64,000 nucleotides of DNA from Candidatus Thorarchaeota archaeon. GTDB taxonomy: Archaea > Asgardarchaeota > Thorarchaeia > Thorarchaeales > Thorarchaeaceae. The position numbers and the translations under genes were made by a program. Under the pieces are notes generated by a model. The model made no database searches, was not told where the DNA came from, and saw only the letters and a program-made list of their open reading frames with translations. The stretch covers positions 36,914 through 100,913 of the forward strand of contig SDNP01000006.1 of the NCBI GenBank assembly GCA_004524445.1. The letters run 5' to 3'. Positions 1 to 64,000 of the stretch are shown here, one piece after another. Each line of letters opens with the position of its first letter. Positions within the stretch are counted from its first letter, which is position 1.

Positions 1-1525
1 CATCGATGAAGGCTGTATCTGTGCTCCGTGTGAACGAAAATTCTTCCTCTAGGCCCAGATTTCTGAGGAGAAAACCTAGCTCATTCATCAGAATTGTGAG
101 ATTCACTTCACTATCAATGATAACCCCTGCCACTGATGGTACTTGCTTTGTTCGTGTCTCCTTTTCTTTGTCAGGAATGACGATATCTCCAATCTCGAAT
201 ATTTTTTGAGGGTAATCGGTATGCTGATTCTGAGAAACAAAGTCCAGCAGGATGGGGAGCAATGAATTCCTAAGAACTGAATAATCCCTGCTCTTTGGAT
301 TAAGCGTACGTACGAGCGCTCTATCCCTGAGCATTTTTTCGTTTAAGATCTCGGGCGAACTGAGAATATAGGACAGTATTTCTTGGTATCCTGCTCCGAT
401 AAGTAGATCCCTAATCTTGTCCTTCAATCGTGTTGTGGAAAGCAGCTTACCTCTTGTCATCGTTTCTGGCATAGTGGGTTGGATTTTATCGAATCCGTAC
501 CCAATAGCCACATCCTCAATAACATCTACAACATGCAAAACATCCACTCTATACGGCGGAATTTCCACCTCCACGGTTCCCTTGCCAATCGCCTTTCCTC
601 CATACCCCATCTTTCTTAGACATTCTAATACTTGTCTTGTTGTAAGGTCCAGACCTATGAGGCCATGAATTTCTCCAAGACCGAGATGCATTTTCGTGGG
701 CTCTAGACTTGGTGTGATAACACGTTTGCCATCGGGATAGTGTACCTCTACTGATTCGATGGTTCCTCCGCGTTCAACCAACGAAGTGAGCATAATATTG
801 AGAGCTTGGTTGACTGTTGGCAGGTGTGTACCTGTCACTTCTACAAAGATATTCTCTGTTTCTTCTGTTATTCTCCCCAAATCATTGCTGTTGATGATTG
901 GGGGGAGACTGAGTATCTTATTCTCGTCATCAACCAATAGTGGCCATTTCTTGAACTTCTCAATGATATATCCGAATTCTTGTCCTTTCTCATGTTTTCG
1001 GAGAATCTCCGGAGCCGTCATCGTTTCTTGATTACCCAGTGGGACGAACTCGATCTTTTCTGGTTTTTCTGCATAATACTTGACTGGAAACTCCAAGTCA
1101 TCATGGACATAGAGGCCGATTGAGGCATTGCGTCTGTTTCTTCCATGTGTTGAGGTTAATGCCTCCTGTAATCTCATATACTCTTTGATCAGTTCACTAT
1201 GGCTCTGAATACCCTTGACAATTCCACATGAGATATATCTCCTAATTCTTGCGAGCCCTCTCTTTACAATGATTTTCTTCCCCGAGGCAGCCACAGCATA
1301 GCGATGTGGTTCTGTATTGATTCCAATAAATGACTTGATGACTCGGGCTATCCCCTCCGCAGAAAGCATGTCTTGTCTGTCGGGGTTGATTTCGATCTGG
1401 ATTTGATTTCCTTTCACATCCTCAACTTCTGCCTTTAGGAGGAAGAGGGTTTCCTCAAGTTCTGACAAACTCATCTTTGTTCCGATCAATTCAAGCAAGT
1501 CATCTATTTTGCATTCCACTATCAT
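1..1525 (-). CDS. pheT: Phenylalanine--tRNA ligase beta subunit (3' end runs off the window)
   Basis: Not in the ORF track because there is no stop inside the window. Manual translation from ATG at 1525 gives MIVECKIDDLLELIG...IEINPDRQDMLSAEGIAR, an archaeal PheT N-terminus. Lies directly downstream of pheS. Confidence 0.95.
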   Translation of the reverse strand, partial: MIVECKIDDLLELIGTKMSLSELEETLFLLKAEVEDVKGNQIQIEINPDRQDMLSAEGIARVIKSFIGINTEPHRYAVAASGKKIIVKRGLARIRRYISCGIVKGIQSHSELIKEYMRLQEALTSTHGRNRRNASIGLYVHDDLEFPVKYYAEKPEKIEFVPLGNQETMTAPEILRKHEKGQEFGYIIEKFKKWPLLVDDENKILSLPPIINSNDLGRITEETENIFVEVTGTHLPTVNQALNIMLTSLVERGGTIESVEVHYPDGKRVITPSLEPTKMHLGLGEIHGLIGLDLTTRQVLECLRKMGYGGKAIGKGTVEVEIPPYRVDVLHVVDVIEDVAIGYGFDKIQPTMPETMTRGKLLSTTRLKDKIRDLLIGAGYQEILSYILSSPEILNEKMLRDRALVRTLNPKSRDYSVLRNSLLPILLDFVSQNQHTDYPQKIFEIGDIVIPDKEKETRTKQVPSVAGVIIDSEVNLTILMNELGFLLRNLGLEEEFSFTRSTDTAFID

Positions 1526-1532
1526 TGCGTGA

Positions 1533-3035
1533 TCACCTCAAGAAGTAATTCCTTCTTATCCAGCTCAAATCCCTGCTGTACAGTTCTCTGATATCACTAA
1601 TTCCCATGGATGCCATATACAATCGACCCGACCCTATTCCCCATGCGAGGACGCTATCCTTTATTCCCAAGGGGGCTGTAACTTCGGGTCTGAAGATGCC
1701 CCCCGGTGCCACTTCTATCCAGCCAAGTTCCTCATGCTTAGCGAAGCATTCGATGCTCGGTTCGGTAAATGGGAATTGCCCTGGTTTGAACTTCATTTTC
1801 TCTATGCCAACGCTCTCGACAATTTCAGTGATGTAACCCATTAAATCCTTCAGCGTCAAGTTAGCATCCATGATTATTCCTTCGCACTGATTGAATTCCA
1901 TAGCATGACTTGCGCTGAGCTTTTCCGACCTGAAATTTCTGTCAATAATGAACATCTTTTGAGGCGAGAGCCGGTTATCGTGAAGAAACCTCATCGAAAC
2001 GGGGGTGGTATGAGACCTAAGACAGAGTCTTGTTGATACCTCCTTGCTGAATGAGGATTGATATCCCATAGACCCTGTATTGCCCCCGTCCTCATGAACA
2101 CTCTTCACTGCTCTGTAATACTTGTTATCAACTATATCTCCATGAGAATACGGCTTATTGACTCTGAACTGGTCCTGAATTTCTCTGGATACGTGATCTT
2201 GCGGTACGAAGAGGGCATCGTTGTTCCAGAATTCAGTTTCCACATATGGGCCAAACCACTCTTCAAATCCTAAACCAATCAGTATTTCTTTCAGCCAGTC
2301 ATTGAATTCGGCATACGGGTGTTTTCGACCAAGAAATACTGGGGCTGGGTGTGCCTCTACGTTGAATGGCTTAAATTCAACTTCTTCCCAGGTACCTTCC
2401 ATAATCATATCCGGAGTGAGATGAATTACTCCTCCGCCTTTCTCAGAGATTAGGCTTCTTACCATTTCACTGTCAATAATCTCGGCTTCAAACCTTTTTC
2501 TGGTTGACTCTTCTATGAGTGTGCGTGAAAGGGCTTCTTGTTTTGCCTGTTCTAAATCTTCGGGAACATCACCATTCTTGGACAGATGGGAAAGGAGTGC
2601 CTCTATTTCTGAATCCGCATTCTTTGTGACGGTTTCAAGCACAGTATCCCCATTTTCTTTTCCAATCTTTAGCCAGCCCTTCTTTCTAGCCCAATTGATT
2701 GCAATCCCTTTTTCGCGTGCTGTAAGCCCACCTCTTTCCACCGCATCATCTAAGGTTGCTCTGTCCTGTAACTCCTTAACTGCATTAAAGAGTCTGATTT
2801 CTGGGAGACCATGACTTTCATACTCAAAGCCTTCATCGGTCAGATGATAGGATGGTATTTCTTCAATTTCTAATGAAACCAATTTTCTTTGGTCAAGCGA
2901 ATTCAGGATTGAAATTACTCGTTCCTTCTTGTCCCCTGTTCGCTTAGATAACTCCTCCGCACTGACTTTCCCGGAGGTAGCGTGCATTTCCTCCAAGACT
3001 CGCTGTTCTCCTTCTGTTAGTTGCTGTTTAGCCAT
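1533..3035 (-). CDS. pheS: Phenylalanine--tRNA ligase alpha subunit (archaeal/eukaryotic long form)
   Basis: Class II aaRS motifs LRSHTT, FRSE...HAMEFNQCEG, FPFTEPS and AWGIG; N-terminal winged-helix extension. Confidence 0.97.
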   Translation of the reverse strand: MAKQQLTEGEQRVLEEMHATSGKVSAEELSKRTGDKKERVISILNSLDQRKLVSLEIEEIPSYHLTDEGFEYESHGLPEIRLFNAVKELQDRATLDDAVERGGLTAREKGIAINWARKKGWLKIGKENGDTVLETVTKNADSEIEALLSHLSKNGDVPEDLEQAKQEALSRTLIEESTRKRFEAEIIDSEMVRSLISEKGGGVIHLTPDMIMEGTWEEVEFKPFNVEAHPAPVFLGRKHPYAEFNDWLKEILIGLGFEEWFGPYVETEFWNNDALFVPQDHVSREIQDQFRVNKPYSHGDIVDNKYYRAVKSVHEDGGNTGSMGYQSSFSKEVSTRLCLRSHTTPVSMRFLHDNRLSPQKMFIIDRNFRSEKLSASHAMEFNQCEGIIMDANLTLKDLMGYITEIVESVGIEKMKFKPGQFPFTEPSIECFAKHEELGWIEVAPGGIFRPEVTAPLGIKDSVLAWGIGSGRLYMASMGISDIRELYSRDLSWIRRNYFLR

Positions 3036-3380
3036 GTGTCTTCAGAACTCCCACTAGTATTGATTTAGTGATGAAAGATATGGTATGTATAATGGTGCTT
3101 GTATGCAAGAATGAGGCCCCTAACGGGCATAATAAAATTGGCGGCACATACCTTCTTCACCTATTATAATAAATCTTGATTTAGACCTACCTTTTTAATC
3201 TGTCGAACAATGTCATGATTATCCGAAAGATGGCCTGGGGATTTAGAACGCAAAGTAATCCAGGGTCGATGTCATAATGTTAAAAAGCGGAGTGAGAGGC
3301 TCATCATCTAGGTAGTTGCCACGGGTGCCTAGTTCTTGGTATTAGTCATAAGCAACTAGAACAATTACGGATGAATAGAT

Positions 3381-4460
3381 ATGTCACTTGCTCGACAGAA
3401 ACTGAAGAGGAAGATTGAGCAGTTGAAAGAATATCAGGGTCGACACAGCTCCTTCACTACTCTTTATGTTCCCCCAACAAAGAGCCTGACCGATGTCATC
3501 AGCTTTGTCAGGGATGAGCTTGCTGGCGCAGAGAACATAAAAAGCAAAACGAATCGGAAGAATGTTTCTGATAATCTGACTGCGATTCTTAGTGAGTTAA
3601 CAAGAATCGGGCAAATGCCGGACAACGGGCTTGCTTTCTTCTTTGGGATTGAAGAAGAAGGAGGTACAGATGAGGAGATTAGAGAGATTGTTGTTCCTCC
3701 GATGCCAATCTCACAATTCAACTATGTATGTGGCAGGGAATTTGATACAAGCGAACTGGAAGCCATGACGGTCCCAAAGAGCCTTGTTGTGATAGTTCTC
3801 ATAGAGGGCGGAAAGGTAACGATAGGTTATCTCCGCGGAAAAAGCATCGAGCTAGTGCGCGACGAAGATTTTTACATCATTGGCAAGACACGAGCTGGTG
3901 GGCAGAGTGCAAAACGGTACCAGCGTATTCGTGATGAGAAAATCCACGAATTCTACAAGTATGTAGCAAACATGCTTGAGGAACTTCTTGTCGAGAATAT
4001 TGATAATGTTGATGCTATTGTTCTGGGCGGAAACACAATCCGGGCACAGGAATTTCTTGAGAAGGGTGGCCTAGACTATCGATTGAAGGAGAAGATTGCG
4101 GATAACATCATATCTGTTGGGATGGTTGATGAATCAGGTCTCTATCAAGCTGTGAAAGAGGCATCTCGAATAATGCGAGAAACCGAGATTTACGAAGAAC
4201 GACACGCCTGGGACGAGTTCATGGAATCACTGATGAAGGGTGATAGAACGGCAACTTATGGCGAGGAAGAGGTTCTAAGGGCTCTGCGCAACGGGCGAGT
4301 GGAAACTCTAATGATTACAGAAGACAAAACAGAGTTAATCGACGAAATATATGATGAATTGGAGAAGTTCGGGACCGATTTGATGATATTTACACCCCAG
4401 ACCGAATCAGGTGCTCAGCTGCAGAACTTTGGAGGCATCGCAGCCAATCTGCGATGGTAA
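3381..4460 (+). CDS. prf1: Peptide chain release factor 1 (aRF1)
   Basis: NIKS, YxCxxxF (YVCGREF) and GGQS motifs; ends FGGIAANLRW. Confidence 0.96.
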   Translation: MSLARQKLKRKIEQLKEYQGRHSSFTTLYVPPTKSLTDVISFVRDELAGAENIKSKTNRKNVSDNLTAILSELTRIGQMPDNGLAFFFGIEEEGGTDEEIREIVVPPMPISQFNYVCGREFDTSELEAMTVPKSLVVIVLIEGGKVTIGYLRGKSIELVRDEDFYIIGKTRAGGQSAKRYQRIRDEKIHEFYKYVANMLEELLVENIDNVDAIVLGGNTIRAQEFLEKGGLDYRLKEKIADNIISVGMVDESGLYQAVKEASRIMRETEIYEERHAWDEFMESLMKGDRTATYGEEEVLRALRNGRVETLMITEDKTELIDEIYDELEKFGTDLMIFTPQTESGAQLQNFGGIAANLRW

Positions 4461-4464
4461 TGCC

Positions 4465-4875
4465 TCATTTTGGCGGTTCCGGCAGATCCGTAAGCGTTTC
4501 GATATCTATTATCCAGTTGTTTAGTGTTTCAGATATTTCATTCATGTATTTCATCAGCTGGTCATGAAATTTAGTCAAGTGCTCTTGAGGAAGTTTTGAT
4601 GATTTCTTCTTGAAATCACTCACACGTTTAGGCAGCCCAGCCTTCCATTTCTTGAGACTCAGTGTTACTTTCCTGTCTTTGAGAACTTTTCTTGCAACTC
4701 GAGATTCCAGCCTAAGTTCGAGCAATTCTTTTGTGGTGGTTTGGATGCTGATTGCTGCCACAACCAGCTCTTTCACATCTGCCTTGGTATCTTTGTTCCT
4801 GGTTCTATAGTATATTTCTTTGAGATCCCTCTTCGCAGAGAGTACATCACTCAGGAAAGTTCTCAGCTCTTTCAT
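4465..4875 (-). CDS. Hypothetical helical, Lys-rich protein
   Basis: 136-aa ORF tightly packed after the Cas4-like pair; no recognised motif. Confidence 0.7.
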   Translation of the reverse strand: MKELRTFLSDVLSAKRDLKEIYYRTRNKDTKADVKELVVAAISIQTTTKELLELRLESRVARKVLKDRKVTLSLKKWKAGLPKRVSDFKKKSSKLPQEHLTKFHDQLMKYMNEISETLNNWIIDIETLTDLPEPPK

Positions 4876-4893
4876 ACCTCTTCACTATCCCTA

Positions 4894-5577
4894 TCAGTCA
4901 TTACTCTTTTGCTTTGCTTTCGACCACCTACAGAGCTGCTTTGATGCATATGGACATGTGCTGCATTTATGGGGATTTGGCGAAGCTTTAGGCTCTCTTC
5001 CCTCGAACCAATACGGATCCAACTTTTCAAGATTCATCATGGTTTGCTTGGGCGAGAAGCTATCTTCGAAAACTGCACTTTTGTCACAACTCAGGCAAAA
5101 TGCCATTGACCTATTGTGCTGACATTTCATTGCATCTGCCTGGCGACAATATATTACAACAACCTTCGTTGTGCCACAACTCACACCTGAATCCATCAAT
5201 GCAAGTGCATACAGCGATGTTTGAAAGACGTCATAATGATGAGCTCTACTCGGAAGATGAGCTGAGGGAAATTTCCTCTCAAAAACGACATCCAGAATGG
5301 CTGAATCTTCCCAATGCAGAATTGCCATATCGAACCTTCCTTTGAATCGCTTGGAAATCGAATAGACACTCTCCTCTGTAAAGACGAAATAGTCACCCGC
5401 TCTCGTTTCTAATGGCTTCTTCGTAATGAATTGCTTCAAAGACGTTTGGGTGACTGATGACTGTTTAACGAGCTTGGTTAGCTTGCTGGGTCTGCCATGA
5501 ATCAACCCGTGGATGGCAACTAATGATAGCACCAAGAATATCAGGAACATGAGAGAGTGGGAAATTGCATCAAGCAT
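4894..5577 (-). CDS. Cas4-like PD-(D/E)XK nuclease core with N-terminal TM helix (C-terminal half of a split Cas4)
   Basis: GRFD (motif II), ERK (motif III), QTSLY (QxxxY) and C-terminal CSTCPY...C; hydrophobic N-terminus LMFLIFLVLSLVAIHGLI. Confidence 0.8.
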   Translation of the reverse strand: MLDAISHSLMFLIFLVLSLVAIHGLIHGRPSKLTKLVKQSSVTQTSLKQFITKKPLETRAGDYFVFTEESVYSISKRFKGRFDMAILHWEDSAILDVVFERKFPSAHLPSRAHHYDVFQTSLYALALMDSGVSCGTTKVVVIYCRQADAMKCQHNRSMAFCLSCDKSAVFEDSFSPKQTMMNLEKLDPYWFEGREPKASPNPHKCSTCPYASKQLCRWSKAKQKSND

Positions 5578-5578
5578 C

Positions 5579-5833
5579 TCAGAACACTATCCAGAAGAAT
5601 GCGACTAGAATCGCTATGAAAAGAAACAACCACCGAATAGAATTCCCTCTATCAGGTGAGAAGGATGAGCTATTCGTTGCATTTTCATGTAATAAAGTAC
5701 CCGTCACTCCTGATGCCAATTGAGCTGACCCATATTTCCTTCTCAAATGCAGACGATATTCACAAATGAGTTGAACCTTGAGTTCAGAAACGGTTCGATA
5801 CTCATCTGGATAATTCATAGATGAGCTTCTCAT
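5579..5833 (-). CDS. Small membrane protein carrying the Cas4 N-terminal motif (N-terminal half of a split Cas4); start may be 5818
   Basis: TVSELKVQLICEYRLHL...GTLLH matches the Cas4 S-x7-C...G-x3-H segment; C-terminal TM helix WLFLFIAILVAFFWIVF. Confidence 0.75.
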   Translation of the reverse strand: MRSSSMNYPDEYRTVSELKVQLICEYRLHLRRKYGSAQLASGVTGTLLHENATNSSSFSPDRGNSIRWLFLFIAILVAFFWIVF

Positions 5834-5881
5834 GGGCTTTCCACTGAAGTTGTACCAGTCTCACACTCAAAAACTGCACAC

Positions 5882-7060
5882 TTATTCCTTGATGAAAAAT
5901 ATTAACGGAATACTTGACAGAACAAAAATCAGTGGTACAATCAAAGCATTCTGTAAGCCAACACCCGGAATGTCTGCAACATACCCTGTTATGAGTGGAC
6001 CAATTGTCCCACCAAAGAAAGCAAAAATTGCGGAGATTCCAAAGAGTCTTCCTTCCATGCCGTCTGGAATGACTTTGGCATATACAGCTCTAGATATGCT
6101 CAAGTTTCCCCCTAGTGCGAATCCCGCTATCGAGGCCACTATTGGATTGGGCAGTATTCCCCCACCGAATAGGACGGCTGCAATCCCTACACTCCAAAGC
6201 GCTAAATTCAGCCCGAGGACCTTCACAAGCCCGATTCGGTCCCCCAATTTGCCATGGAAAAAGGCCCCCAACAATGCACCAGGCAATGCCATAGCTAAGA
6301 AAAGAGTGGCATTAGTGGCGGCTATTTGTAAAATATCTACCGCAATCAATGAGGCAAAGGTTACAATAGTGGAAACTGCATCGCCCCAGAGTATTGAGGC
6401 AATCAGGAACACTGCAACGGATCTATTACTACGAATCTCATTCAGAGTTCTTGATATTCCAGCGACGAGATTCCTCTCAAGCTTCTGTTCTCTACTAGTA
6501 TCTTCTAGATAAACTGCGGGGATAATTGAAAACGTCATCAGGAAGACGGCGATGAAGAGAAGTGCACTTGCTCTCCCTACTACTGTTTCTATTATCACTG
6601 ATCCGCCTGCTCCTAATGCGCCTCCAAGGTATCCAAGTAAAATACCAAATCCCGATGTTTCTCCTAGTTTAAATTCCTCAGCTTCAGCCGCTAGAAACGA
6701 ATTTGCTCCGATCCACCCTGTTTGTATAGCGGTTGACATCACTCCAAATGCAAGAATTATACGGAAAAGTGAGTTGGAAATGCCCATGGTCACAATAGCA
6801 ATCGATGCAACTAGTGAGGAGAAAAACAAAATCCCGCGTCTGAGTCTAGTGCTATCTTCACTGAAATCAATGAAATTTCCCACAACTGGAGTCCAAAAAG
6901 CTGCCACCACTCCCGTTATTAGTGGCAACCCCCCAACCAGAAGATTCGTGCCACCTTGAGAAATAATGATGAGAGGGAGATACATAGAATTGACCGCAAA
7001 GGCAACTGGTGTCGTTGCGAAGTCATAGAATGCCCAGGCGACTTTCTGCTGCCTCTTCAT
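5882..7060 (-). CDS. MFS transporter (UMF1/Atg22-like)
   Basis: WAFYDFA N-terminus, about 12 hydrophobic segments, GKLGDRIG motif. Confidence 0.88.
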   Translation of the reverse strand: MKRQQKVAWAFYDFATTPVAFAVNSMYLPLIIISQGGTNLLVGGLPLITGVVAAFWTPVVGNFIDFSEDSTRLRRGILFFSSLVASIAIVTMGISNSLFRIILAFGVMSTAIQTGWIGANSFLAAEAEEFKLGETSGFGILLGYLGGALGAGGSVIIETVVGRASALLFIAVFLMTFSIIPAVYLEDTSREQKLERNLVAGISRTLNEIRSNRSVAVFLIASILWGDAVSTIVTFASLIAVDILQIAATNATLFLAMALPGALLGAFFHGKLGDRIGLVKVLGLNLALWSVGIAAVLFGGGILPNPIVASIAGFALGGNLSISRAVYAKVIPDGMEGRLFGISAIFAFFGGTIGPLITGYVADIPGVGLQNALIVPLIFVLSSIPLIFFIKE

Positions 7061-7170
7061 TGCTTGCTCGTATTCGATTTCATTAATGGTCCATAAAAGA
7101 AGTACGATTCATTTCTGCTTGCAGTGTTCCAGCCCGATGAGTCTGCAAGCCATCCTCAAAAAATCCTTTT

Positions 7171-8154
7171 ATGCTTGGCTGGAAACTGGATACTCGTACA
7201 GGAGTTGACAATGTGTCGAGAAGCAGGGCTGTTTTTATTGCAGTACTGACCATCTTGGCGCTAAGTTATGCATGGCATAGTACGCTAGGAATCCGTACAT
7301 CAGCCGGCAGTGGAAATCTTGCTCCTGGTGATTACAGGGTTGACTACTTATTTTCTGCTGAACCCAATAGTCAAATTTCTGGAGAAATCATCGCAAATGA
7401 TTCTGTTCAAATCTATATTTTGCATTCAAATCATTACACTGCCCCGGAGAATATCTCCGAGCTCCAGTGTCAGGTTTGCGTACGGTCGAGTTATTACCTG
7501 ATAGAATTTACTGCAGAAGAATCCGGCGATTGGGTTTTGGTTCTCGAAAATAGGGATGAGGACTATATTCACTACAATTTCACGTGGTCAAGTATACCAG
7601 TAGATGAACAACCTTTTATTGCGTTCGGCGTTACAGTCTTTCCCCTATTCACACTGGCTGTCGCTGCGTCATTCATTGTGGTTTCATATGAAGGATCTAA
7701 TCGAGAAGAGATAGCACAAGAGAATTCCGGATTCAGAGCAGCCATAATAGGATCCATCATTGTGGTGTTAACATTCATTGCACCCCTTCTTGTGCTTATC
7801 TCTCCCTATTCGACAAATATCCAGTCTCCTCTCTGGGATTTGCGATTAAGTGACGGACTAGAATTTCGTTTTTGGGATTATACAAATCCGTTTTCGTGGG
7901 TTTCGATTGTGCTTATGTATGGAATTGCGTTCTTCTTTCCGCATGTGGTGACTTTGTATTACCAAGGACGTACTTCTGCGATGAATGTATTCATTATGGG
8001 ACTGATTTCAACATCCCTGCTGATTGTTTCCTTTATTATGAGTTTCATCACATCTGCACCCGTCTTCATTATACCTATTCCAATTAGCGTCTTAGTGGGT
8101 TTGCTTCTAGTTCAATTCTACAAATTGCCACAGACAGATGATCAAATCTTCTAG
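7171..8154 (+). CDS. Membrane protein with extracellular beta-sandwich domain and multiple C-terminal TM helices (start may be GTG 7213)
   Basis: Signal/TM helix, then a beta-rich segment (FTAEESGDWVLVLEN), then about 5 TM helices. Confidence 0.7.
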   Translation: MLGWKLDTRTGVDNVSRSRAVFIAVLTILALSYAWHSTLGIRTSAGSGNLAPGDYRVDYLFSAEPNSQISGEIIANDSVQIYILHSNHYTAPENISELQCQVCVRSSYYLIEFTAEESGDWVLVLENRDEDYIHYNFTWSSIPVDEQPFIAFGVTVFPLFTLAVAASFIVVSYEGSNREEIAQENSGFRAAIIGSIIVVLTFIAPLLVLISPYSTNIQSPLWDLRLSDGLEFRFWDYTNPFSWVSIVLMYGIAFFFPHVVTLYYQGRTSAMNVFIMGLISTSLLIVSFIMSFITSAPVFIIPIPISVLVGLLLVQFYKLPQTDDQIF

Positions 8155-8280
8155 TAAAATGATAGTTAGGTTGGGAGCGAACTAGGTTCATTGGATGTGC
8201 ATGCGAGCACATAAGAAAGCTTTACTAATCAATTATTCATCTTAGCTGATGTAACGGTCAGTGAGGGAATGTGACATCGA

Positions 8281-10104
8281 ATGCAATCGTCCAGAAGAAA
8301 ACGGTATCTTGCGTTTGCGTCAATGCTGCTAATCATAGTTTCAGCCATATTGCCAACTCTTGTATTGTCACAAGAACTCGAAGCGAATCGGAAGGTGGGA
8401 CCTTATCTCGATAAGATTGTCTACAGCGTGATTCAGGAGGAGGAAGAACAGATTCTAGCGCTGCAAAATGATGAAGTTGATCTGGTCGGTGATATGATTA
8501 GCCCAGAATCTCTCAACTTGCTCAGTGAGTCAGAATACATTGAAGTTGCTGAGGTGTTGAGGAATGGTTATGGCTATCTCACTATAAACTGCTATAAATA
8601 TCCATTCAATATTACTGCCTTCCGACGAGCTTTTGCCTTTGCCCTCGACAAAGAGGCAATTTCTGATGACGCATGGGATGGGCTGTCCTATCCCCAAGAT
8701 AGCGTCGTTCCACAGGTGAATCCGTTTTCAATCGAGGGTCAAATGTCCTATAACTACTACGAGGATCGTGCTGATATTGGAAATCAGTTCCTTGAAGATG
8801 CTGGTTTTCTAGATATAGATGCAGATGCGTTCAGAGAAGCTCCCGACGGAAGTAATCTAAGCGTAATCATTGAAGTTGCCGTTTCGTCTGACATAGCAAT
8901 TGCTGTTGGTGAATATGCGGAAGATGCACTTCATTCTTTGAGCATTGATGCAGAATGTGTACCCACTGACTTCTACGAGTATTTCGTCCCGTGGTTGCCA
9001 TGGTCTGACAATTATGATATTGTCTTCAGAGGACAGGATTTTGACAACTATGATGTGGATTGGCTGGCTTACGAATTCTGGTCAGAAAATGCATATGGGG
9101 ACTATTACAACCTGCCAAGATTTCAGAATGCATCTTATGATGCTTGGAGAAGCCAATTGATTAATGGCACCACATATGATGAAGTCTATGAAGCCGCCAC
9201 TGAAATGCAGAAGATACTCTTGTATGAATGCCCTATTATCGTCTGTTATGAAAACATCTTCCTCTCGGCTTATCGAACGGACAAGCATGAAGGCTTTGTG
9301 AATGACTTCAGCGAAGGTATTCCCTGTTTTTGGACCAATTACCGCGTACATATGAGAACAGGTCCCAATGAGCATTCCGGTGGTACTCTGCGTTGGAGTA
9401 ACCCTCTTGATGTTAACTCATTCAATTTCATGGTCACCTCATCAAAATACTCTATGAATGTTCTTGAGATGCTTTATGATAGCCTGATAAGAGTGGATAA
9501 GAACGGCAGGGACATATTATGGCTGGCTGGCTCCTACCAAATTGAAACCCATGATGACGATTCAGCAATACCCGACGGGCATAGCAGATTTACATTCGAT
9601 ATCATTAAAGGGGCGACGTGGAGTGATGGCACTGTCTTGACAGCCTCGGATGTTGCGTTTTCGCTGAACTACTACCGCGACTCACCGGGAAATCCGTATG
9701 GCTTTGACTTGTCGCATATGACCGCTGCATATTCGCCTAGTACCTATTCGCTAGTAGTTGAGTTTAACACTGAATCGTACTGGCATCTGCATTCTGTTGC
9801 ATACAAGCCAGTGCTTCCAATGCATATCTTTGAAGAGATTGGTCTTGAGGGTTGGAATACTTGGTCTCCGCGACCGCCAGATGATGAGATGGTTCTATCT
9901 GGCCCATTTAACGTATCTGATTACGTTGCAGGGGAATTTGTTGAGCTATCAAGGAAAACAGACTACTTCTATTCGAAAGAGGACCCACGGGTCCAACCCT
10001 CAAGTCCTTTTGATATGCATTTCATTATGTCGAGTGTTCTGGCGCTGGCCGTTGGTGTCGGTGCCATTGGACTATATGAACTCAAACGTCGCAGAGAATA
10101 CTGA
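8281..10104 (+). CDS. ABC transporter substrate-binding protein, family 5 (peptide/nickel), C-terminally membrane anchored
   Basis: GPYLDKIVY, FRRAFAFALDK, WSDGTVLTASDVAFS and SGPF motifs; signal peptide and C-terminal TM helix. Confidence 0.9.
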   Translation: MQSSRRKRYLAFASMLLIIVSAILPTLVLSQELEANRKVGPYLDKIVYSVIQEEEEQILALQNDEVDLVGDMISPESLNLLSESEYIEVAEVLRNGYGYLTINCYKYPFNITAFRRAFAFALDKEAISDDAWDGLSYPQDSVVPQVNPFSIEGQMSYNYYEDRADIGNQFLEDAGFLDIDADAFREAPDGSNLSVIIEVAVSSDIAIAVGEYAEDALHSLSIDAECVPTDFYEYFVPWLPWSDNYDIVFRGQDFDNYDVDWLAYEFWSENAYGDYYNLPRFQNASYDAWRSQLINGTTYDEVYEAATEMQKILLYECPIIVCYENIFLSAYRTDKHEGFVNDFSEGIPCFWTNYRVHMRTGPNEHSGGTLRWSNPLDVNSFNFMVTSSKYSMNVLEMLYDSLIRVDKNGRDILWLAGSYQIETHDDDSAIPDGHSRFTFDIIKGATWSDGTVLTASDVAFSLNYYRDSPGNPYGFDLSHMTAAYSPSTYSLVVEFNTESYWHLHSVAYKPVLPMHIFEEIGLEGWNTWSPRPPDDEMVLSGPFNVSDYVAGEFVELSRKTDYFYSKEDPRVQPSSPFDMHFIMSSVLALAVGVGAIGLYELKRRREY

Positions 10105-10322
10105 ATCTATTCTCCCTTATCGCTTACAATGACAACTTGGAGAGCAGAGTTTTGCCCCAAACACAAATATGAGCAAGTTTTCCATTCTCTTTTCAGGTTT
10201 CCGAGGTAGTTTCCCTCCAAGCATATCTAAACGAGAGAACTTTATTTATGAGATGCCTTACATATCAAACGCTGAAAATGCCTTGAGTATCAAGGTCATG
10301 GGGACTTCAAGCAGGTGATCAA

Positions 10323-10748
10323 ATGTCACAAAAGGAAAATTACGATGGCGCAACGGCAGGAAAGGTATTAGTTTTTGATGAAAGTGAAACGGTCAGTTTC
10401 CCTAAAAAGTTCAAAGAGGCCATGGGAACAGGTAAAGGCTTGATGGTACTCGTACATAAAGATCGTCTCATCAAGATTTTTCCGCTTGAGTCTGATAAGG
10501 TAAGCTATCTCAGTCTTGAAATCGGGAAGCTCACCAATGACTTCCTTACTAAGCTATCTCAAATATTCAAGAAATCAGGACTTGTGGACCTGCTGTTTTC
10601 AACTGGCGTCTGTCTTAGAGGGACTCGATGTTTTTACGAATGCTATTTTGACCCAGAACAACTTGGAGTGACGGAAGATGAGCTGAATTCCTCGTTGTCA
10701 GAACTAGCTGGAGTCAAGAAAGTCATCATGGAGAGCGTCAAGAAATAA
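10323..10748 (+). CDS. AbrB-like N-terminal plus ACT-like C-terminal domain protein (putative regulator)
   Basis: VSFPKKFKEAMG resembles the AbrB swapped hairpin; the C-terminal region ending LSELAGVKKV is ACT-like. Confidence 0.55.
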   Translation: MSQKENYDGATAGKVLVFDESETVSFPKKFKEAMGTGKGLMVLVHKDRLIKIFPLESDKVSYLSLEIGKLTNDFLTKLSQIFKKSGLVDLLFSTGVCLRGTRCFYECYFDPEQLGVTEDELNSSLSELAGVKKVIMESVKK

Positions 10749-11235
10749 GTCCAATATAGTCCTCCAAATTGGCATATCATGATGAACACTGGAATTTGAT
10801 TAGATAGTCCAGTTCAAAGGGGTATTGCTAACCACTCCCTTTAGTCTGATTTCTCACCCCTTCGCAATTTCCTCAGAAGAAGAGAAGCAGTCTGATTCAG
10901 TGAGACCCCTTCGAAGAAATACAACTCCCACAGATGACACGCCTCCCAATAGAACAAGGGCAGTTGGAATTCCCACAAAGGAGATTACCCATCCAAACAG
11001 AGTTATTTGAGGCATCGCTAGAAGAAGTATCACTGTCGGTAGTAAGGAATATACACTGTTTCTGTTCCTATTGGGGATATCATTTCATTTGTCTTGGGGC
11101 GATTCTACACAAGGAAGAGTCCACCAATGGCAATAATCCGAATATTATCTGATCGCTGTTTGGAAATTGACATTCGCATAGAATGGATTATATCACCGAA
11201 ATGCAGGACGGTTTCTTGGGACATAGGTGCTTGCG

Positions 11236-11904
11236 ATGCAGGATTTGTATCAGTTCATAATCGACTTGATTCTGCTGGGATACCTAGGTCTATTCGTTGC
11301 CTGCTTCATCAGCAATATGGTCCCGTTTGTTTCGCCTTCAAATATGGTCCTCGCAGGTGTTGCTTCACTTTTGCTGCCAGCTTTGGGTTGGGTCCAGATT
11401 GGAATCATTGTGGCTATCGCAGCCACTCTTGCGAAGTTCATTCATTACTATGTAATTCGGACCTCAAGAGTTGTAATCTCTGAGGAACGGCTTGAATCGA
11501 TTGACCGAGAGAGAGAACGAGTAGAAAAGTGGGGCGGGCTGGCACTATTCATTGCTGCCGCATCTCCCATTCCGGATGACGCCATCATCATATACACCGC
11601 CCTCACAAATTATAGCATTCCGAAATTCAACGTGAGTTATTTTGTGGGCAAGGCTTCTGTAACAGTAGCTGGAGCACTAATTGGGTATACCGTCGGTGGG
11701 CTATTTGAGTCGGCTCCTATCGTGATAGCCTCTATTGCCTTTGCAGCACTTTTAACAGGCCTTCTTTTCAATAGGAGAAGAGGGGACGAAGAATCGGAAA
11801 TCGTAGAAGATGCCATGGAAGAGCACTTTCTTGATAATGAGGATGATGACTCCTCCAAGGAGGATGAAATTCAACCCGATGATACTCCAAGTGGTCCTTC
11901 GTAA
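11236..11904 (+). CDS. DedA/VTT (YqaA-like) membrane protein with acidic tail
   Basis: LFIAAASPIPDD...FVGK DedA signature. Confidence 0.8.
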   Translation: MQDLYQFIIDLILLGYLGLFVACFISNMVPFVSPSNMVLAGVASLLLPALGWVQIGIIVAIAATLAKFIHYYVIRTSRVVISEERLESIDRERERVEKWGGLALFIAAASPIPDDAIIIYTALTNYSIPKFNVSYFVGKASVTVAGALIGYTVGGLFESAPIVIASIAFAALLTGLLFNRRRGDEESEIVEDAMEEHFLDNEDDDSSKEDEIQPDDTPSGPS

Positions 11905-11952
11905 GTCTTAAGTGGTTCAGATGGAGGAGCTTCTTGTCAAGGTGAAAATCCT

Positions 11953-12348
11953 ATGCCCGGGACTAGCACGACTGAAGTAGATTGCGTAAAATGCCAGACC
12001 ACGTATGAGGCTGATGTAATAGAGCACATCGACCTCTCAGAAGAACGCGACATGATTCGGGCACTAAGAACGGGCAAAGTGAATCGAGTCCAATGTCCAA
12101 AATGCAGAAAGGTCATGTATTTGGACCGAAGTGTGGTTATTAACTTTGAGCCAGACAACTTGATTGTGGTGTACGATCCAAATGCAACATCACCACGCGC
12201 GAAGAGTCAATTTGAGGAAGAATTCAGGAATGTCACCTCATTTGATGAAAACCTCTCCGAAGTTGCTGAAGACACTGACTTCAGAGTAATTTCTGATTTG
12301 GATGAACTCAAGCAGTTGCTGAAGGAGTACAAGAAAACCTATCTATAG
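11953..12348 (+). CDS. CpXC-domain zinc-ribbon protein
   Basis: CVKC...CPKC with the CpXC-type spacing. Confidence 0.75.
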   Translation: MPGTSTTEVDCVKCQTTYEADVIEHIDLSEERDMIRALRTGKVNRVQCPKCRKVMYLDRSVVINFEPDNLIVVYDPNATSPRAKSQFEEEFRNVTSFDENLSEVAEDTDFRVISDLDELKQLLKEYKKTYL

Positions 12349-13410
12349 TTCTCTTTTTCCAAGCAAGAACTCCTCTACCCATCGTTCGGCTCTGTACATC
12401 TTGGTTGGTTTGGGTGGCATCTTGAAACCATATGCTGAAATCGATTCAAGTGCTCCTCCGATTCCTCTATTCAGCGCTAATTTTGTACCTCTGATAGCGT
12501 CGAAAAGTATGGGACCCGCATTAGGGCCATCTGTCACTTCCATCCTAATGTCTATCTTGATGGGTGCTCCACCAAATTGACGACCATGAATATAGAAGTA
12601 TGAGTCACGAGAGTTGTCCATAAACGGAACAAAATCTGATGAACCAGCCACAATTGGTGCATCATACGGAACGTCTTGACCCACTGCGGAGCTTTTTACT
12701 CCCCGTTTTCGCATGCGGCCTCGATAGTGTGAGTCTAGAGACTCAGCACCTCCTCCTACGTCTAGCTGGTAGCTTTCATCGATCTTGACGCCTCTTGATA
12801 CGAGTAACTGCATCAGGTTCCTATGAAGTACCGTTGAGCCAAGCTGGTCCTGAATGTCGTCTCCAACAAGAGGTATGCGTTTGTCTTTGAATTTCCTGTC
12901 CCATTCCGGATCTGAGGCTATGGATATCGGTGTACCGTTGATGAATGCACAACCAGCATCGAGTGCTGCCTGAGCATAGAATTTCGTCGCCTTTTCTGCA
13001 GAGCCAGGTATAAGACAAATCACCATGTCCGCTCTGCTGTCGCGCAATACATCGACTACATCTGCTTCTTTAGCATCAGAAACATTTGCGAGCGCCTTGA
13101 GGTTCTTGTCTACTCCGTCTAGCTCTCTTCCTCGATGAACTTTGACGCCCGTTTTCTCTATCTTGGCAAATTTCATGACATTATTTGGCTCTGCGAAAAT
13201 AGCTTCTGCCAGGTCTGCCCCTACTTTTCCTTCAACCACATCAACAGCCGCAACAAAATCAATGTCTCTCACATGGTATCCCGCAAAGTCTGGATGATCC
13301 AATCCAATAATCTCGTCACTTGCTCTTGCGTCCCTATAATACTCTACACCTTGCACCAATGCGCTGGCACAATTACCGATGCCAACTAATGCTACTTTTA
13401 TGTCACTCAT
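12343..13410 (-). CDS. ino1: myo-inositol-1-phosphate synthase
   Basis: GIGNCASALVQG, VGDDIQDQLG and DGPNAG motifs; start placed at MSDIKVALVG. Confidence 0.9.
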   Translation of the reverse strand: MSDIKVALVGIGNCASALVQGVEYYRDARASDEIIGLDHPDFAGYHVRDIDFVAAVDVVEGKVGADLAEAIFAEPNNVMKFAKIEKTGVKVHRGRELDGVDKNLKALANVSDAKEADVVDVLRDSRADMVICLIPGSAEKATKFYAQAALDAGCAFINGTPISIASDPEWDRKFKDKRIPLVGDDIQDQLGSTVLHRNLMQLLVSRGVKIDESYQLDVGGGAESLDSHYRGRMRKRGVKSSAVGQDVPYDAPIVAGSSDFVPFMDNSRDSYFYIHGRQFGGAPIKIDIRMEVTDGPNAGPILFDAIRGTKLALNRGIGGALESISAYGFKMPPKPTKMYRAERWVEEFLLGKREL

Positions 13411-13507
13411 ATCGAAAACATCCAACTTGCCTTTCCTAAGCCATTGAGAATATTTTACCATTATAAACTTTTATGGACATAGAATAGTATGAGCTCAATG
13501 CTCTTGT

Positions 13508-13526
13508 GGCAGTAAATTTAATTGCC
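13508..13526 (+). promoter_or_regulatory. TATA box of the candidate ncRNA inside an imperfect palindrome
   Basis: GGCAGTAAATTTAATTGCC; TTTAAT at 13517-13522 lies about 25 nt upstream of 13544. Confidence 0.5.
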
Positions 13527-13543
13527 TTGGCGCGAAATAATAT

Positions 13544-13771
13544 GGTGGACGACAGATTGACATTCGTGCTCCAAGTTGTAATCCCCAGGCGGTGGGATTG
13601 CTCTACTGTCAATCGGCACCTATAGGAATGTCCAGATCATTGGAGGTTCCTGCCGAAGAGGATGGTGTTCACATTGACGGGCGAGGAGCTGTTCATGTTC
13701 ATCAAAAGGGGTGGACCTCAGCCTTTCGGGCGTGAGAAAAAAAAATTGGGTGGTGTCGATCGTCGTCCACC
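13544..13771 (+). ncRNA. Structured non-coding RNA of unknown family (about 228 nt)
   Basis: Perfect terminal helix GGTGGACGAC/GTCGTCCACC, several internal hairpins with G-U pairs favouring the + strand, upstream TATA and downstream T-run. Confidence 0.7.
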
Positions 13772-14017
13772 TTTTCTTCCGATTCTCCATCTATTAGAAG
13801 TTCTAAAAGAATACATGCGATTTTTCCTAAATCGAATTGTCGAGCAATCAAGATCATGTTCATTCTTTTTTACAAGTAAAATCGCCGTTCAACTAGCATA
13901 GCATTCTTATGGCAATAGAAAACGACATTTGCATACAGCAGATTCAGGCTGCTCTTAGGATTCAAAAGAACCCTCATCAAAAGCACCCAATAATCTCCAT
14001 GCCAAGAAGTGATCAAG

Positions 14018-14419
14018 ATGAAAACAGACTACGACCCGATTGAGATGGAGATTGCGGAACTAAAACCAAGAATGAAGCGTCTCAAGGTGACATTCAAGGT
14101 ACTCGAAAAAAGCAATCCTCGAGAAGTCACAATAAAGCGCGATGATTCCAATCACCAGATCGCTGATGCGGTTGTTGCAGATGAAACAGGCTCTGTTGTT
14201 ATGCCTCTCTGGGACAAAATGATAGATGAGATAGAGGTAGGTCGCACCTACACACTGAGTAACGGATATACTGGCACGTTTCGAGGGAGTCTTCGGCTCA
14301 ACATTGGCAAGTACGGGAAAATCACGGATGCAGAAGAAGAGATTGACGGAGTTAATCTAGAAAATGATGTATCAGAATTAGCAGAAAAACCACATTACTA
14401 CCGTGGAAAGGGTACATAA
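14018..14419 (+). CDS. Single OB-fold single-stranded nucleic-acid binding protein (SSB/RPA-like)
   Basis: IADAVVADETGSVVMPLWD...NGYTGTFRGSLRLNIGKYG archaeal SSB signature. Confidence 0.88.
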   Translation: MKTDYDPIEMEIAELKPRMKRLKVTFKVLEKSNPREVTIKRDDSNHQIADAVVADETGSVVMPLWDKMIDEIEVGRTYTLSNGYTGTFRGSLRLNIGKYGKITDAEEEIDGVNLENDVSELAEKPHYYRGKGT

Positions 14420-14429
14420 TATGAAATCC

Positions 14430-15593
14430 CTACTCAAGGGCTCTCGCGAGCAAATCAACAACATCTACTACATCGATGTTACTCCCAATGAGCTCTGTAC
14501 CCGCTTTGAGATTGTGTTCACAAAATGGACAAGCTGAAACAATCTTCTCGGCACCAGTGTCTTCCGCATCTCTTACTCGTGCAGAACCTATCTTCTTGGC
14601 AGTATCCGAATCAAAAGAACGTAATCCTCCACCAGCTCCACAGCATATGGCAGTATTCCTATTCGTTTCCATCTCAACAAGCTCAATGCCTGGAATTGAT
14701 TCCAGAACATGTCGCGGGCTGTCGTATATTCCCATCTCTCGACCTATATGACACGGGTCGTGATATGTTAACCTTGTTGGACTGCTCAGAGGTTTGGGTT
14801 CTATCTTGCCATTTCGAATCAGTTCATCAGCATACTCAACAATATGGAGCACCTCCGGTAACTCAATGCCAAATCGCTCTGGATAGTCCATTCTAAGAGT
14901 CTTTAGACAACCCGCACAGGACACAACTACCTTCTTGGCACCGGTGGAGCGAATAGCATCTTCTAGCCTCTTTGCCATAGTTTCAGCTTCATTTACCTTT
15001 CCAGTTCTCAACATAACTGAGCCGCAACAGGGTTCATCGCGCAGGACTGCAAACTCACCGGGCGCAGCATTTAGAATTTTGGCTGCGTCAATGGCTATTT
15101 TAGGGATACGCATACCTGCTGTACAGCCAACATAGTAGAGGACATCAGCCTGTTCTGCAACATCAAAACCTAAGGCTTGCAACCATTCCATCTTTTCCAG
15201 ATTATCATCTGAGTAGGGGTTGCCCACTCGAGTGATTCTCTCGGCGATGGAATCCCGGACCTCGTTTGGAATCTCATTTAGGACCTCACGTACTTGCTCC
15301 AGTGCCTGAGCCGGATGGAATTCAGCGGGGCAAATCTGGTTACAATTTCCACATAAGGTACATTGGTAGAGTGAACTGGCATTCTCCTCGGTTTTCTCAA
15401 GAGTACCGTCTAGGAGGGCTAATGCAACCTGTATCTTCCCTCTCATGAAGGAGGTTTCAAAGCCACTAGTATGCTTCCATACGGGGCAAATTCCGTCGAA
15501 GCCCTTTGCTGCATAGACGGCATCTCTGCAGATTCCACAGCGTCGACATTGGAGGAGTTCTTCTCTGAGAAATTCTAGGTCTATATCAGCCAT
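14430..15593 (-). CDS. Fe-S oxidoreductase with CCG domains (GlcF/HdrD-like)
   Basis: CRRCGIC, CTLCGNCNQICP, YYVGC, CCGS, YHDPCH, CCGAGGG and SACPFC motifs. Confidence 0.9.
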   Translation of the reverse strand: MADIDLEFLREELLQCRRCGICRDAVYAAKGFDGICPVWKHTSGFETSFMRGKIQVALALLDGTLEKTEENASSLYQCTLCGNCNQICPAEFHPAQALEQVREVLNEIPNEVRDSIAERITRVGNPYSDDNLEKMEWLQALGFDVAEQADVLYYVGCTAGMRIPKIAIDAAKILNAAPGEFAVLRDEPCCGSVMLRTGKVNEAETMAKRLEDAIRSTGAKKVVVSCAGCLKTLRMDYPERFGIELPEVLHIVEYADELIRNGKIEPKPLSSPTRLTYHDPCHIGREMGIYDSPRHVLESIPGIELVEMETNRNTAICCGAGGGLRSFDSDTAKKIGSARVRDAEDTGAEKIVSACPFCEHNLKAGTELIGSNIDVVDVVDLLARALE

Positions 15594-15693
15594 GTCAGAT
15601 TCCTTCATGCACGCAGAGGTAATGTCGGCGTGAGATTTTTGGTTTATGGACTTTTTCATCCACCTTGTTCCCTAGTTCTTTCGTCCTACCCAT

Positions 15694-17100
15694 TCATACG
15701 CCCCCCAATACGCCAGGGTTCATAATGCCATTAGGATCAATGGTTTCCTTTATTATGCGAATCAATTTGAGATAATCTTCCATCCCCTCTACTCCCTCAA
15801 CCCAATATGATGCCAACTTGAAGGGCACAGCTCCTGTCTTGAAGATTCGCTGTGCTAGATCTCGGTGGGCGGTGACTACCTTTTCTTCCTCTTCTTGGTC
15901 TACTGGGTCCCAGTAGAGGTGTGGATACATGTTAACAGAAGTATGCCCCGTAGCAAAGCCTGCTGTGTGTCCAAGGAAACCATATTGATCCATCACAGCC
16001 CATATCTCCTCAACAGATCTGTGCCAGTTTGACGGGGTCTGATGATGGTATAACGTCCGCCACCAGAAGCCGTGAGCATAACAAGAACGTGCAAAGGACC
16101 ACATCCGATCCTCCCATTCACCCTGAGGGAGTTCAGAAATCCCTATCACATGCCCATCGAGGGATTTGCATATCTCCTGAGTCGTTTGCACATCGCTATC
16201 CAGCAGCTCTTGCCTCACACGACCAATGATAAGAGAAATAGTGTATGGAGGCCATTCATGTTCAGGTATGCCATATTCCTGACCTAGCATATCCATGAAG
16301 AATTGTAGAATACGCCCTTCGTAGAGGGACATGAACAATGTTTTGACATCATTGTGTTTCAGTTGCCCAACAAATTTCTGCGCATCTTCTCGTTTTGTGA
16401 ATCCATATGTCTGATAATATAGGTGCCTCATCTTCTTGTAGGTCTTAACAGAAACCGCTGTGATAATACCCAAGCTGCCAAGCGATCCGATAAAGAGACC
16501 AGTTATATCAGGACCGAAGGCATACCTCAAGAATGGTCCTGGTGCATGAGGATTAGCTTCACTTCCAGTTTGAATAACCTCGCCATTCGGTAAGACCACT
16601 TCGAGCCCTACAACCATCTCAGCAATGGAACCATAGGCACTCGATCCCGGCCCGGCTCCGTTGACCGCCACATTTCCCGCAATAGTACAGCTCAATGCAG
16701 ACTCAGGATAGACTGGTAACCAGAGGCCTCTCTCACCAAGAGCTTTGTCGAGCATGCCAAATGTTACTCCTGCACCAACACGGACAGTTCTAAGGTCTTC
16801 AAAGATTTCAATCTCACGAAGGCGAAGCATGTCGATCACCAGTCCATGCTCTTTGGGTAATGCCTCTGCTTGGAGACTTGATCCGCCTGATCTTGGAGTC
16901 ACAAGAATGGCATGTTTGTTTGCCAGTTTCAGGATTTCGGCGACTTCTGTGGCATTAGCAGGTCTTACGACAGCTCCTGGTCTTATTGAGTTAACTCCCA
17001 TGGATGCGGTTGAAGAATATGCTAGCAAAACATCATTTCTGGTTGAAACGTATTCTTCTCCAACGATTTCGATTAGGTTCCCGATGACCTCATCATCCAT
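15694..17100 (-). CDS. FAD-binding oxidoreductase (VAO/PCMH family, GlcD-like), paralog 2
   Basis: PRSGGSSL, TIAGNVAVNGAG, GSLGSLGIIT and DPNGIMNPG motifs. Confidence 0.9.
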   Translation of the reverse strand: MDDEVIGNLIEIVGEEYVSTRNDVLLAYSSTASMGVNSIRPGAVVRPANATEVAEILKLANKHAILVTPRSGGSSLQAEALPKEHGLVIDMLRLREIEIFEDLRTVRVGAGVTFGMLDKALGERGLWLPVYPESALSCTIAGNVAVNGAGPGSSAYGSIAEMVVGLEVVLPNGEVIQTGSEANPHAPGPFLRYAFGPDITGLFIGSLGSLGIITAVSVKTYKKMRHLYYQTYGFTKREDAQKFVGQLKHNDVKTLFMSLYEGRILQFFMDMLGQEYGIPEHEWPPYTISLIIGRVRQELLDSDVQTTQEICKSLDGHVIGISELPQGEWEDRMWSFARSCYAHGFWWRTLYHHQTPSNWHRSVEEIWAVMDQYGFLGHTAGFATGHTSVNMYPHLYWDPVDQEEEEKVVTAHRDLAQRIFKTGAVPFKLASYWVEGVEGMEDYLKLIRIIKETIDPNGIMNPGVLGGV

Positions 17101-17124
17101 TCATAACGACCTCAGATGTTTGAA

Positions 17125-18534
17125 TCAAATACCCCCGAGTACACCTGGATGCATGATGTTATCTGGATCAAGAGATGACTTGAGTACCTTGATAAATCGC
17201 ATATAGCTTTCCATCTCCTCAACACCATCAACCCAGTATGGTGCCAACTTGAACGGCACTGCACCAGTCTTGAACAGCCGCTTGGACAACTCAGCGTGGG
17301 CATCTCTAACTCGTTGTTCTTCGTCGGGATCTTCAGGGTCGAAGTAGAGATGTGGATAGAAATTATACGAACTGTGACCGCTCTGAAAACCGGCTGTATG
17401 ACCGAGCAATCCGTGTTTGTCCATGACCTTCCAAATCTCCTGCACCGACATGTGCCAATTTGCAGGGGTTTGATGATGATACAAGATTCGCCACCACCAG
17501 CCATGAGCATAGGACGACCTCGCAAATGTACGCATCCTGTCTTCCCATTCACCCTTTGGCAATTCGGGTATACCTATCACATTCCCGCCCAAGTCATCAC
17601 AGATTTTGGCAGTGAGATTGACATCACTCTGAAGTTGGTCCTCTCTCAACCTGCCCAAGGTGAGAGAAACCGTAAACTCCGGCCACTCGCGTTTGGGTAT
17701 ACCATACTCATCTCCAAGCATATCAAGAAAGAAGCCTAGGATTCTCCCCTCATATATGGAAACAAACAATCCTTGAATTCCCTGTTGCTTGAGCTCTACC
17801 AAGAACTTCTCTGCCTGCTCTTGCTTATTGAATCCGTATGTTCCATAATGGAAATTATGGATGCGTTTGAAGACCTTGAGAGATACGGCAGTGATTATGC
17901 CCAGGCTTCCCAATGAACCGATGAACAAGCCCGTTATGTCTGGTCCGAAAGCATATCGAAGAAAGGGGCCGGGTGCATGGGGGTTTGCCTCGGTTCCTGT
18001 TTGGACTATAGTTCCATCAGGAAGTACAACCTCCAGACCAAGAACCATCTCCGCAATCGATCCGAATGCACTCGAACCAGGTCCTGCACCGTTAACAGCA
18101 ACATTGCCCGCAACAGTACAAACTAGCGAAGACTCTGGATATATTGGAATCCAGAGGTCCTTTTTGCCTAGGTGCTTGTCTAAAGATCCAAAGGTAACAC
18201 CGGCTCCAACTCGTATGCTCCTCAAATCATCGAAAATCTTGACCTTGTTGAGTCGAAGAAGCTCCACTACCAGTCCCCCTTCACTAGGTATAACTTCTCC
18301 TTGAAGACTGGAACCTCCAGATCGTGGGGTGATGGGAATCTTATACTTCCTCGCCACCTTCACAATCTCAGATACCTCTTCCGTGCTTTCTGGCCGTACA
18401 ACAGCATCGGGCCGTGTGGCATCGTACCCAATGGAGGCAGAAGCAGAATACGTCAGCAGTACATCTTCTCTTGTTGAAATGTAGTCGCTGCCAACAATTT
18501 CTGTGAGTCTCTTGATGGCTTCTTCATTCAACAA
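17125..18534 (-). CDS. FAD-binding oxidoreductase (VAO/PCMH family, GlcD-like), paralog 1
   Basis: Same motifs as the neighbouring gene; tandem duplicate. Confidence 0.9.
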   Translation of the reverse strand: MLNEEAIKRLTEIVGSDYISTREDVLLTYSASASIGYDATRPDAVVRPESTEEVSEIVKVARKYKIPITPRSGGSSLQGEVIPSEGGLVVELLRLNKVKIFDDLRSIRVGAGVTFGSLDKHLGKKDLWIPIYPESSLVCTVAGNVAVNGAGPGSSAFGSIAEMVLGLEVVLPDGTIVQTGTEANPHAPGPFLRYAFGPDITGLFIGSLGSLGIITAVSLKVFKRIHNFHYGTYGFNKQEQAEKFLVELKQQGIQGLFVSIYEGRILGFFLDMLGDEYGIPKREWPEFTVSLTLGRLREDQLQSDVNLTAKICDDLGGNVIGIPELPKGEWEDRMRTFARSSYAHGWWWRILYHHQTPANWHMSVQEIWKVMDKHGLLGHTAGFQSGHSSYNFYPHLYFDPEDPDEEQRVRDAHAELSKRLFKTGAVPFKLAPYWVDGVEEMESYMRFIKVLKSSLDPDNIMHPGVLGGI

Positions 18535-18549
18535 AACATTCCTCGGCGT

Positions 18550-18879
18550 CTAGAATATGTGTCTGATTTTCATGAGGTCGGACGCAGATCCTTTGACCTT
18601 AAGCTTGCGCCTTAGCAGCGCTGATGCGGCGCTCATCTCTTCGAGAAAGAGCTTCCTGATTGTTTCTTCATCACTTTGGATTTTCATGTCCGGATCTTCG
18701 ACGGGCCCATCTTCAACTTCTATTGTGTTATCCGCAACAACGAAATGGTATTCTCCACCGTCCTTCAAGCTCAGAAGCGCAGTTCTCTCCCATCCTTCGA
18801 TGGCCTCTTTTGTCTTCTCTCTTTCCAAACCTATTGCAATCCTTTCGCGCATTAAATCAAGTAGGGGTTTATCATTCAT
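18550..18879 (-). CDS. SCP2 sterol/lipid-binding domain protein
   Basis: PDMKIQSDEETIRKLF...ALLRRKLKVKGSASDLMK SCP2 pattern; start placed at MNDKPLL. Confidence 0.82.
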   Translation of the reverse strand: MNDKPLLDLMRERIAIGLEREKTKEAIEGWERTALLSLKDGGEYHFVVADNTIEVEDGPVEDPDMKIQSDEETIRKLFLEEMSAASALLRRKLKVKGSASDLMKIRHIF

Positions 18880-19600
18880 GTTTAGCACACCCGTATACCA
18901 CGATGCCGCCCTGAACCGGATTTTATACCCTTCCCTAGTGGAGCAAAGCCAATCGGCAAAACATGAGCTGGATTCCTTTACTGGTCTATTTGTCGAGTGC
19001 ATTCAACTATAATTTGAAGGAATCCCTGATTGCACAAAATCAAATCTATTCCTTTCTAAATACCACAAGTTCGAGCAATATGAGCACTAGTGAAAAAAAA
19101 TCACTGTTGTGGAGAACACATCCCAAAGTGGTGTATTGGAGGAGATCATTCTTACTCCTATTTGCCCTATAATGAACAATGAAATCCTTGATAGGAATGT
19201 AACCCAAAAGAACGAAGTCCGCTGTTTCAAAGAATGCAAGAATGACCTCAATACTAGATGTGGTAGTTCATTATTCGAAGCGAGTAATACTCATTTCTAA
19301 ATCCTAGATGTCTAAAGGCTCCATGTGAACGGAGACAAACTGACTCATTGATTCTATAGACACAAAAACACAACCCCCCTTCCGATATCGTTGGTTTGTC
19401 TACGTTCTTTTCCCGAATTGCCAGGTTTCATAATACTTTCAAGCATGAGCTGAAATATTTCTTACTGCAGTTGTTCATAGGTCCGTTCTATGGTTGGATA
19501 TAACTACACTGCAGAATTGAACGGGCAGGAAATATATGTGCTAGACCCATCCTCATCTACGTTTCAGGGGTTTTGAGTTCGAAAAGAATGAGGGATTTAA

Positions 19601-20122
19601 ATGAATAAGAAAATGGCCATTTTAGTTCTTGTGATTATCATAATCGCCATCTTAGCTGGATCTTGGTTCTTGCTGGTTGTAATTCCTGGAATTAGCATTG
19701 GTAGGTGAATAGTTATTGATGGAAATACAGAACTTGATGAAATGGGGTTTTCAGGTAATGGAACTGCTGATAACCCTTACATAATCTCAGATTTCACCAT
19801 TCGCTCGGATATATTGGCTGATCTTGAATGCATCTCGATTTAGGGGACAACCAGATACATAATAATTAGATGTTGCTCTCTAGCAACAAGTCGTGATGCG
19901 GCAGGTATCGATTTGGAAAATGTAGCCAATGTTGTCATTGAGGAATATGCTATATCCGGAGCGGATACTGGGGTAGTAATCTTCGATTCGGATAATCTTA
20001 TAGTAACAAATAACCAAATCTCTGATTGAGAAATGGGCGTCTTTCTCGCTCGATGTACTAACTATGTAGTTGCCAATAATACCTATTCAAACAATTTTGA
20101 TGATGAAATTATTCAAGACTGA
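19601..20122 (+). pseudogene. Secreted NosD/parallel beta-helix protein interrupted by three in-frame stops
   Basis: MNKKMAILVLVIIII signal/TM, GNGTADNPYII motif and beta-helix repeats; stops TGA 19706, TAG 19841 and TGA 20027; no frameshift. Confidence 0.8.
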
Positions 20123-20340
20123 AACGTACAACACGAGTGTTGGGACTTGGTTCCAATGCCATATCTTTTCTTTATATATTGCGAAAGTCGATTATAAATC
20201 AGAAATCCGTAATCAAATTTTCTTGAGAGGGGTTTCTAATTAGGTCAGGAAGTTTATAGGACTTGTATCAAGCTACACCTCTCCACAGGAATGCAGACTT
20301 GACACATGGATTCCGTATGATGGAATAGTTTCCCTCCGAT

Positions 20341-20376
20341 GAAAAGAAAAAAATGAACCCTGCAATTAAATGCAGG
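20341..20376 (-). terminator. Hairpin plus T-run downstream of rubrerythrin
   Basis: CCTGCA/TGCAGG stem followed on the - strand by TTCATTTTTTTCTTTTC. Confidence 0.5.
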
Positions 20377-20390
20377 ATACAGAAATCATG

Positions 20391-20975
20391 TTAGAATTTG
20401 GCCGAATGGATCATGAAATGAGCCTTTGGATGGTCGCAAGCAGGGCATTTCTCAGGAGGATATTTTCCTGTATGTCGGTAGCCGCAGTTTTGACAAATCC
20501 ATTCAGTATCTTCATCCCTAGCAAAGACTCTATCTTTCTCGATATTATCCGCCAGTGCAGTAAAACGTTCATGATGCCAGGTTTCTGCTTTGGCGATATT
20601 CCGCCAGGCTGTCGCAATCTTGGTAAAGCCTTCTTCATCTGCAATATCTGCAAAGCCCGGGTACATTGTGGTAAACTCGTGATGTTCACCATCTGCGGCA
20701 GCTCTTAGATTCTCAACAGTATTGCTGAGAGGACCTGTCGGGAACTCGTAGCCAATCTCTACCCCGTGCCAATCCCCTGCTTCTTGGAGGAATTTGAAGA
20801 AACGCTTTGCGTGTTCCTTTTCGTGATTTGCAGTTTCTTCAAAGGCATTAGCAACTTGTACAAAACCTTCTTTTTTGGCAATCTTGGCAGAGTAGGTATA
20901 CCTGTTGCGTGCCTGCGATTCGCCAGCAAATGACGTTAGCAAGTTCTTTTCTGTTTGAGATCCTTTTATGTCCAT
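20391..20975 (-). CDS. rbr: Rubrerythrin
   Basis: NLLTSFAGESQARNRY, EKEH, ETWH and C-terminal CQNC...CPAC rubredoxin-like site; start placed at MDIKGSQT. Confidence 0.95.
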   Translation of the reverse strand: MDIKGSQTEKNLLTSFAGESQARNRYTYSAKIAKKEGFVQVANAFEETANHEKEHAKRFFKFLQEAGDWHGVEIGYEFPTGPLSNTVENLRAAADGEHHEFTTMYPGFADIADEEGFTKIATAWRNIAKAETWHHERFTALADNIEKDRVFARDEDTEWICQNCGYRHTGKYPPEKCPACDHPKAHFMIHSAKF

Positions 20976-21595
20976 TTTTGAGTCTCCATTTCTTGTAATG
21001 ACATATCTAATTTGGATAGCGAATGGTTTGAAAAAAACTACGGTTTTAAACATGCCCATTGAGGGCGGGGCTCGGCTCTGCACCTGAGAGGCATTCGATA
21101 ATAGTTGCTATTCGTGGATGTCAGGTTTGAACCAGTGCAGATGGCTCAGATAGTGTTCCAGTCTTTGAGGTTGAGCGAAACTAAATTTTGCCGAACTCCT
21201 TTCTCAATCCATATTCTGCCATTGCCACTGGTTCCACAATATCAAGCAGCGATTCTATCATATGGCCGCATAGCTCACCTTCATTTGGAATATACTGAAC
21301 CCTTGTCTTGGCAAATCGTACATTAATGCCAATTTGTTCCGAGTCGTCTTCGATATCATCATACCACGAATTCCCGTGTCTCTTTCTACTACCGTTTCAA
21401 CCAATTCTCCACTGCCCTGTCATTTAGTTACATGATTGTTATGCTCATTTGTAAGGCTCAGACTTTTTGTCAAATACTTCGATAATTAGATTTCAAGTTC
21501 CAAAATTGCACAGAATGACGACCGCCATTTGACAATCATTTTATGCGACCAAGTCTTATAGCTAATGAACGAATGAAAATGGCAGGCAGAAGGCA

Positions 21596-22015
21596 TTGAG
21601 TATAACAAGACAAAGCAGGTTAAAATCGCCATGGTTATTTCACCTTAATACTGGGTCATGCAATGGATGTGATATTGAGATTGTGGCGGCATTAACACCA
21701 ATGTACGATTTAGAGCAACTGGGTTGTGTATTGGTAGGATCACCGCGACATGCTGACGTTTTACTTGTTACAGGACCAATGACTCGCCAAATGGTGAGGA
21801 GGGCTATAACGATTTATGAACAGATTCCTCAACCTAAGGCTGTTGTCGCGATTGGTGCATGTGCATTGTCTACAGGCCCGTTTTTCGGCAGTGACATGGT
21901 TGAAGGACCCGTAGATAGACTCTTGCCAGTTGATGCATATGTTCCGGGATGCCCTCCTAAGCCTGAAGCAATTATTGACGGTGTGTTGAAAGCATTGAAG
22001 AAGAAATATGGATAG
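21596..22015 (+). CDS. Group 4 [NiFe]-hydrogenase small subunit (NuoB/EchC-like)
   Basis: SCNGCDIE, SPRHAD, GAC and PGCPP motifs. Confidence 0.93.
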   Translation: MSITRQSRLKSPWLFHLNTGSCNGCDIEIVAALTPMYDLEQLGCVLVGSPRHADVLLVTGPMTRQMVRRAITIYEQIPQPKAVVAIGACALSTGPFFGSDMVEGPVDRLLPVDAYVPGCPPKPEAIIDGVLKALKKKYG

Positions 22016-22024
22016 GAATGAGTA

Positions 22025-23152
22025 ATGACGACTGCAAATCAAAACACAGAAACTAAGCGGGTTAGGATTCCTGTTGGACCTGTCCATCCTGCCCTAAAAG
22101 AACCGGTTCAGTTTAATATTGTCTTAGATAAAGACCACCTTGGCGAAGTAGACATTCGTGTTGGTTTTGCTCACCGAGGCATAGAGGCATTGGCTGAAAC
22201 CCGGAATCTAATGCAGAACATATTTCTTGCAGAAAGAATATGTGGTATCTGCTCAAATTGCCATGCGATTTCATATGTCCATGGTGTTGAGGAGATAGGT
22301 GGGATTGAAGTACCCGAACGTGCCAAGTACTTGCGTGTACTCATTTCCGAAATGGAACGTATTCAGAGCCATGTCCTATGGCTTGGGATTACAGCTTATG
22401 AGATGGGCTTTGAAACTTTGTTCATGTATGCCTTCAAGCACCGAGAGAAAGTGAATAATCTCTTTGAAGAGATTACTGGGAACAGGATCCATTATGGAAT
22501 GAATACTATTGGAGGAGTTCGATATGACATTGACAAAGAGATTTCGGATAGAATCATTTCATTCCTTGGAGAAATGGAGAAATCAGCACGCTATATGCAA
22601 GATGTTTTTTCGGATAGAACGGCTGTGAAGCGTCTTAAGGGTGTGGGAGTGCTGAGCACTAGTGTTGCTAAAGAACTCAGCTTGGTGGGACCAACTGCAA
22701 GAGCTTCGGGTGTGTCCATTGACGTTCGTAAAGATGACCCATATGCTGCATTTGGAAGCCTACAAGACAGTTTCAGCATAATAACTGCGAGTGAAGGAGA
22801 TAGCCTTGCTCGGGTTCATGTGAGGAATTTAGAATTATTCGAATCAGCTAATCTCATTAGGACAGTCCTAGACGAATTACCAAGTGGTTCCATAGTTGCT
22901 GATGGAAGTGCCCAGAAACGCATGCGAAGCATTCCTGCAGGTGAGGCTGTTTCTCGTGTAGAAGCACCAAGAGGCGAACTAATCCACTATGTGAAAACAG
23001 ATGGAAAGCAAGGAATAGAAAGATTGAAAGTCAGGTCGCCAACACTTGCTAATATCCTCAGCATAAAACCAATGCTTAAGGGCAGCGAGATGGCTGACAT
23101 CCCTGTGATTGTATCTTCGATTGACCCCTGCATTAGCTGTACTGATAGGTAA
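22025..23152 (+). CDS. Group 4 [NiFe]-hydrogenase large subunit
   Basis: L1 RICGICSNCH and L2 DPCISCTDR at the very C-terminus (no cleavable extension). Confidence 0.95.
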   Translation: MTTANQNTETKRVRIPVGPVHPALKEPVQFNIVLDKDHLGEVDIRVGFAHRGIEALAETRNLMQNIFLAERICGICSNCHAISYVHGVEEIGGIEVPERAKYLRVLISEMERIQSHVLWLGITAYEMGFETLFMYAFKHREKVNNLFEEITGNRIHYGMNTIGGVRYDIDKEISDRIISFLGEMEKSARYMQDVFSDRTAVKRLKGVGVLSTSVAKELSLVGPTARASGVSIDVRKDDPYAAFGSLQDSFSIITASEGDSLARVHVRNLELFESANLIRTVLDELPSGSIVADGSAQKRMRSIPAGEAVSRVEAPRGELIHYVKTDGKQGIERLKVRSPTLANILSIKPMLKGSEMADIPVIVSSIDPCISCTDR

Positions 23153-23169
23153 ACGGAGATGTTTAACAG

Positions 23170-24123
23170 ATGGTTGAAGGAGTTATAGCCATAATCATCA
23201 CTGTTCTGCTGATTCCAGCTGTTATTGTTCTCGGATTGCTTTTCGAGGGTATGGATAGAAAACTCCATGCCCGTATGCAAGAAAGAATCGGTCCTCCTCT
23301 TCTTCAACCCATCTACGATTTCATAAAGCTCTTTGGGAAAGAACAACTGGTACCTGAAGAATCAGCATCATTAATCTTTAGCATTACGCCAGTCATTGCC
23401 GCTATTTGTCCCATTATAAGCTCGGTTGTGACTCTATCCGCGGTGATTTTCCGCGTCACCTTCATGGGAGATATCATTCTCATTTTGTATCTTATTAATA
23501 TGCCATCAATCATGTATGCAATTGGGGGCGCATCTTCTGGAAATCCCTATGGCGCAATAGGTTTTTCCCGCTCACTAACAATGATGCTGTCATACGAATT
23601 GATACTAATCATGTCTTTGGTGCTCACGGTTTTTAAAACTGACTTCACATTGGCGAGCTATACAATTATTCAGGTTCAAGAATCCCTAAATACTGCAATG
23701 GTATGTGCATATCCAAGTATGCTATTTGCTGCTGCATCCTTTTTGGTATGTATTCCTGCAGCTGTTGCAGTTGTCCCTTTTGACATTCCTGAGGCAAAAA
23801 CCGAGATTGCACATGGGCCGCTCATCGAGTACACAGGGTCACATCTTGCCTTGATGAAGCTCAGCAAGACCATGCTGGCTTTCAACTTAACCGTCCTATC
23901 CACAATAATATTCTTCAATCATCCGTTGGTCTTTTCTTGGGGTGGTGTATATGTTTCAGTTCTCATTCGACTTCTCATCGCATTCGTTGTTATGTTCTTC
24001 ACTATTACGTTACCCCGTACAATCTTCGCACGGTCAAAACCATATCAAGCATTCAAGTTCTATTGGCATATGCCCTTTATACTCATATTAGTTTCAATCT
24101 TTTTCGTCATGATTGGAATGTAG
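23170..24123 (+). CDS. Hydrogenase membrane subunit (NuoH/EchB-like)
   Basis: RKLHARMQERIGPPLLQPIYDFIKL and PFDIPEAKTEIAHGPLIEYTG motifs. Confidence 0.93.
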   Translation: MVEGVIAIIITVLLIPAVIVLGLLFEGMDRKLHARMQERIGPPLLQPIYDFIKLFGKEQLVPEESASLIFSITPVIAAICPIISSVVTLSAVIFRVTFMGDIILILYLINMPSIMYAIGGASSGNPYGAIGFSRSLTMMLSYELILIMSLVLTVFKTDFTLASYTIIQVQESLNTAMVCAYPSMLFAAASFLVCIPAAVAVVPFDIPEAKTEIAHGPLIEYTGSHLALMKLSKTMLAFNLTVLSTIIFFNHPLVFSWGGVYVSVLIRLLIAFVVMFFTITLPRTIFARSKPYQAFKFYWHMPFILILVSIFFVMIGM

Positions 24124-24471
24124 GTGATGATCCTGAAAATATTACAAATGCTACGTGATTCGATAAATTCGCTCTTGCGCAAGCCTCTTACAATTCCGTG
24201 GGATGCAACCCCTGAAGAGAGAGAACCAGAACCAAAACGTCTTCGTGGGAGGATTGTATACGATATTGATACCTGCATAGGGTGTCTTTTGTGCACGAAA
24301 ATGTGTCCATCAGGTGCCATTCTTGTGAAAGAGGACAAGAAGGTAAGGTTTAAGATAGACCGCTGCTTATTTTGCGGTCAGTGTCGGGATGTTTGCCCAG
24401 TTGATGCGATAGAAATGTCATCAAAGTTTGTGTTGACAACACACGATCGAGAAAACCTCTATGTCGAATGA
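24124..24471 (+). CDS. 2x[4Fe-4S] ferredoxin-like subunit (NuoI/EchF-like)
   Basis: CIGCLLCTKMCP and CLFCGQCRDVCP. Confidence 0.92.
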   Translation: MMILKILQMLRDSINSLLRKPLTIPWDATPEEREPEPKRLRGRIVYDIDTCIGCLLCTKMCPSGAILVKEDKKVRFKIDRCLFCGQCRDVCPVDAIEMSSKFVLTTHDRENLYVE

Positions 24472-24507
24472 ATTTGATATCAACTAACCAAATAGTGAGG
24501 TCTATAA

Positions 24508-24978
24508 TTGAGTCAAGAAACTATAATATTGGTTTTAGAAAACCTTGTATATCACTCAACCGAACACGCTTTTCTGAGCGACCTTTTGGAGGAAAAATAC
24601 GGATTCACGAAAGTTGAAGATGATACACAAGAAGTTTCCAAAGAACAAAAGCCTGTAAAGAAGTCATCCAAACTCGAAGCTGATGACAAAACGATAAGAA
24701 CAGATGTGATAAGGTACTCAAAACATGAAAAGCTGGCAGGTGACTACCTTGACGCAAACATACGGGTTAGTATTCTTGGAGATGTTACCTCAACTCACAC
24801 AATCCTCCAAATCAATTCCGACGAAAAGCAATCTACCTATTCGACTGTGTACCAGACGGTCAGAATTAGTAGCGAAAGTGGCTATGCAATTGAGAAAATG
24901 ATTGACAGGCTGGTTGTCGATTTGGGACTTGTTATTGACAAAAAGAAATGGTCATTTCATCGTGTTAAAGATCTATAG
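24508..24978 (+). CDS. Hypothetical soluble protein at the end of the hydrogenase operon
   Basis: 156-aa ORF co-directional with the hydrogenase genes; no motif recognised. Confidence 0.7.
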   Translation: MSQETIILVLENLVYHSTEHAFLSDLLEEKYGFTKVEDDTQEVSKEQKPVKKSSKLEADDKTIRTDVIRYSKHEKLAGDYLDANIRVSILGDVTSTHTILQINSDEKQSTYSTVYQTVRISSESGYAIEKMIDRLVVDLGLVIDKKKWSFHRVKDL

Positions 24979-25383
24979 ACTGCAAGGATGTCTACAAAGA
25001 TTCATCACTAATCATGCACTGATGGAGCGTTTCGAAATCATCTACATATACCGTTTTCAATGAAACCGCATGAAGGCTATGCATGGAGCGGCTGTAAAGA
25101 ATCTGGATATTAACTGATTATATGCTATGGATTGTCAGCGGATTCCATGCATTCTCGTTTACACTCATGAATGTTTAATGCATTCCATGGCATCATAGAG
25201 CCCGCCTTTTGTTGTTTTCTTATAGGTTCTCAACTCATTCATGTGAAAGTGTGCACAAATTATAGCTAGGCGGCACCTAAGCATTAGATGCAATGCCATG
25301 GACCACCCTGAAAGAATCAAGTGCCAATAATCAATCGATTCTGTTCGAGTTTCTAATACTGCATATCTTTGAAAGCCATTTGC

Positions 25384-26856
25384 TTAAATTATGAACGCCA
25401 GGAACAAATGAGGTATTAGCCCAAACACAATAATGATGCAGGCTGTAATAATCGCAGGAATCCACATTTCCTTAGGGGTTTCTCTCACATCTTTCAGCGC
25501 GTCTTTCAATGTACCTGTAAAAATCGTATGAAAGGACCTGATAAGAAATACAAATGCAAACAACGAGGTTATCATGAGCACCAAGACAACGCTTGCTGCT
25601 AGCATAATGCCTACATTAGTAAGAAGATGCTGATAGATCGCCTCAAAGAGGAACCATTTTGTGAAGAAACCACTCAGGGGAGCAATGCCAGCTAATGACA
25701 GGATCGATATCAGGTATGCTGCTGAAGTGAGTTTCATCCTTTTTCCCAATCCTCCGAGAGATGGCATATCCATAGTACCTGTTGAAATAAGTACGGATCC
25801 CAAGGTTAGAAGTATGCCCAGTTTCATAATTGAAACATTCATCAGATAAAGCTGTCCGACTGCATAGCTGAATGGGGTCAGTACACCAAAGATTATCATA
25901 ATATAACCAAATTCCTCGATGGTGGCATAGGCGACCATTCTCATGAAATTCTTTTGAGCATATGCCATCGATGCACCGAATATGAGAGAGAATGCTCCAA
26001 CGCTTGTCACCAGAATGGGCAAAACTACAGATGGCGAAACGGTATACAAAGTCTGGATCAGCCTGTGCAATGCGATGAACAAGGCTATAGGCTCGGCCGC
26101 AAAGAAACAATTTACAGCAGGTTTTGAGGCGGGGAATGCATCGGGTAACCAGCCATGAAATGGAGCAATCCCGATATCCGCTCCAAGACCAGCAATAAAG
26201 CATATGGCAACGATTACTACAACTGTGGGGCTATCTGCAAGTGGACCAGGATTTGCCAGAATCTCATCAATATTTGAGGCCTGTGTTGTTATGTAGATTA
26301 ACATCGTGCCTAGAATAACGAACAGAGCGCTAATAGCTGTGATAATGAGATACTTGAATGATGCCTCCACTGCTTCCTTTCCTTTGGCATGCAATACCAT
26401 TACTACCGACACTGCAATCACTAGCTCGATGAAAAGAGCCACTGCAAAAATATCGTAGACAAGCATCAATCCCAACATGCAAATTAAGAACATCAAAACG
26501 AAAAAATTGTAGACTTCTGGTTTCAGCCGCCCTCCTTTTTCCGCCTTGATATTGTAAATGGAAGTCAGAAAGAAAATCAGGGCCGTTGCAATTGAGGGTG
26601 CTATATTAGTTGATTCTAATCGCATAGATAACAAAGAGAATTCATAGACCGCTCCAGTAAATAGAATCGGAGCATGATAGATAAGAAGAAGCAAGGTCAA
26701 ACCTGTTCCCAATAGAAGAGAAGGTTTCTCGATCTGCTTGAAGGTTTCTTGAAGACGAGATAACCTAGCAATTCCTACACCAAACACTGCTATCCCCGCT
26801 GGTATGCCAAGGATAATCAAGGGAACAGGTGAAGTCACAGTAAAAGTTGCCTCCAT
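25384..26856 (-). CDS. Antiporter-like subunit (MrpD/NuoM/NuoN-type)
   Basis: APFHGWLPDA, LGGLGKRM and GIAPLSGFFTKW motifs. Confidence 0.9.
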   Translation of the reverse strand: MEATFTVTSPVPLIILGIPAGIAVFGVGIARLSRLQETFKQIEKPSLLLGTGLTLLLLIYHAPILFTGAVYEFSLLSMRLESTNIAPSIATALIFFLTSIYNIKAEKGGRLKPEVYNFFVLMFLICMLGLMLVYDIFAVALFIELVIAVSVVMVLHAKGKEAVEASFKYLIITAISALFVILGTMLIYITTQASNIDEILANPGPLADSPTVVVIVAICFIAGLGADIGIAPFHGWLPDAFPASKPAVNCFFAAEPIALFIALHRLIQTLYTVSPSVVLPILVTSVGAFSLIFGASMAYAQKNFMRMVAYATIEEFGYIMIIFGVLTPFSYAVGQLYLMNVSIMKLGILLTLGSVLISTGTMDMPSLGGLGKRMKLTSAAYLISILSLAGIAPLSGFFTKWFLFEAIYQHLLTNVGIMLAASVVLVLMITSLFAFVFLIRSFHTIFTGTLKDALKDVRETPKEMWIPAIITACIIIVFGLIPHLFLAFII

Positions 26857-27482
26857 TCTGAAATAGATAACACGCCATATTCACGATATCCATGATATAT
26901 GATAAACACCCCTACGAGATTCACCAAATTGACGACAAGAAGCAGAGGTGGGATTATTAATAATGGAGCTTGTTCGAAGAAGGGGAATAATGCCGTTTCA
27001 GCTATGTTGAGCCCTACAAGAACCTTGAATGGATCATCGCGAGTTAGAATAAACACGAAGTCAATAGAGAGTACAAGGATGATAGGTGCGAAGATGATGA
27101 GATGGGCGGGAGTAGACGGATATATCCATAACCAAATAACAGCCTGCCCTGCAATCAAAACGCCAATAATAATACTTGTTTTTTGCATTCCTATCTTGGG
27201 TAATTCAGTTGCGTTCTCGGTTCTAGTGACGCCAACGAATAATATCAAGGGAGCAACAACAGCCGCGAAAAACCACTCTACTAAGGCTGAAGCTACCTTG
27301 ATAACTGTGGCAAAGTCTGCAGTTAGCGAGGTATCAAGGAGAATGGACACAAATGATACCATAGTGACAATCGTAGCTTGCAACGAGAGAAGCATGATTA
27401 GATGTTTTGAGCTGCGAATGTAGCACGCCACTATAGTAAAGAACGCCAAGACAAACATTGCATAGAAGAGCACTGGGTTCAT
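26835..27482 (-). CDS. HyfE-like hydrogenase membrane subunit
   Basis: About 7 TM helices; sits between two antiporter-like genes; KVLVGLNIAE motif. Confidence 0.6.
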   Translation of the reverse strand: MNPVLFYAMFVLAFFTIVACYIRSSKHLIMLLSLQATIVTMVSFVSILLDTSLTADFATVIKVASALVEWFFAAVVAPLILFVGVTRTENATELPKIGMQKTSIIIGVLIAGQAVIWLWIYPSTPAHLIIFAPIILVLSIDFVFILTRDDPFKVLVGLNIAETALFPFFEQAPLLIIPPLLLVVNLVNLVGVFIIYHGYREYGVLSISEWRQLLL

Positions 27483-27485
27483 TAT

Positions 27486-29438
27486 TTACACCAACACTAT
27501 TGCTATGAGTAAAAGCATGCAAATCCCCGAAACAAACCATAGAAATGCCCTTGCAAACTGATAGCGCACATCCAACTTCAAGATGGTAGTACAGAATTCA
27601 TATATTCTTTTGGAGAGAGCATGATAGACACGGTCGATATCAGTATTACGGACAAAATTCTCAACATTCAGGATATCTGATTGAATAGTGTATAAGATAT
27701 CAGAGTGAAGCAATGTGTAACGAACACTGTCCTCTCCGCATATGAATGGCTTGAATGCCTTTTCATCAGGTTCACGTTTGTATTCGGCTCTGCTCATCGA
27801 CAAGAAAACTGCAATTAGGAACACAGAAAGAAAAACCAACATAGATACAGCAATAGCAATGGGGCTCCAAATCCCCCCAAAAACTGGGATAACGAGGAAT
27901 TGAATGACCCTATCAATTGGCATTCCAAGTTGAACAATGCTTGGGAAAATCAGACCGGCCAATAGGGTCATCGGGTCGATTCCGATGATGACAATCAGTC
28001 CTGCCAACAAGAGCATTGGAATGAGCATGAAAAGGGGTGGGTCGCTGATACCAGTGCCAATGGCACTATCACTTCTTGCAAGGAAGACCGAGTAGAGCAT
28101 TCGTGTTGCTATTACAATGTGTATCAGTTCACCTAATATCCCAATAAACAAAAAGAAGGGAGAACTGACTTCAATCGCTGAAACCATGACCAAATATTTC
28201 GCAATGAATTCACTTAGTAAAGGCAGCCCCGCTATTGCTAACACACTTAACGCAGCACAAGATGCAGTGATAGGCATGGATTGATAGAGCCCCCCTAGAT
28301 CATCAATATGACGTTTCCCTGTTCTTAGGATAACGGCACCAGAGCATAGAAAAAGAAGGCCCACAACTAGTAGATGTGACATTGTATAAAAGAGGCTTGC
28401 AGTGACACTAAACGGGAATCCGAGTCCTAGGGCGATGAAGACAAAACCCATTTCGGAGGCCGCGCCATAAGCCACAATGCGAGGCAGATCTGTTTCGATG
28501 ACGGCATTTATCGCACCGATGATGAGCGTAATACTTCCAACCATCGATATGATAAACCCAGCAGTGTTGATGTTACCAAATAACTGAACTAGAGGCACAA
28601 TCGGGAGAAAGGCAAAAGCAGGTTCAAACGATTGGAAAACCAAGCGTAGAAGGAGATAGACCCCGGCAATATCGCATGCAACGAATAGAGCCATTGTTGA
28701 TGATGGCGCAGCTGTTGCATCAGCGAACCATGTATGAAAAGGAAACTGTATTCCTTTCGGAAGAACGGCCAGTAATGTTAAAGGAATGAGAATTGGTAGC
28801 ATAATCGCAAGAAGCGCCGGATTTCGTGCTATACTTCGAATTTGAAGTGTTCCAATAGTTGTCGAAACGAGTACAGTCAACGAAAATAGCCCAAGCCCGC
28901 CGGCATGTGTCATGACAAACGCCTTGAACGCAGCATCTGAGCTCTTCTCATGCGATATCAGCATATAGAGTGAGAGAGTCATTATCTCCCAAAACACAAG
29001 CAATGTCAAGAGGTCTGCCGAGAATAAAGTCCCAACTAGTCCACCGACCAGAATCAGAGAGAAAGAAAATGTTCGGTCAGCCATCAATTCCTCCGCCAGG
29101 TCGTCAGTGTTCGTGAAATAGCCAATCCCATATGTCACGACAAGTACGCCAAAAAGCGTACCAAAAATAGAGAAAGAAAGAGAGAGTATATCGATATATA
29201 CTCCTATTTCCAAGTCAATAAACATTAGCCTAAGTGTAAAGAAGTAGATTTCGATGGGCGAAACAAGCACATTCGGAAGCAAAGCAAAAGATCCTAAAAA
29301 GGGGAAGAATGCTGCAATCAAACAGAGCCATTTTGAGTAGGTACCAAAACGAGATAGCTTCGCGAGTAGATACGAAAATACACCAATAAACAGCGGAACA
29401 AGAAGAGTGAGTATAGCTATTATGGAAATGTATGTCAT
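27486..29438 (-). CDS. Antiporter-like subunit (MrpA/NuoL/HyfB-type)
   Basis: LLVFWEIMTLSLYMLI, KGIQFPFHTW and LGGLYQSMP motifs; C-terminal PFICGE. Confidence 0.9.
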   Translation of the reverse strand: MTYISIIAILTLLVPLFIGVFSYLLAKLSRFGTYSKWLCLIAAFFPFLGSFALLPNVLVSPIEIYFFTLRLMFIDLEIGVYIDILSLSFSIFGTLFGVLVVTYGIGYFTNTDDLAEELMADRTFSFSLILVGGLVGTLFSADLLTLLVFWEIMTLSLYMLISHEKSSDAAFKAFVMTHAGGLGLFSLTVLVSTTIGTLQIRSIARNPALLAIMLPILIPLTLLAVLPKGIQFPFHTWFADATAAPSSTMALFVACDIAGVYLLLRLVFQSFEPAFAFLPIVPLVQLFGNINTAGFIISMVGSITLIIGAINAVIETDLPRIVAYGAASEMGFVFIALGLGFPFSVTASLFYTMSHLLVVGLLFLCSGAVILRTGKRHIDDLGGLYQSMPITASCAALSVLAIAGLPLLSEFIAKYLVMVSAIEVSSPFFLFIGILGELIHIVIATRMLYSVFLARSDSAIGTGISDPPLFMLIPMLLLAGLIVIIGIDPMTLLAGLIFPSIVQLGMPIDRVIQFLVIPVFGGIWSPIAIAVSMLVFLSVFLIAVFLSMSRAEYKREPDEKAFKPFICGEDSVRYTLLHSDILYTIQSDILNVENFVRNTDIDRVYHALSKRIYEFCTTILKLDVRYQFARAFLWFVSGICMLLLIAIVLV

Positions 29439-30108
29439 ATCTTTACCTCTTTATCCATGGGTTTCTTTGGACTTGCAAGAGAATCTTGTTTCCTCATTCT
29501 TATTCATCTTTGTCCTATTATTTCTAATGTTGTAATGACAATCTCGCTGTCAAATTGTTCCAAGATGCCTGACATTCTTGGTATGCCATTCCAAAGAGGA
29601 AAAGCTGCTATCAATGCGGGCCGCAATTACTATTACGGAATTGATTACATATGACAGATTCAGATCTGCTTGATAATTGAGGGTGTAAGCTGCCTGTAAA
29701 TGTTTCTTCAGTACCAATATGCTTAGTGGCCTAATATGAGAGTTTGGAAAGCTTCTAGATATGCTTCCGACTATACTAGTGAGCCAACTGCTAAGCCTGA
29801 ATGAAGCTTGTAACCAAGATTCTCATGGAGGATCGGTTCTTGTCGAGGGGTTTCTTGCTATCAAGGAATGTGCAAAATAGCAATGGACCGCAACAATTTT
29901 CCTGCTCGCTCAAGTGAGGAGGTAACTAGTATAAGATATGCCATTGGTATTTTTTTGTTTCTGTAATTGGGGCAACCTGTTGAGAAGGCGTTAGAATAAG
30001 TCTGTAGTAAGACAATTCAAATATCACGCTTACATCATCTAGTTTTGCAGCAAAGCATTTCATCCATCTTGATATGCTGAATTCGTGTAAAGGAGTTCCA
30101 GGGCAAAA

Positions 30109-31182
30109 ATGGTTAGAATTGCTCACATATCCGATTCACATCTGGGGGCATCTATGTTCCAATTGGTTGAACGTAGGGAGGATGCCAGAAAGTGTTTGGA
30201 GAAGGCTATGGATATGTGCCTTCGGCATTCACCTGATGTCATTGTACACACAGGAGATTTGTTTGATAGCCCCTTTGCGAATGTTGAGGATCAGACCTTC
30301 GTCAATGACTTACTCAAGCGCGTGAGCAAGAAGGCGCCAATTATTCTGATAAAAGGAAATCACGATATCCCGTTTGGTTGGCGCTACTCTCAAAGTCCCA
30401 TTCGACTTCTTGAGAGCAATGACTTGGTGATTTCTACAGGTGACAGTGACACTCGCATATTCAAGATGGAATTTGATGGCGAAGTTGTCGAATTTCACCT
30501 GATTTCTTGGACTAATGCAAGGAGCATGAATCGCCTACTCAATAAGATGGCACCAAAAACTGATACTGCCGTTCTGCTTGCTCATCATTTGACGGTATCA
30601 AAAGATCGATTGCCAATCCACTACAACTATACAGGCATAGGTCATGCTCATAACTTCTGGTTGGATGAAGAATACGACATTGGACGTCCTGGATCCACAT
30701 GTGTAGTTGATTGGCGACGAGAAATGAGTGGAAGCAGCAAGCTCATTGTCGTCGATATTTGCAAGACCGGCAATGAATATACCACTGAATCTCTGAATGA
30801 TGTTAGAGAGTTCAAATACTGGCCCGGATTTGATATCACGGGCATGGGACCTGCAGAAGTAAACAACAAAATGAAGCAGTGGATTGGCAGACTCTCACCT
30901 AAGAAGAAATCAAAACCTATTGTAATTATCAACGTGAATGGAGTTGTAGACTCAGAAACGGAACGAGGTATTGACAGAAACAAAATAATAAAGTATGGCG
31001 AATCACAAATTGACCCACTTTTCTTACACATTGAATCCAATTGGAAAGTCATAGGTACGGCAGCTGTTGAGTTGTCCGAACCACTGAATGTAGAGAAATC
31101 TGTGAAGGAATACGTTGAGCAGATGCAGACAGAATATGAAGATGAGCTTCTTACAATGCTTCAAGATATTGTGGGAGGGTGA
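30109..31182 (+). CDS. mre11: Mre11/SbcD-family metallophosphoesterase nuclease
   Basis: DSHLG, GDLFD, GNHD and GHAH motifs. Confidence 0.88.
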   Translation: MVRIAHISDSHLGASMFQLVERREDARKCLEKAMDMCLRHSPDVIVHTGDLFDSPFANVEDQTFVNDLLKRVSKKAPIILIKGNHDIPFGWRYSQSPIRLLESNDLVISTGDSDTRIFKMEFDGEVVEFHLISWTNARSMNRLLNKMAPKTDTAVLLAHHLTVSKDRLPIHYNYTGIGHAHNFWLDEEYDIGRPGSTCVVDWRREMSGSSKLIVVDICKTGNEYTTESLNDVREFKYWPGFDITGMGPAEVNNKMKQWIGRLSPKKKSKPIVIINVNGVVDSETERGIDRNKIIKYGESQIDPLFLHIESNWKVIGTAAVELSEPLNVEKSVKEYVEQMQTEYEDELLTMLQDIVGG

Positions 31183-32477
31183 CGATATTGCTAAAACGCC
31201 TGGATATGCGCAATTTCAAGGTTTTCACAGATCAGGTATTTGAATTCACGCCGGGTACTACTTCAATAGTTGGTCCCAACGGTTCTGGAAAGACTACAAT
31301 CCTAGAAGCAATTGAATTTGCTCTCTTCAAGCGCATCACGAGAAAGGAAAAATCAGTGAGCAAAGTCGAGAAGATGATAAGTCACAATAAACGAAAGTCA
31401 AAGGTCCTCTTGGATTTTGTTGCACCCATCAATAGGAGGCAATATCGAGTTGAACGGTCCATATATCCGGGTGAAACCAAGGCTGACCTATTCTTGGAGG
31501 GCGATAAAGAGCCAATTGCATCTGGTCCTCGGGATGTCAATGACGAAATCGTGAAGCTTCTCGGTGTTGATAGACACGCATTTTCAGCATTAACCTACGT
31601 CCGACAAGGAGAAATTGATAGACTTGCCAGGCAATCACCAAAAAGCCGGCGAAATGATTTGTATGGAATGATGGGGCTAGGGATTTATACCAAGACCTCT
31701 GATCGCGTCCACAAGCGAATGCAATTGGTAAAGAAGGACATAAGCCAACGTAAGGAAACTATAACAAGGCTACAAGAAATCAAGGAGCATCTTCCAAGTG
31801 AAGAGGAGCTTGAAAAGGTGAATTCGGCACTTGCTTCAATCTCTAAAGATGATAATTTGCAGGAAGACCTCGAAGTAATTCGTTCAGTTATCGATAAGGT
31901 CAAAGAGTCTGTCACGAAAGTGGATCATGAGTTATTCTCAACTGAACTGACCGACGAATTTGAAAATCTTAAGGATGAGTCAGAAATATCAAAGACCCTT
32001 AAGCGGATTCTTCTGTCAATCCCGGATATTGCAGAGTCTCAATTACGTCCGCATATCCGTAGCGAAGCCAGAGAGATTTTCAGAGGAATTTTCGGGGATC
32101 GCTATAGCGACCTTGTCATTGATGATGATTATGATGTGACTCTTTTTGACTTGCGCGGGAACGAAGTCCCTCTAAGAGCAGCTTCGGGCGGTGAGGATGT
32201 CTGTGTGAATTTTGCCTTGAGAGTTGGCGTTAATACTGCTCTTCAGAAGCACTCTGTTGCGGTGCCCCCTCCTGGATTGTTGATTTTAGATGAACCCGGG
32301 GCTGGACTTGATTCGCAGAGACGTCGATGGTTACCAAAGGCAATTCAGGGTCTCAAGGCCGTGGAGCAAGTGATTGTTGTAACGCACATGCAAGAGCTGA
32401 AAGAATCGGCCGACAGAATTATTGAGCTGACACCTCAAGGAAAGGCTCGGCAACCAATCGTGGAGCTGACTGAATAG
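31179..32477 (+). CDS. Miniature Rad50/SbcC-like ABC ATPase without zinc hook
   Basis: GPNGSGKTT, YVRQGEI, ASGGE, LILDEP and VVTH motifs; GTGA overlap with mre11. Confidence 0.88.
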   Translation: MTILLKRLDMRNFKVFTDQVFEFTPGTTSIVGPNGSGKTTILEAIEFALFKRITRKEKSVSKVEKMISHNKRKSKVLLDFVAPINRRQYRVERSIYPGETKADLFLEGDKEPIASGPRDVNDEIVKLLGVDRHAFSALTYVRQGEIDRLARQSPKSRRNDLYGMMGLGIYTKTSDRVHKRMQLVKKDISQRKETITRLQEIKEHLPSEEELEKVNSALASISKDDNLQEDLEVIRSVIDKVKESVTKVDHELFSTELTDEFENLKDESEISKTLKRILLSIPDIAESQLRPHIRSEAREIFRGIFGDRYSDLVIDDDYDVTLFDLRGNEVPLRAASGGEDVCVNFALRVGVNTALQKHSVAVPPPGLLILDEPGAGLDSQRRRWLPKAIQGLKAVEQVIVVTHMQELKESADRIIELTPQGKARQPIVELTE

Positions 32478-32481
32478 AGCA

Positions 32482-33675
32482 TCATACGTCAAATATCTCT
32501 TTTTTCTTATCCTTCACTATCTCCTTGGTTCGAATCATCCTTCGTATCTTGAGAGCAACCTTTCTATCTCCAAGAGATATTCCTCCTACCATAACGTCAT
32601 CTTTTAGCACCGCTTTGAAATACGTACCTTCAGATTCATTTGCTGATGTGATTGATTCGTATTCCGGCGATTGGGGATTGAACTCGCCTATTGATGTCAG
32701 ATTGATTCCGGCTACCTGCAATGTATTTGATGGTGTTGTTCCATCGTACTTTTTTGAGCCATGCGCCATGATATTGATCGCAGCTATTTTCGCTGTTTCT
32801 AGTGCAACTGGAATTATGCCCCAACAGATGCCTTTCCATTCGGTGCAATCACCAGCGGCGTAGATACTATCTGATGTTGTTTGCATGTATTCATCCACAA
32901 GGATCCCCTTGCCAGGCCCAACAGCTATATTCGCCTGTCTCGCTAGATGGGTGTTCGGGCGTATCCCAGTGGTCATAACCACCATATCGCCCTTCACCTT
33001 ATCACCCTCTGTTGATACGACGCCTGTGGCATGCCCCGGCCCAGTGACTTCAGTGCACGTAAAACCGAGAAGGGCTGTTATACCCATATTTCCCAATCTT
33101 TTGAGCAGGATGTTGCTGGCGCCTTGGTCTAGCTGTGCTGGTAAGAGGGTGGATATATTAGAAATAACGATAGGATTTCCCCCTGCAGCCTTCATTGCGG
33201 CGGCTAACTCAATTCCTAGAATCCCGCCTCCGACAATTATCTCTCTTCCAGCACCATCAACCGAGTTAGAGATATCTATGGCATCATCCAATGTACGCAG
33301 TATATGTACTCGCTCTTTTTCCACTCCCCTAATTGGTGGAACGAATGGATGGCTTCCCACAGCTATCAGGATATTGTCATAATTGAAGTAGGACTGTTTC
33401 TCAGTTAGGATGCTGAGAGAAGAAGGAATGACTTCTATAACTGGCTCTGCAAGATGCAGATTGACATCGTATTCATCATACCACTCATGGCCGTACTGAA
33501 TCACTTCGTCCTTCGAAATTCTTCCAGCAATGTATTCGATGAGTTTTGGCCTTGGATAGTAGGTATATTTTTCATCACTAAAAACGTCAATAGCTACATC
33601 TCTATTTTTGCTGCGGATTTCCCTGATTGCTGTCACTGCAGCAACGCCATTTCCAATGATTCCAATCCTATCCAT
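32482..33675 (-). CDS. NAD(P)/FAD-dependent oxidoreductase (NADH:rubredoxin oxidoreductase-like)
   Basis: GNGVAA, GGGILGIE and IYAAGDC motifs; YPRPKL without a redox Cys. Confidence 0.85.
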   Translation of the reverse strand: MDRIGIIGNGVAAVTAIREIRSKNRDVAIDVFSDEKYTYYPRPKLIEYIAGRISKDEVIQYGHEWYDEYDVNLHLAEPVIEVIPSSLSILTEKQSYFNYDNILIAVGSHPFVPPIRGVEKERVHILRTLDDAIDISNSVDGAGREIIVGGGILGIELAAAMKAAGGNPIVISNISTLLPAQLDQGASNILLKRLGNMGITALLGFTCTEVTGPGHATGVVSTEGDKVKGDMVVMTTGIRPNTHLARQANIAVGPGKGILVDEYMQTTSDSIYAAGDCTEWKGICWGIIPVALETAKIAAINIMAHGSKKYDGTTPSNTLQVAGINLTSIGEFNPQSPEYESITSANESEGTYFKAVLKDDVMVGGISLGDRKVALKIRRMIRTKEIVKDKKKEIFDV

Positions 33676-33849
33676 CTATTTCTCCTTCCTGCTCCATGTC
33701 ATTAAACTAAAATCTTGCTAGAATACTATTATCTTCTATTCCATTTCAGATTGAGCGGCAAAATGAATGTAGCTGTAACAGATATTTGCCTTTCATATTG
33801 AATGTACACAAGGGTTAGGTTTTTCATTCGAATTGGGGGTTCAACACAA

Positions 33850-34578
33850 ATGAAAACCCGAGCCATTCTTTTCGACTTACATCATACACTAACGAGGACG
33901 AAGGAGTCTGTATTCGGTCTCATTCGGCGAATTAGCTTACAGAATGGCATTGACTTAACGGATACCACGGATGCCGATTTGCAGACCGCTTTCAGAGAAG
34001 CTGACAGATTTCTTGCTGAATTTGAAGTCAAGAACAATGTCGGGGCACACTGGGGATCCGAACCCGAGCATTGGATAGAAGCTGACCTGAGAATGTTTCA
34101 GGCTCTCGGAATTGATGACATTGAAAAAAGAAGGATTCTGAAAATTGAGATTGAATTCAAGTATGAAATCTTAGAAACGGATTATGAATATCTTCATGAG
34201 GATTCTAATGAGCTACTAACCCAACTCAGAAAAAGGGGATATGAGTTAGGAATATGTACTCGCCGACATGATGATCCATCAGGGCTTCTAGAGCGGGAAG
34301 GTGTTAAGGATTTGATTTCTTCGGTCACCTGGAGTGGTGTTCCAGGTTACGCTAAGCCCAGTCCCTTTACTCTTTTTGAGGCAAGTGAAACAATAGGCAT
34401 GAATCCCACACTGTGCGCATATGTGGGAAACTTGGTTGAGGTGGATGTCAGAGCAGCTCAAAGAGCTGGAATGCAACCTATCTTGTTGACCTGGGGAAAC
34501 CCAGAAGAGAGCAGCAAGACAGAAGAGCAGGTAATCATCAAGAGGCACCCATTAGAGATTCTAGACGTATTCGACTAG
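33850..34578 (+). CDS. HAD-superfamily hydrolase
   Basis: FDLHHTL (non-canonical DxH), KPSP and YVGN...D motifs. Confidence 0.8.
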   Translation: MKTRAILFDLHHTLTRTKESVFGLIRRISLQNGIDLTDTTDADLQTAFREADRFLAEFEVKNNVGAHWGSEPEHWIEADLRMFQALGIDDIEKRRILKIEIEFKYEILETDYEYLHEDSNELLTQLRKRGYELGICTRRHDDPSGLLEREGVKDLISSVTWSGVPGYAKPSPFTLFEASETIGMNPTLCAYVGNLVEVDVRAAQRAGMQPILLTWGNPEESSKTEEQVIIKRHPLEILDVFD

Positions 34579-34586
34579 ACGCTGAT

Positions 34587-35921
34587 CTATTTATCAGGCA
34601 TGTTACTCCGTTTGTGCGAACCTTTTTCCGATGATGGCGAATCCTTTGATTCTTCTTTTCCTGAAAGAATCCAGTTCCTGATTTTCCTGACAGTCAATCT
34701 AACACACTGGTTGAAGGATTTTATGAGCCTGACAGGAAGAACTAGAATACCAAAGATGGTTCTGAGAACCTTGTCTTTTGCTGTGGCTTTCTCGGGATAC
34801 GCCATATAAGAGAGAGTATGTTGTCTAAGCAAATCGTCGAGAGCAGCTGCGAAAGCTTCCTTTTCCAAGGCTGAAAGATTTAGTCCCTTGAAAATATCAC
34901 TCTGTAGAAAGCTATCTTTGTCCATTACGCTCTTCCACTTCAGATACTTCGCTTTCTCAACAATGGAATTCAAGCTGTATACGAGATCGCCCAAGAATGG
35001 GACTAGCGACTTATGAACAGCTGTGGGGGTTGGTTCTGCCTCGAACTCCTTGTATAGGAATCTGGCTGGACCTAGACCATAAACTGGTGGCTTGAACCAA
35101 AGGATATGCAGGAGCCCCTCAATCTTCCTCAGTGCAGTTTTATTTCTCCTTTCAATGTGATCAGGGAGTTCATCCAATACAGCTTCTCTGGCAATATCAA
35201 AAGCACCCGCTTTAAGGCTCTCCCATGTTCTCTCCAAATCGATTACAGATTTCGCAAATCGGTAGAATTTGAAGTCCAAGGTTTCCTCTATTTCTTCATT
35301 ACTGACGACTTCCGTTTCCTTCTGAGTGGAAATCTCATTCCCTCCGGCAATCTCCCATAATGTCTGGAACAAATCAAATCGATATCTAACTTCCCTTGGC
35401 AGTTCTAACCTTAGGGCATGATCTCCTGGCTGCGCAACCAGATATGAGTTCTCTAACATATCTTCTATAGAATCAAATTGGCTTACATTCTCTGGAAACA
35501 GGTTTGCTGCTCCATGACCTGTGGTTGACCAGCAATACATTTCGCCTGATTCGAGGTCCTGTTCAATGATTATTCGCTCTTTATCCCCAAGGTGGTCAAA
35601 TTGACTGGTGAATCCCTTACTATATGCCATAATTGCATAGACAACGTATCTCTCTTTCCCCTTTTTCAACCCCGGCATTCTCAGGACTAGCCCGATTGTA
35701 TCGAGTGGCTCTCCACTTGTTAACCAGTCGCCTGTTGTCTGATTCCACTCCCATCTGTCACCCAACTCGTAGAATACTTCTCGAAGGCTTCGCAAGTCTA
35801 CAGCTTGTTTCGCTTTTTCTAATGTTTCTTGTTGCCAAGATTCATATTCTCGCCTAAGTCGATCCATACTTTCTCTTTCAAAATCTAGCCATCTAGATTC
35901 GACCTTCAGCTTGACTTTCAT
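34587..35921 (-). CDS. Hypothetical protein with Vps62/NPP1-like motifs
   Basis: DHLGDKERIII...WSTTGHG...LVAQPGDHAL. Confidence 0.55.
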   Translation of the reverse strand: MKVKLKVESRWLDFERESMDRLRREYESWQQETLEKAKQAVDLRSLREVFYELGDRWEWNQTTGDWLTSGEPLDTIGLVLRMPGLKKGKERYVVYAIMAYSKGFTSQFDHLGDKERIIIEQDLESGEMYCWSTTGHGAANLFPENVSQFDSIEDMLENSYLVAQPGDHALRLELPREVRYRFDLFQTLWEIAGGNEISTQKETEVVSNEEIEETLDFKFYRFAKSVIDLERTWESLKAGAFDIAREAVLDELPDHIERRNKTALRKIEGLLHILWFKPPVYGLGPARFLYKEFEAEPTPTAVHKSLVPFLGDLVYSLNSIVEKAKYLKWKSVMDKDSFLQSDIFKGLNLSALEKEAFAAALDDLLRQHTLSYMAYPEKATAKDKVLRTIFGILVLPVRLIKSFNQCVRLTVRKIRNWILSGKEESKDSPSSEKGSHKRSNMPDK

Positions 35922-36072
35922 TAGGATATCACACAATTTGATTGGGTTTCAACTGTCTACTTGGATTCACTGCAGTTACAAATATTGATTAGTGCATTGT
36001 TGAAATCGATATTGGTTGTGCCTCTTATGGATGTTGCTTACCCACCCTATTTCACGTGGACCTGAATCAATA

Positions 36073-37059
36073 TCAAGCAGTCGATATTTCTAGTAGTATG
36101 CTATTCAACATGACCTTGGTTGGACTACTATCAACATACATAAAAATATGAGAGCTTGGCATAGCCATTTTGAATTGTTCCATATCCCACTTGAGAACTA
36201 TTTCTCCTTCTCTCCTTCTTGCTTCCAATTTCCAATCTTTAGCTTTCTTGACCATCTCTTCAATCTTACTCAGCACTTGGTCAAATTCCCCGGAGATCTT
36301 GATGATTATTTCCTCACCAATAGGATGCTGAATACTTAGTTTCAGAAGAACGATAATTTCACTACTTAGTTGCGTTTCCACTATGATATTCTGAGCAACC
36401 TTCTTGTTCCGTTTTTCTCTCCACTCGATAGCATATTTGGTAGAATTTGGCAATTTGGCGTTTAGGTATTCCAAATGAGTGGTCACAAGATATTCAATCT
36501 GATGGATTTCGCCAGGAGAATGGGCAATTTCCGCAAGGGCGTATCCAGCGTAGTAAGAAATAATTGCAATCCCTAAGAGTACAAAAGCTCCGATTGAGCA
36601 AATGAGTGTAATTCCGAAGATTAGTAATAAGAGTGTGCTTCCCAGAGACCAAACTGCGACAGCAAACCATGCAATGTCAGTGACATCATCCTCCGCAGAC
36701 CCCGATGCGCTTTCAACTGCCAATTCCAATCTTTCGAAGAAATTGCCCACATCTCTAATGCTTACATTTTTTCTATGGACTTTCCAATCCTTGCCAAGAC
36801 GCGATGGATTGAGGAAACTTATGCTCTGCTTGGCGCGAATGCCGGAGGAATACAGGAATCTTGAAAGAAAAGCTCCCATGATCAGCTGAAATCCCAGAGT
36901 GAAGACGCCTTGGAGAATCGGATTCTCCAGCCTGCAGATGAATATCAAAACAGGGGTTAGCACAACAATGAGGACTATGGAGATTAAGAGCAGAAAGAAA
37001 TGGTGCCGGATCGCATCAGACTTATCCAAAAACACCAAATTCCTGTTTCTCTTCAGCAA
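36073..37059 (-). CDS. Hypothetical membrane protein (about 4 TM)
   Basis: Long ORF with two hydrophobic hairpins. Confidence 0.7.
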   Translation of the reverse strand: MLKRNRNLVFLDKSDAIRHHFFLLLISIVLIVVLTPVLIFICRLENPILQGVFTLGFQLIMGAFLSRFLYSSGIRAKQSISFLNPSRLGKDWKVHRKNVSIRDVGNFFERLELAVESASGSAEDDVTDIAWFAVAVWSLGSTLLLLIFGITLICSIGAFVLLGIAIISYYAGYALAEIAHSPGEIHQIEYLVTTHLEYLNAKLPNSTKYAIEWREKRNKKVAQNIIVETQLSSEIIVLLKLSIQHPIGEEIIIKISGEFDQVLSKIEEMVKKAKDWKLEARRREGEIVLKWDMEQFKMAMPSSHIFMYVDSSPTKVMLNSILLEISTA

Positions 37060-37194
37060 TGAAATCTCCCCTTCGGTACAAAAAGCAATAGATCCCCTTA
37101 TGATAAATGTTGTTTGAGAAGAGAACGAATGAAAAACCTATTTGGGGAGTAGCGAATCTACCTGTTCAATGTTATGACAGTATTTACTCATTGG

Positions 37195-37590
37195 TTACTT
37201 TATGAAGAAGATATCCCCCCGACTTTCATTGGTGACCACGCTTATCTGCATATCAGTTTCTAGCACGTATGTGGCATCAATCGCCTTGACCACTGCCATC
37301 CTCTCTCTTGCATGTGCAATAGCAGCGAAATCACTTATTGGTTTTCCAAATTCTGTTATTACTACCATGACTTCTTGAAAGAGCTGGTCGATAAAACCCG
37401 GGTGTTCTGAAAAATATTCTTGCAGGTCCTTATGCAATGCTACGATATCGTAATCATCCCAGCTGCGATCCAACTCATCTGAGCTTTTTGCAACAAACAC
37501 AGGTCCGGAGAATTCTCCGTCGACACCAACTGATTCTCCGCGCAGTATTGGAAACAACCGTAAATCATTATCATCATTCGGGTCAGACAT
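37195..37590 (-). CDS. Stand-alone PEP-utiliser swivelling (phosphohistidine) domain homolog
   Basis: LRGESVG...SGPVFV...VITEFGKPISDFAAIAHARERMAVVKAIDATYVL aligns by eye to the GGxTSHAAIVARELGIPAVV...AT pattern. Confidence 0.6.
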   Translation of the reverse strand: MSDPNDDNDLRLFPILRGESVGVDGEFSGPVFVAKSSDELDRSWDDYDIVALHKDLQEYFSEHPGFIDQLFQEVMVVITEFGKPISDFAAIAHARERMAVVKAIDATYVLETDMQISVVTNESRGDIFFIK

Positions 37591-37747
37591 TTTTCTACAA
37601 CCCACTGCATCTTGCTCTATAGCTCGTCTGTAACAGGTCTGATATCGCTAGCCTTTAATGTTTGCTGCGTGAATACACATCAAGAACGGACAAACTTCAT
37701 CTAGTACTTATGTATATGTTTGTTCTGGGTCAGAGGTCTTGGTGAAT

Positions 37748-38269
37748 ATGACAGTGTATGAGTTTGAGGAACGGATACCCCAAATCGGGAAGGACTCGTT
37801 TGTGAGCCCTTCTGCATCGGTCATCGGGAAAGTTGTGATTGGTCAAGAGTGTTATGTTGCCCCTGGCGCAGTTGTGAAAGGGGATTATGGTGAGATTGAA
37901 ATCGGAGATGGTACTAGTGTACAGGACAACGTGGTTGTACATGCTCGGCCCAATGAGAAAACAACTATTGGAGATAATGTGACTTTGGGACATGGATGTA
38001 TCATTCATAACGCCACAATTGAGGATGAGGCGGTCATTGGGATGGGCGCCATAGTTTCTGATTATGCGGTAGTAGGAAATTGGGCCATTATTGGCGAGGG
38101 GGCTGTCGTGAAGGCACGTTCTACGATTGCATCAGAAAAAATAGCTGTAGGAGTTCCAGCAAAGGTAATCGCAGATGTTCAGGACCATCATCGCAAAGAG
38201 CTGTCTGAATTTAAATACATATACCGAAGCCTGGCAAGGCGATATCCCTCTGGTCTAAAAGAAATCTAG
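37748..38269 (+). CDS. Gamma-class carbonic anhydrase family (YrdA-like) hexapeptide-repeat protein
   Basis: VQDNVVVH, TLGHGCIIH and GVPAK motifs. Confidence 0.9.
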   Translation: MTVYEFEERIPQIGKDSFVSPSASVIGKVVIGQECYVAPGAVVKGDYGEIEIGDGTSVQDNVVVHARPNEKTTIGDNVTLGHGCIIHNATIEDEAVIGMGAIVSDYAVVGNWAIIGEGAVVKARSTIASEKIAVGVPAKVIADVQDHHRKELSEFKYIYRSLARRYPSGLKEI

Positions 38270-38295
38270 ACCAGTGCACTCTGTTACTGGTTGTT

Positions 38296-39054
38296 TTAGA
38301 CCATTGATATCAGCTTATCTCGATTGAATCTACCGAGCGCAATTGCCCATGAAACTGAAAATAGGACAACAGCAATCATAAGTGTCAGCAGATTTGTCAG
38401 CCATATCACTGTTGGATTGGGAACTCCTTGCTCGATTCCGATGAGAGGAAATATCATTGGAATCATAAAGATAAGAATAACAGCTCCTGATGATTGATAT
38501 GCCTCATAGACACGAGAAACTTTTCCACTGATTATAATCATCACTGCAACAACTGCGAATATCATTACGGGAGCTGCTGTGAAGATTAAGAAGAGTCCCG
38601 GCAAATCTGGTATAAGAACGAGAGGCGCCCCTATCAAAAGCAATGCCACGTTGCTCGCAATCATAGATACCAGAGTGCCGCCAAAAAGAATAACCAAGCA
38701 TGGTATTGCAGAACTGAGTGTTTTGCCCACTAGAAGGTCTCTATCTGTAAGTGGGGTACATAGTAGCGGTTCAAGAGTATTTTGTTCTTTCTCGCCTACT
38801 AATGCGTTTGCTGAAATCATGGTCGCTGGCATTATTCCAAAGATTGCTAACAATGAGGCAGTATAAGGCGCCAAGAAACCCATGAGTTCGGGAATCTCAC
38901 TTGGGGGTACTAGGATAGCAGTTCCGACCGTAGACAATACGACCATAATCGGACCAAACGCTCCTGCCATTATCAATCCATATTTTACCATACTTATTTC
39001 CAGAGCCATCTTCAGGTCTGTCTTGGCAACTATTAACGCCTTATTCATTGTCAT
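38296..39054 (-). CDS. ABC-2 type permease
   Basis: GEKEQNTLEPLLCTPLTDRDLLVGK motif. Confidence 0.88.
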   Translation of the reverse strand: MTMNKALIVAKTDLKMALEISMVKYGLIMAGAFGPIMVVLSTVGTAILVPPSEIPELMGFLAPYTASLLAIFGIMPATMISANALVGEKEQNTLEPLLCTPLTDRDLLVGKTLSSAIPCLVILFGGTLVSMIASNVALLLIGAPLVLIPDLPGLFLIFTAAPVMIFAVVAVMIIISGKVSRVYEAYQSSGAVILIFMIPMIFPLIGIEQGVPNPTVIWLTNLLTLMIAVVLFSVSWAIALGRFNRDKLISMV

Positions 39055-40004
39055 CAGACACTTCCCTCCCTGACAACCTGTAAGTAGATATCCTCAAGGG
39101 TAGCTTCCTCTTCTACCATTTCTACAATGTCAACACCCTGACCTAAAAGGACACGAAGCAAGGAGGGATTGTTCGATCTAGCATTCTCAACCTCAACAAC
39201 CAGTGAATCTATGCCTACTTCAGCCAGTTTGACATAGGGTTGCTGCTCTGCAATCTCCTTAGCTTTTTCTATTCCTTCCGCAATGATCATCCTAAATACT
39301 CGTTTCGTTCGCAGTTTATCCGTTAGTTCTCGAGTTTTTCCAGAAATGAGAATCTCCCCCTTATCGATTATGGCCACTCTATCACAGATTCTTTCTATTT
39401 CTGCTAGATTGTGGGAATTGATGAAGAAAGTCTGGCCATACTCCCTCGAGAGATTTAGAATCAGCTGACGCACTCGCTTGGCTGCAATTGGGTCTAAAGA
39501 TGATGTTGGTTCGTCCAACAATAGAACAGTGGGTTCATGAAGCATTGCCCTACACAATGCGACTCTTTGTCGATTCCCCGAACTTAATTTGCCTGCCGCA
39601 TCGTCTTTTCGGTTCCATAAGCCCATGAACTCAAGAAGTTCCTTGACACGACTCGGAATTTCTTCATCCTTCATACCATATAATCGAGCGAAATAGACCA
39701 AATTGTCATACGCAGACATGTTTTCATAGAGTGTGTGATTTGCTTCCTCTGGAAGAACACCGGTTGTTTGTCGAACTTCAACAGGATCCTGCAAAATGTC
39801 TATGCCTGAAACTGATGCAGTCCCTTTATCCGGCTTGAGAAGCGTGCAGAGAAGTCGTACCGTTGTGCTCTTTCCTGCTCCATTCGGCCCTAAGAGACCA
39901 AATATGGATCCTTTGGGAACATCCAATGAAACGTTATCGACAGCAGTTATTTCACCAAATCTCTTTGTTAATCCCTGAATCTTGACTTCAAAAGTCGTTT
40001 CCAT
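39054..40004 (-). CDS. ABC transporter ATP-binding protein
   Basis: GPNGAGKST, LSSGNRQR and LLDEPT motifs. Confidence 0.93.
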   Translation of the reverse strand: METTFEVKIQGLTKRFGEITAVDNVSLDVPKGSIFGLLGPNGAGKSTTVRLLCTLLKPDKGTASVSGIDILQDPVEVRQTTGVLPEEANHTLYENMSAYDNLVYFARLYGMKDEEIPSRVKELLEFMGLWNRKDDAAGKLSSGNRQRVALCRAMLHEPTVLLLDEPTSSLDPIAAKRVRQLILNLSREYGQTFFINSHNLAEIERICDRVAIIDKGEILISGKTRELTDKLRTKRVFRMIIAEGIEKAKEIAEQQPYVKLAEVGIDSLVVEVENARSNNPSLLRVLLGQGVDIVEMVEEEATLEDIYLQVVREGSV

Positions 40005-40129
40005 ATATGCTACCTCCACGGCTAGGAGTCACACTACTTGAAAATTTCCTTGAGTTATCAATCTATCCACAAAAAAATTTGCGGAGTGCATTGACTCAGG
40101 GCCAAGCCTACAAATTCTTTGAGATTATC

Positions 40130-40381
40130 TCACACCGATATCATTTTTTCCACGACTGCGGTTGTTGTATCTGCGATACCTGGTATTTTGTGAATATGAT
40201 CCACAGTCAAATCATATAGCGCCTCTAAGCTCGGCACCTCAACTAAGACCACTATGTCATACTCACCTGTTGTGACTGCAACTCTGATAGCAGCGTCTAT
40301 CTTTCGAAGTTCAGCTACTACTAAATCTGTCTTCCCAATTTCAACCGCCATCAAGATGTATGCTTTTATTTCATTAGCCAT
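40130..40381 (-). CDS. Stand-alone Lrp/AsnC ligand-binding (RAM) domain protein
   Basis: TGEYDIVV...IHKIPGIADTTTAVV. Confidence 0.85.
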   Translation of the reverse strand: MANEIKAYILMAVEIGKTDLVVAELRKIDAAIRVAVTTGEYDIVVLVEVPSLEALYDLTVDHIHKIPGIADTTTAVVEKMISV

Positions 40382-40406
40382 ATTCAGTTCTCCTCCATTT
40401 CTCTTT

Positions 40407-41666
40407 TCATCTATGATCTCTCAGAATAACTAGAGTATTCACTTGCTTGACCCCTGGGATTTTCTGGATCTTGTGTAGTATTTTTGTTCTAGCCTTGCTA
40501 AGACTTCTGCTTTTGATACTCAGAATATAATCATGTTTCCCAGCTAGTCCTGATACACTCTCGACCCCCTTTATTGCGAACAATTCTGGCAAGATGTCCC
40601 CTACTTGCGGCTCCACATTAACAATCACAAGAGACCTAACATCCGATGCCTCTAACGCTATAACGCCCATCATTACAAGAGTGACTCCGAAGATTTTGAG
40701 AACCCACAACATACTATCTGAGGCGATACCACCAAATGCACCAGGCAAAAGGAAGTTTCCAATCAGCGTCATGGGAATACCCAGTACTACAGAAATTGAA
40801 GACAACGAGTTAACGATGGCAGTCGTACCTCTTCCCAAAGCACGGATATACATTATCAGAGAGAAGAAGGTGGCAACCGAAGAACCCACCATTAGCCAGA
40901 AGCCAGCATCAAATGATTGCATTATCTGATTCATACCATCAGGAGGTATGAATGGAATACTCAATGCAGTCATTATTATATTCAGAAACAGTAGACTCCA
41001 AATTCGCATATTCAATGAATCTACCCTCAAGCCTTCCGAAAGCTCATATCTTTTGGTTTTCCGCTGAAGGAAGGTCGTAACTGCAGATGACACATTCATT
41101 GGCAATAATACAATTAGAAGCGTCACCACATTGAATCCTCCTGGCTCGATTCCAACTAACATGACTCCTAGCATTATGGAAACCACACATTGAAGCTCAA
41201 TAATTGTTGGCGTGTCCTTTTCAGCAACAAGGTCTCCAATGAGCAGATATATGATGACCAATTGACCATAAGGGAGCACTACTGATGCGTCAGTTGAACC
41301 AGCGAGAATATAGTAAAAGAATGTTGAAATTCCAGCAAATGATCCCGCAATGAATAGATACAGCATTGGCCTTGAGGGCAGCAAACTAATTCTGCCAAAG
41401 TCCGGATCTAATTCGTAGCCTAATGCTCTCCTTTTTCCCTCCCGACTAATCTTAATGCTAAGAATGACGACCAGGGTTAATGTTATTGCGAAACTAACCC
41501 ACTGCGAAATCAATCCGTAGATGATCGGGTTGCTAGCAAAGGTGTTGAGTGCCACAATATCAAAGCCCACTGAGAAGGTGCGCATCACTCCTGCACCAAT
41601 AGCTAGAATATAAAACAAGGAGATTGTAGACCGACCACTAACCGGCCTTTGACTGGAACCACTCAT
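40407..41666 (-). CDS. EamA/DMT-type membrane transporter fused to a C-terminal Lrp/AsnC RAM domain
   Basis: About 10 TM helices followed by AGKHDYILSIK...IQKIPGVKQVNTLVIL. Confidence 0.75.
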   Translation of the reverse strand: MSGSSQRPVSGRSTISLFYILAIGAGVMRTFSVGFDIVALNTFASNPIIYGLISQWVSFAITLTLVVILSIKISREGKRRALGYELDPDFGRISLLPSRPMLYLFIAGSFAGISTFFYYILAGSTDASVVLPYGQLVIIYLLIGDLVAEKDTPTIIELQCVVSIMLGVMLVGIEPGGFNVVTLLIVLLPMNVSSAVTTFLQRKTKRYELSEGLRVDSLNMRIWSLLFLNIIMTALSIPFIPPDGMNQIMQSFDAGFWLMVGSSVATFFSLIMYIRALGRGTTAIVNSLSSISVVLGIPMTLIGNFLLPGAFGGIASDSMLWVLKIFGVTLVMMGVIALEASDVRSLVIVNVEPQVGDILPELFAIKGVESVSGLAGKHDYILSIKSRSLSKARTKILHKIQKIPGVKQVNTLVILRDHR

Positions 41667-41748
41667 TCCTCTCCCTCACTGCTGCATTTTGAACTTCCCT
41701 ATAATCGGGGGATTCTTGTGGCTTCACAGATAAGATGATGGATCATTC

Positions 41749-42693
41749 TTATGATTTTTCTTCAGATTCTTCATCTTCATCCTTGTTCAATTCATCAGAT
41801 AAGCCACGGCGGGCCAAGATGAATTCATCGAAGGTCAGTCGTTTGCCAGCCTTAAGCTTATCTACAGCCTCATCTTCCTTTTCGCGACGGCTCTCTCTCT
41901 GCTTCTTTCGCCGCTCGTGTCGACGAGCTTCCCTAGAATCAGTAGATTGCTTTCTAATTTTTGACTGAATCTCATCAATCTGTTGACGGACTTCCTTCAG
42001 TTGTTCTTCTCCGGCTTTGACCTTTTTGAGCCACTCGACAAAATTCTGATGCGCAGTGTCTGCGGCCTTTTTATATTCCTCAAGTTGAGGTCTAATTCTA
42101 ACAACCTCTCGATGGTGAACCTGAGACTTCTCTGATAGGTCGAGTACCTTTTGATGTGCGTCAGAAGCTTCGCCCTTGAGCTTTCTTGCGAGCCGTCTCA
42201 ATTCATGTATTCGATCTTGTTTCTCCTTTTCTTGTCCAATCTTGACGAGTTTCTTTTCAATTTCTGCGACTTCTTCGACGAGAGCTCGTTCCTCTTCTAT
42301 GGTAAGCTGTTCTGTTTGTTGCTTCCATTCCAATTCTTCGACTCTACGCATCATCTTGCGTTGGTCATTTGATGGGCTTCCCACCAAGTTACTGCGTAGC
42401 TCTCTAATCTCATCATACAAGCTCTTAAGCTGATCATGAAGAGCTGTTCTCTTATCTTTCCACTCTTGAATCTCGTCATTGATTCTATCTCGTTCCTGCC
42501 TCTCAGCCTTTACTGATTCAATTAGATTCTGGACTTCCTTATTGTAATCGTCTCTGATGCGTTTGTACTCGCGCATCTTATCCCGATTGTTTCTTAATTC
42601 AGTCAAGTAGTCTCTTGCTTCAGTCTTTAATTCCCTGAGTTTAGCCCGAAGGAACTCAATATCTTCTGACGTTGTCTCGGCCGCTTCTGTCAA
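41749..42693 (-). CDS. Archaeal coiled-coil protein (COG1340-like)
   Basis: Continuous heptads, LEWKQQT...EEERALVEEV and KLKAGKRLTFDEF. Confidence 0.8.
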   Translation of the reverse strand: MTEAAETTSEDIEFLRAKLRELKTEARDYLTELRNNRDKMREYKRIRDDYNKEVQNLIESVKAERQERDRINDEIQEWKDKRTALHDQLKSLYDEIRELRSNLVGSPSNDQRKMMRRVEELEWKQQTEQLTIEEERALVEEVAEIEKKLVKIGQEKEKQDRIHELRRLARKLKGEASDAHQKVLDLSEKSQVHHREVVRIRPQLEEYKKAADTAHQNFVEWLKKVKAGEEQLKEVRQQIDEIQSKIRKQSTDSREARRHERRKKQRESRREKEDEAVDKLKAGKRLTFDEFILARRGLSDELNKDEDEESEEKS

Positions 42694-42843
42694 AATCTGA
42701 AACCTCAGAATTTCGTTTTACTAAGCCCTGCTTTGCAGGACGGATTTCCCTTGAATAGCCCAATTTGGTTTATGGGCGATATATTCAAACTCAACCCCTC
42801 CTAGCTGTCTTTTAAAGTTATTCATGAAGCTCTCCTTGATGCC

Positions 42844-43731
42844 TCAGAATTCTGCATTTATGAGGCTATCAGCTATCAAATCCGCAATATCAACATCAGA
42901 AATTCGTTGTAGAGCATTCCATCCTGGAGTTGCATTCACTTCAAGAATCCATAATTCTCCATTATTGTCTGGGATGATATCTACGCCAACAATGCGTCCC
43001 GATACAGATTTGGCAGCTGCTATGGCGAGGTCAGAAACATTAATGTCATTATTTCGTGCTCTGCCTCCTGAGTGAATGTTGGTTACAAAACCATCATCGG
43101 AATATCTTTGCATGGTAGCCACCACTTCACCATCTAATACAAAAGCTCGGATATCAAAGCCCGGTCCCTCTATAAGCTCTTGGAGGATATATGCTCCTTT
43201 TCCGAACATCTGTGAATGGAATTTCAAATAATCATATACATTTTCAATGTCAAACTGCTCACTGATGAGTTGAACGCCTAATCCACCAAATCCTGTAATG
43301 GGTTTCAGTACGCAGGGATGATTTTCTAGGACAAATTCAGCGGCTGTTTCAATGGACTCTGTGATTAGTGTTCGAGGTACCGGCAGTCCTCCAGAAATGA
43401 GCTTTCTCATTGACTCGGATTTGTTCCTCATCAATAATATGGATGCGACCGAGTTGATTACTTCTACACCCATCTCGGTTAATGCAGATAGTAACCCAAC
43501 TCTATTGAAGAATGCACCTATATCATTAGCACCTAGATCCAACACGAGTAGAGCGTCAAGCTTTGAAAGATTATTATTGCCTAACATAATGCGGTGCCTA
43601 TCTGTTGCTCCCTCACGAGATACTTTCCATGGAATTACACGAATAGCAGACTCACCTCGGTCTTCTATTAGTTCTTTCAGACGATTCATCCTTCTCGACC
43701 AAGGATCTGACGAGAATAATCCAATCTTCAT
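42844..43731 (-). CDS. RimK-family ATP-grasp ligase
   Basis: VLKPITGFGGLG, DIRAFV, TNIHSGG and LEVNATPG motifs. Confidence 0.9.
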   Translation of the reverse strand: MKIGLFSSDPWSRRMNRLKELIEDRGESAIRVIPWKVSREGATDRHRIMLGNNNLSKLDALLVLDLGANDIGAFFNRVGLLSALTEMGVEVINSVASILLMRNKSESMRKLISGGLPVPRTLITESIETAAEFVLENHPCVLKPITGFGGLGVQLISEQFDIENVYDYLKFHSQMFGKGAYILQELIEGPGFDIRAFVLDGEVVATMQRYSDDGFVTNIHSGGRARNNDINVSDLAIAAAKSVSGRIVGVDIIPDNNGELWILEVNATPGWNALQRISDVDIADLIADSLINAEF

Positions 43732-43838
43732 TTTCTATACTGATGAAGAAAGAAGCCCACCTTATTATAACCATTCACTTTGCAGATACATAACGAGCGC
43801 CTTTTATGGATAGAACTCCACCGCTATTTTGAATCAAA

Positions 43839-44228
43839 ATGAGCCTGTTTTCCGAAGCAGAGATGCAAAGAATATGTGATTTCATTGGAGATTCGGAAAA
43901 TAGCGTTTTAGTGACTTTCAGACAAAAATACGGGCCCACACGTCTAAAGAAAATATGGTTCAAATCCCTTGAGGGAGTGATTAATGAGGAATCTTGCATA
44001 AGCTGGTGGTCAAGTGCAGGTCAGATGGGCCTATTAGAATGTGACACACAGACAGGCACTTCAGTCTACGCTCAATGGATTTTAGGGGATTTTAACGAGC
44101 TTATCGGACTGTTTGAAATAGATGAGGATGAGGTTGTTAGCATTAGAGAGGGTTTTGACTCAGCAAATGTTGCATCCTCCGCAATGAGGGCATTAAGAAT
44201 TGGCGAAACTGGGGGCGAAAAAGAATAG
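43839..44228 (+). CDS. Hypothetical protein
   Basis: 129-aa ORF filling the gap between two - strand genes. Confidence 0.6.
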   Translation: MSLFSEAEMQRICDFIGDSENSVLVTFRQKYGPTRLKKIWFKSLEGVINEESCISWWSSAGQMGLLECDTQTGTSVYAQWILGDFNELIGLFEIDEDEVVSIREGFDSANVASSAMRALRIGETGGEKE

Positions 44229-44251
44229 CTTTCCCTCTTCTCAATTCACGG

Positions 44252-46084
44252 TCAATCAACTGTTAACGTCTTTGATAGATTTCTTGGGAGATCTGGATTT
44301 ATGCCTTTATCAACCGAGAGATAATAGCTCAATAGTTGTAGAGGGATAACATCAATTAAGGGATTCAGAAGCACAGGAGATTTTGGAACCGCCAGGTAAT
44401 CGCCATCATTGTCAACATATGGAAGAAGCTTGTCCTCTTTCTCCCCAACAATTATTGCCCTTCCCCCTCTACAAGTGACTTCATTGATATGATTGATAAT
44501 CATCCACGAGTCTTCTGTGGTGGTCACAAAAAATACAGGATATTCATCCGTAACGATGCTGAGTGGGCCATGTTTGAATTCTGAACTATACATCCCCTCG
44601 CAATGATTGTAACAGATTTCTTTTATTTTTAGTGCTCCCTCGCGGGCAACGCCATCTGTTAGCCCATAACCAAGGCAATAGAGGTCGGGGACGTCAATCA
44701 ATGTTCTTGCTAGTTCCTTAGCAAGAATGCCGGATTTATTCATTGTATCCTTTGTGAGCCGAGGGAGATTCTTCTTTAGTGCGGAAATGAACTGCTCTCC
44801 TTCCCTTGGATCTAGGTGCCCATTTCTTACTCCTAGTTTAGCTGCAAGATATGCGAAGATTATCGTTTGCGAGAAATACGTTTTTGTGGCTGGGACACTA
44901 ACTTCGTAACCACACACCATTGGAATATATGCATCAGCATTGAACATCAGTGTGCTGCCAATAACATTCAGAACTCCTAGAGTCTTGCCCAAATCATCAT
45001 TCTTCACACGATTCAGTACATTGATGATATCTTTTGTTTCCCCACTCTGCGAAACCAAAATACAAAGACTATCCTCATCCAACGTTTTTCCGTATAGAGG
45101 TTCAAACTGTCCTCCAATGGCTGGAATTATTGGGACCCCCGCGAGTCGATTGAAATAATATGAACCAACAATCCCCGCATTGTAGGATGAACCACAAGCT
45201 ACAAGATATTGTCGGTTCGAGTTTTCAATCATCTGAATCCATTTATCTGATTTTGGTCCTTCAAGAACACCAAGCACGTCTTCTGCTACTTGTGGTTGCT
45301 CATTTATCTCCTTTAGCATGAAATGGGGGTATCCACCCTTCTCAGCTGCAGATGAATCAACACTTGTTATTTCTGCTTCGCGATGCAATTCTTTTCCGTC
45401 TTCTACTCGAAAGACACGAACAGAATCTGGAGTAAGTTCCACCATCTCGCCATCTTGAAGATAGACGACATTATTTGTCAGAGGAAGTATCGATGGAAGA
45501 TCACTCGAAACGATGGTTTCATGTTCTGCGATTCCTGCCACCAGTGAAGAGCCCATTTTTACTGCATAGATCTTTTTCTCATCAGCCCTTCCAACCGCAT
45601 AGGCGAATGCGCCCTGCAAATCCCTCGTGGAACACCGAACCGCCTCAAACATGTCGTCGGTTTGCTCGTAGTATTTGTCAACGGCATGAACACAGAGTTC
45701 TCCATCATTTTCAGATCTAATGTGATGACCGGTTTCCATTAATTCCCTCCTATATTCATAATAATTATGTAGATTCCCATTATGGGCACCATAGAAGTCT
45801 CGTGAACAACCAAAGTGTGGTTGGGCATTAGTCTTGGTGGGTGCTCCGTAAGTAGCCCACCGAAGCTGAGCTATCCCTCTATCTCCCTTCATCTTAGATA
45901 GTCCCAGTTCCTCATTTACATCCTCTATTTTGCCAACATCTTTTCTAAGGTCAACCATACCATTGACAACCGTGGCAATTCCAACAGAATCGTAGCCTCT
46001 GTATGTTAGCTTACTACTACATTCTACCAAAATTTGACCGATATCGGTTCTATTCTGGCTGACAATTCCCGTTATGCCGCACAC
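44252..46084 (-). CDS. glmS: Glutamine--fructose-6-phosphate transaminase (isomerizing)
   Basis: GTG start gives (M)CGITG; YRGYDSVG, SQSGET, EGALKIKE, EFKHGP and PRNLSKTLTVD motifs. Confidence 0.96.
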   Translation of the reverse strand: MCGITGIVSQNRTDIGQILVECSSKLTYRGYDSVGIATVVNGMVDLRKDVGKIEDVNEELGLSKMKGDRGIAQLRWATYGAPTKTNAQPHFGCSRDFYGAHNGNLHNYYEYRRELMETGHHIRSENDGELCVHAVDKYYEQTDDMFEAVRCSTRDLQGAFAYAVGRADEKKIYAVKMGSSLVAGIAEHETIVSSDLPSILPLTNNVVYLQDGEMVELTPDSVRVFRVEDGKELHREAEITSVDSSAAEKGGYPHFMLKEINEQPQVAEDVLGVLEGPKSDKWIQMIENSNRQYLVACGSSYNAGIVGSYYFNRLAGVPIIPAIGGQFEPLYGKTLDEDSLCILVSQSGETKDIINVLNRVKNDDLGKTLGVLNVIGSTLMFNADAYIPMVCGYEVSVPATKTYFSQTIIFAYLAAKLGVRNGHLDPREGEQFISALKKNLPRLTKDTMNKSGILAKELARTLIDVPDLYCLGYGLTDGVAREGALKIKEICYNHCEGMYSSEFKHGPLSIVTDEYPVFFVTTTEDSWMIINHINEVTCRGGRAIIVGEKEDKLLPYVDNDGDYLAVPKSPVLLNPLIDVIPLQLLSYYLSVDKGINPDLPRNLSKTLTVD

Positions 46085-46233
46085 AGTGCTCCCTCGATTC
46101 TTATCGTTTCGGTGTTGTTTGCTTATCAATGCGGTAATAAGACTTCTGCAACATAAACTGCTGTACAGCTTTCGAAGCCCTTTTATCGCTGTTAAGAATT
46201 AACGCAGGTTGAGAGAGAAGCGAGGACGAGCTG

Positions 46234-46929
46234 ATGAGCCGGCAGAAGCGACTAACGATGTTGCTACATCCATTCAGAAGGGAACTTTATCAGGTTCTAT
46301 GTGAGAATCCCGGAACCTATCTTCTGAACTTGGTAGACCTTCTGGAAAGCCCTCTGGGAACTCTTACATGGCATCTTAGGATTCTGGAGCGGGAGGGCTT
46401 GGTTAATTCTATGAAGTTTGCTGGCAAACGAATTTACTACCCAAAGATGCTACGTTCTACTCAAGCAGAGAAGGCGTACCTGACCATGCGCAGTGATACT
46501 GCTAAACGAGTATTTTCTTATGTAGTCAACAATCCTGGATGCTATCAGGAACAGATGGCCGAGGCTCTTGGAGTTCATCATGATACAATTCGCTGGCATG
46601 TTTCTCGCATGCGAAAGGTCGGTCTTGTGAGAATTAGGAGAGAAGGAAGAAAGAAGAAGCATTATCTCGATGAACTTGGCGAGGACCTTCTAGAAGGAAG
46701 CCTGAATACGATAACTGAAGCATACGTATTGTTCCTCATGGAAAAACTTGAGGACGGCTGTCTGAATCCCGAGATTCGTGAATCGACTCGAGAACAGGTT
46801 CTGATACGAATAGACTGTCCTGAAAAGGGGCGGGACTGCTTCATTAGAATCAATCTGAAGGATTGGCAGCTAGACTTCCTGTCGGACGAAGAAGATACGG
46901 AAGAATCCCCCGCAGAAAGCGATGACTGA
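46234..46929 (+). CDS. Double winged-helix transcriptional regulator (COG3398-like)
   Basis: Two NPG...WH winged-helix repeats. Confidence 0.85.
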   Translation: MSRQKRLTMLLHPFRRELYQVLCENPGTYLLNLVDLLESPLGTLTWHLRILEREGLVNSMKFAGKRIYYPKMLRSTQAEKAYLTMRSDTAKRVFSYVVNNPGCYQEQMAEALGVHHDTIRWHVSRMRKVGLVRIRREGRKKKHYLDELGEDLLEGSLNTITEAYVLFLMEKLEDGCLNPEIRESTREQVLIRIDCPEKGRDCFIRINLKDWQLDFLSDEEDTEESPAESDD

Positions 46930-46931
46930 GC

Positions 46932-47657
46932 CTAAATCATCTCAGTAACGAAATCTCTCACCCTTGAGGATAGGATTTCCGGACTAGGACCTTTGCATAC
47001 CGCAGCCAGAAGTCGTTTTTCGTCAATTCTCATCACTAGCAAATTGATGTCTTCAGCATTTATCGAAATATAGTCGGTTTGCGGAGAGAATGTGAGGCCG
47101 TTTGAGAATATCGAGCTTGTCAATGCGGCGACCTCTACATCATTATCAAAGCCAACTGAGCCAAGGGGCATTCCCTCCTGTGTTAAGACCATTGCTTGGT
47201 TTATTTGGGGAATGGACTTGACTATTTTGCCTAGGATTGTTTCCTTGCCAAACTCACTATGTGCACCCATCAGAATTTCAATCCGCGTTAATAGTGATTG
47301 AAAGCTTGCCCTAAATTGGTTCACCTCAAAACCTGAATCGTCCGCACGAGAAATAACTAGGACCAGATGGTAATGCGGTTGGATAAAAGTGAGTATTCTC
47401 TCGACAGGGGTTGAATGAATGAGGTGGGACGGAGCTACATTTCCGAGCTGGGATAATGTCGTGGATCCTGCCCAACTGAGTGCTGCTGAAACTGTTGACA
47501 ACAATCGAGGATCGGTTTCTTCATCTCGCGCAACAGAAGCCACTACTACTCCTTCCTTTGTGGCGAGAACTACACATCTTATGGCTCTGTGCAGCTGAAG
47601 CGCGTCTTTGAGCAGACCTGTTACTTCTCCGAGTGTGTCTTCAACCAATGCAAACAC
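46932..47657 (-). CDS. Tandem (double) Roadblock/LC7 domain protein
   Basis: Two repeats: VVLATKEGVVVAS...LSTVSAAL and AMVLTQEGMPLGS...VAALTSSI. Confidence 0.78.
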   Translation of the reverse strand: MFALVEDTLGEVTGLLKDALQLHRAIRCVVLATKEGVVVASVARDEETDPRLLSTVSAALSWAGSTTLSQLGNVAPSHLIHSTPVERILTFIQPHYHLVLVISRADDSGFEVNQFRASFQSLLTRIEILMGAHSEFGKETILGKIVKSIPQINQAMVLTQEGMPLGSVGFDNDVEVAALTSSIFSNGLTFSPQTDYISINAEDINLLVMRIDEKRLLAAVCKGPSPEILSSRVRDFVTEMI

Positions 47658-47833
47658 CTACAGCACATAGTTGCATATGTAATCTGTCTCCGCCTTATTT
47701 ATAGCTCTTGATTGAGAGTATTTTGACCATGAGGATTACTGGATATGAATCAATAGAATAACAGATTTCTGGAGCCAATAGGTTTAAATCGGCGCGACTT
47801 CGAGATGCCATTATTGACCCTGGAGGAAGCATA

Positions 47834-48949
47834 TTGAGCTCAAAATCCGGTATAATTACGTCCTTGGTTATTATTGTTATTGTCTTTGGAGCAGTGGGTG
47901 GCATTCTATTGACCACTAATCAATACGAGCCACCAAGCATCGCAGTTGTGACCCTAGAACCTGGATTTGGTGATTTGAACAGAGATGATAATGCCCGGCA
48001 AGGAATGGACAACATAGCTGTGAACTATTCAGTGCAGTACTACATTCCCGAGGAATTACCATCTACGGCTGCTGAAGCAGAAACGCTAATGGAAGAATTG
48101 GCTGAAAGTGGAAACTACCTGCTAATTTTGGCAATTGGTTCTGATTTGGAATCTGCCGTAGAGTCGGTTGCAGCACAATACCCTGAACAGCAATTTGCGA
48201 TATTGGGTGCTGCAGTCAATGCGGACAATGTAGCATCAGCAACTTTTGCTACCGAACAAGCTGCTTTTCTAGGTGGTGTGTTAGCAGCATTCTTAGCCCA
48301 TGAACAACCGTATTTTGGAAGCACAAATTTCACGGGAGAGATAGGAATTCTGTCAGGTGTTGTAGGCGATCCGGTTACTGATGATTTAATCGCTGGATTC
48401 ATACAGGGTGTCGAAGCAGCAAACGAAACCTACGATCTCAATGTAGGAATTACACAAACGCTCTATGTTGGCTCATGGAACGATACTACTACTGCAGAAG
48501 TTCGTACCTATACAATGTTCGTTCAGAATAATGTTTCCTTGATTTTCGCGCCTGTACGGGCTAGTATGCCTGGTGTAAGAGCTGCGATGTTTCGTGCACA
48601 AGCTGCATTTCCAATTCAGCAGAGAAATGCCGGCAGGTTACCGCTGGTTATTGCGTCTGGAGCGAATCTTGATTACTACGGTACCGCAGACCCAGAAACT
48701 CCCACAGACCCCTCCTATATCGCGACTAGCGTAGTACCACACTTCGATTGGGCAGTGTATGATATTGTGGATGCCACTCTTTGGGATAGATTTCCTGGCG
48801 GTCAGGTCTTTCAATACAACCTTGCTAACGGTGGAGCAAACATTACCGCTTTCACATATAGCAGCACATACATTAGTGATGAATCCACGGAAGCAATCAG
48901 TGATTATATTGACCTTATCGTGGAAGGCACAATAGAAGTTACTCCATAG
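47834..48949 (+). CDS. BMP-family ABC substrate-binding protein
   Basis: GFGD...ARQG, FATEQAAFLGGVLAA and GFIQG motifs. Confidence 0.85.
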   Translation: MSSKSGIITSLVIIVIVFGAVGGILLTTNQYEPPSIAVVTLEPGFGDLNRDDNARQGMDNIAVNYSVQYYIPEELPSTAAEAETLMEELAESGNYLLILAIGSDLESAVESVAAQYPEQQFAILGAAVNADNVASATFATEQAAFLGGVLAAFLAHEQPYFGSTNFTGEIGILSGVVGDPVTDDLIAGFIQGVEAANETYDLNVGITQTLYVGSWNDTTTAEVRTYTMFVQNNVSLIFAPVRASMPGVRAAMFRAQAAFPIQQRNAGRLPLVIASGANLDYYGTADPETPTDPSYIATSVVPHFDWAVYDIVDATLWDRFPGGQVFQYNLANGGANITAFTYSSTYISDESTEAISDYIDLIVEGTIEVTP

Positions 48950-49011
48950 GTCATTATGGAAAATTGGGGGGAAGCTCCTCTCCCCCTCTATTACTTTTTG
49001 GATTGATTTAC

Positions 49012-49617
49012 ATGCTTGAAGATGTTATTGTTGAATTTATTCTGAAGTCGGAAACTCTGAAACGAATTCATCGGTCAGGATGGCAGATTGCTGGTGTGCA
49101 TGTGGCTGACTATGAATCAGTTGCAGCCCACTCATGGGGGTCATCATTGATTGCACTCCTTATCTCAAAGCACATCGCTAGACTTGGGGGTGAAATCAAC
49201 ACTGACTGCGTGCTTATGATGTCACTCTTGCATGACATATCAGAGGCTGAACTTTCTGACATTCCAAAGCGAGCAACAGACCTAGGCGGAGCAGAAATGA
49301 AGGCCGGAAAGATGAAAGCCGAATCCGAGGCGTTTAGGGAGCTTCTTGAGCCTTTAAGGAGCTTGTTATCTATTAAGCACGATCAAATGGGTGAAGGAAC
49401 ATCCCTTGAAGAAAAAGTAGTTCGTGCAGCTGACCTTCTTGACATGTTGTTTCATGTCATAGCACTTGAGCGAGCAGGCGCTGACCCAAATTTGCTTGAT
49501 GAGTTCTTTGTCAACTCTGAACAATTGATCAGCGAATTGGGGATAGAGCTTGCCAACTCTCTTTTCGTGAGGTTAGAAGAAATGCATAACCAAAACATCA
49601 AGCGACAATCAGAATAA
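49012..49617 (+). CDS. HD-domain 5'-deoxynucleotidase (YfbR/HDDC2-like)
   Basis: LKRIHRSGW, ESVAAHS, LHDISEAELSDI and AADLLD motifs. Confidence 0.88.
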   Translation: MLEDVIVEFILKSETLKRIHRSGWQIAGVHVADYESVAAHSWGSSLIALLISKHIARLGGEINTDCVLMMSLLHDISEAELSDIPKRATDLGGAEMKAGKMKAESEAFRELLEPLRSLLSIKHDQMGEGTSLEEKVVRAADLLDMLFHVIALERAGADPNLLDEFFVNSEQLISELGIELANSLFVRLEEMHNQNIKRQSE

Positions 49618-49633
49618 GAATGGAACCCTCGTG

Positions 49634-50245
49634 TCATTTCCTATATTCTCTAAATGTTGAAGATAGTAGCCGTGCAACTCGGATGGGCTCGGGCACTTTT
49701 CCGTCCAATGTAAAAAGATTGAGTAAATCTTTGGCGCTTCTTGTACTCATACCAGCTGTCAAGACGTAGACATCAAAACCGCTTTCTAGTGCAATTTTAG
49801 TTCTCTCGCCCATGCTTTTCAAGAGGTCTATCCTTTCTTGATGGTCATCTGGGAAGTATTCTCTGATGTACTTGTCAATTCCTTCTGAATCCTCATAGGA
49901 AATACATGCCACTGGAACACCGGTTTCAGCGTAGAGTAGATTTACATCAATTATATTGAACCACGAAACCACACTTCCTCCTAGCATCCATGCACGAACA
50001 TCATCACGAGAGATCCGATTGAACATTTTCAGTAGTTCTCGAGAGGCATCTCTGCCTCCTACAGTGGGCAAACAGAATCCGAAGCCATCTATCCGCAAAT
50101 CACCTCTCATTATTACTCCACTAACATGGCTTTTTGTGTCATCTTTTTCAAAGCTCTCTGCCACTCCGAGTACTCTAACACCTCTCTTCCACTGAAGATT
50201 ATCATCGCTCTCCTCCGCATTTCCGAGATCTATGTGTTCATTCAT
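49634..50245 (-). CDS. DUF99 family protein (endonuclease V-like fold)
   Basis: RVLGVAES, SWFNIID and VPEPIRVARL motifs. Confidence 0.85.
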   Translation of the reverse strand: MNEHIDLGNAEESDDNLQWKRGVRVLGVAESFEKDDTKSHVSGVIMRGDLRIDGFGFCLPTVGGRDASRELLKMFNRISRDDVRAWMLGGSVVSWFNIIDVNLLYAETGVPVACISYEDSEGIDKYIREYFPDDHQERIDLLKSMGERTKIALESGFDVYVLTAGMSTRSAKDLLNLFTLDGKVPEPIRVARLLSSTFREYRK

Positions 50246-50287
50246 TCCTGCTCATCCGAATATCTACGCAAACTGCAAATTAAGCGT

Positions 50288-50482
50288 TGAGCCATGGGGC
50301 TAATCAGATTCTTGAATGCCTGGAGAATCATAGGATAACGTTCACTGTAAGTTGGATAATCTTGGACAGAGGAGCCTTATGCTGCCAGAAACTGCACTGG
50401 GCTGAACTCCTTGAGGTCGTGGGATAACCTCGGATGAGAGTTCAGAAGCAGAGTTTCTAAATGCCACATTAAAGCCCCCTCA
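50288..50482. ncRNA. Candidate structured RNA or leader, strand uncertain
   Basis: Closing helix GGGGCT/AGCCCC and a long nested hairpin AGAAACT..CTGAACTC..GAGGT/ACCTC..GAGTTCAG..AGTTTCT. Confidence 0.4.
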
Positions 50483-50665
50483 TTGTCTAGACTGTCATCT
50501 CATATATGTCCGGGTTTGTCCACGTTTGCTGTAGCTGTTGGTATACCCTCTGCGTGTATAGCTCGGATAGTACCAATTGTTTTCTTTAACCCTGCAGTGA
50601 AGCTTTATTAATGCGCAACTTATTCCCAGCAATACGGACGGCTCCGATTCAAGAGAGTGGTGTCT

Positions 50666-51049
50666 ATGTTTGACCCAAATTTCGATGAACTTCAGGGTAA
50701 ACTGAGGGAGATAATGGAAGAAGCGACCTCCCTAGCCGCTGGAGTTAGAGCATGGTTACTACTTTCAAAAGAAGGACTTCCAATTGCCTCTGCTGTTCCC
50801 CATGGTCTCGAAGAAGCAGAGATTGCTGCAATGTCTGCTTCTATTCTAGGAGTTGCAGACCTGGCTGCTGAAAGATTGGACCAAGGGACTCTAGAAGAAG
50901 TTCTCATTACAAATGAACAAGGTCTTATTATCCTTAGAGGAGCTGGAGAAAAAGCTATTCTGGTTTTGGCTGCTAGAAAAGATATGAAGACCGGGCTGCT
51001 AGTCTATGCAGCGAAGACTGCCAGTGAGAAAATAGCTCCTATGCTGTAA
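50666..51049 (+). CDS. Roadblock/LC7 (MglB-like) protein
   Basis: LLSKEGLPIASA...IAAMSASIL...ERLDQGTLEEVLI...GLL. Confidence 0.92.
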   Translation: MFDPNFDELQGKLREIMEEATSLAAGVRAWLLLSKEGLPIASAVPHGLEEAEIAAMSASILGVADLAAERLDQGTLEEVLITNEQGLIILRGAGEKAILVLAARKDMKTGLLVYAAKTASEKIAPML

Positions 51050-53044
51050 CTATATCAGTCCAATTAGCCAGAATACAGATTGAAGCATGATTTTTGAATT
51101 TTGGTCCGAATGATAGTAACCATTAAGGGCATAATTGTCCAGAAAGAAATTACTTCCTGATACTATTATTCTTGAACCTCCACTTTCTCCTGCGGCGAGA
51201 ATCGGACGAACTATTTCTTGGACATTTCCATTTTCATCAACCTCTCTCACCGTAGCCCATGCAAGAGCAATAGCGGTGCCTGACATGCTGATTGAGCATC
51301 CGTTATAATCGAATGATTCTACTCTTTCCGTAACTGGATGGTTCTGAATATCTGTGATTTCTTTCGTTGATGGGATACCATTAGTGAAGAATGTGACGCC
51401 AGGAATTTGATCATAGTTTAGACCGAAGTTAAACACTGAATACAACTCATTCGCTCCTTCGATGTCGAAGCTCTGATTATATCCTGCCACAAGCATGATG
51501 CTCCCACCTTGAGACCAGTATTCACGATATGCTTCAATCTCAAAATCGGTGTATCTGATTGAATCAACTGGCTTCAAAACATGATTACTTTCTTGAAATT
51601 GCCAAGAACAAGGATCCAATACAAATATAGCATCATACTGATTCAGATTTGCTAGTGCTATAGAGTCGCCTATTCTGATTTCTTCAACAGCTATTCCAAT
51701 GCTAGTTACCTTCTCATAGAAGGTCCTAAATTGCCCAAAAATGGAGTCGATCATCCATGAAGAATGTGACGTGTCGAAGGCAACTCTTGCGAAGGGTACT
51801 GAAACATCAAATCGGATATTCGATCGAATTTGCATATATCCTTGCGAATCCAGAATCATCCGACCAGTAACCCCCTCAATTTTTTCTCCTGCGACCACTT
51901 CCACATCAAGTTCAATCTCGCCTGCCTGATCTATGTGGAATAGGCTGGGAATATCTACCCATGGCTTGACGTCTCCTTGGATAGAAAGCGCGAAACTTGT
52001 ATTTGTGCTTGAAAAAAGAGGAATAGTGATTCTTGTGCTTGTATTCACAAACCATCTCTCAAAATTAAAGGGCGAAATTGTTGGAACTGTCCAAGCTATG
52101 AGAGGTAAATTGCCGTCTTTCTGTGATGAGTCAAGAAATCTTAGGGCAGAATCAATGTCAATCACTCCGGCACCAACCTCCCAGTACTCATAAGGGGAAT
52201 ACCGAGCTCCCATCATTAGCGCTGATTTGATCATACCTGTTGTCCAATCCCAATTCTTTTCCCGGCAATACCGTATCATCCTTGCGACTCCCGCGGATAC
52301 TATAGGTGCAGCAAAGCTGGTTCCAAAAAGAGTTGTAGGCCCTGAAGTGTAAAATCCTTTTGCAGAGATGTCGGGTTTAAGCGATCTTCCATAAGAAGGC
52401 CCCCGACCGGAAAATGAGAAAGGTTCGTTGTTCTCATTAAGTGCTGCTACCCCAATAACTTCTGGATAGACTGCAGGTGTCTCGACACTGCTACCCGATA
52501 CTCCATTTAGCCCTCCATTTCCCACAGCTGCTATTATTGAAACCCCTCGATGAAACGCCCGCTGAATAGTTTCGCGGAGATTGCTTGCAACATCAGCAGT
52601 TCCGCCCAAGCTAAGATTGATGATAGTACAATTCTGTTCTATGCTCCATTCAATTGCGGCAATAAGCCCTTGTGTGGTTGCAATATCATCTGGACTTATG
52701 ACTTTGGCATTTATTATGGCTGCATGGGGTGCTTCTTGGGCTATTATGGAAGCTACATGGGTGCCATGGTTTTTTCCATTTGGCCTGCTATCGGTTACTG
52801 ACGGGTCATCAGATGCATAGCCATATGATTCATTGATGAAGCTTTTTTGTGCAACTATTCTTGATGAGAGAATAGAGCTTTCATCCATGCCCGAGTCTAT
52901 TACAGCTACTCTTTCTGTGAGGTCCGTCCCGATGAAAGCTCTAGGAACAACAATGAAAATGAATGCTCCAGAAAGAATCACGATTGTGACTAGCAAGATA
53001 ACCGTACCTCGCTTTCGAATAGGAACTCTGTCTGGATTCTCCAT
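51050..53044 (-). CDS. Membrane-anchored S8 subtilase with Site-1 protease (MBTPS1)-like C-terminal domains
   Basis: Triad VAVIDSG, HGTHVA, GTSFAAP; oxyanion AVGN; C-terminal domain AFDTSH...QFRTFY...QYDAIFVLDP...GGSIML...RIIVSGSNFFLDN. Confidence 0.85.
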   Translation of the reverse strand: MENPDRVPIRKRGTVILLVTIVILSGAFIFIVVPRAFIGTDLTERVAVIDSGMDESSILSSRIVAQKSFINESYGYASDDPSVTDSRPNGKNHGTHVASIIAQEAPHAAIINAKVISPDDIATTQGLIAAIEWSIEQNCTIINLSLGGTADVASNLRETIQRAFHRGVSIIAAVGNGGLNGVSGSSVETPAVYPEVIGVAALNENNEPFSFSGRGPSYGRSLKPDISAKGFYTSGPTTLFGTSFAAPIVSAGVARMIRYCREKNWDWTTGMIKSALMMGARYSPYEYWEVGAGVIDIDSALRFLDSSQKDGNLPLIAWTVPTISPFNFERWFVNTSTRITIPLFSSTNTSFALSIQGDVKPWVDIPSLFHIDQAGEIELDVEVVAGEKIEGVTGRMILDSQGYMQIRSNIRFDVSVPFARVAFDTSHSSWMIDSIFGQFRTFYEKVTSIGIAVEEIRIGDSIALANLNQYDAIFVLDPCSWQFQESNHVLKPVDSIRYTDFEIEAYREYWSQGGSIMLVAGYNQSFDIEGANELYSVFNFGLNYDQIPGVTFFTNGIPSTKEITDIQNHPVTERVESFDYNGCSISMSGTAIALAWATVREVDENGNVQEIVRPILAAGESGGSRIIVSGSNFFLDNYALNGYYHSDQNSKIMLQSVFWLIGLI

Positions 53045-53177
53045 CTCTCAATGCCGCCTAGGCTACCGTTTTCTATGCATGAATATGCATCTTCACATAA
53101 AGCCTATGTTAATCAAGCAAGACATGAATCCAAAATCTTATCTCCTCCTCGAATTACATCTCCGAGAGGCCACCTAA

Positions 53178-53987
53178 TTGGTAATAGATGACCCCGATAT
53201 TCATGAACTCAAGGAATCAGAGTCGATTGGTATTTTCGAGCCAGGTAAGGATATCGAGAGAGAAGTAGATTGGGATCAATTGTTTCGTATTCTGGTCTAT
53301 GTGGGTGCAGGATTTGCTCTGACCATTGCTCTCACTTTCGTGATTCTAATCCCTATGCTTGCAGCAGGACTAGTTACAGTTGACTTGGTCACTATGGACA
53401 TTGTATTTCAGCCTTGGTCCATGCTTGTGCTTACATTCACTGAATTAGGTTTCCTTTTGCCTCCAATTTATTATGCCCGAAAGCGAGGTTTCTCACTACA
53501 TTCTATTGGCATCAAGATTGGACGGCCCGTAAAAGAAGTTCTTCTGGGGTTAGCTTTTGGAGTGGTCATGCTTATCGCGAATCTAATCATCACTTACCTC
53601 ATTGTGACTTATAGTGGCATTCCAATTGAAGATGAAGCGGGCGGTTTTTTCACGCCTAACAGCCCACTAGAAACAATTGCCTGGATTATCGTGATGTTCG
53701 GAGTTGTCGGTTTTAGCGAAGAGGTCCTTTTCCGTGGATTCCTTCAAAAGCGAATGGATTTGTATTTGCGACCAAAGACGAATCACTATAGATTGGCTTC
53801 GTTGGTGGTGACCTCCCTCATATTTTCGTTTGCGCATCTTGAATTTGTGGGATTTGCTGCCAGATTTGTGCTCGGACTATTTCTGGGATACTTGTGCCAA
53901 AGAAGGAATTACTCGATTCTGGGTCCAACCGTTGCTCATGGTTTCAACAATGCAGCTGTAGTTGTATTGGCGAGTTTGGGATTCTAA
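53178..53987 (+). CDS. CPBP (Abi/Rce1-type) intramembrane glutamic endopeptidase
   Basis: EEVLFRG, FSFAH and HGFNN motifs. Confidence 0.92.
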   Translation: MVIDDPDIHELKESESIGIFEPGKDIEREVDWDQLFRILVYVGAGFALTIALTFVILIPMLAAGLVTVDLVTMDIVFQPWSMLVLTFTELGFLLPPIYYARKRGFSLHSIGIKIGRPVKEVLLGLAFGVVMLIANLIITYLIVTYSGIPIEDEAGGFFTPNSPLETIAWIIVMFGVVGFSEEVLFRGFLQKRMDLYLRPKTNHYRLASLVVTSLIFSFAHLEFVGFAARFVLGLFLGYLCQRRNYSILGPTVAHGFNNAAVVVLASLGF

Positions 53988-54028
53988 AAAAGAACAAGGG
54001 GGAACGACATGTTCGCAGAATCGTTCCC
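53986..54028 (-). terminator. Hairpin terminator between convergent genes
   Basis: GGGAACGA/TCGTTCCC stem (54000-54028) followed on the - strand by a T-run. Confidence 0.5.
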
Positions 54029-54046
54029 ATCAATCCCGTGAGAGAT

Positions 54047-54250
54047 TTAACCCTCGTATTCAAAAGCGACTTTGATGTTCGCTCTATATGCTACAATCTT
54101 GTTATCCTTTACCTTCGCTGTGAAATGGTCAACATCTATACCCTTAATTCCTCTCAGGGTCTGTGAGGCTGTTTCAAGGGCCTTTTCAGTCGCATCTTCC
54201 CAGCTTTCAGTGCTTTCGCCTATAAGTTCAATGACTTTTATTACGCTCAA
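54047..54250 (-). CDS. Dodecin family flavin-binding protein
   Basis: KVIELIGESTESWEDA...YRANIKVAF; TTG start assumed. Confidence 0.9.
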   Translation of the reverse strand: MSVIKVIELIGESTESWEDATEKALETASQTLRGIKGIDVDHFTAKVKDNKIVAYRANIKVAFEYEG

Positions 54251-54339
54251 ATTTCGGTCCTCCAATATTTGCATGAATAAGATTCATCCCTGCTTAAATC
54301 CTGTTGCATGATTTTCAAATCAGATTCTGACTCCATGCC

Positions 54340-55497
54340 TTATGCCAAAGTTGTCTTCTTCGTGAAGATGCCCCAAGCAGCAAGGATCATGAAAAGGGAA
54401 ACGCCAAGGATTAAGACGATTTCTCGGGTGAAATCAAAAATTGATATTCCTTTGAATGCAGTATCTATAATCATAATCCTGCCAAGATTGAGCGGATATA
54501 ATTCATCAACAATGCCAACATCGAGGAATCCAGTTCCAACAATCAGAGACCCGAACAGGAGAAATAGAAACGACTGGTTTGCTTGCAGCCGAGTGGTTAC
54601 AATGGTAGATATCAGGACACCAAGGGCGGATCCAGATATGGACATCAATGCCAAGATGACGTTAAGCGTCAGATAATCCGTGTTTGGTTCTACGCCAAAC
54701 AGCGTCATCCACAATATTAGCAGGAATTGGGCCTGAATGACGCCAATGACAAAGTAGCCAAGCACTTTGGCAAGAATTGCCTCTAATTTCGTTGCGGGAG
54801 TTAAAAGCATCCTGTTCAGAGGAATATCTCCCACGATTGCTTGAGCGGCTGTGGCAGACACCGCGATGAACACCGCGAAAACAAGCAAAAAGACCCCGAA
54901 TGTGGATGCAATCCTATTTCCAGTTGGTTGAAATTCGCCAACCCGTTTATAGGCTATCTCTCCTTTAATCCAACCATGGTCAAATCTGAACTGTTCTACA
55001 ACCTCGGAAAATGCCGAGAAGACTGTTGTTTGGCTATCGAAATTCGTACTGCTGATATGTATGCTGACAAAGGCTGGAATGTCACCAGTTATGTTCCCTT
55101 CAAAACCATAGGGAATGACTGCATATGCATCAATTGAATCGCTATAGAGCGCATCGAGGGCTTCCTGCTCGGTTTCATACTCGATGACAATGAAGTCAGG
55201 GCTTTGCTCGAGATACCAAGTGAAGTTTTCTGATAAGTCCTGACCTGGGAATGTATCAGTGGTATCAATATCAACTACCCCAAGCGATAGGGCATTAGCA
55301 CTCGTTTCAGTTGGTTGCCCCATTGCTTGCCCAACATTGCCTTGGTTTATTGCAAAATACATGGTACCCATTATCATGCCGGGCAAAACGAAAACCAATA
55401 GAAGCGCAAACCTATCATTCTGGATAAGTCTGAGTTCCTTGAGAAACATTGAGCGTATTCTCCAGAACTTCGTATTCCCCTTTTCACCGGCTGACAC
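54340..55497 (-). CDS. ABC-2 type permease
   Basis: KELRLIQNDR...LP, IPYGF and RMLLTP motifs. Confidence 0.85.
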   Translation of the reverse strand: MSAGEKGNTKFWRIRSMFLKELRLIQNDRFALLLVFVLPGMIMGTMYFAINQGNVGQAMGQPTETSANALSLGVVDIDTTDTFPGQDLSENFTWYLEQSPDFIVIEYETEQEALDALYSDSIDAYAVIPYGFEGNITGDIPAFVSIHISSTNFDSQTTVFSAFSEVVEQFRFDHGWIKGEIAYKRVGEFQPTGNRIASTFGVFLLVFAVFIAVSATAAQAIVGDIPLNRMLLTPATKLEAILAKVLGYFVIGVIQAQFLLILWMTLFGVEPNTDYLTLNVILALMSISGSALGVLISTIVTTRLQANQSFLFLLFGSLIVGTGFLDVGIVDELYPLNLGRIMIIDTAFKGISIFDFTREIVLILGVSLFMILAAWGIFTKKTTLA

Positions 55498-55624
55498 GGA
55501 AATTCACCAATTGCCTGTTTCCAATGAATGTCTACATCCTTTTATGCATTTTTGGATGACACAATATCAGGAGCAGCATTGTTAAAACATATCATCCTTC
55601 GCATACGTATAGGTCAAGATTTCA

Positions 55625-56011
55625 ATGATGCCATCCGAAAAGCAGTTGGGAAAATTCGCAGTCATTGGCATAATTGTGGCGGGAGCCCTTCTAAACATAG
55701 GTCTCTATTTTATTTTGTTTTTTATTGCTCCTATCTTAGTCGGTGCTGTAGTTGGATATCTCATGCATATTCTACATAGGGCTTTGCTCGGGTCGTTTCT
55801 ATCCGGTCTTCTCGCCTATTTGCCTTTGGAATTATTAACTGCTCCCACATATATTCAATATTTGGTTGATGAGGGAGTCTATTCCGTAAATGAGATTGCA
55901 CAAAATTTGGCAAACATTTACTTTCAACTTATCTCAGCTTCTGTGATTCTTGCCCTTCTTTGTCTGGTGGGTGGATATCTCGGATTGCTCATAAGGCGAA
56001 GAATCTCATGA
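55625..56011 (+). CDS. Small hypothetical membrane protein
   Basis: Gly-rich hydrophobic helices. Confidence 0.7.
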   Translation: MMPSEKQLGKFAVIGIIVAGALLNIGLYFILFFIAPILVGAVVGYLMHILHRALLGSFLSGLLAYLPLELLTAPTYIQYLVDEGVYSVNEIAQNLANIYFQLISASVILALLCLVGGYLGLLIRRRIS

Positions 56012-56305
56012 GGCGCAGCGCTACGTACCAACAATTTTTTTGGGCTTGAAATTTGCACTCGGGCGCACTGTTGCCGCAGGTCATTAACAATCTGGCAGGT
56101 TCACTACTCGGAATCATGCCGATTTCAACCTTCAGTTCGTCAAGTATAGCCCTCCTATCCCGAGTGAAGTTCTTACTCTCGATTGAACTAATTTTGTTCA
56201 ACTTTTTTTCGAATAATGCTCATAATCACTTTTCACCTGCATAGCGAAAGCGATAATTACGGCTTCTGTTATCCTCGAGGTAATATATTGAAATTGGCGA
56301 TGGAG

Positions 56306-56962
56306 ATGCACAGAAAAATAGAAGTCGTATCATTTGATCTGGACGGTGTCCTGTATGACGGACCAAGCGCAGTCTACCCTGTAGCAAAGGAACTTGGGCT
56401 GGAAAAGCAGTTCATTTCGACTCTGAAGAAGGTAACTGAGAAAGAGTTGCCTCTAAATGACTCGATTCGAGAGGGCGCAAAGATTTGGAAGGGAATTCCC
56501 GTGGATGGCACACTGGATCATATTATTGAGGAGATGCCTTTGATGAAGGGCGCTGAGGAAACAGTATCTACCTTGAAAGAATGGGGTTATACTGTTGGCT
56601 GCATCTCAAGCGGCGTTAGCCAGTTCTTTCTAAAGCCGCTGAAACGAAGGCTTGACTTAGACTTTGCCTATTCAAATACACTTGGGGAGATTGATGGTAA
56701 ACATGATGGTTCTGTTGAGTATATAATGGGTCCTCCTCAAAAGGCCCAAGCTGCTCAGAAAGTTCTCTCAGAATATGGCCTCACTAATGAGGTTCTCGCC
56801 AGTATTGGCGACGGAGAGAATGACATTCCACTATTTCATATGAGCGAGTTTAGCATAGCATTCAATCCCGAATCTCCTGCTGTAAGCGACGCTGCGACCC
56901 TAACGATATTATCGAAGGATTTGAGGTCAATACTTCCTCATTTCATTAAGGACGTTCTTTAG
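56306..56962 (+). CDS. HAD-IB phosphoserine phosphatase-like protein (SerB-like)
   Basis: FDLDGVL, ISSG, K and IGDGENDIP motifs. Confidence 0.85.
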   Translation: MHRKIEVVSFDLDGVLYDGPSAVYPVAKELGLEKQFISTLKKVTEKELPLNDSIREGAKIWKGIPVDGTLDHIIEEMPLMKGAEETVSTLKEWGYTVGCISSGVSQFFLKPLKRRLDLDFAYSNTLGEIDGKHDGSVEYIMGPPQKAQAAQKVLSEYGLTNEVLASIGDGENDIPLFHMSEFSIAFNPESPAVSDAATLTILSKDLRSILPHFIKDVL

Positions 56963-58104
56963 GTTAGGATGTTTTCAAGAGCGTTTAGAATTTTATGCAT
57001 GTCTTCATCGCTAACGAGGGGGTGTACCGGAATATCAAAATGTGTGCGGCCAATCTCTTCCGATATTGGGAGTTTGATGGATTTATAGTCAGGATAGTTC
57101 ACGAACTCAGCCCACCTCCATTCGTTAATATTGAGATAGGTTCCTTGTTTATGACATGGTAAAGCATAGACTGTTCTGGAACCCACATCCATCTCGCGGA
57201 GATTTTCTATTATCTCATCTCTATCCTTATCGTGGGAGGTAACTCTCGGAGCGTAGACATGATATGAGGACTCGAATCCGTTAGGTTCTCTTTGAGTTTC
57301 AATTCCATCAACCTCCTCAAAGAACTCGTTGTATTTTATTGCCTTGACCCTTCTTGCCCTTGTATTTTCAGGTAGCCTGCTAAGCTGCACCCGACCAAGT
57401 GCGGCAACAAGGTCCATCATGCGGTTGTTGTATCCAATTCTGAAATGGCTATACCCGCCTCCTTTGCCTCGACCGTGATTCTTAATCATCAATGCTTTTT
57501 CTAAAATCTCTTCATTATTCGTGGCAATCATCCCGCCTTCGCCCGTCATCATATTCTTGGTTGCATAGAATGAAAATGCTGAAACATCACCGAATGTTCC
57601 AACTTTGTGTCCATCGATTGTTCCTCCGTGAGCTTGACAGGCATCTTCTATGACCATGAGGTCCTCATCTTCGGCAATGTCCATAATGTGCTTCATGTCA
57701 CATGGCATTCCGAAGATATGTACTGGCATAATTGCTGTCGTCTTCTCAGTGATTGCTTCTCTGATTTGTTCTGGGTCGATATTGTATGTGTCTGGGTCAA
57801 CATCGACAAAAATCGGAATAGCTCCAATCATCGAGATTGTATTAGCTGAAGCGATGAACGTAAAGGGAGTGGTTATCACCTCATCTCCAGGTTGGATGTT
57901 CATTGCCTCTAACGCTGTACTCAAGGCAGTCGTTCCGTTTGAAGTAACTGTGGCATATTTTGTTCCGAGATATTTTTGGAATTCCTCTTCAAATGCGCGA
58001 GAAACCTTTCCTTCTGCTAACATTCCGCTTTTCAGGACCTTCTCTACCGCTTCGAGTTCTTCGTGGTCAATTATAGGCTTGGCAAAGGGAATCAAGTCAA
58101 TCAC
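56959..58104 (-). CDS. DegT/DnrJ/EryC1/StrS PLP aminotransferase
   Basis: SNGTTAL, IEDACQAHG and FSFYATKNMMTGEGG motifs. Confidence 0.93.
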   Translation of the reverse strand: MIDLIPFAKPIIDHEELEAVEKVLKSGMLAEGKVSRAFEEEFQKYLGTKYATVTSNGTTALSTALEAMNIQPGDEVITTPFTFIASANTISMIGAIPIFVDVDPDTYNIDPEQIREAITEKTTAIMPVHIFGMPCDMKHIMDIAEDEDLMVIEDACQAHGGTIDGHKVGTFGDVSAFSFYATKNMMTGEGGMIATNNEEILEKALMIKNHGRGKGGGYSHFRIGYNNRMMDLVAALGRVQLSRLPENTRARRVKAIKYNEFFEEVDGIETQREPNGFESSYHVYAPRVTSHDKDRDEIIENLREMDVGSRTVYALPCHKQGTYLNINEWRWAEFVNYPDYKSIKLPISEEIGRTHFDIPVHPLVSDEDMHKILNALENILT

Positions 58105-58164
58105 TGCACTTCAAGAAATTGACTCGGTTAAAACAATTTGCATGTCCAAATTTGATAATTGGGT

Positions 58165-58704
58165 CTAGTCGTTGGAGATATCCGTGTCTTCTTTATTTGC
58201 CTTCTTTTTGTTTTCGAAGTATCCTACTACTCCCACGGAGATCATCATTGCTGCCAGCGCGACCAGTACATAGAGCAGGTTAGCTAGCATAAATATAATC
58301 GCAAGCCCCAATCCGCTCATCACACCCGTGGAGAATCTTACCGAATTTCTCGTTTTTCTTGGTGAGAGACGCTGTGTCATCCAATCGACAACTGTTGAGA
58401 GTCCGAGAACTAAAGCAATTAGGAACCATAACCAAGATGGCTCCATTGATATGCCAAGAACAGAAAAGAAAACAATCCCGAGGCCCATGCCTCCATATAT
58501 CCCCGTACACCGGGCACAGAAGTAAATTGATCTTCCAAAAACTGTGAGTCTTAAACAATGACCATATAGAGAAGGAGGATGATGTGAAATTAGCATATGG
58601 ATTGTTTCTTTAATCTCATCACTTCTATTCCATTGATTGGGTTGAAAAACGACCTCATCCGTTTTTGGTGCATCTTGTTTTTTGCTCACTTGGGTGTGCC
58701 TCAC
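58165..58704 (-). CDS. DUF2085-like membrane protein
   Basis: HH...C...CARCTGIY...DWMTQ...N..RFSTG. Confidence 0.8.
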   Translation of the reverse strand: MRHTQVSKKQDAPKTDEVVFQPNQWNRSDEIKETIHMLISHHPPSLYGHCLRLTVFGRSIYFCARCTGIYGGMGLGIVFFSVLGISMEPSWLWFLIALVLGLSTVVDWMTQRLSPRKTRNSVRFSTGVMSGLGLAIIFMLANLLYVLVALAAMMISVGVVGYFENKKKANKEDTDISND

Positions 58705-58737
58705 TTCTCTCGTAGCAATAATCTTGCAGATGAATGC

Positions 58738-59922
58738 CTAACCTAGTTTGGAAGCAATCTCTTTCGCGAGGTGCCTGATTTGCTCCTCTTCTTCGTCATT
58801 GGGTTTTCCTCTCACCCTTATAGTTGGTTCTAAGACTTCAAATCCGTCCTCTTGAAGCCTGGGTTTGAGCTTTCTTATTGCCCCACCGCCCCATCCATAA
58901 TTTCCGAACAGTCCCATTGGCCTTTGGGCAAATCTCTTACCCTCAAGCTCATCTACGAATGTGCCAATTGGTGGAAACGGATATGCATCGTAAGTTGGTG
59001 AACCGATAACTATTACCCCGGCTCGCATAGTATCTACAATTATGTCACTCATGTCACTATATACAATATTGTGGACCTTTACATCCACATCTAGGTTTTC
59101 GAGAGCTTCTTTGAGTTTGTAAGCCACTCTGTGAGTGAACCCATACATCGTGCCATAAACTATGGTGCAATTGTTCTCAAGCTCGGGGCTGCTCCAACGA
59201 TCATAGCGTTCAACAATCCACATGGGATTGTCCCGATATATTGGCCCATGACTTGGGGCTATCATCTCTATGTCAATTCCCAGATTCTTTACCTTCTGAA
59301 TACCTCTTTGGATGAATTTCAGATAGCTTGTGATTATTGAGGAGAGATATCTTCTGCTCTCATGCTCAATCATTCGTAAATCGATTTCATCGTCGAAATG
59401 TTTCCCGTTCAATGCTCCGTATGAACCAAATGCGTCGCATGAAAACAGAATCCTGTCTTCCATCAAGTAGGTCATCATTGTTTCAGGCCAGTGCAGAAAT
59501 TTGGCATGAACAAACTTGAGAGTCTTTTCTCCAAGGCTGATTTCTTCAAGATCATCTACGATTTTTTGCTCAAGTGAAACATCGTAGAATGATTCCTGCA
59601 TTCCTGATGCCATTCTGGTATATACCATGGTGGCATTGGTGGCAATCTTGGCTATCTCCGGGAGCGCTCCAGTGTGGTCTGGCTCCATGTGGTTCATAAT
59701 AATATAGTCAATATCCTTGGGGTCAACAATCTCCTTGATATTTTCAATCCATTCCTGTGCCCATGGGCCCTTGACCAATTCAATGATTGCTATCTTCTCA
59801 TCTACAATCAAAAAGCTATTGTAGGAAACGCCGAAGGGCAATTTCCATAGGTTCTCAAAATACTCAGTATGGTGATCATCAACGCCTATGTAGTACACAC
59901 CTTTGGTCAGTTCTCTATGCAT
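58738..59922 (-). CDS. fprA: Flavodiiron protein (FprA/A-type flavoprotein)
   Basis: SYNSFLI, NHMEPDHTG, HWPE, CDAFG, PSHG and flavodoxin TMYGFT motifs. Confidence 0.93.
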   Translation of the reverse strand: MHRELTKGVYYIGVDDHHTEYFENLWKLPFGVSYNSFLIVDEKIAIIELVKGPWAQEWIENIKEIVDPKDIDYIIMNHMEPDHTGALPEIAKIATNATMVYTRMASGMQESFYDVSLEQKIVDDLEEISLGEKTLKFVHAKFLHWPETMMTYLMEDRILFSCDAFGSYGALNGKHFDDEIDLRMIEHESRRYLSSIITSYLKFIQRGIQKVKNLGIDIEMIAPSHGPIYRDNPMWIVERYDRWSSPELENNCTIVYGTMYGFTHRVAYKLKEALENLDVDVKVHNIVYSDMSDIIVDTMRAGVIVIGSPTYDAYPFPPIGTFVDELEGKRFAQRPMGLFGNYGWGGGAIRKLKPRLQEDGFEVLEPTIRVRGKPNDEEEEQIRHLAKEIASKLG

Positions 59923-59987
59923 GGCTTTCTGCTCCTTATACACGCATCCAGTGCTTTTGGTCTCTCATTGAGAATAAAAGCTCTGCC

Positions 59988-60458
59988 CTATAACGTTGAG
60001 CGCAAGGATTTCAGGTTTGAGTGTTTTTCTTGCTCTTGGACGACCTCGACTTCCGTTCCGTTATTCTTACCTGTGATTATTTCGTCGACCAACTCTAAAA
60101 CAGCTCTACCTACTATTCCACCAAATCCACCAAGAAGTGCTCCTATCAAGATGCTGATCAGTATCACTACGAAACCAAGGCCTGATAAGCCAAGAAGTCC
60201 AATGAAGAAGTCTGCTATCTCTAGTGCTTGTGCCGTGACAATTAGAAATATGAATATACTTGACCACGCTAAGGCTATACCAACAAATCCGGCAGCGAAA
60301 GAATGCAAGTATCTTCTCGTGAAGAGGGCTCCGATGAAACCGGCCAGAAGCATTAGTATCCATTGCCCACTTAATTGAAGGGTTGCTCCTACCACTGCCA
60401 CAATAATGGCACTTGGTATGACTCCGATGTTTGGAAATAAGTCGTCGATTTTACTCAT
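59988..60458 (-). CDS. Hypothetical membrane protein
   Basis: About 4 Gly-rich TM helices; follows the acylase gene. Confidence 0.72.
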   Translation of the reverse strand: MSKIDDLFPNIGVIPSAIIVAVVGATLQLSGQWILMLLAGFIGALFTRRYLHSFAAGFVGIALAWSSIFIFLIVTAQALEIADFFIGLLGLSGLGFVVILISILIGALLGGFGGIVGRAVLELVDEIITGKNNGTEVEVVQEQEKHSNLKSLRSTL

Positions 60459-60469
60459 ACGATCTCCAC

Positions 60470-63082
60470 CTATGGAACGAATGTTATAGTTCGTTCAATC
60501 AAGTTATTGTTAATATCATTGTCTCTGAAGTCAGTTGGTGTAGAATAGTAGTACATTTTATGATATCCATAGTGTTCGAGTGATTCATCATATGAATACC
60601 ATAATTCGAATAGGTCACTCCAATGCTGGCTAAAAGGCACACCACTTTGTCCACCTGGGTAAACTCCGTATGAGTTTTCGATATTTCCCAAATTTGCCAC
60701 CATTCTCCAAGATGGACCCGATGTAACAACAAATCTCTCGTCCCATCCAGATGCCCTATGGCCATGAGCTGCATTGAGAGTGAAGCCGCTACCCCGATGA
60801 GCACCTCCGCCAATATGGGTCAGACCCGCCAGATGCTCTAAGACGATAATGTGCTGTTCTCCGTACTGCCAATTGGTTCTATTTACTCCGAGTTCCGAAA
60901 CTATATGATTCAGGGCCCGGTGAAGCGCACGTAGGATAATGTCATGACGTGTTTCTACAACGCTCTGCGTTCTCTGGTCATCCAGATAATACGTGTTAGT
61001 TTCCTTCAGCATTTTTTCTAAGACAGGAATGAAGGGCATCATTATGTCAGAGTCAGCTGTCCAGACCTCATCGAATACCTCGTAATTAAGAGCACTTCGA
61101 AGATAGAGCCAGATGGTGGGCGCCATGCTATTTGTCTTCATCTCGAAGTCCCAATCCTCTATTTCATCAACAATGTCTTGTATTGAATCGTTCGAGTTGC
61201 CGAGGGATGACCAGTCATCAAGTACAATGGGCACAATCTCTCTTGCTGAAATATCGAGCGAGTCCGCTTGATACCTCATCATGTCCTCCATGGTCACACT
61301 TTCATCATTCTTGAGGAGATGATCTATTCGTCTTCCTCTGTAGCCGGAAGCGAAGGGTCCAAGCAACTGATATCCATAGTCACCAAAGTTGATGGGTTGT
61401 TGATTTGCGCTCTGAAGATAATGCTGTGCTGGGTCAACAGATCGTGGATTATGGGCAAATGGTATGTAGCCAGTCCAGCCTACAGAGTCATTCAACAGTT
61501 GAACCGGAAACTCACCACTATATCCAGAGCGAATTGGGAACCTACCTGCTACAGTCATGGCAATATGTCCTGCATCATCGGCATATACAATATTCTGAGG
61601 CGGCGAGTCCCACCAGTACATCGACTTATGGTAATCTTCAATGCCAGTTGCCTTGTTTAATATCGATAGAGATAACAGTTCATGCGTAATTTGATTTCCG
61701 GTCCACATCATCGCAAGATTGGGCTCTGTGTCAGTATCTGTACCATGAGTTTCCACGACTGCATCAATGCAAGGTCCATGTACGGACCATTTTACTTCGA
61801 ATGGAATCTCTGTCCCTTCTTTAGTGCGAATAGTTTCATCATATATCGTGAAGTCCTTCCACTCACTGTTGTACTCGTATTGACTCGAATTTTCGGGATT
61901 GAGTTTCTCTATCACTATGTCAAGAACGTCCGCTCCGACGTTCGTGAAGCCCCAAGCAATATGATCAGTGTGGCCCAATACAAACCCTGGTAGTCCAGGA
62001 AATGAAACGCCTGATACATCAAGTAGACCTGGCACTACTATATGTGCTTCGTACCACAGAGATGGCGCCTGTAAACCCAGATGAGGATCATTTGCTAGGA
62101 TTGGAAAACCCGTTGAAGACTTGGTGCCGTCAACAACCCAATTATTGCTTCCAACAAGGTCTTCTGCGCCAAATGGTATGATGACATTTTTGAGAGTATC
62201 AATGATTATCTTTGCCTTTTCCGGCTCTATTCCGCATAGAGCTAGTTTGGAGCTATCAAGACCCTCGGTCGACAATGAACCAACTGGAAAATCTCCTGGT
62301 GCATTTGGGTATTCTCCTAGGCTTAGATTTGTCTGCTCGGGGATAATCGGGACGGAATATGGTTGAGCATCAAAATACAACTCGTTCAGCATCGATTCGT
62401 TTTGGAGTGTAGCTCTAATATACTCTCGCGTGAAATCACGCATTCCACCCGACAGCCCCCAGGTCATCATTTTCGCCCAGATGAAGATGTCAACCGGCTC
62501 CCAGAGCTCCGGTGTTACGCCCAGAAGCTTGAATTCGATAGGTGTCGTGGCACTCGTCATCGATCTAATGAATGCGTTTACTCCATCTACTTCGGCATTT
62601 ACGAGTTCCAATGCATAAGCTACATCCGGATCATTCTCGTTACTCAGGTACCAGTCGTACGTTTTCTGAGCAGAACGAGCCAATCCGATGGCCCGATAGA
62701 ATTTATCGCTACTGCTCGCATATGAGCCAACAATCTCGCTGATTCTTCCTGCAGCAAGACTATTCTGAATAACCATCTGGAAAAGACGTTCTTTGGCATG
62801 CATATACCCTAGGGCCATATGAGCATCTCTAGCTGATTGTGCGTAGATGTGAGGAATCCCATATCTATCAATGACAACTTCTACCTCATTATCAATGCCA
62901 TCCAACACAATGGTCTGATCGGCTTTGTTATCAAGGCCAATCCCAACATCGAAGATCCCTCCGAGCGGTTGAATGATACCTAATCCTCCTGCAAGTGGCC
63001 CAATTGGAATGGTCAGCAGTACTACTAGAATGACAGGTCCAATCAAGCTCAGACCCAGATGTGCTATCTTCCTCCTCATCAA
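60470..63082 (-). CDS. Penicillin acylase family Ntn-hydrolase, membrane anchored or secreted
   Basis: DRYGIPHIYA, GSNNW, ANDPHL and PGGQSG motifs. Confidence 0.93.
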   Translation of the reverse strand: MMRRKIAHLGLSLIGPVILVVLLTIPIGPLAGGLGIIQPLGGIFDVGIGLDNKADQTIVLDGIDNEVEVVIDRYGIPHIYAQSARDAHMALGYMHAKERLFQMVIQNSLAAGRISEIVGSYASSSDKFYRAIGLARSAQKTYDWYLSNENDPDVAYALELVNAEVDGVNAFIRSMTSATTPIEFKLLGVTPELWEPVDIFIWAKMMTWGLSGGMRDFTREYIRATLQNESMLNELYFDAQPYSVPIIPEQTNLSLGEYPNAPGDFPVGSLSTEGLDSSKLALCGIEPEKAKIIIDTLKNVIIPFGAEDLVGSNNWVVDGTKSSTGFPILANDPHLGLQAPSLWYEAHIVVPGLLDVSGVSFPGLPGFVLGHTDHIAWGFTNVGADVLDIVIEKLNPENSSQYEYNSEWKDFTIYDETIRTKEGTEIPFEVKWSVHGPCIDAVVETHGTDTDTEPNLAMMWTGNQITHELLSLSILNKATGIEDYHKSMYWWDSPPQNIVYADDAGHIAMTVAGRFPIRSGYSGEFPVQLLNDSVGWTGYIPFAHNPRSVDPAQHYLQSANQQPINFGDYGYQLLGPFASGYRGRRIDHLLKNDESVTMEDMMRYQADSLDISAREIVPIVLDDWSSLGNSNDSIQDIVDEIEDWDFEMKTNSMAPTIWLYLRSALNYEVFDEVWTADSDIMMPFIPVLEKMLKETNTYYLDDQRTQSVVETRHDIILRALHRALNHIVSELGVNRTNWQYGEQHIIVLEHLAGLTHIGGGAHRGSGFTLNAAHGHRASGWDERFVVTSGPSWRMVANLGNIENSYGVYPGGQSGVPFSQHWSDLFELWYSYDESLEHYGYHKMYYYSTPTDFRDNDINNNLIERTITFVP

Positions 63083-63212
63083 ATTTCACAACCGCATTGA
63101 AAATAACAGTATCATCTTATTTCTCTTAAGTCTTCGCTGATTCCCCTAATTTTGGTACTTGGGAAGGTTTTTGAGCAAGTAGCTTTTTCACTATTTTTTG
63201 TTGTGAGTCACA

Positions 63213-64000
63213 ATGGTAAAGACCGAGAGTTTTAGAGGCAGAGACTACATCAATCTGCTAGACTATACGAAAGAGGAAATTGAAACCCTGATTGATGTTG
63301 CTATTGATTTGAAAAAGAAATACGCACTCTGGGAACCACACAAGCTCCTAGATGCTAAGACGTTGTTCATGATATTCTACAATTCAAGTCTGAGGACGAG
63401 GAATTCATTCGAGGCTGGAATGACACAACTCGGGGGACATGCACACTTTCTTGACCCAAGCAAGATATACGCTCCTGCACTTGAGGGAGATGAGGAGGCA
63501 TATTCTACAGAACGTGTTTCAGACGTAGCTCGCGTTCTGTCTCGGATGGGGCAAGGCATTGCCATCAGGTGTTATGGTGATCCCGTCGGATGGATCTACG
63601 GCAAGGCAAACGAAATCATAAACAACTTTGCCTACTGGGCAGATTGTCCGGTGATTAACATGGAAGATGACAAGTACCATCCCTGCCAGGGATTGGCGGA
63701 TGTCATGACTGTGAAGGAGAAGTTCGGTACATTCAAGGATGTCAAATTTGTTATGAGCTGGGCTTATTCTCCATCAGTTCACAAACCACTTGCTGTCCCT
63801 CAGAGTGCAATCATAGCAGCGACAAAGATGGGAATGGAAACTGTTCTTGCTCATCCAAAGGGTATGGAACTGGATGATGAAATCATCAAGCACTGCAAAC
63901 TGAATGCTGAAAAGAATAACTCGGGTTTTGAAATCATGAATGATATGGAAGAGGCCTTTGAAGGAGCTCATGTCGTGTATCCAAAGGCATGGACTTGTAA
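63213..64000 (+). CDS. Carbamoyltransferase of the knotted YgeW/N-acetylornithine type (3' end runs off the window)
   Basis: Not in the ORF track. Manual translation gives SSLRTRNSFE, HPCQGLAD, SWAYSPSVHKPLAVPQS and YPKAW. Confidence 0.85.
   Translation, partial: MVKTESFRGRDYINLLDYTKEEIETLIDVAIDLKKKYALWEPHKLLDAKTLFMIFYNSSLRTRNSFEAGMTQLGGHAHFLDPSKIYAPALEGDEEAYSTERVSDVARVLSRMGQGIAIRCYGDPVGWIYGKANEIINNFAYWADCPVINMEDDKYHPCQGLADVMTVKEKFGTFKDVKFVMSWAYSPSVHKPLAVPQSAIIAATKMGMETVLAHPKGMELDDEIIKHCKLNAEKNNSGFEIMNDMEEAFEGAHVVYPKAWTC

Follow-up and report, generated by a model that had tools for sequence, protein, structure and literature searches.

A pair of abutting genes and their predicted products

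Three minus-strand open reading frames (ORFs) follow one another in the window, by which we mean the whole 64,000-nt stretch of DNA analyzed, and the ORF list agrees with the coordinates that a sequence-only reading had given for them, including the one-base gap TGA-G-ATG. The first gene (5579..5833; 84 aa; stop TGA 5579-5581) encodes a cysteine-bearing helix and a GxxLH element followed by a predicted C-terminal tail anchor. A single base (5578) separates it from the second (4894..5577; 227 aa; ATG 5577-5575), which encodes a predicted N-terminal signal-anchor helix and then a PD-(D/E)xK core. The third (4465..4875; 136 aa), which starts 18 nt downstream of the large ORF, encodes a basic helical-bundle protein. 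These and all features given below lie on the minus strand. The genes flanking the small and large genes in the window are housekeeping genes. Immediately behind the stop codon of the MFS transporter gene that precedes the small gene, and 32 nt ahead of the ATG of the latter, lies a conserved promoter-like motif of the GTGnnC(C)TTTTGAGG type (5866..5881), which may be the promoter of the small gene; in most of 19 loci a related motif precedes the small ORF by about as much.

All of the motifs on which the sequence-only reading was built could be located. In the small protein these are C24, the putative first Fe-S cysteine (codon 5762-5764), and the GTLLH element with the motif-I histidine H49 (codon 5687-5689), together spanning 5687..5764, followed by a hydrophobic helix. 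In the large protein a helix precedes the catalytic motifs (5209..5331) D83 (motif II, within GRFD), E100-x-K102 (motif III, ERK), and Q119-x3-Y123 (QTSLY); a lineage-specific four-Cys insert, C144-x7-C152-x8-C161-x2-C164 (5086..5148); and a C-terminal Cys triad, C205-x2-C208-x7-C216 (4930..4965), whose residues are predicted to be Fe-S ligands 2-4. Since these residues are invariant across 19 to 21 genera-level orthologues, their occurrence is not due to chance: L18, Q21, C24, L30, G45, L48, and H49 are invariant in the 19 orthologues of the small protein, and the catalytic residues (D83, E100, K102, Q119, Y123), the four insert cysteines, and the triad in the 21 of the large protein.

The suggestion that both products are anchored in the membrane is borne out by the conservation of both helices. 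In the small protein the helix comprises residues 66-84 of 84, at the extreme C-terminus (5582..5638), with a Kyte-Doolittle mean of 2.58 over 19 residues (2.2-3.5 in 19/19 orthologues); across the 19 orthologues it is followed by 0-4 residues, none of them charged. This is the arrangement of a tail-anchored protein: no signal sequence at the N-terminus, and only one membrane helix, confined to the final ~25 residues. The helix of the large protein, residues 8-26 (5500..5556), has a mean of 2.57 (2.0-3.1 in 22 orthologues). The N-terminal stubs that precede it hold no K/R and 13 D/E, and the 15 residues past it hold 60 K/R and 12 D/E; on the basis of this charge bias the anchor of the large chain is predicted to be N-out and C-in. 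The charge bias would place both soluble halves in the cytoplasm, and so on the same side of the membrane, not on opposite sides.

Relationship to single-chain nucleases

Nucleases of the Cas4, Exo5, AddB, and Dna2 types are known as soluble single-chain domains in which an Fe-S cluster staples two parts of one chain; in the [4Fe-4S] staples of Cas4 and AddB the ligands are one N-terminal and three C-terminal cysteines. When the two protein families are aligned to single-chain Exo5/PDDEXK_1 relatives with hhalign, they match collinear, non-overlapping segments of these Exo5/Cas4-like nucleases. Residues 14-55 of the small family correspond to positions 32-73 (probability 96.8%, E 3.1e-10) and the large family to positions 107-256 (probability 99.7%, E 1.9e-26), and the single-chain profile, run on the genome from which the window comes, matches these two ORFs alone and in order. 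The other PD-(D/E)xK gene of this genome (on contig C18) is unrelated and lacks the cysteine cluster.

The relatives in question are archaeal 'solo' nucleases known from metagenomes (P0030-P0084; L025 and L026 are examples in other Asgard families) that score above the cut-off for Pfam PF09810/PF12705. All 16 of their invariant residues (Cys1, E, G...H, G..D, ExK, Q...Y, W...R, C-x2-C-xn-C) are also invariant here: 12 of them belong to the large chain and four, among them Cys1 and the GxxLH histidine, to the small. Thus C24 and G45-x3-H49 align with C55 and G76...H80 of the single-chain family; D83, E100, K102, Q119, and Y123 align with D128, E142, K144, Q158, and Y162; and C205, C208, and C216 align with C253, C256, and C262, as well as with the Cys motif of human EXO5. 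Most of the solo nucleases lack the four-Cys insert, but P0030, P0031, and P0045 have a Cys-rich insert of other spacing in the same place. Unlike the pair described here, they are single polypeptides of 240-290 aa with no hydrophobic helix, and where the split and both membrane helices sit in the pair they have a soluble helical linker of ~30 residues. By analogy to His62 of the SSO0001 Cas4, given as a ligand of the catalytic metal in PMC13621843, H49 may be a metal ligand.

The fold and sequence features of the superfamily are at hand, although not on one chain: a PD-(D/E)xK core fold, the D of motif II, the ExK of motif III, QhxxY, the motif-I histidine after the Cys helix, and one N-terminal plus three C-terminal cysteines, yet with these cysteines, and the nuclease domain as a whole, spread over two polypeptides. 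The proposal that the small ORF is a Cas4-type N-terminal element is upheld by its alignment to the Cys/His element of the single-chain relatives. The broader label 'Cas4-like nuclease' stands in part: hhalign and the motifs support an Exo5/Cas4-type Fe-S fold, but the nearest relatives are of the Exo5/PDDEXK_1 type and not CRISPR Cas4. The large protein fell short of the curated Pfam cut-off for PDDEXK_1 (19.5 bits against 22) and did not match the Exo5 profile (PF09810); the small protein had no Pfam match, and only 3 of 19 small proteins matched the Exo5 profile, weakly (best E 0.013). Neither protein matched the CRISPR Cas4 profile PF01930, and the score for TIGR00372 (Cas4), 11.3 bits with E 0.22, was below the cut-off of 65. 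Searches of PHROGs and PADLOC returned for the large protein weak Cas4 model matches alone, that to the PADLOC model with E 2e-4 and covering model positions 59-164 only.

The genomic context also differs from that of CRISPR-associated Cas4, as the sequence-only reading had pointed out: no CRISPR-like direct repeats were found in the 64,000-nt window, and no Cas1, Cas2, or PF01930 Cas4 was detected in the assembly, which is 90% complete; the pair was thus not seen to be placed in an adaptation module (cas1, cas2, and an array). CRISPR-associated Cas4 proteins (SSO0001, 4IC1; Cas4-Cas1, 7MI4; type I-C, 8D3L) are single soluble chains and share 13-16% structural sequence identity with the window proteins.

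Conservation of the split and predicted assembly of the two chains

The two-gene layout is a fixed property of one whole Asgard family. The small and large genes are separate, adjacent ORFs in 54/56 Thorarchaeota species loci, and in none of these 54 are they fused; the split thus recurs in other genomes, and orthologues encoded as single ORFs were not seen. The large gene is present in single copy in 65/76 genomes of this one Thorarchaeota family, and no strong match to it was found elsewhere in the phylum. The pair is nevertheless dispensable, since it was not found in genera g12 and g15 and is disrupted in genus g3, where TnpB elements break the small gene in two genomes (the large gene is still open in both) and a remnant of the small gene alone is kept in a third. 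With the single-chain profile, no replacement nuclease was found in the g12, g15, or sister-family f2 genomes.

When the two chains were modeled as a complex, the interface was predicted with confidence (ipSAE 0.85, against 0.01 for the best control), at a mark that 58/80 solved complexes and 2/110 mismatched pairs pass. At least 76% of the contacts recur from run to run, with a partner pLDDT of 65 or more. In this model small-chain residues 11-37 lie against the QxxxY helix and the Cys triad of the large chain, with large-chain residues 204, 208-210, and 215-216 contacting small-chain residues 21-31. Judged from the contact lists of the model, and not from coordinates, the four cysteines C24, C205, C208, and C216 would converge. 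H49 and the two membrane helices fall outside the confidently placed interface residues. The pass may reflect the model's memory of a fold for which single-chain structures have been solved, and not binding.

On this in silico evidence (homology, collinearity, the conserved split, the helices and their orientation, and the confident interface model), we consider it likely, with a probability of roughly 0.78, that the products of the two genes are the chains of a single Exo5/Cas4-type PD-(D/E)xK nuclease tethered at the cytoplasmic face of the membrane. The core of the sequence-only reading, a doubly anchored two-chain nuclease with its predicted cluster ligands divided between C24 of the small chain and C205, C208, and C216 of the large, is thereby retained. 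In the mechanism that we propose, the tail-anchored small chain would contribute the first Fe-S cysteine and H49, and the large chain, held by its N-out/C-in signal anchor, would contribute D83, E100-x-K102, Q119-x3-Y123, the Cys triad, and the four-Cys module; the two genes are translationally coupled, and the two helices probably replace a severed membrane hairpin. The soluble parts would then complete one nuclease domain in which the [4Fe-4S] cluster and the active site each need residues of both chains, and for the enzyme to form, the two pieces probably have to come together at the inner membrane face.

Whether the 136-aa protein belongs to this assembly, as a third subunit or a regulator of the nuclease, is the alternative that survives best, although we consider it improbable. 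Its gene lies directly downstream in every nuclease-bearing locus, and its product is better conserved than the nuclease (mean column identity 59% versus 50% and 40%). However, it is found in 70/76 family genomes and in sister family f2, including genera (g12, g15) and a family in which the nuclease was not found, and it always adjoins the aRF1 gene; in genome G003 it is intact although the small gene is reduced to a remnant. It also has a conserved motif of its own (CAAAAGAGTMAT), fixed 24-26 nt upstream of its ATG in about 18/21 loci. Here this motif (CAAAAGAGTAAT, 4900..4911), which lies 24 nt upstream of the ATG and inside the end of the large gene, is the probable promoter of the third gene; a scan for sigma-70 promoters and terminators, a method ill-suited to archaea, gave no signal above its shuffles. 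The protein is basic (30 K+R versus 20 D+E) and is predicted by AF2 to form five helices (pLDDT 94), with no fold match of a DNA-binding or nuclease-related kind: it belongs to no Pfam or NCBIfam family, its Atlas feature matches all score <0.8, and the best match in a PDB fold search, the IncA helical bundle, is not significant (E 0.03). A match to LmuB (PADLOC/PHROGs, E 0.003) was discounted, as it lies in a coiled-coil region. Given its separate promoter-like motif, its constant position next to aRF1, and its retention in genomes without the nuclease, the third gene is probably independent and does not encode a nuclease subunit, and the earlier idea that it is a third component is probably wrong.

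More improbable still is that the halves do not assemble at all. The large protein would then work alone, perhaps binding a metal through its four-Cys insert, and the small one would be a regulator in its own right or a remnant in decay. The two genus-g3 genomes with an interrupted small gene and an open large gene are consistent with this, as is a Methanosarcina solo-Cas4 mutant that kept its activity despite the loss of its cluster, as cited in PMC13621843. Against it, C24, G45, and H49 are invariant across the 19 genera-level orthologues, nearly all loci show translational coupling of the small and large genes, and the complex is modeled with confidence relative to the controls. In addition, every solved relative has an N-terminal helix packed on its core, and the large protein has no such helix.

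A single polypeptide, made by programmed frameshifting or stop read-through and carrying a membrane hairpin inserted in the nuclease fold, would fit the fact that the two ORFs abut or overlap by a few bases: with our choice of start codons, on which the values depend, the junction gap is -7 to +9 nt in 17/19 loci, and the junctions of relatives are TGATG, TAATG, or ATGA overlaps where TGA-g-ATG is found here. However, the frame offset from the small to the large ORF varies by lineage (28 loci have +1, 25 have +2, and one has 0 with a stop), and the junction sequences vary too, so no single recoding signal could serve all loci; moreover, a separate start codon for the large ORF is present at the junction. 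Searches of 5.8 billion and of 1.84 billion proteins turned up no fused form. In the full HMM scan of 1.84 billion representatives no relative combined a hydrophobic helix with the N-terminal Cys motif. Word-index searches, the results of which are weak evidence, gave proteins of 191-227 aa and no others when restricted to similar lengths, and those for longer proteins, queried with the large protein and with an alignment of the small one, gave nothing. We regard this alternative as very improbable.

That the split results from a frameshift error in sequencing or assembly, or from the recent breakage of a gene, as ORFs only 1 nt apart might suggest, is already refuted by the recurrence of the two-gene layout in 54/56 independent species-level assemblies, and the catalytic residues are all invariant and the contigs of three DNA runs from two studies show no indels. 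Of the read mapping called for across 5575-5581, the absence of indels thus holds in all three runs, but the junction itself is spanned by the probable source run only, the two independent sediment runs covering the parts on either side. A single RNA run gave two 151-nt contigs, both on the third gene, and is uninformative on expression of the nuclease genes.

A probable divided nuclease at the membrane

The proposed two-chain nuclease differs from known systems in how its parts are joined. Eukaryotic EXO5 (human, 7LW7-7LWA) is a single soluble chain of ~370 aa, and the window proteins score below the Pfam Exo5 cut-off. The 'iron-staple' domains of AddB, AdnAB, and Dna2 are parts of large helicase-nucleases, and their staple holds together segments of the same chain; the predicted staple here would instead tie two chains. 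Here the domain is cut inside its fold, with one membrane helix on each piece and the predicted cluster ligands and active-site residues divided between the chains.

If the chains assemble as proposed, the pair would be expected to bind a cluster, to be active, and to act at free ends of DNA close to the membrane. As a tentative suggestion, its role may be to survey or process linear DNA that enters the cell. The roles named in the sequence-only reading (DNA uptake, defence, or a gated nuclease), and a cluster that would form only once the two halves meet, are likewise conjectural. A more doubtful extension is that the split is functional and not neutral: as a tail-anchored chain that is inserted on its own carries one of the cluster ligands as well as the catalytic histidine, activity would be confined to the places and times at which the two chains come together in the membrane, and the pair might be an assembly-gated, end-dependent nuclease that guards the cytoplasmic membrane face against incoming linear DNA, a prokaryotic functional counterpart of TREX1-like membrane-anchored cytosolic exonucleases. 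TREX1 is a DNA exonuclease held by a C-terminal anchor at the cytosolic membrane face (PMC12316019). It would be a functional analogue only and not a homologue, as it is a eukaryotic single chain of the unrelated DEDD fold with no Fe-S cluster.

Were the predicted assembly true, nature would here provide a case of two membrane proteins bridged by an Fe-S cluster. The pair would also be a tractable system in which to test the use of tail-anchored proteins in archaea, and could point to an as yet unrecognized DNA transaction at their membrane. Asgard archaea are the closest prokaryotic relatives of eukaryotes. No published description of the split nuclease was found in a literature search or in the Cas4 phylogenomics paper; in public records these proteins are annotated as hypothetical proteins only.

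The split nuclease genes and their single-chain relatives

The three minus-strand open reading frames (ORFs) in which a sequence-only reading had recognized a split, doubly membrane-anchored Cas4-like nuclease and its possible third component are present in the window, with every motif it cited: a small ORF (5579-5833, 84 aa, stop TGA), a large ORF (4894-5577, 227 aa) whose ATG lies one base beyond that TGA, and a third ORF (4465-4875, 136 aa) 18 nt past the large one. The flanking genes are housekeeping, the neighbors being the two subunits of Phe-tRNA synthetase (2-3035), the archaeal release factor aRF1 (3381-4460, plus strand) and an MFS-type transporter (5882-7060). Orthologue entries in public records are named 'hypothetical protein, Candidatus Thorarchaeota archaeon'.

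In all 22 genus-level loci compared from the same family the three genes keep their synteny, with the small gene always separate from the large one. When one genome per species was surveyed, giving 56 Thorarchaeota/Promethearchaeota loci, the two protein profiles matched two neighboring, distinct open frames in 54 loci and a single open frame in none; of the remaining two, one falls at a contig end and the other is disrupted by an insertion element. The earlier concern that orthologues might be single ORFs is therefore not borne out. Frame offsets of +1 (28 loci) and +2 (25 loci) account for all but one of these 54 loci, in which the offset is 0 and a stop codon intervenes. The junctions differ too: TGA-g-ATG, TGATG, TAATG and ATGA overlaps occur, as do gaps only a few bases long. 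Because these sequences vary, one shared sequencing error and a single recoding signal joining the two ORFs are both ruled out; such variety is the usual mark of translational coupling, by which the two genes are probably linked. Searches of 5.8 billion sequences and of 1.84 billion representatives returned no protein uniting both parts, and strong relatives (E < 1e-30) are all 132-252 aa long, with full-length calls beginning with a hydrophobic helix. The split into two genes is real, and the chief risk to the finding is settled.

Curated families capture this enzyme poorly: against Pfam PDDEXK_1 the large protein reaches 19.5 bits (cut-off 22), and it matches the PADLOC Cas4 model over positions 59-164 of 168 only, and the small protein has no match in curated family libraries including Pfam. 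The large-protein profile, searched against the 1.84 billion representatives, reached distant single-chain proteins of 240-290 aa that exceed the Pfam cut-offs for Exo5 (PF09810) and/or PDDEXK_1. In profile-profile alignment the small-protein family corresponds to positions 32-73 of this single-chain family (probability 96.8%, E 3.1e-10), which upholds the Cas4-like similarity proposed for the small ORF, and the large-protein family to positions 107-256 (probability 99.7%, E 1.9e-26). Each of the 16 invariant residues of the single-chain family is matched by an invariant residue in the split pair, four in the small chain (C24, E25, which is nearly invariant, G45 and H49) and twelve in the large chain (G80, D83, E100, K102, Q119, Y123, L127, W190, R194, C205, C208 and C216), L127 being assigned from the profile-profile alignment alone and not from the orthologue invariant list. 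The single-chain profile matches only these two ORFs in their own genome, in the correct order. These alignments show in silico what is predicted to be one nuclease domain in two coupled genes, with its catalytic and cluster-binding residues divided 4 + 12. In other Asgard families (loci L025 and L026) both half-profiles fall on one ORF without a hydrophobic helix, so the ancestral nuclease was a soluble single chain, and the split and both helices are derived in the Thorarchaeota family.

The closest single-chain relative bearing a Cys-rich insert (P0086, on ENA contig L040) neighbors AP endonuclease 2, NUDIX and RNase T-like genes, a setting that hints weakly at repair and is the sole single-chain context covered. 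The genome studied also encodes a second PD-(D/E)xK protein (contig C18, L037 1357-2088, 243 aa, PDDEXK_1 26 bits), which has no cysteine cluster and is unrelated to the split pair.

Predicted structure and membrane topology

In the AlphaFold2 model of the large protein (pLDDT 86), a single long helix at the N-terminus and two short helices accompany a PD-(D/E)xK core. Its best Foldseek matches are Cas4 (8d3l, E 2.4e-4), SSO0001 and human EXO5, the match beginning at residue 54 of the 7mi4 chain and residue 63 of SSO0001, directly past the N-terminal Cys helix and His62, the segment to which the small protein is similar. Within the ESM Atlas, an archaeal Exo5/PDDEXK_1 family forms the nearest cluster (TM 0.62), and the best solved-structure match by sequence is human EXO5 (E 0.0025). 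Since these matches include EXO5/Exo5 as well as Cas4, the enzyme is better named Exo5/Cas4-type than Cas4.

When the two chains were folded jointly with a 4Fe-4S cluster, the complex score (ipSAE) was 0.85 versus 0.01 for the best control, a score that expresses likeness, not binding, and that may stem from the model's memory of the fold, because the fold shared out between the two chains has been solved in single-chain form. Solved complexes attain the mark for this score in 58 of 80 cases and mismatched pairs in 2 of 110; contacts agree by at least 76% between runs, and partner pLDDT is at least 65. Small-chain residues 11-37 are modelled against large-chain residues 77-81, the QxxxY helix (114-123), 182-190, 196-200, 204, 208-210 and 215-216, the last three segments forming the Cys triad region, and the confidently placed contacts exclude H49 and the membrane helices.

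Both segments are strongly hydrophobic (Kyte-Doolittle mean 2.0-3.5 over 19 residues) and are kept in all orthologues. The small chain is probably tail-anchored, because it ends only 0-4 uncharged residues beyond its helix. Ahead of the large-chain helix lie 0-9 residues; in 22 sequences taken together, these N-terminal stubs contain 0 K/R and 13 D/E, and the 15 residues past the helix 60 K/R and 12 D/E. By the positive-inside rule this bias predicts an N-out/C-in large chain with both soluble parts in the cytoplasm, which argues against the possibility that the halves lie on opposite sides of the membrane. An Fe-S enzyme acting on DNA must be cytoplasmic. Tethering of both parts to the inner membrane face, as predicted from these segments, is likewise shown in silico, and the helix pair looks like a membrane hairpin with a severed outer loop.

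Distribution and possible role

Among 76 genomes of one family, 65 carry the large gene, each in a single copy; 224 further genomes of the phylum gave no strong match to it, and two genera lack it. In genus g3 the small gene is broken at three different points: at profile position 34/35 in G018 (L008, G018:C80; G018:C145:883-987) and near position 67 in G211 (L023, G211:C355), where an insert of >8 kb includes a TnpB-like gene, the large gene being open in both, and in G003 (G003:C39:21873-22013) as a remnant of positions 1-47 only, with the large gene gone. Both nuclease genes are intact in a fourth g3 genome, G222 (L024). At least two of the breaks adjoin a TnpB-like (IS200/605-type) gene. 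Given the missing genera and these interruptions, the pair is conserved yet non-essential, a pattern seen more often with accessory or defence functions than with core replication. One split-pair locus (L050) is labelled 'Candidatus Hermodarchaeota' and groups by similarity with Thorarchaeota loci; this name may be an error of taxonomic labelling or a binning effect.

An 'iron staple' is known in AddB, and by analogy with it and with the metal ligands of SSO0001, the cluster and the catalytic metal site could form in the heterodimer only. The SSO0001 ligands are His62, Asp99 and Glu113 (PMC13621843). Full-text literature searches yielded no account of a Cas4/Exo5 nuclease that is split or membrane-anchored, nor does a Cas4 phylogenomics study (PMC5704561) give one; the words 'split' and 'transmembrane' are absent from that study, which reports that about 90% of archaea carry solo-Cas4 genes that are inherited vertically and whose role is unknown.

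As relatives of the family mostly act on free ssDNA ends, a membrane-bound form would meet such ends at the cell periphery, for example on entering viral or plasmid DNA; we regard this role as speculative and less likely than not.

The third gene and its upstream motifs

The basic 136-aa protein is predicted as a confident helical bundle (pLDDT 94), for which structure searches gave no informative match and no known family. It is specific to this archaeal order: 70 of the 76 genomes of the family carry its gene, as does the sister family, and the carriers include genera g12 and g15, where profile search detected neither nuclease half nor a single-chain substitute. The gene always lies tail-to-tail with aRF1, in g12 and g15 genomes too. 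A conserved motif, CAAAAGAGTMAT, precedes the third-gene ATG by a constant 24-26 nt in most loci, a spacing consistent with an archaeal promoter and a near-leaderless transcript; in the window it occupies 4900-4911 (minus strand), within the last part of the large gene. Given its presence without the nuclease and its own conserved upstream motif, the third gene most probably represents an independent neighbor and not the third component once suggested, the nuclease pair forming one putative transcription unit. A different conserved motif, GTGnnCCTTTTGAGG (5866-5881, minus strand), lies about 32 nt upstream of the small-gene ATG; the two share a CAAAAG/CTTTTG core in opposite orientations, and may serve as promoters or as sites of a shared regulator. 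In one locus (L016, G024:C3) a sense codon replaces the large gene's usual stop, and the frame extends by about 50 residues into the third-gene start. Two RNA contigs from a salt-lake metatranscriptome span 4569-4862 of the third gene at no less than 99% identity.

Follow-up and report, generated by a model that had tools for sequence, protein, structure and literature searches.

Positions 13547–13771 of the forward strand of the window (the whole 64 000-nucleotide stretch of Candidatus Thorarchaeota DNA analysed here) are a genuine, independently transcribed gene for a structured RNA, with a conserved core of 225 nt. This supports the central inference of the initial annotation, which had proposed an independently transcribed and possibly undescribed RNA at this position. 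Comparison with related genomes and with known RNA families suggests that the gene represents a new family, without detectable relatives among those already known, and that this family is specific to the Thorarchaeaceae, a family of Asgard archaea. No published description of this RNA was found in literature searches.

The features of the gene are collected in Table 1. We take 13547 as the conserved 5′ end on the basis of the GGACG sequence, which is conserved among the homologs at a fixed distance from a TATA-like box. In each of the 39 loci having upstream sequence this box (CTTATGT or CTTAATTG) follows a group of purines and lies 24–31 nt upstream of GGACG with constant spacing, which is the canonical spacing of an archaeal TATA box. 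The TATA box predicted from the window alone is therefore present and is kept at the homologous loci, and the predicted T-run after the gene, from 13772 onward, is likewise kept in the homologs listed, where the T-rich run begins directly after CGUCC-NCC. The start had been placed at 13544; the homologous loci move it three bases further in, to GGACG. In the window's genus the GGT at 13544–13546 can pair with the ACC tail, which lengthens the terminal helix. Some frames of the region contain few stop codons, but no reading frame is conserved and the longest open frame changes both strand and frame from one homolog to another.

Table 1. Features of the RNA gene in window coordinates. R1 is a covariance model built from seven sequences and R3 a second-generation model built from 41; double changes are compensatory changes of both partners.
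Feature	Positions	Strand	Description
Promoter	13510–13524	+	Purine-rich BRE-like bases, then TATA-like box TTTAATTG at 13517–13524, its centre approximately 27 nt before the conserved 5′ end
RNA gene	13547–13771	+	Full-length covariance-model matches: R1, 167.7 bits; R2, 154.8 bits; R3, 117.4 bits
P1 and P2, 5′ strands	13547–13564	+	P1 13547–13553, GGACGAC; P2 13555–13564
P3	13568–13572 with 13685–13689	+	GCUCC with GGAGC; double changes at 4/4 pairs, 95.1% paired; closes the central domain
P4	13578–13601	+	Covarying hairpin of variable sequence; double changes at 10/10 pairs
P5	13606–13680	+	Long helix, 13606–13613 with 13673–13680 and 13615–13620 with 13664–13669; encloses P6 and the P7 remnant
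P6	13623–13652	+	Hairpin with near-invariant core GAAUGUCC ... GGAGAUUC and a G/G mismatch
P7 remnant	13653–13661	+	CC-GAAGA-GG in the window's genus, from the alignment
P8 region	13693–13720	+	YCAY-GUUCA ... GGUGGACCUC; GUUCAUC 13697–13703 with GGUGGAC 13710–13716
P9	13717–13736	+	Variable hairpin CUCA-GCCU-UUC-GGGC-G-UGAG; double changes at 8/8 pairs; outer helix 64.6% paired
A9 linker	13737–13745	+	Window's genus only
P2 and P1, 3′ strands and tail	13752–13771	+	P2 13752–13761; P1 13762–13768; unpaired NCC tail 13769–13771, here ACC
Termination signal	13772–13781	+	TTTTCTTCC, T-rich run directly after the conserved CGTCCNCC in the homologs listed

The + strand of the RNA region has a minimum free energy (MFE) of −97.2 kcal/mol, compared with −72.4 ± 4.9 kcal/mol for 200 dinucleotide shuffles (z = −5.03), none of which reached this value. 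The corresponding energy of the − strand is −69.6 kcal/mol (z = −2.43). In the paired columns of the 41-homolog alignment G-U or U-G is found 337 times and A-C or C-A only 79 times, an excess which indicates that the RNA is read from the + strand, as the G-U pairs of the window had already suggested. The MFE fold contains hairpins P4, P6 and P9, together with the previously described 10 bp terminal helix between GGTGGACGAC (13544–13553) and GTCGTCCACC (13762–13771) and its extension by G-U pairs, both of which are also evident in the sequence.

Covariation was assessed in an alignment of 41 homologs (median pairwise identity 53%, minimum 38%), the model for which includes a manually added long helix. 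Standard pairs occupy 85.3% of the pair cells, compared with 68.5% in column shuffles, and compensatory double changes occur at 58 of the 71 base pairs, so that the covariation in homologs which had been sought as a check on the fold is present. The covariation score is 0.466, whereas it lies between 0.053 and 0.093 when the pairing partners are slid by 1–3 columns. The covariation picture from the first, seven-sequence model agrees with that from the 41 homologs.

The two ends of the RNA are linked by a rod of approximately 17 bp formed by P1, which has 7 bp of the form GGACGNN/NNCGUCC, and P2. The combined helix has 16 pairs in the alignment, of which 14 show double changes, and is 88.5% paired. 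The 3′ tail is ACC in most homologs, with ACU, CCC, UCC, UCU, CCA and CCU as variants. All 11 pairs of P5 show double changes, the duplex being formed by differing sequences in every homolog, and this helix terminates in a three-way junction with the sequence-conserved hairpins P6 and P7. In other genera P7 is a conserved hairpin, CUCUCACC..GGUUCAGAGAG, with a 3 nt bulge; in the window's genus it is reduced to a stub. The region of P8, which follows P3, is the most conserved stretch, with almost no variation among the 41 homologs; the pairing predicted for it shows one-sided changes only, with no double covariation. GUUCA is the most repeated pentamer of the RNA, occurring at least twice in 29 of the 41 homologs at two fixed places approximately 45 nt apart. 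We note that a GUUCA pentamer persists in the 13664–13671 region of the window despite the reduction of P7.

Several structural elements had been proposed from the window alone, and the homologs discriminate between them. The hairpins GTAATCCC/GGGATTGC (P4), AGGAA..TCCA/TGGA..TTCCT (P6) and CTCAGCC/GGC.TGAG (P9) are conserved. The pairing of GCTCC with GGAGC is also conserved, but as an ordinary nested helix (P3) and not as part of a pseudoknot; the alternative pseudoknot CTCCAA/TTGGAG is not conserved among the homologs, and neither is the hairpin GATGG..ACAT..GC/GC..ATGT..TCATC, the bases of which belong to P5, P3 and P8. The suggestion of two conformers does not extend beyond the window's genus, in which the alternative pairing is favourable (−10.1 kcal/mol); the homolog median is −6.4 kcal/mol, compared with −11.8 kcal/mol for P2 and −12.7 kcal/mol for P5. 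The unpaired run of nine A residues is present as described, but it is restricted to the window's genus. A scan of column pairs in the alignment for pseudoknots or additional pairs gave nothing convincing. Two further candidates were rejected: the CUGCAG palindrome in the P6 loop as a dimerization site, which is inconsistent across genera, and pairing of GGUGGAC with the 3′ end of the RNA itself, which is lost where the 3′ end varies.

BLAST searches of related genomes yielded one copy with 93% identity in a sister species and short colinear matches in three other genera, and a motif scan of all species genomes identified the bearers as Candidatus Thorarchaeota. Of the 86 genomes from the GTDB family to which the window belongs, 68 gave exactly one full-length match with the seven-sequence model R1; these represent 14 of the 16 genera. 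The 41-sequence model R3 additionally recovered the genus that R1 had missed, giving 15 of 16 genera, and in a phylum-wide sample the RNA is present in 24 of 26 genomes of the family. The remaining genus is represented by four genomes (83–93% complete), in which no match was obtained even with lax filters; at the syntenic ino1 locus of two of these the intergenic space is too short to accommodate the RNA. The RNA is therefore not essential to all members of the family. A sensitive scan of the sister family gave no match. Among 151 Asgard genomes scanned with R1 and R3, the 125 from 26 other families gave no credible match, and the matches found there, at 20 bits or less, are spurious and lie within protein-coding DNA. 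When all species genomes were scanned with a degenerate P6–P7 pattern, the matches listed were mostly chance bacterial ones, and every archaeal locus among them with an R3 score carried the label Thorarchaeota, Promethearchaeota or Hermodarchaeota. Dispersed copies, which would have pointed to a MITE, were not found: there is one copy per genome at a fixed syntenic site, and the genome of the window itself (2.79 Mb, 90% complete) likewise contains a single one.

The position of the gene is also largely fixed. Divergent upstream of the RNA, ino1 (encoding myo-inositol-1-phosphate synthase) is found in 36 of 39 loci, and a gene for a CCG/4Fe-4S protein is convergent downstream in 34 of 39. In 15 of 39 loci a gene for an SSB-like OB-fold protein (14009–14419 in the window) is inserted between the RNA and the CCG gene. 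Of the two genes with which synteny had been anticipated, ino1 thus adjoins the RNA almost throughout while the OB-fold gene does so in a minority of loci. The initial annotation had named the OB-fold protein as a candidate partner of the RNA. Its family has 5–9 matches per Thorarchaeota genome, some of them multi-OB proteins of approximately 615–630 residues, and since it is multi-copy and occurs as well in the genus lacking the RNA, this suggestion is unsupported. In rearranged loci the genes beside the RNA (GNAT, subtilase, rubrerythrin and ArsR-like by Pfam) include none that is RNA-related.

Some further observations were made in the course of this comparison. The sequence ACATAGAATAGTATG at 13477–13491 of the window contains a conserved ATAGAATAGT box between the TATA box of ino1 and the promoter of the RNA. 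Even the genus without the RNA retains this box ahead of ino1, and a near-identical ATAAAATAGT occurs in the sister family; the box is likely to be a regulatory site of ino1 and not to belong to the RNA gene. In one RNA-less genome the ino1 ortholog (contig C6, 29019–30095) contains an in-frame TAG, and every genome checked has a second ino1 paralog with 42–47% identity. Outside the window, the 16S rRNA gene of the window's genome (contig C9, ~96 780–97 140) has, close to its 3′ end, an apparent insertion of approximately 27 nt flanked by GTAAC and AACAAGGTA, and does not show the usual GGATCACCTCC end before the contig stops. These anomalies could be rRNA introns or insertions.

Evidence of transcription comes from Logan contigs of salt-lake metatranscriptomes. 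Three studies contain contigs of 169–193 nt with a word depth of 12–45 that are at least 95% identical to the RNA and lie wholly within 13556–13743; contig evidence of this kind carries neither transcript ends nor strand. No contigs were found for ino1 or the downstream region in the runs of those three studies. As contaminating DNA should cover the flanking regions too, the pattern suggests that the RNA was recovered preferentially over the mRNAs of its neighbours. The contigs leave 10–30 nt uncovered at the 5′ end of the RNA and 28 nt at its 3′ end, probably owing to an assembly break at the A-run combined with strain variation. A fourth run (X6) contains contigs at a depth of 3 that span 13721–14032, beginning in the 3′ part of the RNA, crossing the spacer and entering the SSB-like gene. 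These could reflect read-through, a long 5′ UTR of the SSB mRNA or carry-over of DNA.

The proposal that the RNA was undescribed is borne out by the search of the whole window against Rfam 15 (4227 families), which gave no match to it at gathering thresholds. At an E value of 10 the segment 13400–13900 gave two matches, both at chance level, and 20 homologous loci from other genomes gave none. The window carries all of the features that would define the proposed family: the GGACG ... CGUCC-NCC rod, P3 as GCUCC/GGAGC, the GAAUGUCC/GGAGAUUC core of P6, the GUUCA ... GGUGGACCUC stretch and the TATA-like box at about −27.

In our view, the reading best suited to these data, which we favour with some reserve, is that of a previously uncatalogued, stable and trans-acting structured RNA of the Thorarchaeaceae that would serve as the subunit or scaffold of a ribonucleoprotein (RNP). 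The RNA is transcribed alone from its TATA/BRE promoter, starting at or beside GGACG (13547), and transcription stops in the T-run after CGUCC-ACC (13771). The P1/P2 rod of approximately 17 bp locks the two ends together and carries a multi-helix core, in which P3 encloses P4 and P5, with P6 and P7 borne on the three-way junction of P5, and is followed by P8 and P9. The P6, P7 and P8 elements may be the surfaces of the RNP that contact protein or ligand. That the RNA is stable and acts in trans is suggested by the invariant loops and bulges carried on covarying helices, the protection of its ends by the rod and the lack of an associated mRNA. For the role itself, we infer that a protein-binding scaffold or RNP subunit is the most likely, a view to which we attach about even confidence or slightly more. 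The genes around the RNA are either metabolic (ino1 and the CCG/4Fe-4S protein) or variable, and no protein partner emerges among them. Since none of the four genomes of one genus contains it, the RNA is dispensable, unlike the RNAs of classic housekeeping RNPs.

A more specific proposal, which we regard as improbable, is an RNP subunit or ribozyme working on the 3′ ends of tRNA or other RNAs. It is based on the 7 bp terminal stem with a discriminator-like NCC tail, on two T-loop-like GUUCR motifs approximately 45 nt apart and on the complementarity of the invariant GGUGGAC to ends of the form ...GUCC-ACC. If this were true, the archaea most closely related to eukaryotes would possess a new RNA-based activity.

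Among the alternatives to an RNP role, a base-pairing regulatory sRNA is a modest possibility. Here the seed for pairing with mRNAs or with the 3′ ends of RNAs would be either GGUGGACCUC, which is invariant and weakly paired, or the GUUCA loops. The near-invariance of this 10 nt stretch in all 41 homologs, coupled with a predicted pairing that lacks double covariation, is what such a seed might be expected to show, and GGUGGACCUC is purine-rich and resembles a Shine–Dalgarno sequence. However, the genome shows no enrichment of seed complements (GGTCCACC: 42 occurrences, 53 expected), and both exact complements of the 10-mer lie within coding DNA away from gene starts. The motif likewise ceases to pair with the 3′ end of the RNA itself where that end changes, and nine covarying helices far exceed what a seed-type sRNA needs. 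The 3′ end of tRNA-Ala, GGUCCACCA, was considered as a target of GGUGGACCUC; the two are complementary, but this is a single coincidence.

We consider it improbable that the RNA acts without protein as a ribozyme or a ligand-sensing RNA. Large orphan RNAs with complex multi-junction folds are sometimes catalytic, and the present RNA has both such a fold and invariant unpaired nucleotides. Against this, it matches no self-cleaving or riboswitch family, the column-pair scan gave no conserved pseudoknot and there is no downstream gene that is kept and that a sensor could control. A riboswitch or mRNA leader was rejected on related grounds, as the T-run directly follows the RNA and, at most loci, the gene downstream is transcribed towards the RNA.

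It is very unlikely that the RNA is a cis-acting element, whether as the leader of the SSB-like gene or as a regulator of the divergent ino1 within a common promoter region. The proximity of ino1 in nearly all loci and the low-depth contig of run X6, which runs from the 3′ part of the RNA into the SSB gene, would both be accounted for in this way. The SSB gene is nevertheless downstream in only the 15 loci noted above, its place being taken otherwise by the convergent CCG gene, and the homologs have a T-run terminator after the RNA. Furthermore, ino1 has its own TATA box, lies on the opposite strand and persists unaltered in the genus from which the RNA was lost, and shared gene order in a single family may be due simply to relatedness.

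The idea that the RNA belongs, in highly diverged form, to a known class (RNase P/MRP, SRP, tRNA-like or tmRNA, Y RNA, or a C/D or H/ACA guide) is largely refuted. The resemblances on which it would draw are those of GAAUGUCC to the CR-I sequence of RNase P, GAAAGUCC, of the terminal stem and NCC tail to a tRNA or 4.5S end and of the repeated GUUCA to a T-loop. Apart from the chance-level matches mentioned above, none of 21 family members matches Rfam at an E value of 10, the archaeal RNase P RNA models (RF00373 and type T RF02357) and the archaeal SRP RNA model (RF01857) included, and the genuine RNase P RNA (166 bits) and SRP RNA (113.5 bits) of the window's genome are encoded on other contigs (C49 and C30, respectively). 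The GAAUGUCC sequence sits in the local, covariation-supported hairpin P6, without a P4 pseudoknot, and the helix 8 motif of SRP RNA is absent. ARAGORN finds no tRNA or tmRNA within 13000–14300, and there is no T-arm beside the acceptor-like 3′ strand. The sole match to a C/D box sRNA is to sR53, at 13 bits compared with a cut-off of 49, while the window's − strand sequence UGAUGA, which might be read as a C box, becomes UUUGAAC in most genera. No Rfam H/ACA match covers the RNA and no ACA box follows any of the consensus hairpins. A Y RNA or YrlA was also rejected: the 90%-complete genome has no Ro60/TROVE gene and there is no Rfam match. Lastly, the terminal inverted repeats and scarcity of stop codons in some frames might recall a MITE, a chance cluster of palindromes or a small protein gene, but all three are refuted by the single copy per genome at a fixed syntenic site, the compensatory changes and the lack of a conserved frame.

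No known organisms are more closely related to eukaryotes than the Asgard archaea, whose repertoire of non-coding RNAs is, to our knowledge, almost unexplored. A single-copy, nine-helix, covarying RNA that is found in RNA libraries and is unrelated to the 4227 Rfam families constitutes a new RNA class, and RNAs of such complexity have historically been RNP cores or ribozymes. This importance is tempered by the confinement of the RNA to one family and by the fact that the analysis reveals no function. The RNA nonetheless offers biochemistry a concrete target of approximately 225 nt, for which a 41-sequence alignment and a covariance model exist, and the genus that lost it provides a natural comparison in the search for a partner.

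The comparison with tRNA-like or 4.5S-type RNAs is confined to the ends: P1 has 7 bp, is followed by a break in the helix and bears an unpaired NCC tail with a discriminator-like variable first base. Unlike tRNA, the RNA has no T-arm, D-arm or anticodon arm, and no CCA is encoded, the T residues following directly after the tail. The archaeal SRP (7S) RNA (RF01857) and RNase P RNA (RF00373) resemble it in several respects: each is a few hundred bases in length and is encoded by a free-standing, single-copy gene that has its own promoter and T-run, a terminal helix joins the two ends, and covarying helices bear conserved loops. In contrast to these RNAs, which it does not match in sequence or structure, the Thorarchaeota RNA is without the P4 pseudoknot and the helix 8 motif, is limited to one family and has been lost in one genus. 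The orphan non-coding RNAs raiA, OLE, ROOL and GOLLD, which are bacterial or phage RNAs and Rfam families, differ from it in that it is archaeal, is approximately 225 nt in length, has a fixed chromosomal context and has no Rfam match to them. Their biochemical function was unknown at discovery, and they were defined comparatively by many covarying helices with invariant nucleotides at the junctions; the RNA described here was found by comparative analysis in the same way and shows the same combination of many covarying helices and invariant junction nucleotides.
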